Origin: Thecamonas trahens ATCC 50062
Lineage: Eukaryota; Protista; Apusomonadida
NCBI RefSeq assembly: GCF_000142905.1
Contig: NW_013657645.1
Location: 1-64,000 of the forward strand
Reading direction: 5' to 3'
Length of the DNA stretch: 64,000 nucleotides
The notes beneath the pieces were generated by a model. That model made no database searches. It saw only the letters and a program-made list of their open reading frames with translations, and was not told where the DNA came from. Positions 1 to 64,000 of this stretch are shown here, one piece after another; positions within the stretch are counted from its first letter, which is position 1, and each line of letters starts with the position of its first letter. A program made the position numbers and the translations under genes.

Positions 1-1758
1 CTGTCATCGATACCCATCGACCTCGGCTCACTTTCGCGTCGACTTGTTTGCCCTAGGTGGTTGAGCACGCCTCGACCGCCCGACCCCGCACATGCCCCCC
101 ACCAACCTCATTGCAAGATATGCCCAATCTGATTTCACTACTACTCTACTACATACACAAACTACCCCCTTGCACAATCTCCAATTCACAGCTGCAGTAT
201 TCCGGAATCCGAGTTCTGCCGGCTCAGGCTCAAGCTGTTGGCCCTGTGTCCCTTCGATGCTGCTGACCACCCCGCCCCGGGCCCATCTCCGACCCCCACT
301 CCCCACCATCGGCACCCACAACCACCACACCCACGCCACACGTACTCACCACTCTTGCAAACATAGCCACTCACTCCCTGTCTGCCGATACGCACATCAG
401 CCGACGCCAACCCGTCAACAGCATCACTGCCGACCGCCGGCTGCTCGCTGCTGACCGCCGCCCGCCGCCGACCGACCACCGCCGGCACCACCGAGATCAA
501 GCTAGCCATCGACAGGGCATTGGAGACGATGCATACGGATAGCCACATCAATGGCAATGACGACCAGTTGGCCCTCCAACCCACTCTTCCCCTCCCTCTT
601 TCGGCGTTGCCCATCACAGCCCCCGCCGGCCTGCTCATCGCCAGCCGCTGCTGCCGCCGACCACCGAGCCAGACGACGAGACCACCGGGCTGGCCAAGAC
701 AAGGAAGAACAAGAGAGCGCCAGTGCAAGCGTTAGGCAATGCAGTGGTGGGCTAGAGTGCAGTGGTCTGCCTCCTCCTCCAATCGCAAGCCCTCGTCTCC
801 ATCGACGTCCATCTCAATCCAATCCGTCCGCCCTCCTCCCCCTGCCGCCCAAGCCCCTCTACCCTCATCTTTCACACCCCCCACACACACCCATCATTCT
901 CATCGCACCCACCAACATCAATCCTGAAGCTCAATCGCCATACCCATCATCCTTCCGCCCGTCCCGCCTCCCACGCCACGACCCCCCTCGCCCCCCCCTA
1001 TCATACTCATTACGCCCCATCACCACCAAGCACCACCCTCTCCCCCTACTCCACCGCTATCACCATCATCGCAGCCACAACTCTTACCCCTATGCCATGG
1101 CCATGCCCACCACCGCTTCATCGCCGAAGTTTTTGACCTAGGCTCCCCTCGCTACTGCTCACCCCTCCTCCCCGAGCCCATCTCCGACCCCACCCACGAC
1201 CACCCAACCCACACCACACAATCTCGGAAATCTCTACAAGCATAGTCACTCACTTCTTTTTCGCCTATGCCAACCTTGGCCGACGCCGGCAACCAACCAG
1301 TTTTCACGCCCCTTCACCACAAAAAATACAACCTCCGCATCCGATGCACTTCTCTCTCCTCCCTGCCACCGGGCACCCCGAGCCCCACGAGCGGCCGGCA
1401 CTTTACTTGGAGAGCGGAGACCCACCAAGCCAGGCGTTCGATGCCGATGCGCGCCGATGACGACAACGGGCGGTCCTTGGGCTTCCGATGTCAACTTGAT
1501 CTCATGTGAACGCGAGCGTGCCGCTGCAGACAGGGACACACGGGCCACCGTGTCAAACTAATGGCACCACACTGGGTACTAGCGGCAGTAAGTAGATGCG
1601 AGGAAGTCTCAAGCAAGCCATCTAGTCAGCGGAGCGACCGCTCGGCAGTCGATCAAGCGTGTGTGCGTTGGATATTGGCCCCAGGCGAGGACTCCCTGTG
1701 TGGTGCGCCCGCCTTCCACTCCCGTTCCAACTCCATCTCTCTCCCGCTCCTCCCTCCC

Positions 1759-4700
1759 ATGTTCCTCGTCCCCACCCTCCTCGCAATAGCTCTCCTCACC
1801 ACTTCCACTCTTGCGCTACCGCCCCCGCCGCGGACGGTAGACGGCGCGTGTGCGACGCACGTCGGCGCGCGGGTGTTCACGACCACAAACTCTGGGCAGT
1901 ATGGGGCAGCGGCGGTGGACGTGGACGAGGACGGGCTGGTGGACGTGGTGCTGACATTTTTGGGTGGACCCGGGGTCGTTTGGTTCAAGTCGCTCGGCGG
2001 TGGCGCGTTTGGGTCGGAAGTGGCCGTGGCCGGCATGGCGAGCTGTACAAGTGGGCATCCGGGTGTTGGCGACGTGGTTGTTGACGGCCGGTGGGACGTC
2101 GCTGTGCCATGCCGTTCTCTCAACGAGGTCTGGCTCATGGTTAACGACTTGGGGACGACGTTTACGATCGTCTCGCTGACCGGCAACATTGGGACGTACA
2201 ACCCGTTCATGGCGTACCTCGTCGATGTCGACGACGACGGCGATTTGGACTTGTTCGCGGGCAAGCTTGCACACGCAGGCGTGTACTGGTGGGAGAACAA
2301 CGGTGTGTATCCGTTTTCGCAGCGGACGCTCGTCTCGACAGCCTTTGCTAGTGAGATCTCGCTGCTGTTCGGCGACTATAACAACGACACGCTGCTTGAT
2401 GTTGTCATGAAGCGAGACGATGAAATGCTGTACATGCACCTTAACGATGGCGCCGGGTCGTACACGCAGTCGCTGCTCTACACGCTACCCGCGGGCGCCA
2501 AGTTCCGCTTCCCGCCGCCCAACTCGCCGTGGTGGCCCTCGCGCGGTCTCGACTTTGATCACGACGGGTGCCCGGACTTTGTGATCGGCGTCGCGTCGCC
2601 AGGTATCCACTACGGCAACTGCGACGGTACATTCACCTTTGTGGCAGAGAGTGTATTTACTGCTTCCGAGGATCATCTAGCATTTGTCGACATCGACCAC
2701 GACGGCGATATGGATGTCCTCGGCACCGTCTCGTGGTTTGAGAACCTGGCGCCGGGGTCACGTGCGATCAAATTCTCGGCAGCCAACGCGCGCCACACAT
2801 CGTTTGGCACCGGCTCACCGCCGTCGTTCACGTACCTTGTCTTTGGCGAAACGATGAACCCGGGCGCCCGCGCCGTTCTGTTCCGTCCCGACAAGGTGGT
2901 CTCTCGAGTCGTAGCAGTCGCGTCGATCGGCGCAGGCATTTTTGATTGGACATGCATTGCGCCGAGTTGCACGGACGTAGGGTGTGTGACGGACGCCGTG
3001 GCCGCGGCGGTGGTCTCAGGAACGGACGCTGTCGTGGTGCCGCCGCGCACATTCTCGGGTGGCTGTCCATCGACATACGAGCCGCTGACGAGCGCCCAGG
3101 TGCGGCTCGTCTCCAACTCGAGCACGGTGCCGTTCACACTCGACTGCGGCGGCTCGGGCGTGCTGTTCTCGGTTGAGGGCGACGCGCGGCTGGTGATCCA
3201 GGGTATGACGCTTAGCCACGCCGGACATTCCGACTCGCTGGTCGATCCCGGACCAGCACTCCGCGTCGCCGGTGCGATGCTCGCCGTGAGCGGCTCCTCT
3301 TTCAGCGCATGCTCGACGGCCAGCGCGGCGTCGCCTCAGCTCGGTGGCGCCGTGGCTGTCGGTGTCGGCGCCACAGCGGTGTTTGAGGACGTGTTGTTCA
3401 CGGGAAACACCGCGTCGCAGCACGGCGGCGCGGTAGGCGTGCTCGGCGCGAGCGCAACGTGCACCATGGTGAATGTGACGTTTGCGGGCAACTCGGCGGC
3501 CGTCGGGGGTGGTGCGTTGTACGGCGGCCTTTCGGGGAATGGGCTCAACGACCCTGTGCCACCGGCGACGATGATGTGCACCGGGTGTGTCTTCAGCGGG
3601 AACACGGCTCTGTTTGGTGGCGCAGTGGCGGGGTTTCCGGCGATCGCAGGCATTGCGTCGCTTGCGGCGTCGCGCTCACCGGCGCGCGTGTTTCCCATGG
3701 CAAGAGGCGCAAGCCCGCCATACGGATCTCCGAGCGCGCGACTGGCAGCCGCCCCGGTACTACTCGTGGCGTCGACGCTGAGCGGGAACTCGGCCAAGTA
3801 TGGCGGAAGCCTCAGCATGTGCGATCTGACTCTCGGCCTTGCTGACGTGAGTGTGGCGAGTAGCACGGCAAGCCAAGGCGCGTTTGCGTACGTGTGCCTC
3901 ACGTCGTCGAACGAGACGAGCGCGGCGTATTGGAGCCATCCACTGGTTGCCGCCGACGCAAGTGGCGCGCCGTGGCTTGCTGCCGACAGCGCGTCATGGG
4001 CGTCGCTGCAGGCTGCGCTAGCGACGGAGAGCGCACCGTTTTCGACGCCGCCGTACGAATTGGTCGTGCCGAACGCGGCGTCGCTACCGAGCCAGACGAT
4101 GTCTGGCGTCATTTCGTCTTCGTTCGAGCTCGGCCTCCGCGACGCATACGGGACAACCCTCATCGACGAGGACGTGACGTTAACAATTGCCACGAGCGCA
4201 GTGGCAAGCGACGTCCGGCTCGACGTCTCGCTGTCGAGCGTAAGTCTGAGCGCGTCCGTGGTCGCCATTCCGGGCCTGATTCTGGAGGACCAGTCTGCGC
4301 CAAACGCGACGGCAGAGAACGCAGTCGGCGGCGCGCTCGGGTCAGTGGTCGGGCTCACCGCCGGCGTCGTCGTCGAGCCCGCGGCTACCCAGGCGATCGA
4401 CAGCCTGGCGAGCGCGCCGCTGCTGCGGTTCGAGCACGCGGTGATGCTTGTGGGATGCCTCCCCGGATTTGGAAGGGTGAGCATCCTTCCGCTACGGTGC
4501 TCGCCGTGCCTGCCCGGCTCGGCGTCGCCGGACGAGTCAACCGCGACGTGCCAGGGCCGACATCGTGCCGTGCACCCGGCCCGGAGCGTGCGCCGGCGAC
4601 AACGTGTGCACCCCCGGATACGAGGGCGTCCTCTGCGCCGCGTGTTCGCCCGGGTACTACACCGCATCGGACACGTCGTGCCGGGCGTGCCCGCCCCACT

Positions 4701-6079
4701 CGGCACTGCTCTTTGGTGTCTTTGTGATCGCTTGTCTCGCTGTCGTCTTTGTCGCCGTCATTTTCGCCGTCCGCTCGCTGGCGCCGCGGGCGCGGGCGTC
4801 CGTGCGCCCCAAGCCGGCCTCGTCGGACGATGGCCTCGTGCTCGTCACACGCGTAGAGAGTCTCTCGGCCTCGTCGGGCTCGTCGCCGATGGCACCGACG
4901 ACGTCGTCGGTTGTACTCTCTGGCTCATCGTCGGCCTCATTGTCCTCGCTCGTCTCGTCGTGCACCATGTCTCGACCGGGTGGTCGGGCGACCTCGCGGC
5001 TTGCCGCGCAGCGGCGGTTGTCGGAACAAGAGGAGGAAGCGATCGGGTCGTCATCAGACGATGGCGCGAGTCTGGCGAGCGAAGTAGAGCGCGAGACGGG
5101 GCTCAAAAACGGTGCGCCGCACGCGCTCTCGGTCGGTGTCACCTTTCTGCAGGTGCTGGCGCTCATCGGCCAGACCGAGCTCTCGTGGCCGGCGTCCGTG
5201 AAGCAAACATACGAGGTGATCGGCTCACTTGTGGCGGTCAACCTCAACCTCGTGGCCGGCGAGTGTGCGCTGACATCGTTCTATATCAAGTATCTCTTTG
5301 CGCTCTCACTCCCGCTCCTATTTGTCATCACATCGCTCCTGGCCATTCTCCTTGTCAAGGCGCTCATCGCGCTGCGCGTGCAAGCCGGCTCGCCGCTGCG
5401 GATGGTCACGGTGGGTCTCATTCTTGAGCGCGTCCTTCTTGTGGTCTTTCCGCTGATTTACCTCCCTGTGGCTCTCACCTCGCTGCAGCTCTTTGACTGC
5501 ACGGCGTCGGTGGACGGTAAGTACTACCTCGACGTCGACCCGTCCATCGCGTGCTTTGACAGCGCATGGTGGCTGGCGCTCCCGTGCTCGCTTGCGTCGT
5601 GTGCGCTTTTTGTGGTCGGCTTCCCGACGTACACGCTGCTGGCGGTGTACACGCGGCGGCGGCGACTTCGCGAGGCGCACGTCGTCGTCCGCTTTGGCCT
5701 CCTCTACTACCTGTTTCGCGATGCGCTGCCGTTTTTCTTCACCATCCAGCTCCTCTTCCGGCTTGCCGTGGTGGCGGTCATCCTCTTTTTCTCCTCGATT
5801 CAGGTCTGGCTCCTCACAGGGTGCATCGCGCTCTTTGGCGGCTACTGCGGCGTCCTCCTCCGGCACACACCGTTCCGGGCACCACTGTACAACCGCCTCG
5901 AGCTGCGGCTCAATCTCTCATCGGCGGCCATCATCATCGCAGGCATGGCGTTCTGGGCCGACGACTGGCCCAACGACACATCGCACACTGTGTTCACTCT
6001 CCTCACCCTTGCCGTCATCGCCTTTGCCCTCTCCCAGCTCATCTGGGTCGGCGGCCGCGAGGTCCTCCGCATGCCCTAG
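1759..6079 (+). CDS. Cell-surface multi-pass protein: signal peptide, FG-GAP/VCBS repeats, GGA(V/L) beta-helix repeats, Cys-rich region and a C-terminal multi-TM domain; split by a frame break near 4555
   Basis: Signal peptide MFLVPTLLAIALL at ATG 1759. DxDxDGxxD repeats (DVDEDGLVD, DVDDDGDLD, DFDHDGCPD, DIDHDGDMD). FxGNxA..GGA repeats. CxPGYEGVLCAACSPGYY and several hydrophobic helices lie in the overlapping ORF 4565-6079. Confidence 0.75.
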
Positions 6080-6289
6080 CCGCGCGTTGTTGGCATGCGT
6101 CGATAACTCATTGGGCGACCCAGCAAGGCCCTGCTTGCGGCCGCATGCTCGCCGATGTTGGCCCGCTGGCGATCTGTAGGGAAGCACCCACTCGCCATCA
6201 CAGTAACAAGCAGCACTCCAGCCGCCAACAACTACTCTTCTTCGCAAAAGGTTACACTCTCCTCAAGCCATCCCAGACGCGCCACCGGC

Positions 6290-7666
6290 TCACTGGTCGA
6301 AGACATTGTTGTACGTGGCCGAGTCAACAACGCTCTCGGTCCTGGCCGCATACGTGACCGAGCCTACAGACGCAAAGAGGTCCAGATCCGGCGCATGCGA
6401 TAGGTTCTTGAGCGACGAGCCGGCAACGGCGACAAAGGCAATCGAGAGTAGTCCGACCAGCGCCATGCATCCAGCCGAGAAAATAATGACTGTCATGACC
6501 GCCACGCCGTACGTGGTGAACGCCGACGGCACAAAGAGGAGCGCCGAGCCGACCACACCGAGGAACGACCAGAAGATCCCGATAAACTCGTGCGGGACCG
6601 TGGCGAGCCCAAGGTTCTGGCAGTAGAGATATATGGCAAACGAAGCAAACGAGAGGACAGCAAGGGCAAACGACGACTCGAGCGAGGTTAGCTCGGCCGA
6701 GAGGCTAAACGTTGCACCGCCAAGTAAGGCCGCGAGTACAGGGAGCGCAAACGAAAAGAAGACGTGCGCCTTCATCGGCGCGAGAATCACAGTGTAGAGC
6801 GCGGAGCCAACGAGGTAAACCACGTTGAGAATCGCTGCCTGGAGAAAGAGATTGGAGATGACTCCGCCGCAGTAGTTCTCGCGCGTCTTGATCGTCGTCG
6901 ACGACGAGTGCTTCTCAGACTCGGACAGCGTGAGCGTCACGTAAATTACGTACTGGTACAGGAACGCCACCAAATAGATGCTCGAGGAAAAGACAAGGAT
7001 TGGCGACCCGAAGAGTACCTTGACTCCGTCGATGAGATACCGAAGACCCGAGACCGGCTCGACGCTGGCTGCCGACGAGAGCGACTGGTACGAGAGCAGC
7101 GGCTGCGTCGCCAGCGGCCCGTTGACTGCCGACGCCGATGTGTCAACCACCGACGGTGCAATGAATTGGTAGTCGATTGTGCTCGAAAGCGCGAGAGTCG
7201 TCACCGTGAACGCCAGCGAGACGCCAAAGACGAGCCACTGCACGGCCCAAACGCCACGCCGCCGCGTGTGGCAAGCATGTACGCTGCAAACGTCGCCACC
7301 GCAATAAACGCCGTCGCCAGCCCCTCGCCAATGGCCTCGAGCTTGTTGATCACCACATGCTGCTCGTCAGGCATGCCGGGCATCTTCTGATCGAGATGGA
7401 GCTTGAGAACCTTGAGCACGCACGTCTGCGCCTGGATGTTGAGCGTGCCCAGAACCATCTGGATGCCGATGACCACCCACGCATTCTCCCAATGACCGAG
7501 AAACAGCGTCAGCTGCAGCCCAAGCTGACCAACCACACACGCCTGAAGGCACCGATGCACATAATACCCAAACGCGTCGGTCACAGGCCCAGTCAGCAGC
7601 TTACGCACCATCAGCGCCCCGGCCCGGATCCCATAGTACATCCCAAACACCTTTTCAAAGTCACAC
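6290..7666 (-). CDS. Multi-pass membrane protein, probably an MFS-like transporter; 5' exon missing (at or near the gap); frame break near 7247
   Basis: Two overlapping hydrophobic ORFs (7201-7728 and 6290-7243) join if one base is added at TTTGGGCC. About 10-12 TM segments. Probable acceptor TGCAG near 7667. Confidence 0.55.
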
Positions 7667-7887
7667 TGCACCCCATCGCCCACACCCATGTCCACATCAG
7701 CACCAACCCCAATTCCACCATTTCCCATAAGTCACCCCCCCCTCCCCCCCCCCGCCCCCCCCCGCGCGCTCCCTGCTCCCCANNNNNNNNNNNNNNNNNN
7801 NNNNNNNNNNNNNNNNNNNNNNNNNNNNNNNNNNNNNNNNNNNNNNNNNNNNNNNNNNNNNNNNNNNNNNNNNNNNNNNNNNCCTCC

Positions 7888-7940
7888 CCACCACCACCAC
7901 CACCACCACCACCACCACCACCACCACCACCACCACCACC
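7888..7940. repeat. (CAC)n microsatellite next to an assembly gap, just upstream of the dynein ATG
   Basis: Uninterrupted run of cac triplets. Confidence 0.9.
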
Positions 7941-7948
7941 GCACAGCT

Positions 7949-10900
7949 ATGACAGACCCAGCGGCACCACGCCTTCGCAAGGTCTTCAAGCCTCTTGACC
8001 AATACTCGCGGGTCAAGCTCTCGGCTGTCCGGCTCCACCGTCATGAACGGCTCCTCACTCAGGGCCCGGACGCGCCGCTACCTCCACCACTACCAGAACT
8101 CGCACCACAGGCAGAAGCAGAGGGCGGAACTGAGAGTCATCGGTCTTCACGACTTGCTCCTTCTCTTCGTCCGCATCCGCCTTCGCCTCGGCCGCGGCAG
8201 CACACTCGCCCGCGGAAGACTGACCTTGGCCTCGCACCCAAGCCGTTTCCCAACAATCGCGGTCTGCAGCAGCCGCATCCTCCGCCTGCACCGGCCCCGG
8301 CACCGGCGCCGTCTTCTGATCCGAGGTACAATGCCTTGCTTGAGCCACTAGCTTCTCACACGCTCCCGCATGTTCCGCGAGATGCCGCCTTTAACTCGGT
8401 CCCTCTCCCGATGGGCGTGCCCCCGCCGCTGCGGCTCTCGGCTGCCCGCGCTCGGGCCCGCGCTGGCCGCACCACCATTGCACCACTGCTCAACGCGCCG
8501 GTATCGGTCGGTACCTCTCGTGGCTCACGGGCCACCTCGCGCTCGCTCGGCTCCCGCGCCATTCTCACCCCGATCGACCCGCCGCCGACCGCCTCGGCCG
8601 CCCTCGACGACTTTCCCACCTTTCTCCCGCTCGACTCGTTCGATGCCATCGATGCTGCCTCACGCCCGCCGTCGGAGCGGACTGCCCGTGCCGAGCGGCC
8701 GGACGTTCCGCCGGCGTCGTTTGAAAACTACTCCAACGTGGCTGCCGTCTCCAAGTTCTTCCGCCACGACGGCTCGTTCGAATGGATGCCGGTCCGCGTT
8801 CTTGGCTTTGACCCCGACAAGAATCTGTACCTCGTCGAGTTTGTCCACACCAACTCGTCCAAGTATGTCTCGCGCTTCAACCTCGTCTTTGACGGCGAAG
8901 ACACCGGGCTCCTCGATGATCGTCGCCGCGAGGCCCTCGCTCTCCGCGACGAGCAGGAACACTGGCTTCGCCTGCTGTACTACGTCAACGACATGCCGTC
9001 GCCGCCATCGCTCTCGATGCCGCGCACCCAGCTCGAGAGAATCCTCACCCTCGCTGCCGTGCCGCCCTCCCACCCGTCGTTCGCCGACCTCGTCCTTGAC
9101 ATGCAGGCCAACCACGCTCGCGGCCAGAAGCTCGCTGCCGTCAAGTCACGTTTTGGTGCCGACCCGGAGCTTGCAGCCCAGTACTCGGCGCTCAACTTTG
9201 CGCTCCTCGACACTCGTCGGCCTGTCCCGCACCACGCCATGGTCCAGCTCCCGCTCGGCTCACCAGGCACCCGCTCGCTTGTCCGTCATTTTGACGCTTT
9301 CCTCGTCCGTGCGCTGAGCCCGGCCGTCGCAGCGCTCAACGCTATCCGGGCAGAGTGTCTCGCGGTCGAAGAGCTTGTACTGTTCAACACGAACGTTGCC
9401 TCGTCGCCGTCGGTCGCCGCCTCGGGCCTCGCCCCGGGCGCCGTCCTCGAACTCGCCGCCTTTCGGACCGAGCAGCGCGCCGTCTCGGTCTCCACCATCA
9501 AGCATTTGCGCGCCACCTGGCGTGAGCGAGTCAAGCACCAGTTTGAGCTCAACTTGCCGGTCATCATCCAGACCGCCGCCCTCGACACCTCGCTGGCTGG
9601 CCGGCCTGCCGTCCGCATGCGTGACATCCTCCTCCGCATCACCGCCCTTCTCATGGAGTCTGCCGTCCGCGGTCTTATCACCTCGGCCATTTCCTCACTC
9701 GACGCCTTTTTCGCGCCCTACGCGGACGTGCCCGACTTTGAGCCTGCCGCGTTGCCCAATGCCGCCACCTCGGATGACCTCGACTGGTCTGCCCTCCTCC
9801 ACGGTGCTCCGCCGTTTGCGCCGGACCTCGACTCACTGCCAAGCTCAACGCCGCTTCTCCGCATTGCCCGCTGCCTCCCGGAACCGCTGTTTGTCACCAC
9901 CCTTGTCCTCACTGGCTTCCACGCTCATCCGTCCAAAGCCAACGAGTCTGACCCGCTTTGGGACGCCCAACACGACCTCATCTACCGTGATTCATACCTC
10001 GCCACCGTCGCAGCTGCCGGCGAGTCTTCTCTCTCCATGGCGCTCTCATCGTCGACCATCGCTGCCGACCTGTTCCTAGTTGGCGAGCAGGATTTGGATC
10101 ACGGCTCGATTGAGGACCTGCACATCGCCGTGCCTGAGCAGCTCGCCGAGATCGAGTCTACCACCCCGGCTGACGAGCTTGCCGCCCGCGCCGCCCGCGC
10201 CCGCGCCGCACACAAGGACTCACTTGTCCGCGACACCGTCGGCCTCGCTCTCGACCCGCCGCTCTCGGCCTTTGAGACCATGCTCACCTCAGTCATGGAC
10301 GACATTCTTGCTGCCGCCGACAAGGTGCCGCTCATCGACTCGGAAGTGACCGGCAACCCGGCCCTGTTCTCAAAGTACCTGGCCTCGGTTGATCCGACCT
10401 CGCCGGACATTGCTCCGGTCCTCACCGGCGTCATGGCGAATCTCCGCGCCAACTTTGCACTTCCGCGCGAGCTCCTTGCTCGCCTCACACCGTACACCGC
10501 GTACATCCGCCTTTACACCCAGCGCGCTGCCTTTGAAGCTGCCATCATCGACATGGCTCCGTCACTCGACCAGTACGCTGCACTAGTTCGGGCCCAACGT
10601 GACCGCGCCGCCGCCGTTCGCGCAGACCTTCCTGACCTCCTTGCCTTTGGCCTCTTCGAGATCAACCTCAAGCCGGCAAAGACCGTGCTGGCCGCCATGG
10701 CCGAGTCGCTCGCCCGCCTTGTTCTGCGCCTCCTGCACGCTGAGGCCCGCGACGACGCCTCTCTCGTCCGCGCCTCGTTCAAGGACCTCAACGCCAAGCT
10801 CCACGCCCCGACCGAGACGCCCGAGGACTGGAAAGCTATGAAACATGTCATGGCCAACCTCGATGACACCGTCGCCGGCCACGTCTCCCGCATCCGTGCC

Positions 10901-13900
10901 ATGCTCGCCAAATACGACACCCTCGAGTCGTTTGGCTTCCGTATCGACGACTCGGAGGCGTACCTCAAGTGGGATGCCGTCCGCTGGCCGCGCCGCATCT
11001 CGGAACAAGTCATCCACACTCAGAACGCGCTTGCAGACGCCGAGCGCATCTTTCAGCAGGAGCTCGCCGACAAGCAAAAGGCCTTTGCCCTGCAAGCCAT
11101 CAAGCTCGAAGACTCGCTCCGCGAGGCTGAGGGCTACGGCGACCTTGACCGTGCCCCGCTCTATCTCTCGGCGCTCCGCACTCTCAAGCGCAACGTCGAC
11201 GACGCCGTCGACATTGCCGCTACCTTTAATGACCACGAGTCTATTTTCGGCCACTCGCTGACCTCGTACGCCCATCTTGTCGAACTGGCCGCCGCCGTTG
11301 CGCCCTTCCTCCGCCTCTGGGACATCGCTGCTACCTGGGACGACACCCGCGCTGCCTGGCTCGAGGACGAGTTTGTTTCACTCTCGGCAGATGCTATGCA
11401 GAACCAGCTCGATGCCTGGCTTGACGACCTTACCTCACTCGGGGAGGCCTTTATCCGCCTCGCTGTCCCACGCGCCGCCGTTCGCACCCTCCGTGCCCAG
11501 ATCACCGCCTTTGCTGCCCACATGCCTGTCATCTCGGCCCTCCTGGCCATTGCCCACCTTGCGCCGCAGCTGCGCAACAAGCACTGGGCCGCCGTGACCA
11601 GGGCCACCGGCCAGGACTTTGTTCTCAAGCAGGACACTGATCTCGCCTACATTCTCGCCAACTACTCGTTTGCGCACTGCATGCCCGAGCTCGAGGCCGT
11701 CGCCCGCGCTGCTCGTGCCGAGCGTCGCATCGACGACACGCTTCGCGCACTCTGGCAGGAGCGGTACAACTTTAAGTTTGACGTTCTTCCCCATCGCGAG
11801 ACTCACTCGTACGTGCTGGATCCGGTCGCCGTCGAAGACATTGCCCAGCGCAACGAGGAGCACATTCTCAAGGTCGAGGCCCTCCGCTCCTCGCCACACA
11901 TTGCCGAGTTCTCCAAGCGGCTTGCTGAGCTCAAGGCCGAGTTTGACAAGTTCTCCCGCCTCCTCGACGGCTGGCTCACCCTTCAGCGTCACTGGACTTA
12001 CCTCCAGCCGGTCTTTGCATCCGACATCTCGCACCAACTCCGCGACGAGGCTCGCGAGTTTGAGCGCGTCGACAAGTTCTGGCGCCGCGTCATGGACGCA
12101 ATCCACGACTCGTCGTCGTACTCGTCCATCTCCACCCGCAACTACCACGAGTCGTTCGAGAAGATGAACACCACCATGGAGCGGGTCAAGGCCTCGCTCA
12201 CTGGCTACCTCAACGTCAAGCGCTCCACCTTTCCGCGCTTCTTCTTCCTCTGCGACGGTGAGCTCCTCGAGCTGCTTGCGCTCTCGGCTCCATCCGCGCT
12301 CATTCCCTCGCTTCCAAAGCTCTTTTCTGGTCTCCACCACTTTGCCACCTCGCCGATCTCGCCGAGTATCACTCACATGGCATCGTCATCTTCAGCCCCG
12401 CTCATCGAGCTCCATGCCCCGGTCCCACTCGTCAACGCCCAGCTCGAGGCCTGGCTCGCCGCCCTCACCCGCGGCATGGTCTCCACCCTCTCTCACATCG
12501 CCGTCTCCGCCCTCGCCTCCTACCCGGGTCCCGACAACGCCGCCGCACTCCTTGCATGGGCCGCACCGCTCCCACCCCAGCTGGTCATCCTGGTGGAGCG
12601 CATCGCCTTTGCCACTACTGTCGAAGCCGTCGCTGAGCCGCTGCTCCCGCTCTCTGCTGCTCGCGAGTCTGCGCTCATCGACGTCATTGCCAATGCGCTT
12701 CGGGCGCCGCCCTCGTCCGGATCCGCCGATGCTTTGCAGCCGCCGCGCTCCACCCTCGAGGTCATGCTTCTCCTGCACACCTACTTTCGTGCCGTGTACT
12801 GCGAGCTCCTTGTGCCGGCCAACCCACTCTCGCCGGCCAAGCCAGCCACGCCCTGCACCCCGCGGACGCCATCGTCACAGCCGGCCTCGCCACCGCTCTC
12901 GGCTTCCAGCTCCTCGTCCAATCTTGCTGCTCTCTCCGCCTCGCAGCAAGTAGGGTCGGCCGCAAGCTTCCTCGCCACTGCAGAGCCGGACGTCCGCGCC
13001 GCCTATGCCGGTCACCTCCGGTTCTATGCCGACACCACCGACACCACCGGCCGTCTCGCCGTTTCTGCCCGCCAGTACGATGCCGAGCTAAGTTACGACT
13101 TTGAGCTTGTTCCGCCGCATGCCCCGCTCGCCATCACCCCGCCCGAACGCGGTGCGGTTGCGGCGGCCACCTCGGCACTGGTCGCATCGCGCCTCGTCGC
13201 CATCACCGGCGAGCACTCGACCGGCAAGACCCGGACCGCCCTCGCCCTCGCCCCGAATCTTGGTCGCTACCACGTCGTCTACTCGGGCTCGCCCTGCATG
13301 CACTACGTCACACTCACCAATTTGTTCAAGGGCGCCGCCGCCGCCGGCGCGCTCCTCGTCATCAACGATGTCGACCGCCTCACCACAGGCATGATGGCGG
13401 TGGCAGCCCAGCTGCTCGGTCGCCTCCTCCGTGCCCGCGCTGCTGGTAAGGCCGCCATTGCCTTTGAAGGCTCTGATGCGCTTCCGCTTGCTCCCTCCAT
13501 GGGTGTGGTCCTCACCGCTGCGCTGCTCTCCTTCTCGCCACCGTTCCATTCGACCGTCGTTCACAAACCTCGCCTGCCGGGTGCAGCGCCGGGCGATCGC
13601 CAGTGGTCTTCGCTCTCGGCCTCGCCGCTGGAGTCTCTGGTCGCCTTTGAGTCGGCTCAATCGTTTGCCTCGTCACCAATGCTGGCTGCTGACGCCGCAA
13701 ACGCCGCCGAAGCCGGTGATGCCGCCGCGGCCGTCCCAGCGCCGCCGGCTGTGGCTCCGGGCATCTCCTCGCTCAACGTTGCGCTGTACTCAGCCTCGCA
13801 TCTCTCGCCGTTGCCGCCGGCGCTCAAGGCAGCCTCGCGGACCATCGCCCTAGCTGCTCCGTCGCTCCACGCTATTGCTTCCGCGAATCTCGCATGTGCC

Positions 13901-16900
13901 GGCCTTGTCCACGCCGCCACGCTGGCGACCAAGCTTGCCGCCCTCGCCGAGCTCGTCCCCGCTATTTGCGCCCGCTCCGTTCTCCGCGTCTGTCGCCTTG
14001 CCACCGCGATGTGGCGCTCGGTCGAGAGCGCTTCCCTTCTTCCGCCGCAGGCCTACACCCACGAAGCTACCATTGTCGTTGCCGCCGTCCGCATGTGGAT
14101 GGCGCCCCGCCTCGACAAAGCCGACATGCAGAGCTTTGAGGATGCCCTCGCAGCCGCCTTTCCGCGCGGCTGTGAAGCAAGCCCACATCCTGGCCTTGCC
14201 GTCCCGCGCCATGTACCGCTGCTGGATGCCACGGCCGCTGCCGCACATGCCAAAGACCTTGGCCTCGAGGCCACGCCTCAGCTCCTTGCGTGTGCCACTG
14301 CGCTCTGCGACGCCGCGGCTCTTGCGCGCGGCGTCATGCTTGTCGGCTCGCCGGCGTCGGGCAAGTCTGCCGCACTTGCGCTCTTCCGCGCACACCTTGC
14401 CGCTGTTGGCGGCTGGCGGGTGGCGGCGGTCTACCCAGCCTCGCTCACCTACGGTCAGCTGTACGGCTCGATTAACCCGTCGACGGGCGTTTGGGTCGAC
14501 GGCCTTGTTGCACACCTTGTCCGCGCTGCCGCAGCCGCATCTGCAGCCTCTGGTGCCCGCACTCTGATTGTCTTCGATGGCCCGCTCTCGGCCCACTGGG
14601 TCCGTCCGCTCTTCGACCTTCTCGGCGCTCACCCTGTCCTCTGCCTCGACTCGGGCGAGCGCGTGCTCTCAACCCCGGACTTGCATTTGGTGTTTGAGAC
14701 CGAGTCGCTCGACCTCGCGCCGCCGTCGCTCGTCGCGCAGTCGGCTATTGTTCGCACTCCGGGCCCGCTCTCGTGGCGGCTGCTGGTCGCCCCCGCGCTG
14801 GCGCGCTTTGAGCGCGAGTACGGGCCCCAGATGGGTGTTCAGCAACTTGATGTCGCTGCCACCCTTACTCGCCTCCTCGTCGACTCGACACTCGTGGCGA
14901 AGGCGGTCTCAGTCCGGTGCTCGCTCTCGCCCCAGGAAGACGGCCCAGAGGGGCCTTCACCGCAGTGGCCTCCTTCCTCGCGCTGCTCGGCTCCGAGCTG
15001 GCATCGTACCGCGGCGTCGATCTCTCGTCGTCGCCTGAGTTTGGCCGCCTTCACCCTCTCCCGTCATCAGAGACTGCTCTCGCGGCACGACTCGAGGCGC
15101 TGGTTCTCTTTGCCGCCGTCAACACACTTGGTGCGCTCCCGGTCAGCTCGGCACGGACCGGGTGGATTTCTTGGCTCGGTGGCGCACTCTCCAGCTTTGG
15201 CATCGAGCTCGACGCACTCGGCGTCGAGACCGTGGCACAACTTGCCGACGTCGTGCCGAATCCGAATGCAACGGCAGAGCCGCACCTGGTCTCGTGGGCC
15301 GACTACGCCGCCGGCCGCGGCCTGTTTGTCACCATGCCGGTCGTGGGCACTCCTATTCGTGCCCACCGCGGCTTTGCTGCCTCGACCGTCCGTGTCCAGT
15401 ACCTGACCTCCAAGCTCCTCAACGCCGGACACCATGTGGCGCTCTGTGGTCCATCGGGTGCGGGCAAGACGCGCCTCATGCTGGACATTTTCTTCCGCAA
15501 CGAATGGCTCGCCCCAACGTGGCCGGCCACGTTGTCCCGGGCACCGCCCACATGCAGGCGTCGGGCTTTCAGCTCGCGCTCGACCGGGTCCTCACACGCA
15601 AGCGAAAGAACGTCTGGGGCCCGATTGCCCACGGCCAGACCCGCGCCATCCTCGCCGACGACTTTGAGTTCCGCATGGAAGAGGGTGCGCTTGGCGAGCT
15701 GCTCCGCCAGTGGCACGACACAGGCGGCTGGCACGACGCCACCAAGCCGACAACCTTTCGCTTTGTCGAGTCGATTCAGTTTGTGTTGGCCTCCCTCGAC
15801 GCCGACGCCGACCCGCTGCCGCCGCGGCTGGCCCATCGGTTTGTCACGCTTGCCGTTGAACCACCGTCGCACGACGAGCTCGTTGTTGCGCTCGCGCCCG
15901 CCGTTGCTGTTCACCTCCATACCGCCCACAAGCTCTCATCGCTCGACCTTAGGTCGCTCTCGAAGCCTCTTGTCGGTGGAACGCTCGCGCTGTACCACGA
16001 CCTTGCGCTGGCGCTTCCCGCCTCGCACGCGCGGCCGCACTACGCCTTCAACATTCGACATGTCGTCAAGGTACTTGACGGCCTTGTCCTTGCAGTCCGC
16101 GGCGGTCTCGAGTCTGTGGAAGACGTGCTCGAGGCGTGGCACCACGAGCTCCGACGGGTCTTTGCTGACGGCCTCGTCGAGCTTGAGCACCGGACATGGG
16201 TCGCTCGCTGGATCGCCACCCACGGCCCACAGCTCTTTGCAGGCATTGCCGATGCCCAAGTGCTAGCCGAGCTCTTTGCATCGCCGCCGCGGCTGTTCAA
16301 CACCCTCATGCCAAGCGTCGCCAAGGACCACCCGTACGCGCCGGTGGCTTCGGGTGACAGTCTTCTCGACGTGGTCGACAATTTTGTGACCGAGCTCAAT
16401 GCGTCGACACAGACCCCGCTCAAGCGGGCCTTCCTCATGGACGCTGTGTCGCACATCTCTCGCCTCAACCGCGTCTTTTCGCTCCAGCGCTCGCACGCGG
16501 TCCTTGTCGGCGCAACAGCAGCGCAGCGGACAAGCCTCGCTCGGCTCGCCGCTGTCCTCTCGCACGTCGCCCAGCGTGCCATCCTCGAGCTCTCGGCCAC
16601 GCTCCACTCCGACGAGGTCGAGTGGCGCAAGCTCCTCTCGTCTGCGCTGCTTCGGGCCGGTGGCCTCGGCCTTGCCACGGTGCTCATTGTCGATGAGACC
16701 CAGCTTGCTGCCGAGTGCGTCCTCGCCGACTTGGCCATTGTCATCAACTCGGGTCACGTTCCCATCACCCTCTTTACCGAGGAGCAGCAGCAAGCCGTTG
16801 CGCGCCACATCCGCAACACTCATCCGGGCATGGTCGAAGGCGCCGCCATCTACGTCCAGTTCCTCCGCAACATCAAGACCCATCTGCACCTGGTGTTTGG

Positions 16901-19900
16901 CTTTGACGCCGCCTCGCCCACCATGCACTTTGTCACCCGCCACTACCCGGCACTGCTCAACTGCTGCACCCTCGACTGGTTTGACACCGTGCCCGACGAC
17001 GACCTGCGGCTGGCCGCGCACCAGGTTCTTCACAACGTGCCTGGTGCACTGCTGAGCTCGAGCATGCTTGAGAGCGTCGGTGACCTGCTTGTCGACCTGC
17101 ACAAGGTGGCCGTGCACGTGACGGGCGCCTTTGCGCTCGCCACCGCGCTGCCGACCCCGGTCTCGCCCGCAAGCTTCACCGAGTTTCTCTCCGAGGTTGT
17201 GGAGGTCATCAAGCACCGCTCGCAAGAGTACTCGGAGCGGGCACAGGTGCTCACCGCGGCGCTGCTACAGGTCGACAGCGCCAACGCGGCGGCGGCCCAG
17301 CTCAAGATCGAACTCGTTGGCCTATACCAGACCATCACCGAACGTGAGGCTACCATTGCGGCGCTCGAGGAGGAGCTGTCGGACGACCACGCTTCGATTC
17401 GGCACTTTGAGGACGAGCTGGCTGTTCTCAGCCAGGCCATTGACGCCAAGAACGCGACTGCGAGTGAGCTCGAGTCGGTACTGCAAGTCTCAGAGGAGAC
17501 GGTGCTGCCCAACATGGTGCGCGCCAAGAAGCGGCTGAAGCAGCTACAGCGACGGACCCAGCTGAGCCTGGCGTCCAAAACCAAGCCGTCGCTGGCCCTG
17601 CGGCTGGTGATGAAGGCCATCTGCATCATCCGCGAAATCACACCACGCTACGTCATGGTGCCCGGAACCGGCGCCGATGGCGCGCCGATCCGCGAGGAGA
17701 CGTACTGGCCTGAGGCCAAGATCTTGCTCGCCGACGGCAAGTTTGTACGCAACCTTCTGTTCGTTGACCCGATGCAGCTGACCGACGAGTCTGTGGCCAA
17801 GCTTGCTGACGTGCTCGCGCACGAGAGCTTCCAGGGCAAGGCGGTGGTCAAGCTCCGGCGGCCGGTCCGTCTACTGTACGACTACGTGCACGCGGCGTAC
17901 CAGCTGAGAGTCACGCTCACCTCGCTCAAGCCGCAGCAGGAGGAGCTTCGCATTCTGCGGATTGAGATTGAGGGCCTCCTCGTCGAGCGGGCCGGGCTCA
18001 CCGCCGAACTCCACGCGCTGTCGGCCAAGATTGCGTCGCGCGACGCCGAGCTTGTGTCGGCGCGCAACGAGCTCGTAGCGGCGCGGGCGACCAAGGATGC
18101 TCATGTGGCGCGGGTCCAGCACGCGCAAAAGCTCGAGTCGATGCTCGAAGACAACGTGGCAACCTGGGGTGAGCGGCTCAGCGAGCTGCGGAAGCGGCTC
18201 GAGGCGCTGCTGGGTGACGCACTAGTGGCGGCGACCTTCCTAGTCTATGGCGGCCCGCTCTCGGTCGAAGCGCGAAACAGCCTGGCAAGCAAGGCAATCC
18301 AGGCTGCGGTTGCTGCGGGCTTGCGCCCGTCGCAGACCGAGGAAACCTTTGACCTCGGTGAGCTGCTGATGGGCAAGGCTGAGCGGCTTGGATGGGCGGC
18401 GCTCGGCCTTGATGCCCGCGACCGGTTTGCGGCTCAGAACGCAGTCATCATGTTTGTCAACAACCAGCGATGGCCGCTGCTCATTGACCCGTCGGGCAAC
18501 GGCGTACGCTGGGTCCGCTCCCTCGAGGGCGAGCCTCTCCGCGAAATCCGGGCTGGCTCGGACAATGTGATGGCGGCGGTGAGCCGCGCTGTCCGCGACG
18601 GCGTGCCAGTCCTCCTCCACGGCATCCTCTCCGACGCCGACCTGCCGCCTGCGCTCGGCCCGCTGCTCTCCAAGCTTTACTTTACCGACAACGATGGGCT
18701 CGGCGTGCGGATTGGTGATGTGGTGGTCAACGTTCGCGAGGGCTTCCACCTCTACCTAGCGACGCCACTGGAAGACGCATCGTGTCTCACGCTGGTGACA
18801 TCGGGCATTGTCGGCTGTATCTCGTACCGGCACGCACCGACGACAGTGAGCCTTGCGCTAGGTCAGGCCATTGCCGACGCCACTGCGCCGAGCCTCCGTG
18901 TGGAGGACAAGCGCGACGCGGTCATTACGGCCGAGCTTGCGCTGCTGGAGGCGGATGGGCACTTGCTCACGATGCTGACAGAGTCCGCGATAGACGCGCT
19001 GGTGGGCAGCGACGCGCTGCTGGACGAGCTCGGGCGGGCCAAGTCACAGCTACTGCTGGCAGAGAACGTGCTCGCCAAGCGGCGCGAGGCGCTCGGCGAG
19101 GCGCGGCGGGCGTTTGACGACGTGCTCGGGCCAGTGGTAGAGACTGCAGTCTCGATGTACGGTGCCATGTCTGACTTGCATAGCGTCAACCCGGTGTATC
19201 GGTTCTCGTTTGGCTGGTTCCAGGCCGCGCTGGTGGCGCAGCTGGCTCGACAGCTGGGCGAGGTGGTCGCTGCTGGAACAAGCGGCAGTGCCTCTATGCC
19301 GCACACGGCGTCAGAGGCCATGCTGGGCGAGGGCAGCGAGGCAGCCATTGACCCGTCACTGGCCGCCGAGCTGGGCGAGGCAATGCGAGTTGCGCGAGCG
19401 AGCGTCTTTGGCGAGGTTTCCAAGTCGCTCTTTGACGAGGATGCACTGCTGTTTGCCACGCTGCTCGTTGTGCGCGACCGCGTGGCGAGCGGCGCCGTCT
19501 CGCGCGAGCTCTACGACGCGTTTGTGCACGGGCCGGGGGCAGGCGATGGCGGTGGGCGGCGGTTTGGTGCAAATCCGGCTCCCGAGTGGCTCAACGACGC
19601 CGCGTGGGCGGCCGTGTGTGCAACAGCCGGTACTGTACCTGGCCTCGATGGGCTCTCGGCCGAGGTGACGATGCGTCCAAGCGAGTGGCGCAAGTGGCTG
19701 GAGGCCAGTGAGCCGTGGCGGACGCCGCTGCCCACGGACAAGTGGCAGCGGCGGGTGCCGACAAAGTCGTTCCTGCGGCTGGTGCTGGTGCGGTGTGTGC
19801 GGCCGGACGCGCTGCTCGGCGCACTGCGGCACTACATCTGGTTTGCCCGCGAGGACTACGGGCCCGAGTTTGTGAGCTCGCGGTTGGCAGACGTCGGGTA

Positions 19901-22265
19901 CATGCTTGCGCACGCGTCGCTTCCGCCAGGGGTGGCGTCGTGGTCGTGCGCGCCGGTGGCGATTCTGCACGACGACGGCGTCGATCCTCTCCTGCCGGTG
20001 GTTGCCCACGCCGCCGCCGCTGGCGTACCCGAGTCCAAGCTCCTCATTGTCCCGCTTCACTCACACTCGGTATGGCGCGCACCTAGTGAGCCTGAGAGCA
20101 CGAGTGGAGTGTCCGCCTCGAGTAGTGCCGGAACCGGCACCAGCGGCAGCGGATGGCCTGCCGCCTCGCGCGAGGTGGGCGAGCCTGCGCCGGGCGCCGC
20201 GAGTCTACTCGCCTCGGGCATGTCGAATCCTGCGCTGGCCGCGAGGGCGGGTGCAGGCGCAACCGCTGGCGCGGTGTCTGGCCTCAACACCTCGGCGCGG
20301 CGCGGGCTGGGGCGGGTGCGAGGGAGCGGTGCCGGAGGCGGGAGCGGGAGCCCAGTGAGTCTAGGAGGTTTGGTCGCCGCGGCGCCGACAGGTTCAACCG
20401 GCGCGTCGGAGCTGCAGCGGGCGTCGCTGGAGACGACGATGGCCGGGCGTCTGCTGAGCTCTAAGCTCGACGGCGGGCTCGGATGGGGCCCGCCGGTCAA
20501 GTCTGTACTGGACGCCGCCAACTCGTGGGGCCGATGGGTGGTGCTCACCGATGTGGACGAGGCACCGCAAGAGGTGCTCGACGAGCTTGCGCGGTACGTC
20601 ATGGGGCTCTCACCGGCGGTGACGCACACGGCGTTCCGGCTGTTTGTGCTGGCGAGCCCGGTCATCTCACTCCCGCAGCCGCTTCTCTCGCAATGCGTGA
20701 CGCTTGTGGCGCAGGCCGCGCCGAGCGTGCGGTCGAGCGTGATGAGCGCGTTCAGCCACAACGGCGAGAAGCTGAGCAAGGCACTCTCTGCCGACCGCCG
20801 AACGAGCTGGCGGCGCGCAGCGGTGGGTGTGTTCTTTGTGCATGCGCTTGTTCGTGGGCGATTCCGGTTTGAGCCGCAGGGCTGGTCGTGGCCTGTGGCG
20901 CTGCCGAGCTTGGCCACCGAGGTCGAGGTGCTTGGGGTGCTCGAGCGCGAGCTTGCAGCGCGGCCAGTCGGGCGTGACATCGAGCATGTGCTGGCCTTCG
21001 TCCGTGGATGGGCCCGCGACGTGGCGTACGGTCCGCTCTTTGGTGCGCCGCTGGACCGCTGGATTGTGGAGGCGCTGCTGCGGTCGGTGCTGCGGCCAGA
21101 GATTGCGGACGAGAGCCGCAACTTTGTGCTCCGCGGCGAGTACGTGCTACCCAAGGCGTCTGCCGGACTCCCGTCCGAGTATCTCGAGCATGTCAAGACC
21201 CAGTTTAGCAGCGACGATCCGGCGAGCGTGTTCGGCCTCCCGGATTCGGTGACGAGCGAGGCCAACCGGAAGCATGTCCACCACTTGCTTGCCGCACTGG
21301 CAAGCCTCGATCTTGTGCACGCAGACTCTGACTCGGTTCCGCCTCCGCGACACACAATCTCGTCGTGGTCGGACGAGGCAACGACGGTCATTGCCACGCT
21401 TGCACAGCGGGTGCCGGAGCAGATTCCGGGGAAGCTGGTGGCGGTGCCGGATCACGCGTCGCTGAGCGTGAAGCTTGTGGCGCGGCAGGTGAGTCGGTAC
21501 AACAAGTTGCTCCAAGTAGTCCATGACTCGCTGGCGGAGCTGAGCGCGGCGCTCGCCGGTCGGGCGGTGCTGAGCCTCGAGCACGAAGTGCTCTGCGAGC
21601 AGCTTCTTCGCGGGCTTATTCCGTTTCAGTGGGCGGTTGTCTCTTACGAGCACATGTACGGCCTGCAAAGGTTCCTCGATGATCTTGCGCGGCGTGTGGC
21701 GAGCGTGCGGCGGGTGTGCAGCGGCGAGGCTGCCGGCGGCCTACATGCCGGCTCGGTCGATGTCTCGATCCTCTTTGCCCCGCGCGAGCTGTTTGCGGCG
21801 GTCCGCGAGGCGGCCGCGGCGGCACTGGAGACGACCTTGGACATGGTCGAGGTGCGTCTCTCGTTTGCGGCCGATGAGGTTCAGGCCGCGACGGCGGCAG
21901 GGGGCGGCGGCAGCGCTCGCGCGCGTGCCGGCCTGTGCGTCGATGGTCTCTGGATCCAGGGCGCGCAGTGGTCTCCGGACCGCAGCGTGGTGATGGAGAG
22001 CAGCGAGAGTGCCGGATCTGCACCGATGCCACGCGGGGTGCTGAGCGGCGTGGCTGTTCGCAAGCATGAAGATGCCCAAGCCGAGGCTGGAGTGGTGCGG
22101 GTGGCTGTCCCTGTGTGGTCGACCGAGTGGCGAGCCGAGACGCCGCTGGTGTGGGTGGAGCTCGACGCGTCGCCGACGCTGCATGTTGATGCTGTGCATG
22201 CGGTGGAGGACGAGTGGGCGCTGCGGAGCGTGGCGCTGCTGTGCGAGGCGCCAAACAGGGTGTAG
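7949..22265 (+). CDS. Divergent axonemal inner-arm-type (DNAH1-like) dynein heavy chain, about 4770 aa; frame breaks near 14952 and 15513
   Basis: DNAH1-like N-terminus (FLPLDSFD...YVSRFNLVFDGED...YYVNDMP). Linker motifs QRHWTYLQPVF and YLNVKRSTFPRFFFL. P-loops GEHSTGKT, GSPASGKS and GPSGAGKT. LYGSINPSTGVWVDG, IVFDGP, LCLDSGE, YPALLNCCTLDWF, stalk/MTBD YWPEAKILL, RWPLLIDP. Confidence 0.9.
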
Positions 22266-22286
22266 CTAGCTACTAAACGCGTTTAT

Positions 22287-25054
22287 CTACCGCTTGCGAT
22301 GAGTGGGTGTGCGACCTGGGAGTGGCGGCATGATCGGCGTCAGGCCGTCAAGGCCGGGAGCCGGCTCGGGCATGGCCGACGGTGGGTGGGGCCGGTTGCG
22401 GGGATGGGTGCGTCCGCGGGGGGCGCGCGGGCGCGAGCCGCGCGGGCGCGAGCCTGCGGCGTAGGGCGAGCCTGTGGCGTGGGAGACGCCGCGTAGGGGG
22501 TGCGAGGACGGCGGCGGCGCCGTGGCCGGGCCAGCTGAGCGCTCGAGGAGGATGGCGAGGGCGGCGTTGATGGACGAGAACTGGGCGTCGACCTTGAGCT
22601 CGAGCGACGCAACTTCGCGCTGGAGCGAGTTGAGTGCCGCCGAGTCCTCTTCCATGAGCGCGGACGTGGCAGCGGTGAGGGCGTCGATGCGGTCAGAGAC
22701 GTCAGTGCGGCTGGCGGCAGCGGCGGAATCAGCGTAGGACTCGTGCGGGAGGCGGAAGGAGACCGAGTGGTCGCGGGGGCGCGAGCTTGTCGAGTTTGCG
22801 CGCGGGCGCGGGCTCGAGCATGGCGAGCTGTCGTCGTCGAGGGAAAGGGCGCTGATGGCCGCAGTCGAGGAGGGATCGAGACGACGGAGGAGGTGCTTGC
22901 GGCGCTTGTAGCCAGTCTTGTCGGCCGACTTGAAGGAGCGGAAGGACATGGAGCGAAGCATGGCGCCCTGGCGCGCAATCTCGTACTCAAGCCGCGAGAT
23001 GGCGGCCGACTTTTCGTGCGGGTAGTCCTGCTGGGCCCAGTGGAGGAGCGAGGGCTGGCCGGGCGGCGGCTGGCGATCGGTGCCTGCGGACGATGTCGAG
23101 GCGTTGAGCATGGACGCGCCGCGGATGGTGGAGACACGCTCGAGGTTGTTGGCAGCGGTGGCGGTGAGAGTCGCGGTTGTGATCTCTGGCTCCGTCCGTG
23201 GCGTTGCCGGGACGCCGATGCCGGGCGCCGAGGCAGAGTGCGACGCGCGCGAGCGGCGCGAGTGCGAGTGCGAGCGGGAGCGGGAGCGCGGACAGGCGCG
23301 CTCGCACGAGCTGTTTCCGGAGAGGCCCGATGTGTCTGCGTCACCGGTGTTGTCAGCCGAGCACGAGTCGACAGACTCAGAGTAGGCCTCTGTGGCGTCC
23401 ACGAGGCGGGGGCCGGACGGCAAGCCTGTGAACGAGAGGCGAAGGGCGCGGGAGTCGGCGGCGAGCTTGGCGTCGGTGGCGCGGACGAGGTCGGCCATGG
23501 AGGCGGACTTGGTGGGGGCGAGTGGGGACGAGGTGTTGAGGACAGACGAGGTGCGGGTAGCGGCGAGGCCAGAGGAGGATATGCCGGAGCGGAGGCGGAG
23601 GCGCTCGAGCAGATAGTTGACGTCCGCATGGAGGTCGAGGAGCTCGATGAAGATCTCCTCAAAGATGGCGGCGTAGTCGGCCTCGGTCTTGGTGTTCATG
23701 GACGAGAGCGAGTGCTTGAGCTTGCGCCATGTGCGGAGGGCAGCGTACATGGTGCGCTCCGCGGTGCGCACGGCGCGACGGGCGCGGAACGAGGGCCGCG
23801 CTTTGACGGCGCGACGGGCGCGCGAGTAGGCCCACGCCTTTTGGATGACGACGGCTGCCGACGGCGCAACGAGACGGCGCGAGCGGTCGCGGCGGAGAAA
23901 GGTGACGACCTTGGCCTCTTGCAGCGAGAGCGCGAGGCGGCGCTGGACGAGGGCGACGAGGAGGGCGGTGAGAAGGAGGCCGATGAGGGCAGTGACAAAG
24001 GCGGAGATGCGGCCGGAGAGCGTGGTGACGACAATGTCGCCGTAGCCGACGGTGACGAGGGTGATGCCGAGAAACCAGATCGAGTCGCCAAACTGGGCGT
24101 GCTGCGGATTGTCGATGCGCTCGGCAATGTGGACAATGTACGAAAGAACCGCAACGAGGGTCGAGAGCAAGCCGGCGACGACCGAGTATGGGTGGGCATC
24201 GAGGATGGTCTTGAGCACAAAAAGATTGGAGAACTCGACGTCGGAGAGCGCGCCGATAAACTGCGAGCCGCGCCGGAAGAGGAACGAGTGATCGCGAATG
24301 TAGCGCGGGATAAGATAGGCGCGGAGAAACATGAGGATGAGGATGGGGAGCGGATGCGGACTTCCGAGTCGCTCCGCTCGCGCATGACGTCGTAGTCGAT
24401 CCGCTGAACCGCGGGTAGGTCCAGGAACGGGCCGGCGTGGACGGCACAGATTACCATCTCAAACGCGCACGAGACAGCGAGCGGCGAGGTGAAGACCGTT
24501 GACGACGCCGGCGTCAGATCCTTCAGCCGCAGCAGACGATGTGCGAGGCTAAAGTACGAGTACACAGTCCAGAGCAGGCCGATCGTGGAGAGCGAGACAA
24601 ATGCTTTGAGGATGGTGGAGATGAAAGTGGGTTGTCCATCGTGGGCGTGCTCGATCTCGTGCTGTCATGCCGCCCCGTCATGACCGTGACCACAGCCAAC
24701 CCAGACATCACAGCCAGCCGTCACCACACGGTCCCCGCCCGCCCGTGAGTCCTAACCATCACCCACACCCGCACACACTCTCTCCCTTACTCCATCTCGC
24801 CGTCATCCGTCACATACCGAGAGACATGCAAGACCAAGGCCTACAAGGGCAAGGATGACGGTAGCACGCGAGATCTTGCGCTGCTTGCGCTGGATGGCGA
24901 CCTCGGGCACGCCGGCCTTGCGGGCAAACTCCGCCGTGGTCGGCACAGCTTGACCAGTACCAAACGAAGCCGACATGCGAACCATGTTGACCACCGCCGA
25001 CGAGCCCTTCTCCCGTCGTCGTGAGGGATGGAAGACAGACGGAAAGCCCACCAT
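22287..25054 (-). CDS. Small/intermediate-conductance Ca2+-activated K+ channel (SK/KCNN-like); intron 24662-24817; frame break near 24346
   Basis: Pore TVGYGD, S4 MFLRAYL and S2 LKAFVSLSTIGLL. CaM-binding-domain-like AAVVIQKAW...RTWRKLK. A phase-0 intron GTATGT...GACAG restores the S1-S2 segment. Confidence 0.88.
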
Positions 25055-25924
25055 GTCCCGTCGGTGACTTCCTCCAAAGTCAGGTTACCCACACCCCCGA
25101 CCACCCATACACACACTCTCTCTCACTCTCTCTCCCCCTGGCTGCTCACCCGTAGATCAACTGCCATGACCCCCCCCCCTCCCCCCCGACCCTCCCAAGC
25201 TCATCCTTCAAAAATTGTCCCCATCACCCCCCACCCCCCACCCCCACCACCCCAACCCCCCCATGANNNNNNNNNNNNNNNNNNNNNNNNNNNNNNNNNN
25301 NNNNNNNNNNNNNNNNNNNNNNNNNNNNNNNNNNNNNNNNNNNNNNNNNNNNNNNNNNNNNNNNNNGTAATCTCACTCTCTCTCCCCCCTGGCCTGCCTC
25401 ACCCGTAGATCAACTGCCATGACCCCCCCCCTCCCCCCGACCCCCCCAAGCTCCATCCTTCAAAAATTGTCCCCATCACCCCCACCCCCACCCCCCACCA
25501 CCCCAACGCCCCCCCCCCCCCCTCCGCATAGGCCAACGAGCAAAAATTTCTCCGCACGACCGTCAAAGCCAATCACCACCGCTAATTTACTGGCGGGAAA
25601 AGCCCCCGTTGCAACGACGACCAACACAATCACAATCAATGACTACCGTTGCAATTTGGCGGTTCGACATTCGTCTCCCTTTTTCAGAGCGCTGAAAAAG
25701 CGGAATTTTTTTTGGTTCGGTTTGTGGCAGAAATCGTAACGCGCGTCATTCTCATTAACGTTCTTTGTTCATCAACTTACGATTGTTGTGCTTGTTGGCT
25801 CACGCGCGTGCAAAGGTCATTCGTTCTTCCACGTCTGCCCTCCCTCCCTCCGCTTCCCCCGCTCCCCCCCCCTCCCGCATACTCCCCCCCACACACACAC
25901 CTTCTGTGTAACTGAGGTTTGAGT

Positions 25925-27957
25925 ATGCCTGGTACGATGACTGGTATGGTGGTTGCTGTCGTGGCACTCGCCTCGCTTCTCCTCGCACCGCACCTTGCCC
26001 TCGGTGGCTCGGTCCCGCCGTGGGCAACGTACACCTTTGATGGCAAAACCAACCGAGGTGACGGAGTCGGTGCGGCTGGGACCAACCTCGCGCGGTACCT
26101 TGGTTACCATTATCCGGACGGCTCGTCTTCTATGGAGTTTGCGTCGCGGCCAAAGTGCTGTGACCTCGAGGCGTTTTTCCGTGTCGAAGTCGACCAGCCG
26201 TCGCTGGAAGGCCTCAATGTGGCCACCATGTCCTTTGGCCAATTCTCGCTCTCGCACGATGTGGCCCTCACGCCCGACTCGACCGACCTTCATCCCAACC
26301 CCGAGTCATGCACCTCGCTCCATCGCATGAAGTATGTGCCGGGCTCGTCGCCGCGGGAGCATGTCAACGTCGTCACCTCGTTCATCGACTTGTCCCAGGT
26401 CTACGGCTCAGACGATGCCAAGGCCCTGGCGCTCCGCACTCTCTCGGGCGGCAAGCTCAAGACCGGGCCGGGCAACCTCCCGCCGCGCGGGTGCAAGACC
26501 CTTGGCGTCAACATGGGCAACCCCATCCATGGCGTGTCCAACGAGCAGCTCTTTTGCGTCGGCGACACCCGCGGGAACGAGAACATCATGCTCCTCGCCT
26601 TCCACGCCATCTTTGTCCGCGAGCACAACCGCCTCGCGGATGAGCTTGCTGCCGCACACCCGCGGTGGTCCGACGACGAGCTCTTTTCAAGGCCCGCGCC
26701 ATCAACATTGCCCAGTACCAGCAGATCACCTTCTACGAGTACTCGCGCGCCATCCTCGGCGACGCCGTCTTTGACCGCCTCATCGGCCCGTACTCTGGCT
26801 ACGACCCGGCCATCCGCCCCGAGGTCTCGGCCGAGTTCTCGCAGGGCTCGTTCCGCTTTACCCACGGCCAGATCCCCGAAGTTGTCGTCGACATGACCAC
26901 CCCGTCGAGCCCGTACCTCCGCTCGCTCTCCGAGTTCTTCTTCAACCCCAAGGAGCTCGCCGGCCGCGGCGTCGACGCCTTTATGCACGGCATGTTGCTC
27001 TACCCGTCGCAGGAGGTCGACGCCCAGTACGCCAAGACCCTCATTGACTTTCCGCACCTCCTCGCTCTCGACTGCATGCGCGTCCGCGACCTCGGCCTCG
27101 CCTCGTTTGAGCACGCCCGCGCCCACTACGGCATCGCCTCGCCGGTCACTGACGTCCCGCGCAAGCTCGCGCTCCTCGACGTCTACGCCTCGTCGTCCGA
27201 GGGCACCGACCTCTTCACCGGCGGTCTCGCCGAGGAGCACGAGGTCGGCTCGTCGTTTGGCCCGGTCTTCAATGCCATCTATGCCCAGCAGTTGCTTGCC
27301 CTCCGTGACGGCGACCCGTACTGGTTCGAGAACCCGTCGTACGCCCTCCTCTCTGCCGCCGAGCGCACCGCCGCCCGCGCCACAACCCTCGCCCACATCA
27401 TCCGCCGCAACACCGACATCCCGGCAGACCTCGTCCCCGACAATGCCTTCAAGATGCCGTTCTACTCGGCAAACACTGCGTCGTCGGGTGGCGTCGCTAC
27501 GTCCACCTCGTCGGCTTCGGGCTCGACGTCGTCACCCGCCTCCCAGTCGACCGCAGACGGCCACGTCTACCCCACCGCGCCTGCCGCCTCCAACAACGCC
27601 GAGCTCAGGTACCTCCGCGCCCTCACAGGCATCACCGTCGTCGGCTTCCTCGTCGTCCTCGCCTCGGCCGCTGTCCTCGCCGCCACCGCCTACCGCCTCG
27701 TCAACCGGCCCACCGCCGCCCCGGTCGCCTCGACCAAGCGCTCCTCCGGCCTCGCCCGCTCGGTCAAGCCGCCGCGCAAGGATGCGAACCGCTTTGACGG
27801 CGGCGCCTCACTCATCCACCTCGGCTATACCGTCTCGCCCGAGCACTCGGCCTCTTACGAGGGTGACGTCTGGATGTCGCACGTCTCGTCCGACGACCTC
27901 TCGTCCTCGCCGCGCGCTCCTGCTGCCGCTGCCGCCGCTGCCAAGCCGCGCGCGTGA
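25925..27957 (+). CDS. Animal-type heme peroxidase (peroxidase-cyclooxygenase superfamily) with signal peptide and C-terminal TM helix; frame break near 26685
   Basis: FGQFSLSHD (distal His), TSFIDLSQVYGS, GDTRGNE, FVREHNRLA, FRFTH (proximal His), RVRDLGL, LRDGDPYWFEN. TM segment LTGITVVGFLVVLASAAVLAATAY. Confidence 0.88.
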
Positions 27958-28028
27958 GCAAGCAAGTGAGAGTGTGTGCAACGCGTTTCGTAGTTTTTTT
28001 ACCTTAGCCAGCCAAGGGGGTGGTGAGC

Positions 28029-31000
28029 TTACTCGTCGCCGATGACCTTGCGAACAAAGTCAAAGAAGGAGAACTCGTTGGTGGCAATGCCGCTGGTGTA
28101 GACATAGTACGAGGCGAGCGAGGAGGAGAACATGGCCTTGGCGTAGGCCTCGGGCAGGCGGTCGACGAGGGCCTGGACCGAGCCGACGTGCTCGATGAGG
28201 ATGGGCGGGACGCAGCGGGCAAGCATCGGGTCGCGGATGGCGTGGTTCTCAAAGAGATCCGAATCCTCGATGGCGTCGACGAGGACGTTGATCTTGGACG
28301 AGAGGACGTCGGTGAGCTCGGTGCGGCGGCCGCGGCCGGCGGCATGCTCCTTGACGAGCGCGCGGTACTCGAGCCGGGCGTTCTCCTCCACGAGGTCCTG
28401 GATCTGCGTGGCGTACGTGTCGTAGAACTCGGGCACGTTGTCCGGGTCCTTCACGCACATGAGCTTGTCAAACTCCTCGTCGTCGAGCGTGAGCGCGGCG
28501 AGGACTTCCTTGGACGACGACGTCACGCCGCCCTTGTTCGTCGACGCGTCCTTGAAGACCACCACGCCGCCGTCCTCGAGGATGGTGCGCGCCTCGGGCG
28601 TCACAAACAGGTTCGCGCCCTCCACGAGGTACTTGAACCGCGGCGTGCCGTCCTCCTTGAACACCGACGCCACGTTGCTGGCGTTGATCGACTCGGGCCG
28701 CCCACCGCACGGCACAAACAGGTCGGCCTCAAAGAGCGGGTGCAGGTGGAAGCCGTTGCGGAACGCGTCGCCGGCACGCACCTTCTCGCCGTTGGGCAGC
28801 GTCACGTCGGTGTCGTCGACGTTGACAAAGAAGCCGCCCTCCGAGAGCTTGGACTGGTCAAAGGCCTCGCCCATGAGCCGGCCCCTGGCCAGGCGCTCAA
28901 GCTCCGTGCGGTCGAGCCCGTTGGGGTCGTACAGCACACCCGAGCCGTCCACAATCGCCTTGGTGATGTCCTTGGAGATGAGGATTTCGTTCGAGCCGAG
29001 GTCGCCGTCCGGCCCGCCGGTCTGCACCTTGGTCACCGTCGACTCGTCGATGCCGGCGTCCGCCAGGGCCTCGGTCACAAACTTGTGCACCGACCGCGTC
29101 GTCATGCCGTACGTGTCGTGCGGGATGCCGCCAATCGACGGCGGCTTGCCCGTCGTGAACGCCTTCCAGTACGGGTACCCACGGTGCTTGGCGTAGAGGC
29201 ATGCCCACTCCATGAGGTCGGCCGTGTGCTCGTCCGGGCCGAGGAAGAGCACCTCGGGCTGCCCATGGTAGTCGAGAATCGACTCGTCGTCGATGATGAC
29301 GTCGAGGACAGACGAGATGTACTTGCGGAACTTGAGCTCCGGCTGCGCCTGCCGGTCCTGCCCGAGCAGGATCGTGCCCTTGGAGCCAAACTCAGGAATG
29401 TCCTTGTTCTTGAGGTTCTGCGTGTGCGCCAGGTTGTAGTTCTCCACAAACAGCGCCTCGTAGTTCTTGGCGTACGCCGCCTCGTCGCGCGACTTGATCA
29501 GCCGCACGCCGCCACGCGCCACGTCGCGGAACCGCACGTGGAAGCCGTGGAAGTCGTTCGCCATCGACATGATGATCCCGTACGGAATGTCCGGGAACAT
29601 GTGCGAGTAGTCCGAGAGGAACTGCGGGTTGAGCCGGAACGACACCGCCGCACGCCGGGTCTTGTAAAAGTTGGTCTTCACCACACTCGAGTTGAACTCG
29701 AGCGTCTCCGAGAGAATGTGCTGCTCGTCGCCCACAGACGCCTCGGACGCAATCCGCTCCTCGAGCGCCGCAATCTCCTCCGCAGACGGCGTTGCCGCCA
29801 CAGCAGGGTTGAACCGTGCGTCAAACGCGCCAAAGATCGACTTGAACAGCTGGAAGTTGCGCACAATGGTCTTGACCACCGCAGGCTCTGAGAACTGCGA
29901 CGCACGCAGGTGCTTGCCCACGCCCAGCAGCCGCCGCCGCTTGACAGGATCCGTCTCCACGTCGAGCAGCGCCTGGTAGTCAACCACCGTCGCCGGCGAA
30001 AAGTAGCTCACGTACTTGGTCACCGCAGAGATGTACGCGTACTCGCGCGCAGAGATCTGGCCCTGCAGGAAGTACGGCGAGAGGTGCGGCGAGACAGGCA
30101 TCGTCAGCTGGAGCGAGATGAGGTCCGCGAGCTCCTTCACCGCAGCGTCCGACGCCTCGCCGCCAATGTACAGCGTGTACACCGCAATGCCGTTGGCAAA
30201 CGACTCAACAAGCTTCCGCTCGCACACCAGGTTCGACGCAAAGATGAGCTTCGAAATGTCGGCCAGCGACGTGTTGTGCGACAAAGGCCGCGCCGCCACA
30301 AGCAGCGGGATCGACCCGTCGTGCCCGCGCCGCGGGTGCACCTCGATCACAGGCGACATCCGCTTCACCGCAGCGTCGATGATCGACTGGTACCGCGGGA
30401 GCAGCTTGGGTGCCGTCTCGCGCAGAAAGTGCTTCGACGCAATCTTGGTCAGCTCAGTGTCCTCCATCGCGCACGGCTTGTGGTCCTCCATGTCCACCAC
30501 ATACAGCCCGAGCCGCGCCGAGCCATACGGCACCGCTGTGCCCTTGGACGTAAAGTGCGAGACCGAGTACACCGGGTTGCTCCGCGTCTCAGACAGCTGC
30601 TTGATGTACGTCTCCAGCCGCTGCTCCGTCTCTTCGCGTGCGTCCTGCCGCGCCGCAGAGAGGTAGAACGCCGACGACTCGTTCTCCATGTTGAGCTTGA
30701 TCGCCTCGGCAGAGCCCGACTGCGCCGCAAGCCGCTTGGCAGCCACGTAGCCCTGCACGTGGCCCACAACCTCCTCGGGCGTGAACCGGTTAAAGTACAT
30801 CCGGTGCAGCTCGAGCTTGTCGTAGTAGTGCGAGAGCTCGGAGCGGATGAGCGACGCGCGGAACACACCCTGCTCGTACAGCATCTGCGCCACCGCGTTC
30901 ATGTGCTCCTCCTGCGCCGGGTTCGACCCGCTCAGCTTCTCCAGCGGCGCCCGCGGCGCAGCCGTATGTCCAGAGTCGCGTGCCTTGGTCAGCATCTCAA

Positions 31001-31790
31001 GCACCTGGTTGTTGTCGCTCCGCGACGCGTCCGTCACCGGCGTGCCGTCGAACCGGTCCTTGGCCTCAAGGTCCGCCCCAGCGTCAAGCAGAAGCTCCAC
31101 CATGCCGGCATGCCCGTTTGCCGCAGCGAGGTGCAGCGGCGTCCGCGCATCGTAGTCGCAAACGTTGACGGAAACGCCCGAGTCAAGGAAGGCCTTGACC
31201 GTCACGAGATCGTTCTCCGCAGCCGCAGCGCACATGTCAGACGCCGCAACAATCTGGTCGAGCACAGCACCATGGCCGAGCAGGTACTTGGTCGTCTCCG
31301 GGTGCTGGCCCTTGATCGAGTCGAGCACAGGCGACGAGCCGAACCGGTCCGTCACGTTCACCGCAGCCCCGTTCTTCACGAGGAACTTGACCGCCTCCAG
31401 CCGGCCCTCGGACGCCGCAAGGTGCAGCGCAGACCGCGCGTCGTAGTCGGCTGCGTTGATGTCCACGCCGTGTGAGACAAGCGCCCGCAGCGCGTTGATG
31501 TCGCCGCGCGACGAGTGCCAGCACAGCTGCATGGCGTCATACAGCCGCCGCTCGGTCTTGTTGAGCTTCGACTTGTCCACAGACGGGCCGATCTCATCCA
31601 CGGCATTGGCCGCAGCCTGCCGGAGCACCGGCGACGACGACGCAAACCGCGCACCAGCAAGGGTAAACACCTTGGCAGACGACATAGTCAGCGGCCGCGC
31701 AGCAGCCACATACGCTGACGACGCAACAGCAGAAGAGGCCCGCGCGAGGCTTCCAGCCCGAAGCGCAGTCGAGATTGCCGCACGCCACAT
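28029..31790 (-). CDS. Large NAD-specific glutamate dehydrogenase (GDH2-type) with N-terminal ankyrin repeats and a probable mitochondrial presequence
   Basis: GFHVRFRDVARGGVR, KNKDIPEFGSKG, GPDEHTAD, FTTGK, GGPDGDLGSNE, EGANLF, NKGGVTSSS. Ankyrin motifs DYDARSALHLAASEG and DYDARTPLHLAAANG. Confidence 0.93.
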   Translation of the reverse strand: MWRAAISTALRAGSLARASSAVASSAYVAAARPLTMSSAKVFTLAGARFASSSPVLRQAAANAVDEIGPSVDKSKLNKTERRLYDAMQLCWHSSRGDINALRALVSHGVDINAADYDARSALHLAASEGRLEAVKFLVKNGAAVNVTDRFGSSPVLDSIKGQHPETTKYLLGHGAVLDQIVAASDMCAAAAENDLVTVKAFLDSGVSVNVCDYDARTPLHLAAANGHAGMVELLLDAGADLEAKDRFDGTPVTDASRSDNNQVLEMLTKARDSGHTAAPRAPLEKLSGSNPAQEEHMNAVAQMLYEQGVFRASLIRSELSHYYDKLELHRMYFNRFTPEEVVGHVQGYVAAKRLAAQSGSAEAIKLNMENESSAFYLSAARQDAREETEQRLETYIKQLSETRSNPVYSVSHFTSKGTAVPYGSARLGLYVVDMEDHKPCAMEDTELTKIASKHFLRETAPKLLPRYQSIIDAAVKRMSPVIEVHPRRGHDGSIPLLVAARPLSHNTSLADISKLIFASNLVCERKLVESFANGIAVYTLYIGGEASDAAVKELADLISLQLTMPVSPHLSPYFLQGQISAREYAYISAVTKYVSYFSPATVVDYQALLDVETDPVKRRRLLGVGKHLRASQFSEPAVVKTIVRNFQLFKSIFGAFDARFNPAVAATPSAEEIAALEERIASEASVGDEQHILSETLEFNSSVVKTNFYKTRRAAVSFRLNPQFLSDYSHMFPDIPYGIIMSMANDFHGFHVRFRDVARGGVRLIKSRDEAAYAKNYEALFVENYNLAHTQNLKNKDIPEFGSKGTILLGQDRQAQPELKFRKYISSVLDVIIDDESILDYHGQPEVLFLGPDEHTADLMEWACLYAKHRGYPYWKAFTTGKPPSIGGIPHDTYGMTTRSVHKFVTEALADAGIDESTVTKVQTGGPDGDLGSNEILISKDITKAIVDGSGVLYDPNGLDRTELERLARGRLMGEAFDQSKLSEGGFFVNVDDTDVTLPNGEKVRAGDAFRNGFHLHPLFEADLFVPCGGRPESINASNVASVFKEDGTPRFKYLVEGANLFVTPEARTILEDGGVVVFKDASTNKGGVTSSSKEVLAALTLDDEEFDKLMCVKDPDNVPEFYDTYATQIQDLVEENARLEYRALVKEHAAGRGRRTELTDVLSSKINVLVDAIEDSDLFENHAIRDPMLARCVPPILIEHVGSVQALVDRLPEAYAKAMFSSSLASYYVYTSGIATNEFSFFDFVRKVIGDE

Positions 31791-31792
31791 CT

Positions 31793-31824
<32 letters not shown>

Positions 31825-31866
31825 ACACACGCACACACACGCACACGCACACACACGCACGTGCAC
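31791..31866. repeat. (CA)n/(CACACG)n microsatellite abutting the GDH start codon
   Basis: acacacac...gcacacac run. Confidence 0.9.
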
Positions 31867-33707
31867 GCGTCCATGAGGAAACCATATCGGTGGCAAAAAC
31901 CATGCGTGAGTGTGATCGATCACCCAAGATCGGTGCCGCACACCGCGACACGAGGCGGACGGGTCAGGGAGGGGAGGGAGGGGGAGGGGGGGGATCCAGT
32001 AGGAGACTTGAAAAAGGTCGCAAGTAGGGGGGGGGGGATAGGTTGGTGCTGGTCGGGGTGGGGCCGTGTAACATAGGATGGGGAAGGCTACACGCCGTGG
32101 TGGGTGTGTGCGGGCCAAGGGGATCGACGGGCGAGTGGGCGGCGAAAAAGGCCGTCAACGGAGGTGGGGGGGGGGAAATGGGGAAGAAATTTGGTTGGCG
32201 TGGAGTGGTGGCGCGGCGGGTACATGGAGGGCCATAACGAGCTCACATGCCTCACACACTCACCACCAGAGTGATGATGTGGTGGGGCATGTGATGGGGC
32301 ACCTTACAACAAGATGGGATTGTCTTGGAACCCATTACAGGATGTGTAACTGCTGCTGCCGTCGAGCGCGTCGTCGGCCAACCCGTGTGACTGATCTGGC
32401 CACCACAAAGGTCCCGTGACAAAGTTTGTCGCACACGGGGACGGGGGGGAGGGGCCAGGGCTAGGAGGGATGGAGAATGCTGTGTAGAGCAAAGGAGGGG
32501 GGGCGGGGATAGATGCTAAATGGAGAGCGTGTGATGGGAGGGCAGAGTGGCCTCATGAGCGTACTTGGGCTGAGTAAGTCCAGAAGAGCAGTGGCTTCAG
32601 CTCGGTCGCGTGGGGAACGTTGGCTGCAAGCCGAGGATGGCGGCTGGCCGGTTGGCTTTGGCTCGACGGCTGGGCAAACGGTTGAATGCGCCATTTGCCG
32701 ATGTGGAAGGGAGGAGGTGGAGATGAAGCGCTCGAGTGTGAGCGGGTGAATGCGGTGAATCAGGGATGCGGGGAGGGAGGGGAATGATCGACAGTGGGCG
32801 CATGTTGGTGTGTGAGCTTGGGGCCGTGTGAGCTGTGCTTGATCGGACTTGGTACTCATGTGGCCGCCTCATATGGAGGGGGGGAGGCGGCTCTGGAGGT
32901 GTGATGGAGTGTTGTTCGGGAGGAGGAGGGAAAGGAGAAGAGAGATAGGGTGGAGCATGATGTAGATGTGCGGATGAGTGCGTATGGCGTGTGTGTATGT
33001 GTACAAGTCTGTGTGTGTGTGTGTGTGTGGCGTGTGTGGCCAGAATCGAGCCGAGCAAGTGATATTTTGTTGATCTTTCATCTCAGTAAACGACCGGTGA
33101 GATGCGAACGGCGATGGCGATCGATGAAGCAAGGGAAGTCGAGTCTTGGGCCAAGGACAAAGGATTGAGTCTGCGTAGCAGGCTGGTACGGTAGGTTGGT
33201 GCGGCTGGTGCCGAGACATCTGCTTTCCTGCTCGGCAAAGGCCGCCGCGACTCTTCCCTTGAAACAGCCCACCGCACCCCCCTGACGACTACACATACGT
33301 AGTCGATAGGGGGATGTGGTGGGCTGTTTCACCCCTCCCTTCTTCCAACTCACCATCGCAGTATGTATGCCCCTCTCCGCACCCCTTACCACCGAAGCTT
33401 CTCATGTGACTCTGCCAAAGTTTGTGACATTGGACAAGCGCTTGTTTCCGCAATCTCTCCAGTGGGCACACAACAGCCGGGACTGCCAACGCAGCCTCCA
33501 GCCCGTACCCAAGCCCCACAACTCACACCACCAACACCGTCCACCCCCTACTTTCTCACCCTCTCTATACTTGCTTGCAACACCCTGTAGCTTCTCTAAA
33601 TTCGAAGACCTCCTCGTTGTGTGCCGAGCTGAGCCTCGTTGGTTAGGGATCGCACTCTCTGAGCTCGCCGGGTCGCCAAGTCGCAAGACTTGTCTCTGGG
33701 GATAACC

Positions 33708-35852
33708 ATGCTTATTCGCACCATTGCGTTTACGCTCCTACTTGCGGTGGTGGTCTCAGCAAACCTTGTACGCCGTCCGTGCCCATGCTAGTATTCATAT
33801 GTGATGTATTTCCCCCTCCCTGCCGTCCAGTGTCTGGTGCGGTACAAAAAATTCCAATAACCGCTCCGACACTTTCAATGCCCTACCGCGATATCCTACG
33901 CAGCCGCCAGGGGTGCGGAGAGCCACGTCCCCGCGCTCCCCCCCCCCCCGACAGCCTTTGTGCACACCTCCACAAGTACCACACTTTCCACACTGCCACT
34001 CATAGCGCTGCGTTCTGTTCTACAGTACATCCACAACCCTCGTGGCTCAAACAACAGGCTGGATGAAGCTAACCGCAACCGCAACGACGCCAATCGGCTC
34101 TTTGACTCTCAAAACAACAACAAGGGCGGATACAACGTCAACCGCATCGAGTACTACGGCGGCTCGCTGCTCGACATCGACCTTACATTCCAGCACGGCT
34201 GCGGATTCGGCACCGAGTGTCAAATCATTATGCAGTACATGTGCGACAGCATGGCCGGGACCGGCCTCGGCATCCGAAACGGCCAGCAACAGACCCGTAT
34301 TCCGGAGCAGCGTGATGACGACCATCGGTACGGGCGCCACGAGTCGGCATCGTACTGGGCGGACTGCAAGGCCCGTCAGCGCAACCTTGGCCTCTTCCTC
34401 GCCGACCAGATCATCCCCGAGGATGCGACTGCGATGCGGACTCGCCAGAACAACGACGAGAACGCCAACAACCGCCGCCGCGGCTATGAGTGCCCCGAGG
34501 AGCGCGACTACTACCCGTACTGGCACCCCTCGCCGTGGAAGGACATTGCAATTTACACCTCGCGTGCGGATGAGCTCTGCCCGATCTACACCGCCGAGTC
34601 GCAGAATGTCAAGGGCAAGCACTACTGCGCCGGCCTCCGCGAGGCGACACCTGAGAATCCGATAACCAACGGGGCGGCGATCAACAACCAGGCCCAGTGC
34701 GAGGCCGTGGCCGAGTTTGAATGGGTCGAAGCGCCGGCGTGGGGCCTTCCTCCGCCCGCCTGCCTCCAGATGAGCGCCTATCCACCGAACCGCGTCACCC
34801 GCCTCCGCCACTCGTGGAAGCTCCCCATCGTGACCGAGCGCCAGAGCTGCGTCTTCCGCGCGCGGTACAACGTGTCATCGGCCGACTATGACGGATGGAG
34901 CACCTTTGCCGATCTCAACGGGAACACGGGCAACTACGCGTGGCAGACAAACCCGACTGTCGACGTCGGCTCGGCGAGCACTAACATTCGCCTCAAGCTC
35001 ACCATCTCGACCGATCAGATGGGCCGGACGTTCCAGGACCGTAGCTCTACGTTTATGCTCCGGCCGGCGCCGTACGACGTCGACGTCACGCCGATCGTCA
35101 ACCTCAATGTGGCAGGCTCCCGTGGCAACCCCGTCCAGAACTTCCCGAGCATCGAGTACGAGTTTACGCCCAAGGTCCTCACCGTCGACGTCAACACCTT
35201 CATCCATCGGCAGGTGACTGGCTCGAACACGACGCCGGACGGCGCCGGCCACGGTGCTGACGAAACCGATCGCTCCAACTTTGTGGCTGTCGTTGGCAAC
35301 AACCCGAAGAGGTCGTATGTCCACGTCGGCAACTCGAGCGACCCAGATGTTAGCAACGATCTGGTGGCGTGGTGGGGAACGCTTGGCGGAATCTCTAGCC
35401 AGATGGATGACGTGCCGCCGTACGTCGACCTCGGTCTGCATCGCTACCGCACGGCCGGCACCAGGCACTACCTCTGCACCCGCAACACCGACTTTTCCTC
35501 CCGCACCCATCGCGGCTCGATTGTTGTCAATGACGCACCTGGAGGCGTTCAGCCGCCGATCCCGTCGTCGACGACAGGAACCGTCTCAACCGGCAGCGGC
35601 GTCGGGCCCGGGAGCGGTGGCTCGCCGGCGCCGGCACCAACGCCGGCCCAGATTGTGGCGGCCGGCGACGGCGACAAGGAGCGGTCCAAGGGCATCGGCA
35701 TTGGTATCGGTATTGGCCTCCTCGTCTCTGCCGTGCTTGCCGGCGTCGCCGCCGCCGCTTTTGTCGTCTGGAAGCGCCGCGAGAGCAAGCTGAGTGACGA
35801 TGACTTTGCCGCACCGGCTGCTGCCAGCGACGCCGAGCTTGCCGCCATTTAG
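33708..35852 (+). CDS. DD3-3-like type I membrane protein; exon 1 33708-33767, intron 33768-34025
   Basis: Signal peptide exon MLIRTIAFTLLLAVVVSANL spliced (GTACGC...CTACAG, phase 0) to YIHNPRGSNNRL...RLFDSQNNNKGGYN. Also GYECPEERDYYPYWHPSPWKDIA and a C-terminal TM helix. Confidence 0.8.
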
Positions 35853-35963
35853 GCCCGCCACCAATTTGCTTGATATTTGCTTGATAAACACACGATCTCT
35901 CTCTATCTCTCTCTGTATCTCTATTTCCCTCTCCACAACACTAAAGAGCAGCATACCAACGAG

Positions 35964-36839
35964 TCATGACGAGTCTGACTCTTGCCAGTGAGCATGAGCC
36001 CGACGCAGAGCCTCGCGGCGACCGTCGCCAAGCTCGCGATAGTAGGCACGGGTGGCGCGGCGCTTGTCGAGGCACACCAGCTCGATGGCAGTGTCAAAGT
36101 CGTGAAGCGCAGCGGTGTTTTGGTTGAGGGCGAGCTCGGTAAAGGCCCTGTTTTTGTAGATGATAAAGTCGGCCGGATTGATCTGGATGGCGTCGGTAAA
36201 GGCGTCGTACGCGTCGCCGTACGCGCCGCGCTCCATCCGCACCACGCCGAGCTCGTTCAGCAGGACAGCATTTGGCTCGGGCTCGGCCTTGATGGCACGA
36301 ACGAGGTGCTTCTCGGCCGCGTGCATGTCGCCGGCAATCCGCGCCTTGTTCAGCCGCTGGATGTGCTTGACCGATTCGCGCGACTTGACCACCACCTTGC
36401 CGCTCTCCTCCAGCTCCTTCTCCCTTCTAGTCGGCCGCCTTAGCCTGCGAGCATGATGCGGTGATACCCCGCGGCTCGATTCCGAGCTTGAGTTGGTCCG
36501 GCTCTTTCTCCGCGGCAGGCGGTACGAGCTCGAGTCTGACGATAGCGATGACGAGCGTGGCGACGACGATCGTGAGCTCAAAGAAGACGATCTTGATGAC
36601 TTGCGCGACTTCTTACGTGACCTGCCCACCACTTTGCGTGACCTGTGTGTCTTGCCTGCAGCCTTGCGCGACTTGCCCGCCGCATTACCCGACTTGCGCG
36701 ACTTGCCCGCCGACTTGCCTGCAGCCTTGCGCGACTTGCCTGCAGCCTTGCCCGACTTGCCCGCCTTGCCCGACTTGACCGCCTTGCCCGCCTTGCCCGC
36801 CGCCTTGCGCGACTTGTTCGTCTTCCGCCCAAACACCAT
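35964..36839 (-). CDS. TPR-repeat protein with a K/A/G-rich repetitive basic N-terminus and an R/S-rich linker
   Basis: TPR helices NELGVVRMERGAYGDAYDAFTDAIQINP and YKNRAFTELALNQNTAALHDFDTAI. GKSRKAA repeats. Confidence 0.75.
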   Translation of the reverse strand: MVFGRKTNKSRKAAGKAGKAVKSGKAGKSGKAAGKSRKAAGKSAGKSRKSGNAAGKSRKAAGKTHRSRKVVGRSRKKSRKSSRSSSLSSRSSSPRSSSLSSDSSSYRLPRRKSRTNSSSESSRGVSPHHARRLRRPTRREKELEESGKVVVKSRESVKHIQRLNKARIAGDMHAAEKHLVRAIKAEPEPNAVLLNELGVVRMERGAYGDAYDAFTDAIQINPADFIIYKNRAFTELALNQNTAALHDFDTAIELVCLDKRRATRAYYRELGDGRREALRRAHAHWQESDSS

Positions 36840-37117
36840 GCCGTCGACCCTCTTTGCCCCAACACACAGCCACACAATCTCTTCCGAGACGTGTGTCTCT
36901 TCTGCATCAGTCTGTCTCGGCCTGCCAGGCTCTCTCGGCCTGCCACCGGCCAACCGCTCACCCTGGACCGGTCCTATCTCAATCCCGGTGAACCGTACTA
37001 TCAGCGGGGAAAATTGTAAACCGCTAACCATCAAAGGCGGCGCAAGGGAAGGGAGAGGAGGAGGTGGGGGGGGGGGGGGGAGGAGGAATTTGCTCGGGTC
37101 TACCACTTGTCGCACAC

Positions 37118-40100
37118 ATGGCCGAGTTGGAGCCTCACCATGTGCACCTCGCACGGTTTGTGGGTGCACGAGTTGGGTTCATCATGAACTCCAAGCGCAT
37201 CTATGTGGTGACGGATAATGCGTATGTGAGGGGTGGAGGAGGGGGGTAGGGGGGTAGAGGGGAGTGTGCTTGTGAGGGTGGGGTGGAGCACGAGGTGGGA
37301 CGCCATGGCTTGCCCCCCATGCCTCGCCCTCCTCCTCCTCTCCTCGCACGTGCGACTCACTGTGGAGAGTCATCATGCGGAACGGGCTGGTCGATCAACG
37401 GTGATTGGCTTTACGGGGAATGGCCGCTGTCACATCGTCACTGTCGTGTCTGTTGTCTTGTCTGCTGTTGCTGTTGTGTCTGTTGTTGCTGTTGTGTCTG
37501 TTGTTGCTGTTGTGTCTGTTGTCGCCATCGTGTCTGTTGTCGCCATCGTGTCTGTTGTCGCCATCGTGTCCGACACCGCTGTCTCCCCTGTCGTCGCCAT
37601 CTCGTGTGTGGTCGCCATCGTGGGTGTGGTCCCCATCGTGGGTGTGGTCACCACCTCGTATATGGTCGCCATCTTGTGTGTGGTCCCCATCTCGCGTGTG
37701 GTCCCCATCGTGGGTGTGGTCACCACCTCGTGTGTGTGATCGCCATCGTGCCTGTCATCGTATTTACCGCCTCTGTCGTATCCGTGTGGTCACCACCTCG
37801 TATATGGTCGCCATCTCGTGTGTGGTCCCCATCTCGCGTGTGGTCCCCATCGTGGGTGTGGTCACCACCTCGTGTGTGTGATCGCCATCGTGCCTGTCAT
37901 CGTATTTACCGCCTCTGTCGTATCCCTCATCATATCTATCCGCCGTGTCTATCCTGATCATGGTCGTGATCACTGACTGGTTTCAGCTTTCTCGGTCTCG
38001 ACGCCACAACTCGCACGTCCAAAGAGGTCTTCCCCTACGACGCCATCGCGTCGGTCAAGCCAGCCGAGAACGACATTCGCATGGTCAATTTCTCAGTCCG
38101 TTCGGGAAAGAAAGGCAAGGCAAAGTCAGAGTCATTGGTTGTTGAGCCTGCCTGTCGCGCCCCGCTCCTCTCGGCGCTCCATCTTGCTATGACCGCTGCT
38201 CTCAACGCTGCGCCCATTGCCGCCTTTGCCGCCTATCGCCCGGCCGATCCCCCGATCGCCTCACGTGTCGAGATCTACCCGGCCACGCTGTCCGTCGACG
38301 AGGCCTCGTTCCTCCTCCATGACCTGACCCACGTTATGGTCGTCGATCCCGCGCCCGCCGATGCACAGCAGGTCATCCTAGCCTGGCGCGACGGTTCGCA
38401 CTCCCGCCTCTTCTTCAACTCGGTCGACTCGCCCGTCCGCGACGCCTTTGTCTCCTCGCTCATCTCCACCATTGCCTCGCTTCTCGGACGAGCCCTCCCC
38501 GCTCCTTCTGTTCTCGACGTCGCCGCCGCCGACGAGCTCGTCTCCGAGCGCGCCCTCCGTGGCCTTGTCGCCCCAGCCATCTTCTCGGCCTCGGCCCGCC
38601 TCCTCCCGCCGCCGCCGCCGCTCGACCCTGCTCCCGGTGATCACATCCTTGCCGTCCTCGACACCGACACTACCACGTCCTGCACCCTCCGCTTTTCGTC
38701 GGACACGCTGTACATCCTCGACGCCGACGGCATCGCCACCCTGCTCGGCTACCCGCTGGCCGAGCTGGAGATCATTATCCTCCATCTCGTTGGCAACGCT
38801 GAACTCCTTGCCCTCACTTTTGCCGGCCTCGATCCGCTCTACATCCACACCGCATCCGCACGCTCTGTCGCCGGCAACGCCGTCCCGCTCGCTCTTGCCG
38901 CAGGCGCCCGCCTCGCTCTCCATCTCGAGGTCTTCCCGCCCGCGCTTGTCCTTGATCCGGGCACTCCCGACCACACCGCCGAGCTCGAGCCGCTCGTCCT
39001 CGCCCAGCTCTCGCTTGCACTCGAGAGCCGCAACACATCGGCCGTCGCCCTCGCCGCCCGCGAGTACCTCGCCAACGTCCGCGCCGCCCGCGCCGTTGCC
39101 AAGGAAGCCAAGCGCATCCTCCCGCGCATTGCTTCTCTCCTTCTTGACGCCCTCCGGGTCTCCGCCACCAACGCCTCCCGCTCTCCCGCACAGGCTGCCG
39201 AACCCGATCTCTTTGATCCGGCCACACGCCTTGCCCTTGCCCAGGTGGTGGTCCATGGCCTCGCCGCCCCGGCCGTCTTTACAGACGCTACTGATGCCTC
39301 GTACCCGTACGTCGCCCTCGCCTGGGACGCCCTCGTCTCTGCCGATCTCTACATGGTCTTTGCCGGTGCCTCGCTCCTCTACGCCCTCACCCACCAGGCT
39401 TTCCCACACAAATCGCCCAAGTACGAGCGCGCCAACCGCGCAGCCGTCTTTGCGCACCCGGCGCGGCTACCACCTTTGTCTCGGTCCTCGCCAACCTCGT
39501 CTCGCCCGACATGCCACCGGCTCCACTCGTAGACGCCATCCTCGCTCTCCTCGCCTCGATCCTCGCCTCGCTCCTCGCCTCGCCGCGCGCTGTTGCCACC
39601 CCGGATCCTGTCGCCTCTGCCCTCGTTGCCGCTCTCTACCAGCGCACCGGTGCCCTCCTCCAGCTCGCCCGGGTCGATGCTGTCGGCGTTCAGCGCCACG
39701 CTGTCAACATCCTCCGCGCCGTCCTCGAGTCGCTCCCGCCCGAGACCTTCCGCGCCGTCCAAGACAAGGCCCGCAACGCTGCCCAGCTGCTGTTCTTTGT
39801 TTCCCTGGCCGCCGGCAGTCCGGATCCTCCGCTTCGTATCGGCGCCATCCTCCTCGTCACCCTCCTCGTCGAGGGCAACCCGTCGTCGGTCGAGCTCATG
39901 GAGCGCGTCTTCCCCAAGCCGCTCGTCCTCCGCATGCTGCAGCTCTCCGAGAACCCGACAGCCCTCACCCGGCCGCTCGCTCACACGCGCTGTGTTCCGC
40001 TCTGGCGCAAGCCGGCGGCATATCCGCCCGATCCCTCGCCCATGCCCGTCCCGCCGGCCTGCCAGACCCGTCTCTGGTCGCTGCTCTTCGACATGCTCTC

Positions 40101-43100
40101 GGTCGACTTTTTCGAGCCGACCTTTATCTGGGACGCACGCACCCGTGCCGAGCTCAACGACAAGCTCATCTCCGAGCTCGACACCTTTACCCGCTGGCGC
40201 GCCTGGCGCGCTTCGGCCCTCGAGCTCAGTCAAGCTCATGACGCCTCGGCTGCTACCGCGCCGCTCCACGACGACAGCCCGGTTGCTGGAACTTCCCATC
40301 CGCGCCCGGCCGGCCACGCCCGCGCCATCCCGCCGCTTCGCTGGAACCACGAAGAGTTTGAGGTTGTCTACGACTCGCTCGCCGGCGAGCTCCGCGTCGG
40401 CCAGTTCTACCTTGACGCCATCCTTGCCCGCGTCCCCGAGGTCAAGCTCGCCCAGCCGGGCGTCTTTGTCGAGGAGATGGCCCACCATCTCACCTTTTGC
40501 ACCGACGTCGCCATCCGCTGCCGCATCTTGCAGGCTCTCAAGTGGGCCTACGGTGAGTACATGCCGGTCCTCGGCGCCTACCGCTACATGGAGCCGGTCG
40601 TCATGCACCTCCGCGCCCTCGACCAGCCGCTCGTCCGCGAGTGCCTCCTCTCGTTCCTCGCGCAGGCCTTTGTCCTCCGCGACAACATCAAGAGCTTTGT
40701 CGCCGCCGGGGGCCTCGACCCGCTCATGGCCCATCTTGCCACTGTCCACTCGGGCGATCCAGCTGCGCTCACCGTCGGCATCTCGATCCTTGAGCTTCTC
40801 ATTCTGGCCGCCTCGCTGGTCCCGTCGCTCGATGCCCACGGCCGCCTCCTTGTCCCGCCGCCTCGGGTCCGCACCGCCCTCGCTGCCCCCAACTACCTCG
40901 CGGCTATTGCCCAGTGTCTCCTCGTTGGCGACTCGGAGCTCAGCTCGCGCGCCATCCTCCTCATCGACCTCCTTGTCCGCGACTCTGAGTCGCTCCTCTA
41001 CGACGTCGGCTCCATCGGCATCGAGCCCATGCTCCTCCTCCATCCGCTTCACATGGGCCAGCCCGGCGCCAACCTCCTCGCCCGCCTTGTTGCCGCCGGC
41101 GTCGACGCCACCGTCCGCCGCCTTCTACCGGATGGTATGGTCGCCCTCCTCTGCGCCGCGCCGTCGACGCCCATGGCCATCCGCTCCGGTGACACCCCGT
41201 TTTATGATGCCCTCGTCGGCGACGTCGACGCCCCGCGCGTCATGTGGGGGCCCGCCGAGCGGGAACTGCTCACCGCAGCCTGCGCCGAGCACCTCGCCCC
41301 GCTCGTCACCGCCCTCGGCCAGGACCCGCTCGCCAAGTACCTCGACGTCGTCCCGTCCACCGTCCCGGACCAGGTCACCTACCCGCGCCTCGATGCCGAG
41401 CTCGTCGTCCGTGGCGTCTTTGTCCGCAACATGGCCGACGCCGCCCGCTTCCCGGTCACCGAGGTCGACAACGAGAACGCCTTTGTTTCCGAGGCCCTCG
41501 CGTGTCTCCGGACCTCCTCCGAGCACCAGTCTCAGACCGCGCTCGTCCGCTGCATCGTCGGCGTTGTCGCCGCGCATCCGCACCTTGCCGTCCTCAGCGC
41601 CTTCCCCGCCTTTGACATTGTTGTCTCCCTCCTGCATGACGCCGCCGCCGCCGCCACCGTCTCCGACCTCCTTGATGGCGTCCTCGACCTCATCCACCGC
41701 GTTCTCGCCGCTGACTCGGAGTCCAACGCCAAGGGCTTTGTCCAGGCCCAGGGCCTGCCTGCGCTCGAGGCCGTCCTTGTCATGCTTGGCGAGCTGCCGG
41801 TCGACACCCAGGTCGCCACCTCGCTCCAGCTCGCCCTCCGCCTCGTCGCAGTTCTCGGCTCGCGCAGCGCGACAAGGACGCGCCTCTTGCTGGTACCGGG
41901 CACCGTCGCCGCCTGTGTCCGCGCTGTCGAGCGGTGGGAGGCCATGCCGCACGCCGCAAGCGTCGCCCTCGCCGCCATCGCCGCCCTCACCGCCGAGGAC
42001 GCCCACTGTGTCCTTCTCGTGGAGCACAAGGCGCTCTTTGCCGCCCTCGCCTGCATGGCCGAGGGCGGTGTCGTCGCACTCGACGCCGCTGGCGTCCTCC
42101 CGGCACTTGTCAACCGCAGCGACAACGGCGCCGTCGATCTCGCCCGCCTGGTCGACATGCACGTTGTCCGTGCCGCCGTCCGGGACGGCGCTTGCGGTCA
42201 CGACGTCCTCGACGCCTTTACTGCCGACGCCCAGACCCCGCATCGTGTGTGGAACAGCGCCATGCGCGCCGAGGTCGCCGCCGTCTGCCGCCGCCTCCTG
42301 GCCTCGCCGCTTCCCGCCGCCGACGTCCTCGACGGTTGGGAGTCGGAAGTCCTTGCCGCCGAGCCGGTTGTTGCCGGCCTTTTTGTCGCCTACATTGTGG
42401 GCGCCGAAGACGAGGTGCTTGACTGCGATGACGCTGATCTGGCGACAGTTGTCACCGGCCTCTGCGCGGCCGACGCACTTACTGTGGTGACCTGCAAGGC
42501 GCTGCACGCCCTGCTCGGCGCCGGCGGTGAGAGGGTTGCAGCCGTAGTCGATCCGCTCGCGCTCGTTGACGCTGTATCCTCCGCCGATGACGAGCATCTT
42601 GCGAGTGAGGCTGCGCGCGTTGTCGCGCGGCTTGTCTCACTCGACGCCGGCCTCGCTGCTGTCCGCACCGGCTGCGGCGAGGTTGTTACCCGCGGCCTCC
42701 TCGCGCGGGTTCTCGACGAGACGCTGCGGATGGTGCCGACTGTTCTAGTCATTGCCTGGACCGCTATCGGCACCGAGCCTGGAATGCTTGCCGATCTGCT
42801 CGCATGTGGCTCTGTCCTCTTCCCGCTTGCGGTGGTGGTCGAGTGCGGCCGCCGCGAGACCGACAGGGTGGTCGCCGCGTCGATGCTGGCCAACCTGGTG
42901 AGGAGCCCAGATCATGGCGAAGCCGCTCGGGCCATCCTCGCTCAGTATCTCATCCCGCTCCATGTCCAGACACTTGTCACCACGCCGCACCGCCTGCCGG
43001 CCATGCTCGATGCCGAGCTTGTCCAGCCGAATGCGGTGTGGAGCCGTGGCATGGCCGCCGCCCTGGCTCGGGCGGTCCGGGTCGAGGCCGAGGAACTAGA

Positions 43101-44535
43101 CGTCGGCTCCGGCCGCTGGCAGCCGGCCGGAGCGCAGCTGGCGAGTCACCCGGACGTTGCCGGCTATACCCTCGTCAGCGGCATCTACGTTGAGCTCTTT
43201 GTCGACGCGCCAATCTTTGCCATCGCTGACGTTAGCGGCTTTGTGAGCGGGTGCATGGCCGCCATGTCCGAGTCTCCAGACAAGGTGCGCGTCCTTCTAG
43301 CTGCGGTAGAGAAAGCGGTCCGCCAGAGCCGGCCGCGGGTCGAGGCCGAGTCGCTCGCTGCCTTTGTGGCGGCCTGTGTGCCCGGAGTGGACACGCCCGA
43401 CGAGCTTGACGACGCCGCCTCGGGCAGCGCCCTGCGCATCCTGGCAGCACTGTTGGCGGCCGATCTCAACGGCGTCGTTACCTCGGGCCTCGACGTCAAC
43501 CGGCTCGCTGCACTTGGCAAGCGCCATCCGGCGATGGAGATCGCGGCGCTGGAGCTTGTCCAGCAGTGCGTCCAGCTCAGCGACGTGTTTGTGGACCAGG
43601 CGCTCGACGGCGGGCTCATCGGCCTCCTGCTCAACATCCTCGCGTCACCGTCGTCGAGCAGCGAGCTCGACCTGGCGGCAGCAGCCGTCCTCCGTGCATG
43701 CGTTGCTGATCCGCGCCGCGGCAGCGAAGTCGCCGCCGAGCTCGAACAGTCGCGCAATGTTGGCATCTGGGCGCCGTACGCTGGTTCAGCCCCGGCAGAC
43801 GCACCCTCGTCGGGTGGGGATGTGGGCGGGGTATCGGCCGTTCCGTCGCTTGCCGCGTCGTCATGGGCATCGTCGCTCGACGATGTTGGTGTTGATGGCT
43901 ACGCCGACGCTAGCGACTACCGTGACTCGTCGATGTCGGAGATCGACGTCGACCGGCTCGTTGCCGCGCTTGCCGGCGTCGCAGTTGAGCCATCGGCCGG
44001 CATGGTCGAGGAGGCACTAGGCGTTCTCGACGAGTGGGACGACGACGACGATGACGACGAGAGCATTGTCGAAAGAAGGGAGGTCAGCACCCAGCTCGGA
44101 CGCCCTGTCGAAAGCGACGATGAGTCTATAGAGAGCGAGAGTGAGGTCGCCACGCCAGCGCCTGCGGTCGCTGACGCAGCTCCCGAAGCTCCGGTCGTGG
44201 CTCCGGCGGACGACGGCAGCGATGATGGCAGTGAGGGCAGCAGCAACGATGTTGCAGATTTGCTTGAGGTCGTTAGCGACGGCAGCAGCGACGATGACCA
44301 CGCACCACCGCAGGCAGCGTCCGGGGATCTGCTAGCCCAGATCCGGATGGGAACCCAGCTCCGCGCGGTTGATACCGAAGCGGTGCGGCAGGCCAGTGCC
44401 GCCGCACGCGCTGAGTCCTCGCTCTCGGGTGCCATCCTCGCCTCAATGGAAGGTCGGCGCAAGGTGATGACACTCACCTCGGAGGATCTTCGCGACGGAT
44501 GGAGCGGAGACGAGGGCTCTGACGACTGGGCGTGA
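37118..44535 (+). CDS. RME-8/DNAJC13-like protein with no visible J-domain and a C-terminal WH2-C-A (VCA) module; exon 1 37118-37221, intron 37222-37986, frame break near 39458
   Basis: The spliced N-terminus SKRIYVVTDNA|FLGLDATTRTSKEVFPYD...VNFSVRSGKKGKAKSESL resembles the RME-8 N-terminal domain. Four IWN-like repeats (IWDARTRAEL, VMWGPAERELL, VWNSAMRAEV, VWSRGMAAAL), plus YDSLAGELRVGQFYL and PPPRVRTAL. Confidence 0.8.
37440..37925. repeat. Intronic 18-bp minisatellite with a higher-order 142-bp duplication
   Basis: Units gttgtgtctgttgttgct, then atcgtgtctgttgtcgcc, then atcgtgggtgtggtcccc. The block caccacctcgtatatgg recurs at 37649 and 37791. Confidence 0.9.
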
Positions 44536-45059
44536 ACACCCCCCTCCCTGGCCGGCCGATGATGTCGTACCGCACCCTTAAAACAGTCGAGTTGAGTGGC
44601 CAGCGTGTGATCTTGGGTAGGTGTGTGATCGGGGAAAGCAGGTGTTAGGCCACAAGTGGGCGATCTTTTGCAGCGAGCAGGTGATCGACAGATCATTAGC
44701 GGCTGACCAGGGAGCAGGCAGGTGTTCCGGACCATGCGACTGGCCGGACCGCGGGGGGCAACCAAGCGATCGAGCAACCATCAGATCAGACAACCGAACG
44801 ACACACGTATGATCGAACAGCCATGAGGCAACCGGATGGCAAGCGGGTGATCAACCAGCACGGGTGAAACCGAGCGGAACGGGGTCTAACGCGACATGCG
44901 GGAGCAAGCGCGGCAAAAGTGCGCCTATCAGCGATGAGCGGTCTCTCGCCAGTCGACGGCCGACGAGCCGACGGTCGGCACACCTGACGCGACACGAGTC
45001 AGGCGTTTCGGGGAGCAAGGTCGAGGGAGGGGAGTCAGACAAGTCAAGTCAAGGAATCC

Positions 45060-46181
45060 ATGTCGCACTCTACCCTCCGGGGCATCTCTGTGCGGTACTT
45101 GCCGCAATTGAGTGTGGATGGCCTACCTACGGCCCTGCCACTCCTTGTGGCTACGGGATATATGGTCCGAGTCGTGGTTCCTCTCCCGCAAGTCATTTCC
45201 ATTTTGGCCATTTCTGGCGCATCCGTCTCCATCTGTGGTGCTTGTGGTCAACTGCCACAAGGACGTGTATCGACTATGATGACCTCTGTTCTTGCCTTTA
45301 TGGTCTCATGGAAGACTCTTTCTCTTATGGCTGTTCCACGGGCGTTTCTTCCTTTCAGATCGGACGCATCGTTGATGAGAGCGGCTGGAAATTGGTTCTC
45401 ATCCTACCTCTTTACCATGGTCCCCGTTGTCAAGGCCTCGGATGACGCTGTCATTGTTCTGGATGGCTCGGCTGATGACAACACAACTCGCATGACTCGC
45501 TGGCTTGTGGGCATCGGTGAGATCGCCACTCGCTGGATGGCAAAGGCTTCCGCAAACTACGTCATTCTCTCCGCCGCCGCATCGGCTGCGTCGGCAGGTG
45601 CTCCCACGCCGGTGCTCTACGGCCTGTGGACCGCATCAGTGGCGACCATGACCGCATCAGAGCTCAACGAACTGGTTGTTTGGACCGCCACTCTCGGTAG
45701 GTACAAGGTTGTCTCGTTCAACAACTGGTTCCTCGCCTCGACCTCGCTCTACGAGCTCTGGTCTGCCCGCTACAACCGCCTCGTCTCTCGGTTCTTCCGC
45801 GACACGCTCTACCGCCCGCTCCGTAGCGTCGTCTCGGCGCCGGTGGCGTCGATGGCTGTCTTTGCTGCGTCGGGCATCCTCCATGCCTTTGTCGCCCACG
45901 TCACCTTTGGCGGCGGAGAGCTCTCCTCGTTCGCCTTCTTCTTTGCTTCGGGTGGCCTCGTCTGCCTCGAGCGCTGGCTTGACAAGAACGTGCCGTCGTT
46001 TGCGGAGCGGCCCAAGTGGCTCGGCTGGCTCCTGACCATGACCACCATGGCCGGCCTGGCTCCGCTCTACCCTGGCCTCTTTGTCGCCCGCTGGCCCGGT
46101 TGGTTCGTCGACAACCCCATCACCGCCCCGTGGCCGGCGTCGGTCGTCGGCGACGCCATCTGCAAGCTCATCGGTCTGTAG
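45060..46181 (+). CDS. Membrane-bound O-acyltransferase, wax-synthase-like (MBOAT_2)
   Basis: FNNWFLASTSLYELWSARYNRLVSRFFRDTLYRP and VFAASGILH (catalytic His); hydrophobic overall. Confidence 0.8.
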   Translation: MSHSTLRGISVRYLPQLSVDGLPTALPLLVATGYMVRVVVPLPQVISILAISGASVSICGACGQLPQGRVSTMMTSVLAFMVSWKTLSLMAVPRAFLPFRSDASLMRAAGNWFSSYLFTMVPVVKASDDAVIVLDGSADDNTTRMTRWLVGIGEIATRWMAKASANYVILSAAASAASAGAPTPVLYGLWTASVATMTASELNELVVWTATLGRYKVVSFNNWFLASTSLYELWSARYNRLVSRFFRDTLYRPLRSVVSAPVASMAVFAASGILHAFVAHVTFGGGELSSFAFFFASGGLVCLERWLDKNVPSFAERPKWLGWLLTMTTMAGLAPLYPGLFVARWPGWFVDNPITAPWPASVVGDAICKLIGL

Positions 46182-46219
46182 CGTGCTCAAGAGAGGCTGT
46201 GGCCGTATTATCCTACGCG

Positions 46220-47128
46220 CTACGGTGCCCGAAGCAGCGGCCACCACGCGTCGGGAATCGGTGCGTCCCAGATGGCGAGCTGGCGGAGGTTGCGTGCGCG
46301 GAGGTAGTCGAGCCGCTGCTCGACGGCAGCGAGCGGAAACGGCTTGTTGGTGTTCGGGTCAACCGTCTCGAGGCCGATGACCAGCCGCTCGGGCATCACG
46401 CCTGCCGCCAGTGCCTCGTCAACAAACTTCTGAAACAGTGTCCAGTTCCCGGTGTAGGTGCCCATGAGGACGATGGCGTCAACCCGCGACTTGGCCAGGA
46501 GCGAGACGTTGAAGAACGGCGTCCATGTCCCGACGTCGACCGAGAGGAACTTGTCGTGGACATGAAGCGCGTCGGCAAGCGCGTTGAGGAAGACGTTAAA
46601 GCCCTCGGCATCGGCATGAGTCCCGTTAAGCGGCTCGATGTCGATGTTGTAGCCGTCAAAGCCACCGGCGGCAACGGCCGCCATGGCAGCGTCCACAAAC
46701 GGCTTGGGATCGGCAGCCGCTTCGCGAGCCCACTCGATGACCTGCGGCCGGCCCCAAGGACAGCACGTGGAGACTTGAGCATATGCTTTGAGCCCTGCAT
46801 GCATCAGCGCAGGAGCAACGTTGGTAAAGTTGTTGTCCACAAACGATCCGCCCGGCCCGAGGTTATACGCCTCGTACGCCACCGCCGTGATGGTATCTGC
46901 ATGATCAATGAGCTGCTTGAGATCGGCCTCAATGTTCTCGCCAGTTCGCTCCAGTCCCATCCACGGTTGAATCGAGTTGAAGAACGGCGCTGCATGGCTC
47001 AGCCCCTCCTGCCCAAGCCCTTGCTGGCCCTGTCCGAATCCGACTTCATTTTCACCGCACACTCTGGACGCCACCACAGCCAACACAGCCAACACCAGCC
47101 ACTCCTGCTTCATTCTCGTCTGGAACAT
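46220..47128 (-). CDS. Secreted glycoside hydrolase family 18 (chitinase-like)
   Basis: Signal peptide, catalytic motif GFDGYNIDIE, terminal AIW strand. Confidence 0.75.
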   Translation of the reverse strand: MFQTRMKQEWLVLAVLAVVASRVCGENEVGFGQGQQGLGQEGLSHAAPFFNSIQPWMGLERTGENIEADLKQLIDHADTITAVAYEAYNLGPGGSFVDNNFTNVAPALMHAGLKAYAQVSTCCPWGRPQVIEWAREAAADPKPFVDAAMAAVAAGGFDGYNIDIEPLNGTHADAEGFNVFLNALADALHVHDKFLSVDVGTWTPFFNVSLLAKSRVDAIVLMGTYTGNWTLFQKFVDEALAAGVMPERLVIGLETVDPNTNKPFPLAAVEQRLDYLRARNLRQLAIWDAPIPDAWWPLLRAP

Positions 47129-47269
47129 AGAGTCGAGTCTGTCTGCCGGCTCTGTCCCGACCTCTGACGCTGCTCTGAGGCGCCTCTCTCGCCTCGACCG
47201 TGGCCACCAGCCACTTTGCAGCCATTATTTACGTTTGGAAAAAAGTCACGCGCTGATCGAGCCAAAGAC

Positions 47270-49201
47270 ATGGCATCGCTCCATGAGGCTACGGCTGTGA
47301 CGGTGAGGCCACGGCCCAGGTAGTAGTAGGTTATGGCCCGCTCGTGAGTGAGCTGCAACGTTTGTACCCAGACAGACTCTTACAGTTTATCGTTCCTCAA
47401 TCATCTCTCGTACAGTTTATCGTACCTCAATCATCTCTCGTACAGTTTATCGTTCCTCAATCATCTCTCGTACAGTTTATCGTTCCTCAATCATCTCTCG
47501 TACAGTTTATCGTTCCTCAATCATCTCTCGTACAGTTTATCGTGGCCCGCTCGTGAGTGAGATGCAACGTTTGTACCCAGACAGACTCTTACAGTTTATC
47601 GTACCTCAATCATCTCTCGTACAGTTTATCGTACCTCAATCATCTCTCGTACAGTTTATCGTTCCTCAATCATCTCTCGTACAGTTTATCGTACCTCAAT
47701 CATCTCTCGTACAGTTTATCGTTCCTCAATCATCTCTCGTACAGTTTATCGTTCCTCAATCATCTCTCGTACAGTTTATCGTTCCTCAATCATCTCTCGT
47801 ACAGTTTATCGTTCCTCAATCATCTCTCGTACAGTTTATCGTTCCTCAATAATCCCTCGTCCACCACCTGTCTCGTGGCGGCAGGAGGGCAAGATGAGCA
47901 CAGGCGAGGACGTGGCGTGGGTGGCCGAGCTGTTTACAGAAGCCACAAGCTCGGCAGCACGCCTGACGACACTCCTTCGTGCCACCCACAACTCGCCACA
48001 ACTCCCGGCAGCAGTCGAGCTCTTTGCCAGCACCCTCGCCTCGCGCTCAGCTGAAGACGCCGCAGCCGGCGCAGAGGGTGCGTCCGAGGTCCTGGCCGAC
48101 ATCGATGGCGCCAATCATGTCCTGCTCGGCCACATTGAGCGGCATGGCAGTGAACTCGACAGCGAATCAGCAGCCGCGCTAGCAGATCTGACTTCGGCGC
48201 TGACTCGGATGGCACGCGGGGCGCTCGAGCGGCTCGCACGGACCATCGCCGGCGATGTTGAGCCGGTTCTTGCTCAACTCCCACTGGTGGTGCCAGAGGT
48301 GGTGGTTGATCAGGGGCCTCTGCCGATGGTGTCTGCCGCCGCCGAAGCGTATGTAGCTACGATCGAGGACTACTTTGATGAGGTGCTGGAGGTGGTGCCG
48401 GACGTGTGGTGTGAGAGGCTTGTCAAGTCGCTGGCCAACGCGTGCGTGATGGCGGTGGAGGACGGCCTGTTCTCGCCGCGGGCAGTCGAGCATGTCGACG
48501 CCCTGGCATCTGCCCTCTCTCCGACCTGGATGTGGGTGGTGACGGCATGGCGCGATGTGTGGAGCCTTCGGGCGCTATACGCACAGTATTTGTCGCGCCG
48601 GCGCGCCGCGGCGCTGTTTGATCGGCTGCTGCTGGTTCTCGACTGTGTGTCGGTGGGTGCATTCCGAGCGAGCCGGTGCCTGCCTGTGGCGCTCGAGGCC
48701 GCTGAAGCGCCGCTGGTCGACGATTCGGCACTTGCGGCGGAGCTGAAGACCCGGCTGTATGCCGCAGTCGGGGCGTGGGGCGAAGAGTTCACCTTTGCAC
48801 ATGTGGTGCATGTGCTCAAGCTCATGTCGTGGCTCCCGGATCCGGTGCGGGTCCGCGCGCAAAAGGCAGCATTCAAGGCTGTGGTCAACGGTCCGCCGGA
48901 GACCTACACCCGCCCGCCGTCGCGACTCGCCGGCCTCGTCTCGCTCGGCCTCAGCCCGGCTCGCACTACTGCCAACAATGGTGCGACGAGTGAGGCAAGC
49001 GCCGCCGCAGGCGGACGCAGCGACGGCTTTGTACCGTTTGAGGTGGAGCTGGCGGCGCCGCTGCTTGATGGCAGCGACGGGAGGCCGGGCGTGTTGGGCT
49101 CCGAATCCGGCCCGGACCCAGACTCAGACTCGGCCTCGTCGCTCTTCACCACCGAGTCGTCGCAGCTATCGTCGCTTGGCTCGGGCGAGTGGTCGACATG
49201 A
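47270..49201 (+). CDS. Helical protein resembling the C-terminal part of exocyst Sec6/EXOC3; predicted exon 1 47270-47302, intron 47303-47884
   Basis: 435-aa ORF containing IAGDVEPVLAQL...VATIEDYFDEV. A phase-0 GTGAGG...GGCAG intron joins an in-frame upstream ATG exon. The family assignment is tentative. Confidence 0.45.
47335..47850. repeat. AT-rich 30-bp minisatellite (tcatctctcgtacagtttatcgt[t/a]cctcaa) in two higher-order blocks
   Basis: About 14 near-identical units. The leader ggcccgctcgtgagtgag..cagacagactct is repeated near 47335 and 47544. Confidence 0.95.
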
Positions 49202-49207
49202 GCCAGA

Positions 49208-51217
49208 CTACTGGTAGAGCGCGCCGCCAGAGCGGTTCTGATACGACGGCATCGAGAAGACGCCGGCCGAGCCGCGGGTAAAGAGGGTGCCCGAGCTTGC
49301 CGACGCATTGCGGGCGTCCGGGTAAGCGACGAGTGACTCGGACGCGCTGCCGGTCGGGCCGATCGGGCGCGGCATGCCGAGGGCGGCGGCCGGAACCGGC
49401 GACGCCGGGTGAGCCCGTGAATCATGCTCGTCGTCGTCCGAGCCGTACATGTGCGGTGGGGCCCAGTAGGTGGTAGCCGGCTCACCGGTCCGATTCAGCG
49501 ACGCCATCGAGCCGTACAGCGGGCCCGAGTGCGTCGAGGCAAAGCCGCCGCCGCGGCCCTTGAGCACGGCGGTCGCCGACGCTGACGAGTGCGACGACGA
49601 CGGGACGTGGCCCACCAGCGCAATGACCAGCGACGGCGGCACAATCTCCCACGAGAAAAACGAGAAGAACACAATGAGAGACTTGGAAGTCGGTGAATCG
49701 ATGGCGATCGAGATGGTGACAGCGTCGCATGCTGCCGCAATGTCGTACGCACATCGCGAGAGGAAAAGCACAAGCAAAGCCGCGAGGAGCGCAAGCACCG
49801 ACTGCTGCGAGTCACCAAAGGTCGAGAACGGGAGCCGGATCCCGGGGTTTGCCGTTACCAGGGTGTAGAGGTGAAAGTACGCCACCGCTAGCAAGATCTC
49901 CAGCAAGCAGAAGACCGAGGCGGTGAAGATCGAACGCAGCTGCGAGGCTGACGACGACGCCTCCTTGGCGTCCTGCACAAGCACCCAGTACACGTACAGG
50001 CAGTAGAGACAGAAGAGCACGCCGTTGACGCCGAGAAACGCTCCGTTAGCCCACCGGCCCAGATACGCGTCCCAGTCGGCCCGCCGGGTGTGGCGGAGCA
50101 CCATCGACGAGGTAAAGAGCACAAGGAGCGAGAAGACCCCGAACTCGATGTTGACCGGGAGCTCGTAGACTGCAATCAGGAGGAAGCTGGGCGAGTACGA
50201 GAGCTGGACCGAGACAAAGAACACCACACGTACTGCCATCCATAGCAGGCACAGCACGAGAAAGCCGACCTGCGCCGAGAAGAACCGATGCCTGCGCCGT
50301 TGGGTATGGATGGAGCCGGCAAGAGAAGGGAGCCGTCGACAGCGAGGTATGAGCACGGTGAAAAGTCCACCACACAGGACAGAGCCCATAGTGTACGGAG
50401 ATTGAGTCACGATGTCGCGTGCCGAGACGTGGAGGCCGACATCGGTGGAGCAAGTGAGCACAGCGAGAGACGGCAGGCAAGCCGTTGAGGATGATCGTCG
50501 AGAGCGTGGTACGAGGGATGTATGACCGGTATGACCGCAGGGAAAAGACCACCACATAGGTCATATCCCATACAATGTCGATAAGGAGTTGCGATGTAGC
50601 GTGGCGAGTGGTGAAGGCCGGCATTGTTGTAAACGTCGAGTAGTAGCGTGGACGAATCCGTGACCGATTTGAGCGCAGGCAGTTTCGTGCCAACCGAGGG
50701 GAAGAGGGGGGGGGAGGAGAGAGAGCCAGACAATACCACCGCCACCGCACGGAATACCATCAGCGCAACGACACAAATCCGTACACATGTAGCGAGTATG
50801 TACATATATCCCCATGTCGAGTTTGAATACTATAAACGTAAGTAACCATGTGTAGGTGTGTATGAAGGGAGCGGGGAAGGGGGGGGGGGGGAAGGGGGCT
50901 GGCCGTCCGGGATCATCCACGCACATGACAACAGTAGCAACAAGGGGGAGGGGGGGGGNNNNNNNNNNNNNNNNNNNNNNNNNNNNNNNNNNNNNNNNNN
51001 NNNNNNNNNNNNNNNNNNNNNNNNNNNNNNNNNNNNNNNNNNNNNNNNNNNNNNNNNNGTATGTAGGAGAAGATAGACGTACTTGTAGTATACAACCCGT
51101 CCGAGTTGGACAAGGCATACCTTGAACAGGAATGAGTACATGAGTGTCAGTGTCAGTAGGGTCCCCGAGATCTGCATGGCCGCCCGCAGTGGCCAAAGTT
51201 GAGTCGGGTGGCCTGGT

Positions 51218-51248
<31 letters not shown>

Positions 51249-51357
51249 GGGAACGAAGCCGCTTGACAGCGAGCCTTGCTCTGACTGATATCACGTGACG
51301 TTGTCGGTTGAGCAATGCAGAACGGTTGGCACCTTGAAGCTCTGAAGGCGTAGACAT
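49208..51357 (-). CDS. GPR137: GPR137-family lysosomal 7TM protein; intron 50292-51082; start at 51357 or 51177 uncertain
   Basis: Spliced TM1 LMYSFLFKVCLVQLGRVVYYK|HRFFSAQVGFLVLCLLWMAVR (GTACGT...GCAG, phase 2). LPVNIEF, LFLSRCAYD and SWEIVPPSLV match GPR137-family motifs. Confidence 0.75.
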
Positions 51358-51565
51358 AGTCGGGGGGCTGACACCCGCTTGTCCTAAAATCACGATCTGC
51401 GACGACGACGACGACAACAACAACAACAACGTGTGACGACCGCGATAACGTGCGGTCGGCCGAGGCAGTACGTGCGAGACAATCTCAAGCCGCCGAACCA
51501 GCGGTACTGCTAACAACACACAGATCTCCGCCCGCTACTGCCGCGAGCTGTTTATCACCAACTGC

Positions 51566-52423
51566 TCAGTTCTCATTGTCCGCCTCGCTGTGGGTCGCTT
51601 CCCACTCGTACATCACATCCGATCGGAACACATACTTGTAGACGCCATCGGTGGTGTGCGGGGTGCCCTCGTGGAACGGCGAGGCGTAGCATGGTCCGTG
51701 CTCAAAGAACAGCGCACGCCCTGCTGCCGGTGCAACCTTAATCGGCTCCACCTCGCCGGGTTCGCTTGCAAACGATGTCCGCCCTTCTGGGTAGAACGTC
51801 GTCTCACCGCCTTCGAGCCCGCCACCGAGGTAGATGAGAAAGGTGAGCATGCTGACCTGGCGAGCACTTCGCGGATAGGCGCCATCAAAGTGTGGGAGGA
51901 AGACCTCATCGCGCGCGTATCGGTACAGCCGGATACGGTTGTTGAGCATCGCTTCGCCTGCGGGCATCAGCCGCCACGACCCGCTTGTCTTGCTCTCGCC
52001 AGGCGGCGGTCGTGCGTCCACCGTCTCGGGAAGCAGCGCAAAGATTCGTTGTGCGATGGCCGCCAGAAACTCATCGCTGGCCTCAAACATCAGCCGCATG
52101 TTTGTCCGGACATCCGGCATCAACCTTGGTCCGGCTGCTGTCGTCACCGGTGCGACCGTAAACCCGATGGCTTCGCCCGCAGCGACCACCGCCTCTGCCT
52201 CTGCCTTGGACAGCACGTCATCCACCACAAACGCGCCTGGGACGCCTTCGATGTCTCTCCTCACCAGTCCTCCATCGGTATCACCATCGCCATCGATGTG
52301 CTCAACTGCGCTCGTTAGCTCGAGCCCGACCGGGTGCGGATGGACAACGCATGCCCGCGCCAGCTCGTCAGAGCTCAACTCGCTCGCTTTGCGCCCATCT
52401 TCTGCACTCTGACTTGCTCCCAT
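51566..52423 (-). CDS. 2OG-Fe(II) dioxygenase (prolyl-4-hydroxylase-like); possible N-myristoylation (MGASQS)
   Basis: RLYRY..FLPHFDG, GGETTF, HEG, KYVFRSDVMY. Confidence 0.85.
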   Translation of the reverse strand: MGASQSAEDGRKASELSSDELARACVVHPHPVGLELTSAVEHIDGDGDTDGGLVRRDIEGVPGAFVVDDVLSKAEAEAVVAAGEAIGFTVAPVTTAAGPRLMPDVRTNMRLMFEASDEFLAAIAQRIFALLPETVDARPPPGESKTSGSWRLMPAGEAMLNNRIRLYRYARDEVFLPHFDGAYPRSARQVSMLTFLIYLGGGLEGGETTFYPEGRTSFASEPGEVEPIKVAPAAGRALFFEHGPCYASPFHEGTPHTTDGVYKYVFRSDVMYEWEATHSEADNEN

Positions 52424-52845
52424 GACAATGGATGGCTGGCTATCGGCGATGAGTGCTACTTGCCATAGCCGCAGCCGCTCTCGGCTTCGCCGCAGCGTTC
52501 TGTATTTGTCAGTGACCAAATAGAACAGTTGTTCTTCCATTGTCGACTGACTGCCTCGGACACCGAAGCCAGCTTCCATCATCATTCATCCTCCGCGCAC
52601 CCTGCTTCCAACATCCTCTTTACCACCACCTACACGTTACGTTCACGCTTCCACAAATGCTTTCATCTGCCTCGATCCGCACCTCCAAGCCGGCGGGCAG
52701 CCTTGTTCTACGCCTTTTTCGTGGACCTCTCTTTTTTACGCGTCTAACGCGTCACAGTTTTTTCCCGCTACCTTGACAAAACCCGCACTGCTTGTGTAGC
52801 GTTGCCGCCGGCGACGTTTGTAGCCATAGCTAGAAGACTGGAATC

Positions 52846-53906
52846 ATGCTCCGATTGGGAACCATGCTGCCGCTGGCAGCAGCTGCGGCACCGACTGTTG
52901 CGTCGGCCTTGGCGCCGGCTGTCGGCGCTGCGGCATCGCGGGTGATGGCACGGACATTTCTGACTCGCGTCCACACAGGGACAGTCAAGACCAAGGAGGT
53001 ATTTGGCAAGTATAAGGCTGTGCTTGAGCCTGGCCTCCACTTCTACATTCCGTTTGTGACCGAGATTTCGCCCGAGTTGTCGACCCGAGTTGAGCTCATC
53101 GACGTCCAGTCGTGGAGCAAGACCAAGGACGGCGCGTTTGCCAGCGTTGACATCCAGCACGCGGTGCGGATGCGGGCCAACGAGGAGGACGTCTGTGCCT
53201 TTGTGTACAACATCGACGACTTCAAGGAGATTCTCACCGCGCGGACGATGAACCTCATCCGCTCGACAACCTCGCAGGTCACTCTCGACCAGCTGTTCGA
53301 GTCGGAGCACATGCTGGTGGCCGAAGTCGAGGAGACGCTCCACCCGTGGGCGTCCAAGTACGGCGTGACCGTCGAATCGACGTCGGTGGTGAGCATCACG
53401 CCCGAGGCTGCCGTCCGCAAAGCTATGAACGCTGTCCTCATTGCCGACCGCGAGCGCGAGGCCACCCTCCACGCTGCCGAGGCTGAGCGGCTCGAGCTTG
53501 TCGCGCGCGCAGAGGCCGAGAAGCAGCGCAAAGAGTGCAGGGAGAGGGCATCGCTGCCATGCGCCAGGCCATCATGGCCGGCTACAACCGCTCCGTCGCA
53601 GAGTTTGTTGCTGCCTCGGGCGTTGATGCCACCGAGGCTGCCCGCATTGCCACAACAGTTGACTACCTCGACACTCTGCGCCAGATGGCCCGCGAAGGCG
53701 GCGTCATCTTCATGCCCTACGGCCCGTCGTCCGATGCGCTCGGCGGCAGCCCGCCTACATCCGCTGCACACGCGGCGGCCCCGCCCATCGACCCAGCAAC
53801 TCTCGAGCTCGCCATTTCCAAGGGCGTCCTCACTGCCAACGCTGTCACCGACGCCAAGGCAAAGACGGCCGAGGCCAAGGCGGCTGCAACGTCGCAAACC
53901 TCATAG
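52846..53906 (+). CDS. SPFH/band-7 (stomatin/HIR-like) protein; frame break near 53536
   Basis: FGKYKAVLEPGLHFYIPF, KTKD, TLDQLFE, VRKAMN. EAEKQRKE[L]QGEGIA is restored by one extra base. Confidence 0.88.
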
Positions 53907-53936
53907 CAGCAGAGCCGCAATACACACGACAGCCAA

Positions 53937-56850
53937 CTACATATACGCCTCGTACTCTGCCATTTTGGCCCGCCACGCCATGATGGCGTCGCGCTCGACT
54001 CGCTGCGGCGCCTCATCCGCCAGCGGCGCAAGGTCGATCAGTGCCCGAGAGCACTTGGGCGAGACGAGCGAGCCCGCCGCAAAGAGAAGCGGGATGTCCG
54101 ATGGCGGATAGTGGAGCCTGTTCGCGAGCTCCTCGGGTGTCACTGCCACTCTCTGCGCCCCGCGCGAGCCGTCCAGCGCCAGCGAGAGTCCCGAGCTCGG
54201 GCCGGCCGCGGCGTCGGCGGTCACAAGCGCCTCGGCTGCCTGCGCCACCAGACGCGCCTTGAGGAAAGCCTCCTGCAGTCGGTCTTCGATGAGCACAACA
54301 GCCGAGTCGGGCGGCATGTCCAAGGAGGCAAAGGCAACGACCGCGTCGAGCGTTGCTCTGATGTGCTCGGCCGCAACCACCGGATGGAGGACTAGGTCCA
54401 TGGCGTTTGGCGAGGCGTTGGCGGTCTCGGTTGGTGTGCAGAGCGCCAGCCGTGAGACACTGCCAGCGTCAATGTCGACTAGCACAAGCTCCGACCCAAA
54501 CTCGGGATCCTTCTTGTGGAGCACCCGGGTGAGCTCTGAGTGCAGCTCGGCGTTGCTGTGCTCGACCACGTCGAACCGCGGCACGCCAGAAAGCACAAAC
54601 TCGGGGGCAAACTTGGCAAGGTACCCGCCAAACAGCGCCCGCCCAAGACTGGCGGTCCGCAAGTCCGGCGCTGGCAGCGCGCTTGTTTTCTCGCCGGCTC
54701 CGGCTGCCGGGACCACCGCCTCGTACGCGGTTCCGGGCATCGGGACAACGCTCAGTCGCTGACGGGTCGCGTCCGGCAGCGCGCGGAGCGTGGCCTCGAC
54801 CAGCTCGGCTCGCCGCGCAGCCTTGGCTGCAGACTCGAGGTCGAGTGATGCGCCTGAGGACTTGCCGTCGCTGTTGCGCAGCACAGGTGCTTCGTCGGCG
54901 TCGGGGGTCGCGTCGGTGGCATCGACGTCAACGCTGCGGCCGACAACCGACCACGCTGCGGTAGTGACGTCAGCGGCAGGCGGCTCGTCGGCGTCGCTCC
55001 CGGCGGGTGTGCCAGCGTCGGTAGCCACATCGGCGTCGAGCTCGGTGGTGAACGAGACGGCTGAGCCCGGCGAATCGACCGCGTCCGACTCGGAGAACGG
55101 TGCCATCTCCATGAGGCGCTGGAAGACTTCGCCGGAGCGAATAAAGTACGAGAGGACGGCCATGAGGCGGAGGACCTTGGCCTTGTCCTTGCCGACGACC
55201 ACAGTCCGCGACACCATGCTTCGTCCGCCGCCCTTGCCGAACAGCTCGCACAGCTGGGCAAGGCCCGGGTCCGAGTGTGGGCGATGGCGGTAGCCAATGT
55301 GCGGCCGGGCGAGGGCGTCGAGCTCAAAGCCTGCCGGCGCAACAGTGCTAACCCATCCGAGATGCGAGGTGAGAACAGCGGTGATGGCGGCGGCGAGAAA
55401 GCTGCGTGAGCGAGTCTGGGCCTTGGGTCCAGCAAGCACGCCCGACGCCGCCCACAGCAGGTGCTCCATCAACTCAGAGAGCGCCCGCATGCGGGCGCTG
55501 GGAAAGGCCACCACCGTGAGCCAGAGCGGCTCGGCGAGCCGCGGCGCAGTGTACAGCCGCCACACACTGTCAAGGGTCGCGACAAGGAGCTGCGGGAGCG
55601 GAGGTGTGCGGAAGAGCGCGCCGCGCGCAAGTCGCGGGAGCTGCGACCGCGATGCGCCGCCGAGGCTCCGCTTTGACGCCGCATAGCACGAGACAGGAAA
55701 GCCCGGAGTTGCGACAGCGGCGGCGGCCGCCGCTGCGGTAGCTTCGTCCACCAGACCGAGCACACGGAGCGGGTGGTGGACCATGGCTGTGAGGACCGGG
55801 AGGAGCTCGCGACGAAGGCTCGCCAACATGCACTCGAGGAGCGGAAAGTGGGCAAAGACAAGCCGCTCGAGCGCGGGCGCGTGCTCCACCTCAAACAAGA
55901 TGCCGAGCGCAAAGTTGGTGCGGAGGACTCGCGGTGGGAGCAGAATGTAGTCGTCATCATCGTCATCGTCTTCATCGCCGGCCGGCTTGCCACTTGAAGG
56001 CGACTTGCCGTCGCTCGGCGAGCGGGAGCGGACCTTGGTGACGGCGGCGGCGCGTGCTGCCTGGAGCGCCGCGTTGGGTGAGCGCGGCGAGCGAGCCGAG
56101 GCCGAGCGGGTGCGCAGGGTAGCCGATGCCGACGCTGCGGTGCCGGACGACGAGGAACAGGTGGCGTACGGCGACATGCGGAACGACGACCGTGAGCCGC
56201 ACTTGAGCGCCGAGTCAGTGAACGAGCCGGAGCGCGGGCGGGAGGCGCGCGAGCGGACACGCTGTGGTGGAAGTGTGACGGTCACCGTGAGGACAGAGGA
56301 GACCAGGACTCGACGCGGGTGGCGGAGAACGTGGATCTTGATGTTGTCACCCTTGGTCAAGAGCGGTGTGGCACCAAACATCATCTCGGGAATGATCGAC
56401 GGTGGCCGCGAGCGTGGCGGCGTGGTCGCACCGCCGGTATGCGCCGCGCCCGCAGCCGACCGTGGTGGAACCGGGGGGCGCTTTGCGGATGTTGTGGATG
56501 AGGCAACCGATGAGCCGCGCGAGGAGCGGCCACCGCGAGCGGCTGCAGCAGATGCAGACATTGCAGAGATGGGGCGGCGGCGGGGAGGGAGGCCGGTGGC
56601 GTCAGTGCCACGCGACGGCGAACCCGGCGGCGAGGGAGTCGGCGACGGCGACGGTGAGCTCCCAGCAAGCGAGTCGTACAACACGACACCGCCCTTGGAG
56701 CCGGACTGCTGATAAACGAGGAGGCGGAGCGCCGACGGGTCAGATTCGGGTGGCGGTAGCCATCTTCGCAGAGAATAGTGTGAGTCATTGCCGGTAGGCC
56801 GGTAGTGTAGATCACGCGCTGCGCCCCATGATAAGATCTTGAGTCTCCGA
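53937..56850 (-). CDS. FNIP: Folliculin-interacting protein (FNIP/Lst4 family); true start uncertain (open frame extends to 57071)
   Basis: RLLVYQ..VLYDS, EMMFG..KGDNIKIH, FLAAAITAVLTSHLGWVSTV, RTVVVGK..LSYFIR, GRALFGGY..PEFVLSG, IEDRLQE. Confidence 0.88.
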
Positions 56851-58189
56851 TCGTGGGCCAGGGGAAGGGGGGGGGGGAGGCGATGGGAGGCTGAGAAGAG
56901 GGGAGCGATCGTGGGCTCGGAAGGGGAGCGATCATGAGCTAGGGAGGGGAGCGATGGTGGGCACTTGCCGACCTGTGCACTTCCATCTCCCTCCAGCCTC
57001 ATCCCACACCTCGACCGATGATCCCCTCCCCCCCCAGCCCCCCCACCCACCTCCACTCCCACCTCAACCAATCCATGGATGACGAGACGACCTTGTGACC
57101 ATGTACCATGTGACCAGCCCTGACGACGACGACAAGCCCCTCCCAGCCATGCCCATGCTCATGCACACACACACACACACAGCTGGTCACATGCACTTCA
57201 TCCTTCTCGACACACTCCCCAACAATATCTATTACCATGGCAATGCCTCTCCCTCCCCCCCCCTCTTCTTCCCAACACCAGGNNNNNNNNNNNNNNNNNN
57301 NNNNNNNNNNNNNNNNNNNNNNNNNNNNNNNNNNNNNNNNNNNNNNNNNNNNNNNNNNNNNNNNNNNNNNNNNNNNNNNNNNNNNNNNNNNNNNNNNNNN
57401 NNNNNNNNNNNNNNNNNNNNNNNNNNNNNNNNNNNNNNNNNNNNNNNNNNNNNNNNNNNNNNNNNNNNNNNNNNNNNNNNNNNNNNNNNNNNNNNNNNNN
57501 NNNNNNNNNNNNNNNNNNNNNNNNNNNNNNNNNNNNNNNNNNNNNNNNNNNNNNNNNNNNNNNNNNNNNNNNNNNNNNNNNNNNNNNNNNNNNNNNNNNN
57601 NNNNNNNNNNNNNNNNNNNNNNNNNNNNNNNNNNNNNNNNNNNNNNNNNNNNNNNNNNNNNNNNNNNNNNNNNNNNNNNNNNNNNNNNNNNNNNNNNNNN
57701 NNNNNNNNNNNNGGGGGGGGATGGGCATAATGATGAGGGAGAAACAGACATTGTAGCACAGGACCGCATATGGTTAGACACTCGATATGTAGTGGATGAG
57801 TACGTATGGCCACTGTCTCCTGCTCTCTAGCACAATGGGTGAGAGCTGGGAATGGTCTCTCTGCCAGGGAGCCCCAGGTCTTGATCATGGTGGGGGTGGA
57901 GGGGGTGGACATGATCGATCGACCCATCGAAACAAACAGACAGTATTGTACATATTCCCATACACTTAGATACACACTCTGCAGTGGATGTGAAAGTATG
58001 ACCACTGTCTGTCTCCTCCTGATCCACACCTGTCAGCCGTCGAGCTGCGCCCCCCTCCCGCCCTTCGCCGCCCCATGGGACTCCCCTCAGCCCCCGTCAC
58101 CTCGCCTCGACAGCACCACTCCACTCACACACCTGTAACTGTGGGTTTAGACAAGGCATCGTTCTGAAAGTTGGCACGGAGGACGGAGG

Positions 58190-60268
58190 ATGAGTCGGCA
58201 AGATACACTGCTGGCGTGGGCGTTCACAGGGATGTTAATCGTCCTCGCCATGTCTGTTTATGCAGGCTCGGTCTCGGGCTCGTTTGCCTTTGACGACCAC
58301 TTTGCCATCACAGGCAACTTGGCTCTGCGACCTTCTTCGCCGTGGCGCGCTATTTGGGATACGGATTTCTGGGGACAAGATGCGAGCTCGGAGACATCGC
58401 ACAAGTCATGGCGACCGCTGACGGCTGCCTCTTTCCGTGCATCGTACATGCTTGCAGCTGCCTTGCTGCCAAACGCGCCGTCATCTGTGGATGATCCCGC
58501 TTGGGACGCCTTTGCAAAGTCAGACGATGTCGCTGCCCACTTTCGCACCGTCAACATTGTGCTTCACGGCATGTGCACTGCGGTGTTGTTCTGGTTGCTT
58601 CGGAGTGTAGTTCTGGTGCCCATCGGGGACGTGAGCATGCGATCGGACGTGGCCCTTGCTTCAGCCGCGCTCTTTGGTGTCCATCCGGTCCACGTCGAGG
58701 CTGTGGCGGGTATTGTCGGTCGCGCAGAGCTCCTGTGTGCGCTAATGTACATGGGAGCAATGGGCGTGTGGATGGCCTGGCTTGTTGAGGCCGAGACGCC
58801 GGCAAGGCAAGCGGTGGCAGGCATGATCTTTGCGCTCGCCGCTGCCGGTGCAGTGCTTGCCAAGGAGACCGGCTTTACGCTCATTGCGGTGCTTATCGGA
58901 TACGAGGCTCTTCGTGCGACAGTGCGTGGTGCGCTGCCGCGAGCGGCGTGTCTTCGGATTGCTGCGCTTGTCGCAGGCGGGTGTGTGTACATGGCTGTCC
59001 GCCTGGGCATCACTGTCACGTTCAACCTCTCCAACTACCGCCATCTCGAAAACCCGATCGCGTACGAGCGCGGCAGTCTGCTTTGGGCCAACATTGTGCT
59101 CCTTGCGGGAGAGTACGGGCGGCTTCTTGTCTGGCCGGCAGTCATGTGCGCCGACTACTCGTTCAACGCCATTCCACTGGCGCGGTCGTGGGCCGATGCG
59201 CGGGTGGTGGCAGCGACAGTCGGGCTCATTGTGTTAGCCTGCGCCGGGCTCGAAGCAGGCCGCCGGGTTGTGTGTCATCGGTCGCGGCCGGCGCTCGCGG
59301 CAGCGCTGCTGCTTGGCTGGCTGGTGGCGACGTATCTGCCGGCGTCGAACGTGCTCTTTTTTGTCGGTACCATGGTCGGTGAGCGGCTGCTGTACCTGCC
59401 GTCGGCGACGTGCTGTGGGCTGGCGGCGTGGGCGGCGTACGCGGCGCTCGGTGGCGCTGGGTGGCGGCGACAGGCCGGCTCGCGGGCGGCGTTCTTTGCG
59501 TTGCTAGGCATCGCCATAGCGCTCGGGGCGGGGCGGACGGCATCGCGCGGGCAGGACTGGATGTCGGAGGAGGCGCTGTTCGGCTCTGCGGCGAACGAGG
59601 GCAAGTGCGCGGGCTCGGCCAAGGTCCAGATGCACGCCGGCATTCTGGCACGACGGTCCGAGGATTGGGACGAGGCGCTGCGGCGGTTCAAGGTTGCGCT
59701 CGCCATCGAGCCCGAGTACTGCGCCAACCACTACTGGCTCGGGGTGACGTACCTGGTCAAGGACGATCTGCGCATGGCCGTATCCGAGCTACAGATCGCC
59801 ATGACCTGCAAGTATGTGGTCCACAAAACTGGGCCTGTCCTCATTAGCATCTACACCCGCCTCGTTCATGAGTACCCGGGCAACGCGGTGTACTACGGCG
59901 ACCTTGCCAAGATATTCGTGGCGCTCAACAACCCGGAGCGAGCTCTGCAGGCGCTGGAGACTGCGCTGGCGCTTAACCCGACGCTGGCGCCGTTCCACGA
60001 ACTGCGGGTGGCGATCATGGAGCGAGCTGGGGTGGGCAACGCGGACGAGGCGCGGGCGCTTCAGAAGCGGGTGTCGCAGCTGGTAGCGGTGGCAACCGAT
60101 GTGACCAAGGCGCGCGAGGTTGTCAGCCGCGCGCCTGCGAGCGAGCGGGCAGCGCTGAAGCAGCAGCTGGCGACGCTGGCGGCGCTGGCCATGAGCAGCG
60201 AGCAAGACGTGACGGGCGTGCTGGGGCGGGCACGGGTGCTGGAGATTGTGGGCCGGAAGGAGGGATGA
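58190..60268 (+). CDS. TMTC-family protein O-mannosyltransferase (TM region, DUF1736, TPR)
   Basis: FAFDD, DFWG..SHKSWRPL, HPVHVEAVAGIVGRAELL, KETG, ENP, CADYS, VGERLLYLPS; C-terminal TPRs. Confidence 0.92.
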   Translation: MSRQDTLLAWAFTGMLIVLAMSVYAGSVSGSFAFDDHFAITGNLALRPSSPWRAIWDTDFWGQDASSETSHKSWRPLTAASFRASYMLAAALLPNAPSSVDDPAWDAFAKSDDVAAHFRTVNIVLHGMCTAVLFWLLRSVVLVPIGDVSMRSDVALASAALFGVHPVHVEAVAGIVGRAELLCALMYMGAMGVWMAWLVEAETPARQAVAGMIFALAAAGAVLAKETGFTLIAVLIGYEALRATVRGALPRAACLRIAALVAGGCVYMAVRLGITVTFNLSNYRHLENPIAYERGSLLWANIVLLAGEYGRLLVWPAVMCADYSFNAIPLARSWADARVVAATVGLIVLACAGLEAGRRVVCHRSRPALAAALLLGWLVATYLPASNVLFFVGTMVGERLLYLPSATCCGLAAWAAYAALGGAGWRRQAGSRAAFFALLGIAIALGAGRTASRGQDWMSEEALFGSAANEGKCAGSAKVQMHAGILARRSEDWDEALRRFKVALAIEPEYCANHYWLGVTYLVKDDLRMAVSELQIAMTCKYVVHKTGPVLISIYTRLVHEYPGNAVYYGDLAKIFVALNNPERALQALETALALNPTLAPFHELRVAIMERAGVGNADEARALQKRVSQLVAVATDVTKAREVVSRAPASERAALKQQLATLAALAMSSEQDVTGVLGRARVLEIVGRKEG

Positions 60269-60289
60269 GCGGGTGAGAGCAGCGTGTGT

Positions 60290-62336
60290 TTACTCGCCCG
60301 ACGGAGGGATGGGCAGCAGCGGATTGCCGTTCGCGTCGACGTCCTGCTTCTCGCCGGTGAGGACGCCCTTTGCGGTGCCCTTTGCGGCGACCTTTGCCAT
60401 GGACTTGACGCCGATCTGGCGGACGTTTGCGCCGGCCTGGATGACGTTACCGACGGCCTGCAGCGACTCGCCGGTAACGTCGCCGACCTCGTCGCCGTAG
60501 CGATGGGCAACAACGTCGACGGTGGTGGCCGAGACGTCGGTGAGGAGGATGCGGCCGGCCGAGGCAAGCGAGGTGTGGAGGGTGTCAACAGCAACGACGG
60601 TGTTGACGACGACCTGTTTTGCGGCGCGGAGAGCGGGCTTGGACTCGTTGCCAGAGCCGAACTTCTTGCCGATACCGGTCTCGTTGACGGCCTCGGCGAC
60701 CGAGTTGCCGATGGAAAGCGCCATGGCGCGGACGCCCTTGACGAGGGCCGACGAGACGCCGACGGCAGCCTTGGACACGTGGTTGACGTTGTGGACCTTG
60801 GAGCGGACGCCGTCCGAGACCTCGACCGGCTTGGTCTTGGGCTTGATCCGCGACTTGAGCCGCGAGCCGCCGGAGCGGAAGACGCCGCCAAAGAGGGTAG
60901 CGCCGGCAATGAGGCCCGAGCCGACGAGGCGCGAGCCACCCTCGATGCCACCAGCGACCATGCTGAGTGTCGACGAGACGACGCCGCCGGGCGCCTCCTC
61001 GCCACGGCCGTCGTTGACCGGGAGCTGCGCCGCGAGCGCGGCCTCGTCCACAGGCACGATGGCGGTCGACGCCGCCTTGGTCACCGCGTCGTCGCCGGCA
61101 ACGTCGTCGGCGGCCGGAAGCGGCGCTGGGGGCGCCACCTCGGCGGTCTGCTCGTCGTCGTCGTCGTCGCCGCCGCCGCTAGCGGCAGCCTTGGGCTGTG
61201 TCACAACCTCGGCACGGAAGTCGGTGTTCTCCGCGAGGAAGAGCTCAAACTCGGTGACCGAGGCAACGGGCGCGTCGTTGGGCAGGACGACACCGAGGTA
61301 CTGGTCCTCGGGAAGCGGAAGGACGTACGACGCGGGTGCGATGCGGAGAGTAGGCACAAACGCGCCGAGGGTGATCGGGTACGTGTAGTCGTTGACCGAG
61401 AGGAACACAAACATGTCGTCGTCCGCCTTTGCCTCATCGGCGTCGGCGGCGTCGGCATTGGCGTTGGCGCTCGAGTCAACAGCGAGAACCTGTGGAGAGT
61501 GAGTGAGTGAGTGTGTAAGCATGGGTTGGGGACAGGCTAAGTTGTCTGTCCATCATCAAGCAGCCGTCTGCCTTGTCCACCACCACCAAGCAGCCGTCTG
61601 CCTTGTCCACCACCATCAAGCAGCCGTCTGCCTTGTCTACCATCATCAAGCAGCCGTCTGCCTTGTCCACCACCATCAAGCAGCCGTCCGCCTTGTCCAC
61701 CATCATCAAGCAGCCGTCTGCCTTGTCCACCGCCATCAAGCAGCCGTCTGCCTTGTCCACCATCATCAAGCAGCCGTCCGCCTTGTCCACCGCCATCAAG
61801 CAGCCGTCTGCCTTGTCCACCGCCATCAAGCAGTCGTCTGCCTTGTCTACCATCATCAAGCAGCCGTCTGCCTTGTCTACCATCATCAAGCAGCCGTCCG
61901 CCTTGTCCACCATCATCAAGCAGCCGTCCGCCTTGTCCACCATCATCAAGCAGCCGTCTGCCTTGTCCACCGCCATCAAGCAGTCGTCTGCCTTGTCTAC
62001 CATCATCAAGCAGCCGTCTGCCTTGTCCACCGCCATCAAGCAGTCGTCTGCCTTGTCTACCATCATCAAGCAGCCGTCTGCCTTGTCCACCATCATCAAG
62101 CAGCCGTCCGCCTTGTCCACCATCATCAAGCAGCCGTCCGCCTTGTCCACCACCATCAAGCAGCCGTCCGTCTTCTCGTCGACCCCCATCCCCCCCCCCC
62201 TTTCCCCCCTCCTACGACATACCTTCAGCTCGCCCGTGGCGACCAGCTCCTTGGAGGCGCCCGAAATGTGGAAGACATGCGTCTCACCCGCCACCGACAG
62301 CAGCAGGTCGGCAGTCTCTTCAGCACATGCAGCCAT
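60290..62336 (-). CDS. Senescence/spartin-domain protein; exon 1 62223-62336, intron 61490-62222
   Basis: Phase-0 GTATGT...CACAG intron. YVLP region followed by a senescence-like domain ending TVDVVAHRYGDEVG. Confidence 0.78.
61551..62170. repeat. Intronic 30-bp minisatellite, about 21 copies (catcatcaagcagccgtctgccttgtccac)
   Basis: Near-identical tandem units with a few recurring variants. Confidence 0.97.
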
Positions 62337-62475
62337 GGAGAACAATGTGTGGGTGGAGTGTGGAGAGAGAGTGTGTGTGGGGGGGGGGGGGGGGGGGGGG
62401 AAGAGGGGGGTGGCCTCTCCGCTCTGACTTTGGAAGGGAGACTGCTGGCACATGGCAACGTTCCGCAACGTTGCA

Positions 62476-62764
62476 GTTAATCGAGTTGAACGATAAATCC
62501 ATCGTTCAACTCCATTAACTCCCGCCTCCAACGATAAATCCATCGTTCAACTCGATTAACTCCCGCCTCCAACAATAAATCCATCGTTCAACTCGATTAA
62601 CTCCCGCCTCCAACAATAAATCCATCGTTCAACTCGATTAACTCCCGCTCCAACAATAAATCCATCGTTCAACTCGATTAACTCCCGCCTCCAACAATAA
62701 ATCCATCGTTCAACTCGATTAACTCCCGCCTCCAACGATAAATCCATCGTTCAACTCGATTAAC
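62476..62764. repeat. 41-bp tandem array (about 6.5 copies) led by a 19-bp inverted repeat, between divergent genes
   Basis: Unit ataaatccatcgttcaactcgattaactcccgcctccaac[a/g]. The leader gttaatcgagttgaacgat is the reverse complement of atcgttcaactcgattaac. Confidence 0.95.
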
Positions 62765-62803
62765 ACCGACAACGACAGCCACCCCTCTCCCACACCCACA
62801 CCC

Positions 62804-64000
62804 ATGCCCCCCTCCCTCACCCTCCTCACCCTCGCCCTCGCCCTGCTCGCAGCAGCTGTGGGGACGGCAGCAAAGGAGAGCAACGTGGTAACCATCACGT
62901 CGGAAGAGCAGCTCGAGTCGCTGACCAGCTCGACAGCCGACGGCGTCATCGTGCTCGAGTTCTACGCGCCGTGGTGCGGACACTGCAAGCAGCTGGCGCC
63001 GATCTACGAGGAAATGGCCGATGAGTTTGCCGATGCGAGTGAGCTAGAGCCATCGGCGAGCATTGTGCTGACAAAAATTGATGCTACTCAACTGCCGGGA
63101 CTTGCCTCGGAGTACAACGTCAAGGGCTACCCGACCATCATCATCCTCCGTGTCCGGGAGGAGTCCTCGGCCCCGACTCGATCGGTGTACAAGGGCGATC
63201 GCGGCGCCGTCGAGCTCATGACTGCCTTTGTCGCCGCCTCCATGGACCGCCACATCTCCCTCCTCGACTCGCCTGCAGACATCGCAGCCTGGCGCCGCGA
63301 TCACACAGACTCGGGCGGCGCCATCTACGTCGCCGCGCCCTCGAGCTCGGCCGCCATCGACACCTTCTACGCCCTCGCCGACGGCCTTGCCCGCCGGCTT
63401 GACTCGGCCTTTGTCGTCGACCCCTCGGTGGCGCAAGACGTCGTCACTGTCATGCCGCCGCACCCGTCGGGCTTCCCGCTGCCGCCCGGCGACGGTGATG
63501 CCTTTGTCGTCGACTCGCGCCTCTCGCCCGACGTCATGATCCCACAGATCCTTGCTGCCGCCCTCCCGCCGGTCGTCGTCCTCGCCGGCGAGAACTACGA
63601 CCTGCTCTACGACCCCATGCTCGCCAACCACGACACCGTCGTCCTCCTTGTCATCTCACCAGAAGCTACCGCGACACCCGAGGCTGCCACAGACCTCCTC
63701 GTCGCCTTCTCGGCCTTCGCCGACCAGTTCCGCGCCCGCCACCCGTGGCAGTTTGCCCTCGTCCCACACAACGACGAGACAAGCTCCGTCCGCTCCAGAT
63801 ACGCCCTCGACTTTCCGTCCGACACGGCCGGCCCGCTCGACGCCTTCCTCATCGTCGAGACGCCATTCACCGAGCCCAAGGGCAAGTATCTCATGCCCGA
63901 GCGCATTCACTCGGCCGATCTCTCGGACGCCTCCTCGTTCCTCCGGGACATCGTCAACGGCGCCGCCGTCCCTTTCATCAAGTCTGAGCCAGCCCCGCGC
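62804..64000 (+). CDS. Protein disulfide isomerase family; continues beyond the window
   Basis: Signal peptide MPPSLTLLTLALALLAAAVG, EFYAPWCGHCKQLAP, NVKGYPTI. The window ends in the FIKSEPAP linker. Absent from the ORF track because no stop lies in the window. Confidence 0.9.
   Translation, partial: MPPSLTLLTLALALLAAAVGTAAKESNVVTITSEEQLESLTSSTADGVIVLEFYAPWCGHCKQLAPIYEEMADEFADASELEPSASIVLTKIDATQLPGLASEYNVKGYPTIIILRVREESSAPTRSVYKGDRGAVELMTAFVAASMDRHISLLDSPADIAAWRRDHTDSGGAIYVAAPSSSAAIDTFYALADGLARRLDSAFVVDPSVAQDVVTVMPPHPSGFPLPPGDGDAFVVDSRLSPDVMIPQILAAALPPVVVLAGENYDLLYDPMLANHDTVVLLVISPEATATPEAATDLLVAFSAFADQFRARHPWQFALVPHNDETSSVRSRYALDFPSDTAGPLDAFLIVETPFTEPKGKYLMPERIHSADLSDASSFLRDIVNGAAVPFIKSEPAPR

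Follow-up and report, generated by a model that had tools for sequence, protein, structure and literature searches.

What sets the classes of WASP-family activators apart is the module controlling the site and timing at which a common VCA fires, and the few classes known have each opened a field, WASH that of endosomes and WHAMM and JMY that of ER-Golgi and autophagy. The locus considered here lies in a window of 64,000 nucleotides (the whole stretch that was analyzed, positions 1 to 64,000 of contig NW_013657645.1 of Thecamonas trahens ATCC 50062), and it raises the question of whether an RME-8-like scaffold that ends in such a module constitutes a further class, as the initial annotation of the sequence had proposed. 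The architecture itself, an RME-8-like body with no J-domain and a terminal V-C-A module, is real and was confirmed. The explanation that we favor, and consider fairly probable, is that the gene encodes a J-less member of the RME-8/DNAJC13 superfamily in which the usual regulatory C terminus has been replaced by V-C-A, and which would be a membrane-targeted, single-polypeptide class I nucleation-promoting factor (NPF).

The gene is made up of the following parts.

37118–44535, plus strand: whole gene, about 2217 aa, with exon 1, a 765-nt intron, and one long exon
37118–37221, plus strand: exon 1, with the ATG at 37118; 34 codons plus 2 nt, opening the first PH-like fold
37222–37986, plus strand: intron, with borders GTATGT...TTTCAG
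37987–44535, plus strand: exon 2, a single long coding exon with TGA at 44533–44535 and one 1-nt frameshift in the assembly
39455–39460, plus strand: frameshift site, a C-run at which two reading frames are joined by one extra C

The intron contains an 18-nt minisatellite and a 142-nt tandem duplication (two copies), and the contig of the relative P0001 has stop codons shortly before the equivalent residue, which would fit an intron there. The initial annotation had spoken of a spliced, frame-corrected protein, and the frame does need correcting; the cause is one base missing from the C-run at 39457–39459 and not a second intron, since the sole nearby GT...AG pair is 87 nt and in frame, and a one-base indel in a metagenome contig also contradicts such an intron. 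Save for this missing C, the frame of exon 2 is open from 37987 to 44535. An estuary-metagenome contig has an additional C behind 39456 that restores the frame, and P0001 is collinear with the window gene across the site. The public gene call at the locus has probably been cut in two by the assembly frameshift, and ordinary domain-architecture surveys may therefore miss the fusion. Exon 1, the portion of exon 2 read in frame A, and the ORF of 1674 aa each served as a separate search query. Continuity to 44535 was borne out by DNA, with contigs of three runs (X1, X2, and X6) spanning body, linker, and tail, but RNA contigs lie on the body only. These metatranscriptome contigs (X14, 151-nt) match the gene body at 100%; because none reaches the tail and they may be DNA carry-over, they are not counted as proof of expression.

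The idea that the fusion is a one-off was discarded, because the same architecture occurs in several protist lineages. RME-8+WH2 fusions exist in other eukaryotes, where they form a conserved family in several (uncultured) protist lineages, with RME-8_N and a VCA tail but no J-domain in P0001/P0030, P0014, P0035-P0040, P0050, and P0052. One relative has 36% identity, and members of a second clade, clade b, have about 20%, a polyPro stretch together with VCA, and full-length transcripts. Decay of the gene into a pseudogene, or a chimera made in assembly, is very unlikely in our estimation; the frameshift would then be real, and the union of VCA and RME-8 remnant accidental. The source-like run X2 indeed shows the frameshifted form, as does the window, and the truncated 1674-aa ORF is present letter for letter in a public protein set; however, the frame is open, with the extra C in place, in an independent metagenome contig that has two mismatches over 784 bases, the 6.6 kb of coding sequence contains one disruption only, and synonymous codon differences between the contig that supplies the C and the window outnumber non-synonymous ones by 14 to 7. 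That contigs of three runs span the gene, and that the same fusion is found in independent assemblies and transcripts, likewise tells against an accident.

The body of the protein carries the following features.

37987–39454, plus strand: PH-like N-terminal region with RME-8 homology (P0001 match; hhalign)
39559–40425, plus strand: Pfam RME-8_N matches, profile positions 526–815
40126–40158, plus strand: IWN repeat 1 (FIWDARTRAEL), ORF residue 206
41242–41274, plus strand: IWN repeat 2 (VMWGPAEREL), ORF residue 578
42247–42279, plus strand: IWN repeat 3 (RVWNSAMRAEV), ORF residue 913
43036–43068, plus strand: IWN repeat 4 (AVWSRGMAAAL), ORF residue 1176

The RME-8-like character of the N terminus, first noted from the sequence alone, is upheld by Pfam RME-8_N (PF19432, 54.8 bits against a cut-off of 25.4) and by hhalign against canonical RME-8 N termini (probability 94.8%, E 5e-8, 443 columns); with residues 1–460 of P0001, the region shares 36% identity over 489 aa (E 2e-66). 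All four of the IWN-type repeats reported earlier were located, the Trp of each being invariant in alignment A1, and the body is collinear with RME-8/DNAJC13 in running from a PH-like N terminus through RME-8_N to the four repeats. Feature searches of the ESM Atlas gave generic armadillo/RME-8_N neighbors only, with no taxa. In human DNAJC13, K17, W20, and Y24 of the first PH-like fold are needed for PI3P binding (PMC12404652). Where canonical RME-8 has the PI3P motif TKHSWRGKYKR, exon 1 has GARVGFIMNSKR, and the three positions read R/K, F, and S in the window protein and clade b, with basic/aromatic character kept and the Tyr lost. An N-terminal signature, F-x-x-[NS]-S-K-R instead of W-R-G-K-Y-K-R, is found in the window protein, clade b, and Platysulcus. 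Homology of the N terminus to RME-8 is suggestive of endosome/PI3P targeting, with two of the three PI3P residues replaced; because these are W20 (to F) and Y24 (to S), the target membrane appears uncertain.

Two further positions concern the J-domain.

41521–41565, plus strand: site of the J-domain of canonical RME-8, where the alignment has a gap
43147–43155, plus strand: incidental HPD tripeptide in the fourth-repeat region, not a J-domain

Pfam returned zero DnaJ matches at E≤1 on any piece of the gene, and alignment with 18 canonical RME-8 sequences leaves a clean gap exactly at their J-domain (...YHPDKNP..., between IWN2 and IWN3). The initial annotation was thus correct in reporting no J-domain between repeats 2 and 3, and also in placing the visible HPD, which is the only one, inside the fourth repeat.

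At the other end of the protein, the linker and tail comprise five elements.

43783–44319, plus strand: disordered acidic/Ser-rich linker, of which only DVDRLV and poly-Asp blocks are kept in P0001
44029–44058, plus strand: DEWDDDDDDD (DEW plus Asp7), a second acidic/Trp motif, inside the linker
44323–44376, plus strand: V, WH2 motif as placed by Pfam, with DLLAQIRMGTQLRAVD at 44326–44373
44419–44469, plus strand: C, amphipathic central helix SLSGAILASMEGRRKVM, with a conserved Arg-Arg, aligned to N-WASP C
44482–44535, plus strand: A, acidic tail with two Trp (W1664 and W1673), ending ...GSDDWA-stop

The proposed succession of a WH2-like motif, a C helix, and an acidic Trp tail was recovered at 44326–44373, 44419–44469, and 44482–44532, the module making up the last 70 aa, and the second DEWDDDDDDD lies in the disordered acidic linker, where it had been described. 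As for the Pfam profile expected of the protein, RME-8_N was found and DnaJ was not, but WH2, placed at 44323–44376, scored 17.1–17.9 bits, under the cut-off of 23.1. Another VCA-tailed gene of the genome is likewise under the Pfam cut-off with 18.9 bits, clade-b members reach 24.8–25.7 bits, and the WH2 pattern LLxxIxxGxxLRxV is present in the window tail. A PDB search with this tail alone returned N-WASP VCA constructs only (E 1e-3), the match extending over V, C, and A. With a profile built from five tails of the family, the E values to N-WASP VCA were 1.3e-13 and 2.7e-12, the latter match covering N-WASP residues 423–500 end to end. Within the C helix, AILASMEGRRKVM aligns with the C motifs of N-WASP and of the genome's own WASP and SCAR, and its Arg-Arg pair is invariant in the five family tails, as is the terminal Trp across the family. 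When the window tail is aligned column by column with those of the genome's WASP and SCAR, a two-Trp acidic motif is common to them. The V+C core is identical to that of P0001 at 23 of 34 positions, compared with about 37–40% for the long ORF overall, and the VCA core is identical at 12–15 of 34 in every comparison with clade b or the genome's own WASP/SCAR. Judged by these alignments, the tail is conserved and statistically WASP-like, more so than chance would give. A proline-rich region upstream of the VCA is usual in the WASP family without being strictly defining; no proline-rich stretch or poly-Pro occurs in the linker of the window protein or P0001, whereas clade b has one, so that the linkers differ, acidic in the window and polyPro in clade b.

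From sequence and from a structural model, the WH2 of the tail is predicted to bind G-actin. The predicted complex of the tail with this organism's actin has an ipSAE of 0.80, against 0.01 for the best control. Scores at this level were obtained for 51 of 78 solved complexes and for 2 of 108 mismatched pairs, and the result may reflect the model's memory of solved WH2-actin structures. The model runs share at least 73% of contacts, with partner pLDDT of at least 50. In the model, tail residues 11–32 (the WH2 helix) occupy the barbed-end cleft of actin in the canonical WH2 mode, with contacts on actin residues 23–29, 143–148, 167–168, and 341–355.

The model covers the WH2-actin contact alone, and this would suit a tail that binds actin monomers through WH2 and carries an acidic regulatory segment without activating Arp2/3, for example to feed actin to WASH-nucleated networks or as a regulatory tail that acts within the molecule or on a partner. 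In DNAJC13 itself the disordered C terminus serves in regulation (PMC12404652). Also in favor are the WASH complex that the genome already possesses for endosomal actin and the lack of a proline-rich region in the window protein. We nevertheless consider a non-activating tail improbable, given that both clades keep the C helix, with its hydrophobic face and Arg-Arg, as well as the acidic-Trp motif at the end, that the family C and A align with those of N-WASP and with the CA peptide of WASL, whose structure is solved, and that the two-Trp acidic pattern matches the genome's own WASP and SCAR. Going by this conservation of motifs, the tail would activate Arp2/3.

The machinery with which such a protein might work is encoded in the genome: ARPC3 and ARPC4, actin and Arps, several other VCA proteins, including WASP and SCAR, and, separately from the window gene, WASH and strumpellin. 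A Pfam search of this genome, parts of which were left out, found nothing for ARPC2, which is not read as absence because ARPC3 and ARPC4 are present. The WAHD of the genome is on another contig, and the window gene has no match to this domain. Of the canonical RME-8 and WASH subunits that were sought together, the latter were found as stated, and none of the former was found in this genome, the window gene being the only RME-8-family locus found.

In the mechanism that we propose for an activating tail, the PH-like module and the IWN/armadillo-like solenoid would direct the protein to an endomembrane, the likeliest site being, by analogy with RME-8, an endosomal sorting domain; because it lacks a J-domain, it would be unable to recruit Hsc70. 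The flexible acidic linker would present the tail, the WH2 motif would take an actin monomer, a step that sequence and model support, and the C helix and Trp-containing acidic end would, going by motif conservation, engage the Arp2/3 complex and start branched filaments at the membrane. The protein would act beside the WASH complex of this genome and not instead of it. The initial annotation had envisaged a paralog that couples endosome targeting directly to actin nucleation. The coupling is consistent with the architecture, the WASP-like tail, and the presence of ARPC3 and ARPC4, but not the standing as an extra paralog: in a genome with one RME-8-family locus found, the term is apt only family-wide, for a separate J-less subfamily.

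WASP/N-WASP, WAVE, and WASH have the same C-terminal order of WH2, amphipathic C helix with conserved Arg, and acidic Trp end. Unlike them, the window protein has an N-terminal part with no WH1, CRIB, SHD, WAHD, or WMD, a scaffold of ~2000 aa resembling RME-8 standing there instead, and it adds the DEW-polyAsp linker block and has two Trp in the A region. With RME-8, DNAJC13, and plant GRV2 it shares, collinearly, the PH-like N terminus, RME-8_N, four IWN repeats, and a helical solenoid; it differs from them in having no J-domain, in the W→F and Y→S changes of the PI3P motif, in its place on the J-less side of the tree, and in having linker plus VCA in place of their conserved C-terminal HDLF...YLT region, which it lacks. 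The expected site of action is that of the WASH complex, endosomal sorting domains with Arp2/3-dependent actin, although here targeting scaffold and VCA are on one polypeptide with no WAHD domain. WHAMM, JMY, and the proposed WAWH and WAML classes, treated in the WASP-family survey of Kollmar et al. 2012 (PMC3298513), likewise join a lineage-restricted N-terminal module to the common VCA, and some act at membranes, but their N-terminal domains are unrelated to that of the window protein, and the survey contains no mention of RME-8 or DnaJ proteins. No description of an RME-8-VCA fusion class was found in the searchable literature, in line with the initial annotation, which knew of no such architecture among the described WASP-family classes, and the fusion seems to represent a class of activators of actin nucleation that has yet to be described. 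If this is true, an RME-8-scaffold class would provide a single-polypeptide, genetically tractable route to the coupling of actin and endosomal sorting, would lend support to RME-8-type proteins being linked directly, in function, to Arp2/3, and would mean that one branch of the RME-8 superfamily is of a non-chaperone kind.

The history of the fusion is a separate matter. Trees place all 11 J-less sequences on one side of a branch and 18 canonical RME-8 on the other with 98–100% support, the J-less sequences having long branches and the tree tool flagging long-branch joins. Those branches, together with the canonical RME-8 not found in the genome, the unlike linkers, and a VCA core that resembles clade b no more closely than it does the genome's WASP/SCAR, would be expected of a fast-evolving RME-8 ortholog, with the J-less clade a long-branch artifact and the VCA a recent, independent acquisition through exon shuffling from one of the genome's many VCA genes. 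We judge this unlikely in view of the supported split, the N-terminal signature common to the window protein, clade b, and Platysulcus, and the J-domain gap at the same position in all three; it alters the history and not the predicted function. Opinion is evenly poised, for us, on the more far-reaching proposal that J-less RME-8-like proteins with VCA are an old, unnamed class of WASP-family NPF, in which the RME-8-type membrane scaffold would directly nucleate branched actin at sorting domains of endosomes or other endomembranes, independent of WASH. As a natural “Rosetta stone,” the fusion would in that case show that the link of RME-8 to Arp2/3, which in animals runs indirectly through FAM21/WASH according to work cited in PMC12404652, is ancient.

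A metagenome scan with a two-sequence alignment found nothing. A search for a canonical RME-8 expressed alongside a clade-b protein in one organism gave canonical matches (P0041 and P0042) from other sequencing runs, so that paralogy within one genome is conjectural. P0039 is represented by twelve contigs of about 6.65 kb, of which those shown (four, from four sequencing runs) carry this ORF alone, and a JGI contig is likewise ORF-sized.

The gene at 37118-44535 lies in a GC-rich region (GC content ~0.61-0.69 in 2-kb windows) of eukaryotic layout.

Features of the gene
37118, + strand: ATG start codon, opening a 104-nt exon 1 (MAELEPHH...VTDN)
37222, + strand: intron donor GTATGT, directly after exon 1
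37222-37986, + strand: 765-nt intron with GTATGT donor and a TTTCAG acceptor ending at 37986
37987 to TGA 44533-44535, + strand: exon 2 coding sequence, with a single interruption in the window

The interruption is a one-base change of frame near 39456, downstream of which a 1674-aa ORF runs from an internal ATG at 39511. An intron was considered as its cause and rejected, there being no usable intron at that position. When public sequencing runs were compared with window 39300-44600, an estuary metagenome contig, with two mismatches to 39300-40083, was found to carry one additional C behind 39456, in a C-run, that joins both frames. Relative to this near-identical environmental contig, the assembly lacks one base in the C-run at 39455-39460. 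Because of this extra base, the collinearity across the site of P0001 (the closest relative, a 36%-identical homolog), and the excess of synonymous (14) over non-synonymous (7) codon changes between metagenome contigs and the window along the long ORF, the frameshift is read as an error, of the assembly or of the strain, in what would otherwise be an intact gene of ~2217 aa. Runs resembling the assembly's own source have the window (frameshifted) form, at a depth of ~3x. The truncated 1674-aa ORF is present letter for letter in a public protein set, and the public gene model of the locus is therefore probably split. The intron consists almost entirely of repeats, an 18-nt minisatellite (~15 copies) and a 142-nt unit present twice at 99% identity. 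Upstream of the gene, the short gap to a divergent ORF (35964-37169, minus strand) contains a purine-rich stretch (37040-37085, ~35-80 nt before the ATG) that includes a run of ~16 G.

Homology searches were run on the gene pieces separately. The initial annotation described an RME-8-like N terminus followed by four IWN repeats, and both are borne out: Pfam RME-8_N matches the long ORF at 54.8 bits, and the repeats lie at ORF residues 206, 578, 913, and 1176. The part of exon 2 upstream of the frameshift aligns with residues 1-460 of P0001 (36% identity, E 2e-66), and a two-sequence profile of it matches canonical RME-8 N termini over 443 columns (hhalign, probability 94.8%, E 5e-8). The J-domain, said to be missing between repeats 2 and 3, is indeed absent: DnaJ has no match at E<=1 on any gene piece, and the alignment has a clean gap in the window protein and its relatives where 18 of 18 canonical RME-8 proteins have ...YHPDKNP... 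between IWN2 and IWN3. The sole HPD of the window protein (43147) is incidental, and the conserved canonical C terminus (HDLF...YLT) is absent.

In its place, the protein ends in a WH2, Central helix, and acidic region (V, C, and A) with a Trp, in the order first proposed. Searched against all PDB sequences, the last 81 aa matched nothing other than N-WASP VCA constructs, in an alignment spanning WH2, C helix, and terminal DDW. A profile of five family tails also matched N-WASP (E 1.3e-13, 2.7e-12, and 3e-10) and, more weakly, Spire, WAVE1, WAVE2, WIP, Cordon-bleu, MIM, and a WASL CA peptide. Of the Pfam matches anticipated for the protein, RME-8_N without DnaJ was recovered, but WH2 scored 17.1 bits, under the cut-off; another VCA-tailed gene of the genome scores similarly low (18.9 bits), and members of a second clade exceed the cut-off (24.8-25.7 bits). 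The tail aligns column by column with the VCAs of the organism's own WASP, SCAR-like, PH+polyPro+VCA, and SH3+WH2 genes, with which it has in common an unusual two-Trp acidic end.

The 81-aa tail was modeled with the product of an intronless actin-family gene of the same genome (L025), a conventional actin by sequence. This was used in place of the best-scoring actin gene (L024, C39:7106-8299), in which a short Pro/His-rich segment, inserted in frame after residue ~33, looks like an unspliced small intron. The model gave an ipSAE of 0.80, compared with 0.01 for the best control. Of 78 solved complexes 51 attain the mark applied, as do 2 of 108 mismatched pairs. Three runs share at least 73% of contacts, with partner pLDDT of at least 50. 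Tail residues 11-32 occupy the canonical WH2 site, a cleft lined by actin residues 23-29, 143-148, 167-168, and 341-355. Because similar complexes have already been solved, the model indicates likeness to these rather than binding; actin binding by the tail is on this basis predicted.

Fusions of this kind, which it was suggested be sought in other eukaryotes, exist. The C terminus of P0001/P0030 (ENA assembly) likewise consists of V, C, and A, with 23 of 34 positions identical in the V+C core and ~37-40% identity over the long ORF as a whole. Stop codons just ahead of the first residue of P0001 suggest that it, too, has an intron at the corresponding place. HMMER, run exhaustively against 1.84 billion representatives, gave only 27 hits, among them P0014, which has RME-8_N, polyPro, WH2, C, an invariant LAANPF, and an acidic-Trp end. 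With P0014 as query, P0035-P0040 and the longer cluster members P0050 and P0052 were recovered, all of the same architecture and without HPD; together with P0014, these form the second clade. P0039 was recovered on contigs of ~6.65 kb that contain this ORF alone with short flanks; twelve contigs carry it, from at least four sequencing runs, and one JGI contig is likewise ORF-sized. As such contigs look like transcripts, body and tail are on one mRNA in this clade, and the fused form is expressed there. No NCBI/UniRef record was found for any family member. LAANPF is invariant between C helix and acidic end of second-clade tails (L023:8158-8442, L033:6141-6425, L034:6343-6627), and the window protein is without it. 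Endocytic proteins bind motifs of the NPF type through their EH domains.

RME-8-like proteins lacking both J-domain and VCA occur in Gefionella okellyi and Platysulcus tardus (EukProt) and as P0006 and P0015. In maximum-likelihood trees, all 11 J-less proteins fall on one side of a branch (98-100% SH-aLRT), opposite 18 canonical proteins from plants, algae, amoebae, and others. The tree program warns of long branches; this notwithstanding, support for the clade being real comes from a common F-x-x-[NS]-S-K-R signature and from the J-domain gap that its members share. The VCA may have been gained once or twice, the well-supported branches being compatible with a single origin.

Endosomal localization of human DNAJC13 is opposed both by the HPD of its J-domain and by its YLT motif, and its PI3P binding requires K17, W20, and Y24, within the canonical TKHSWRGKYKR of the first PH-like fold (PMC12404652). 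The corresponding sequence is GARVGFIMNSKR in the window protein and TKEKFFKNSKR in the second clade. With the basic and aromatic positions retained and Ser in place of Tyr, membrane targeting is plausible and lipid specificity less certain; an endosomal location would follow from homology, with the PI3P residues altered. On the best-supported reading, the protein would be a class I nucleation-promoting factor targeted to membranes, with an RME-8 scaffold of non-chaperone type and tail motifs that would activate Arp2/3. Arp2/3 prefers two VCA inputs, a preference that oligomerization of RME-8 would suit. Such oligomerization is attributed to Norris et al. (2022) in PMC12404652.

The initial annotation knew of no such architecture among WASP-family classes. 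This agrees with the literature searched, in which no description of RME-8 or DNAJC13 with WH2 or VCA in one protein was found, and with a broad survey proposing WAWH and WAML, in which RME-8 and DnaJ are unmentioned (Kollmar et al. 2012, PMC3298513). The fusion is accordingly rated a candidate new class of WASP-type nucleation-promoting factor, biochemically still putative.

The gene had been called a paralog, which must be revised: it is the sole RME-8-family locus found in the 28.7-Mb genome (plant GRV2 query and Pfam model), and so does not accompany a canonical RME-8 as an additional copy. The WASH subunits looked for are present (WASH, WAHD 155.8 bits; strumpellin, 1351.6 bits), as are ARPC3 and ARPC4 (Pfam, 189 and 206 bits) and many actin-family genes. 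No candidate for ARPC2 (Pfam P34-Arc) was found in the genome, where several loci contain N stretches, and this is not read as absence. The VCA gene set is unusually rich, comprising WASP (WH1+PBD+2xWH2+CA), SCAR-like, PH+polyPro+VCA, SH3+WH2+CA-like, and WASH.

VCA-tailed loci of the same genome
C32:~27200-27400 (L011)
C4:~232400-232600 (L009)
C21:~253300 (L014)
C64:~134250 (L013)
C24:175120-175935 (L019)

Two Trp residues (W-x5-8-W) are found in the acidic end of every readable VCA tail of the genome (WASH not among them), of the window tail, and of P0001.
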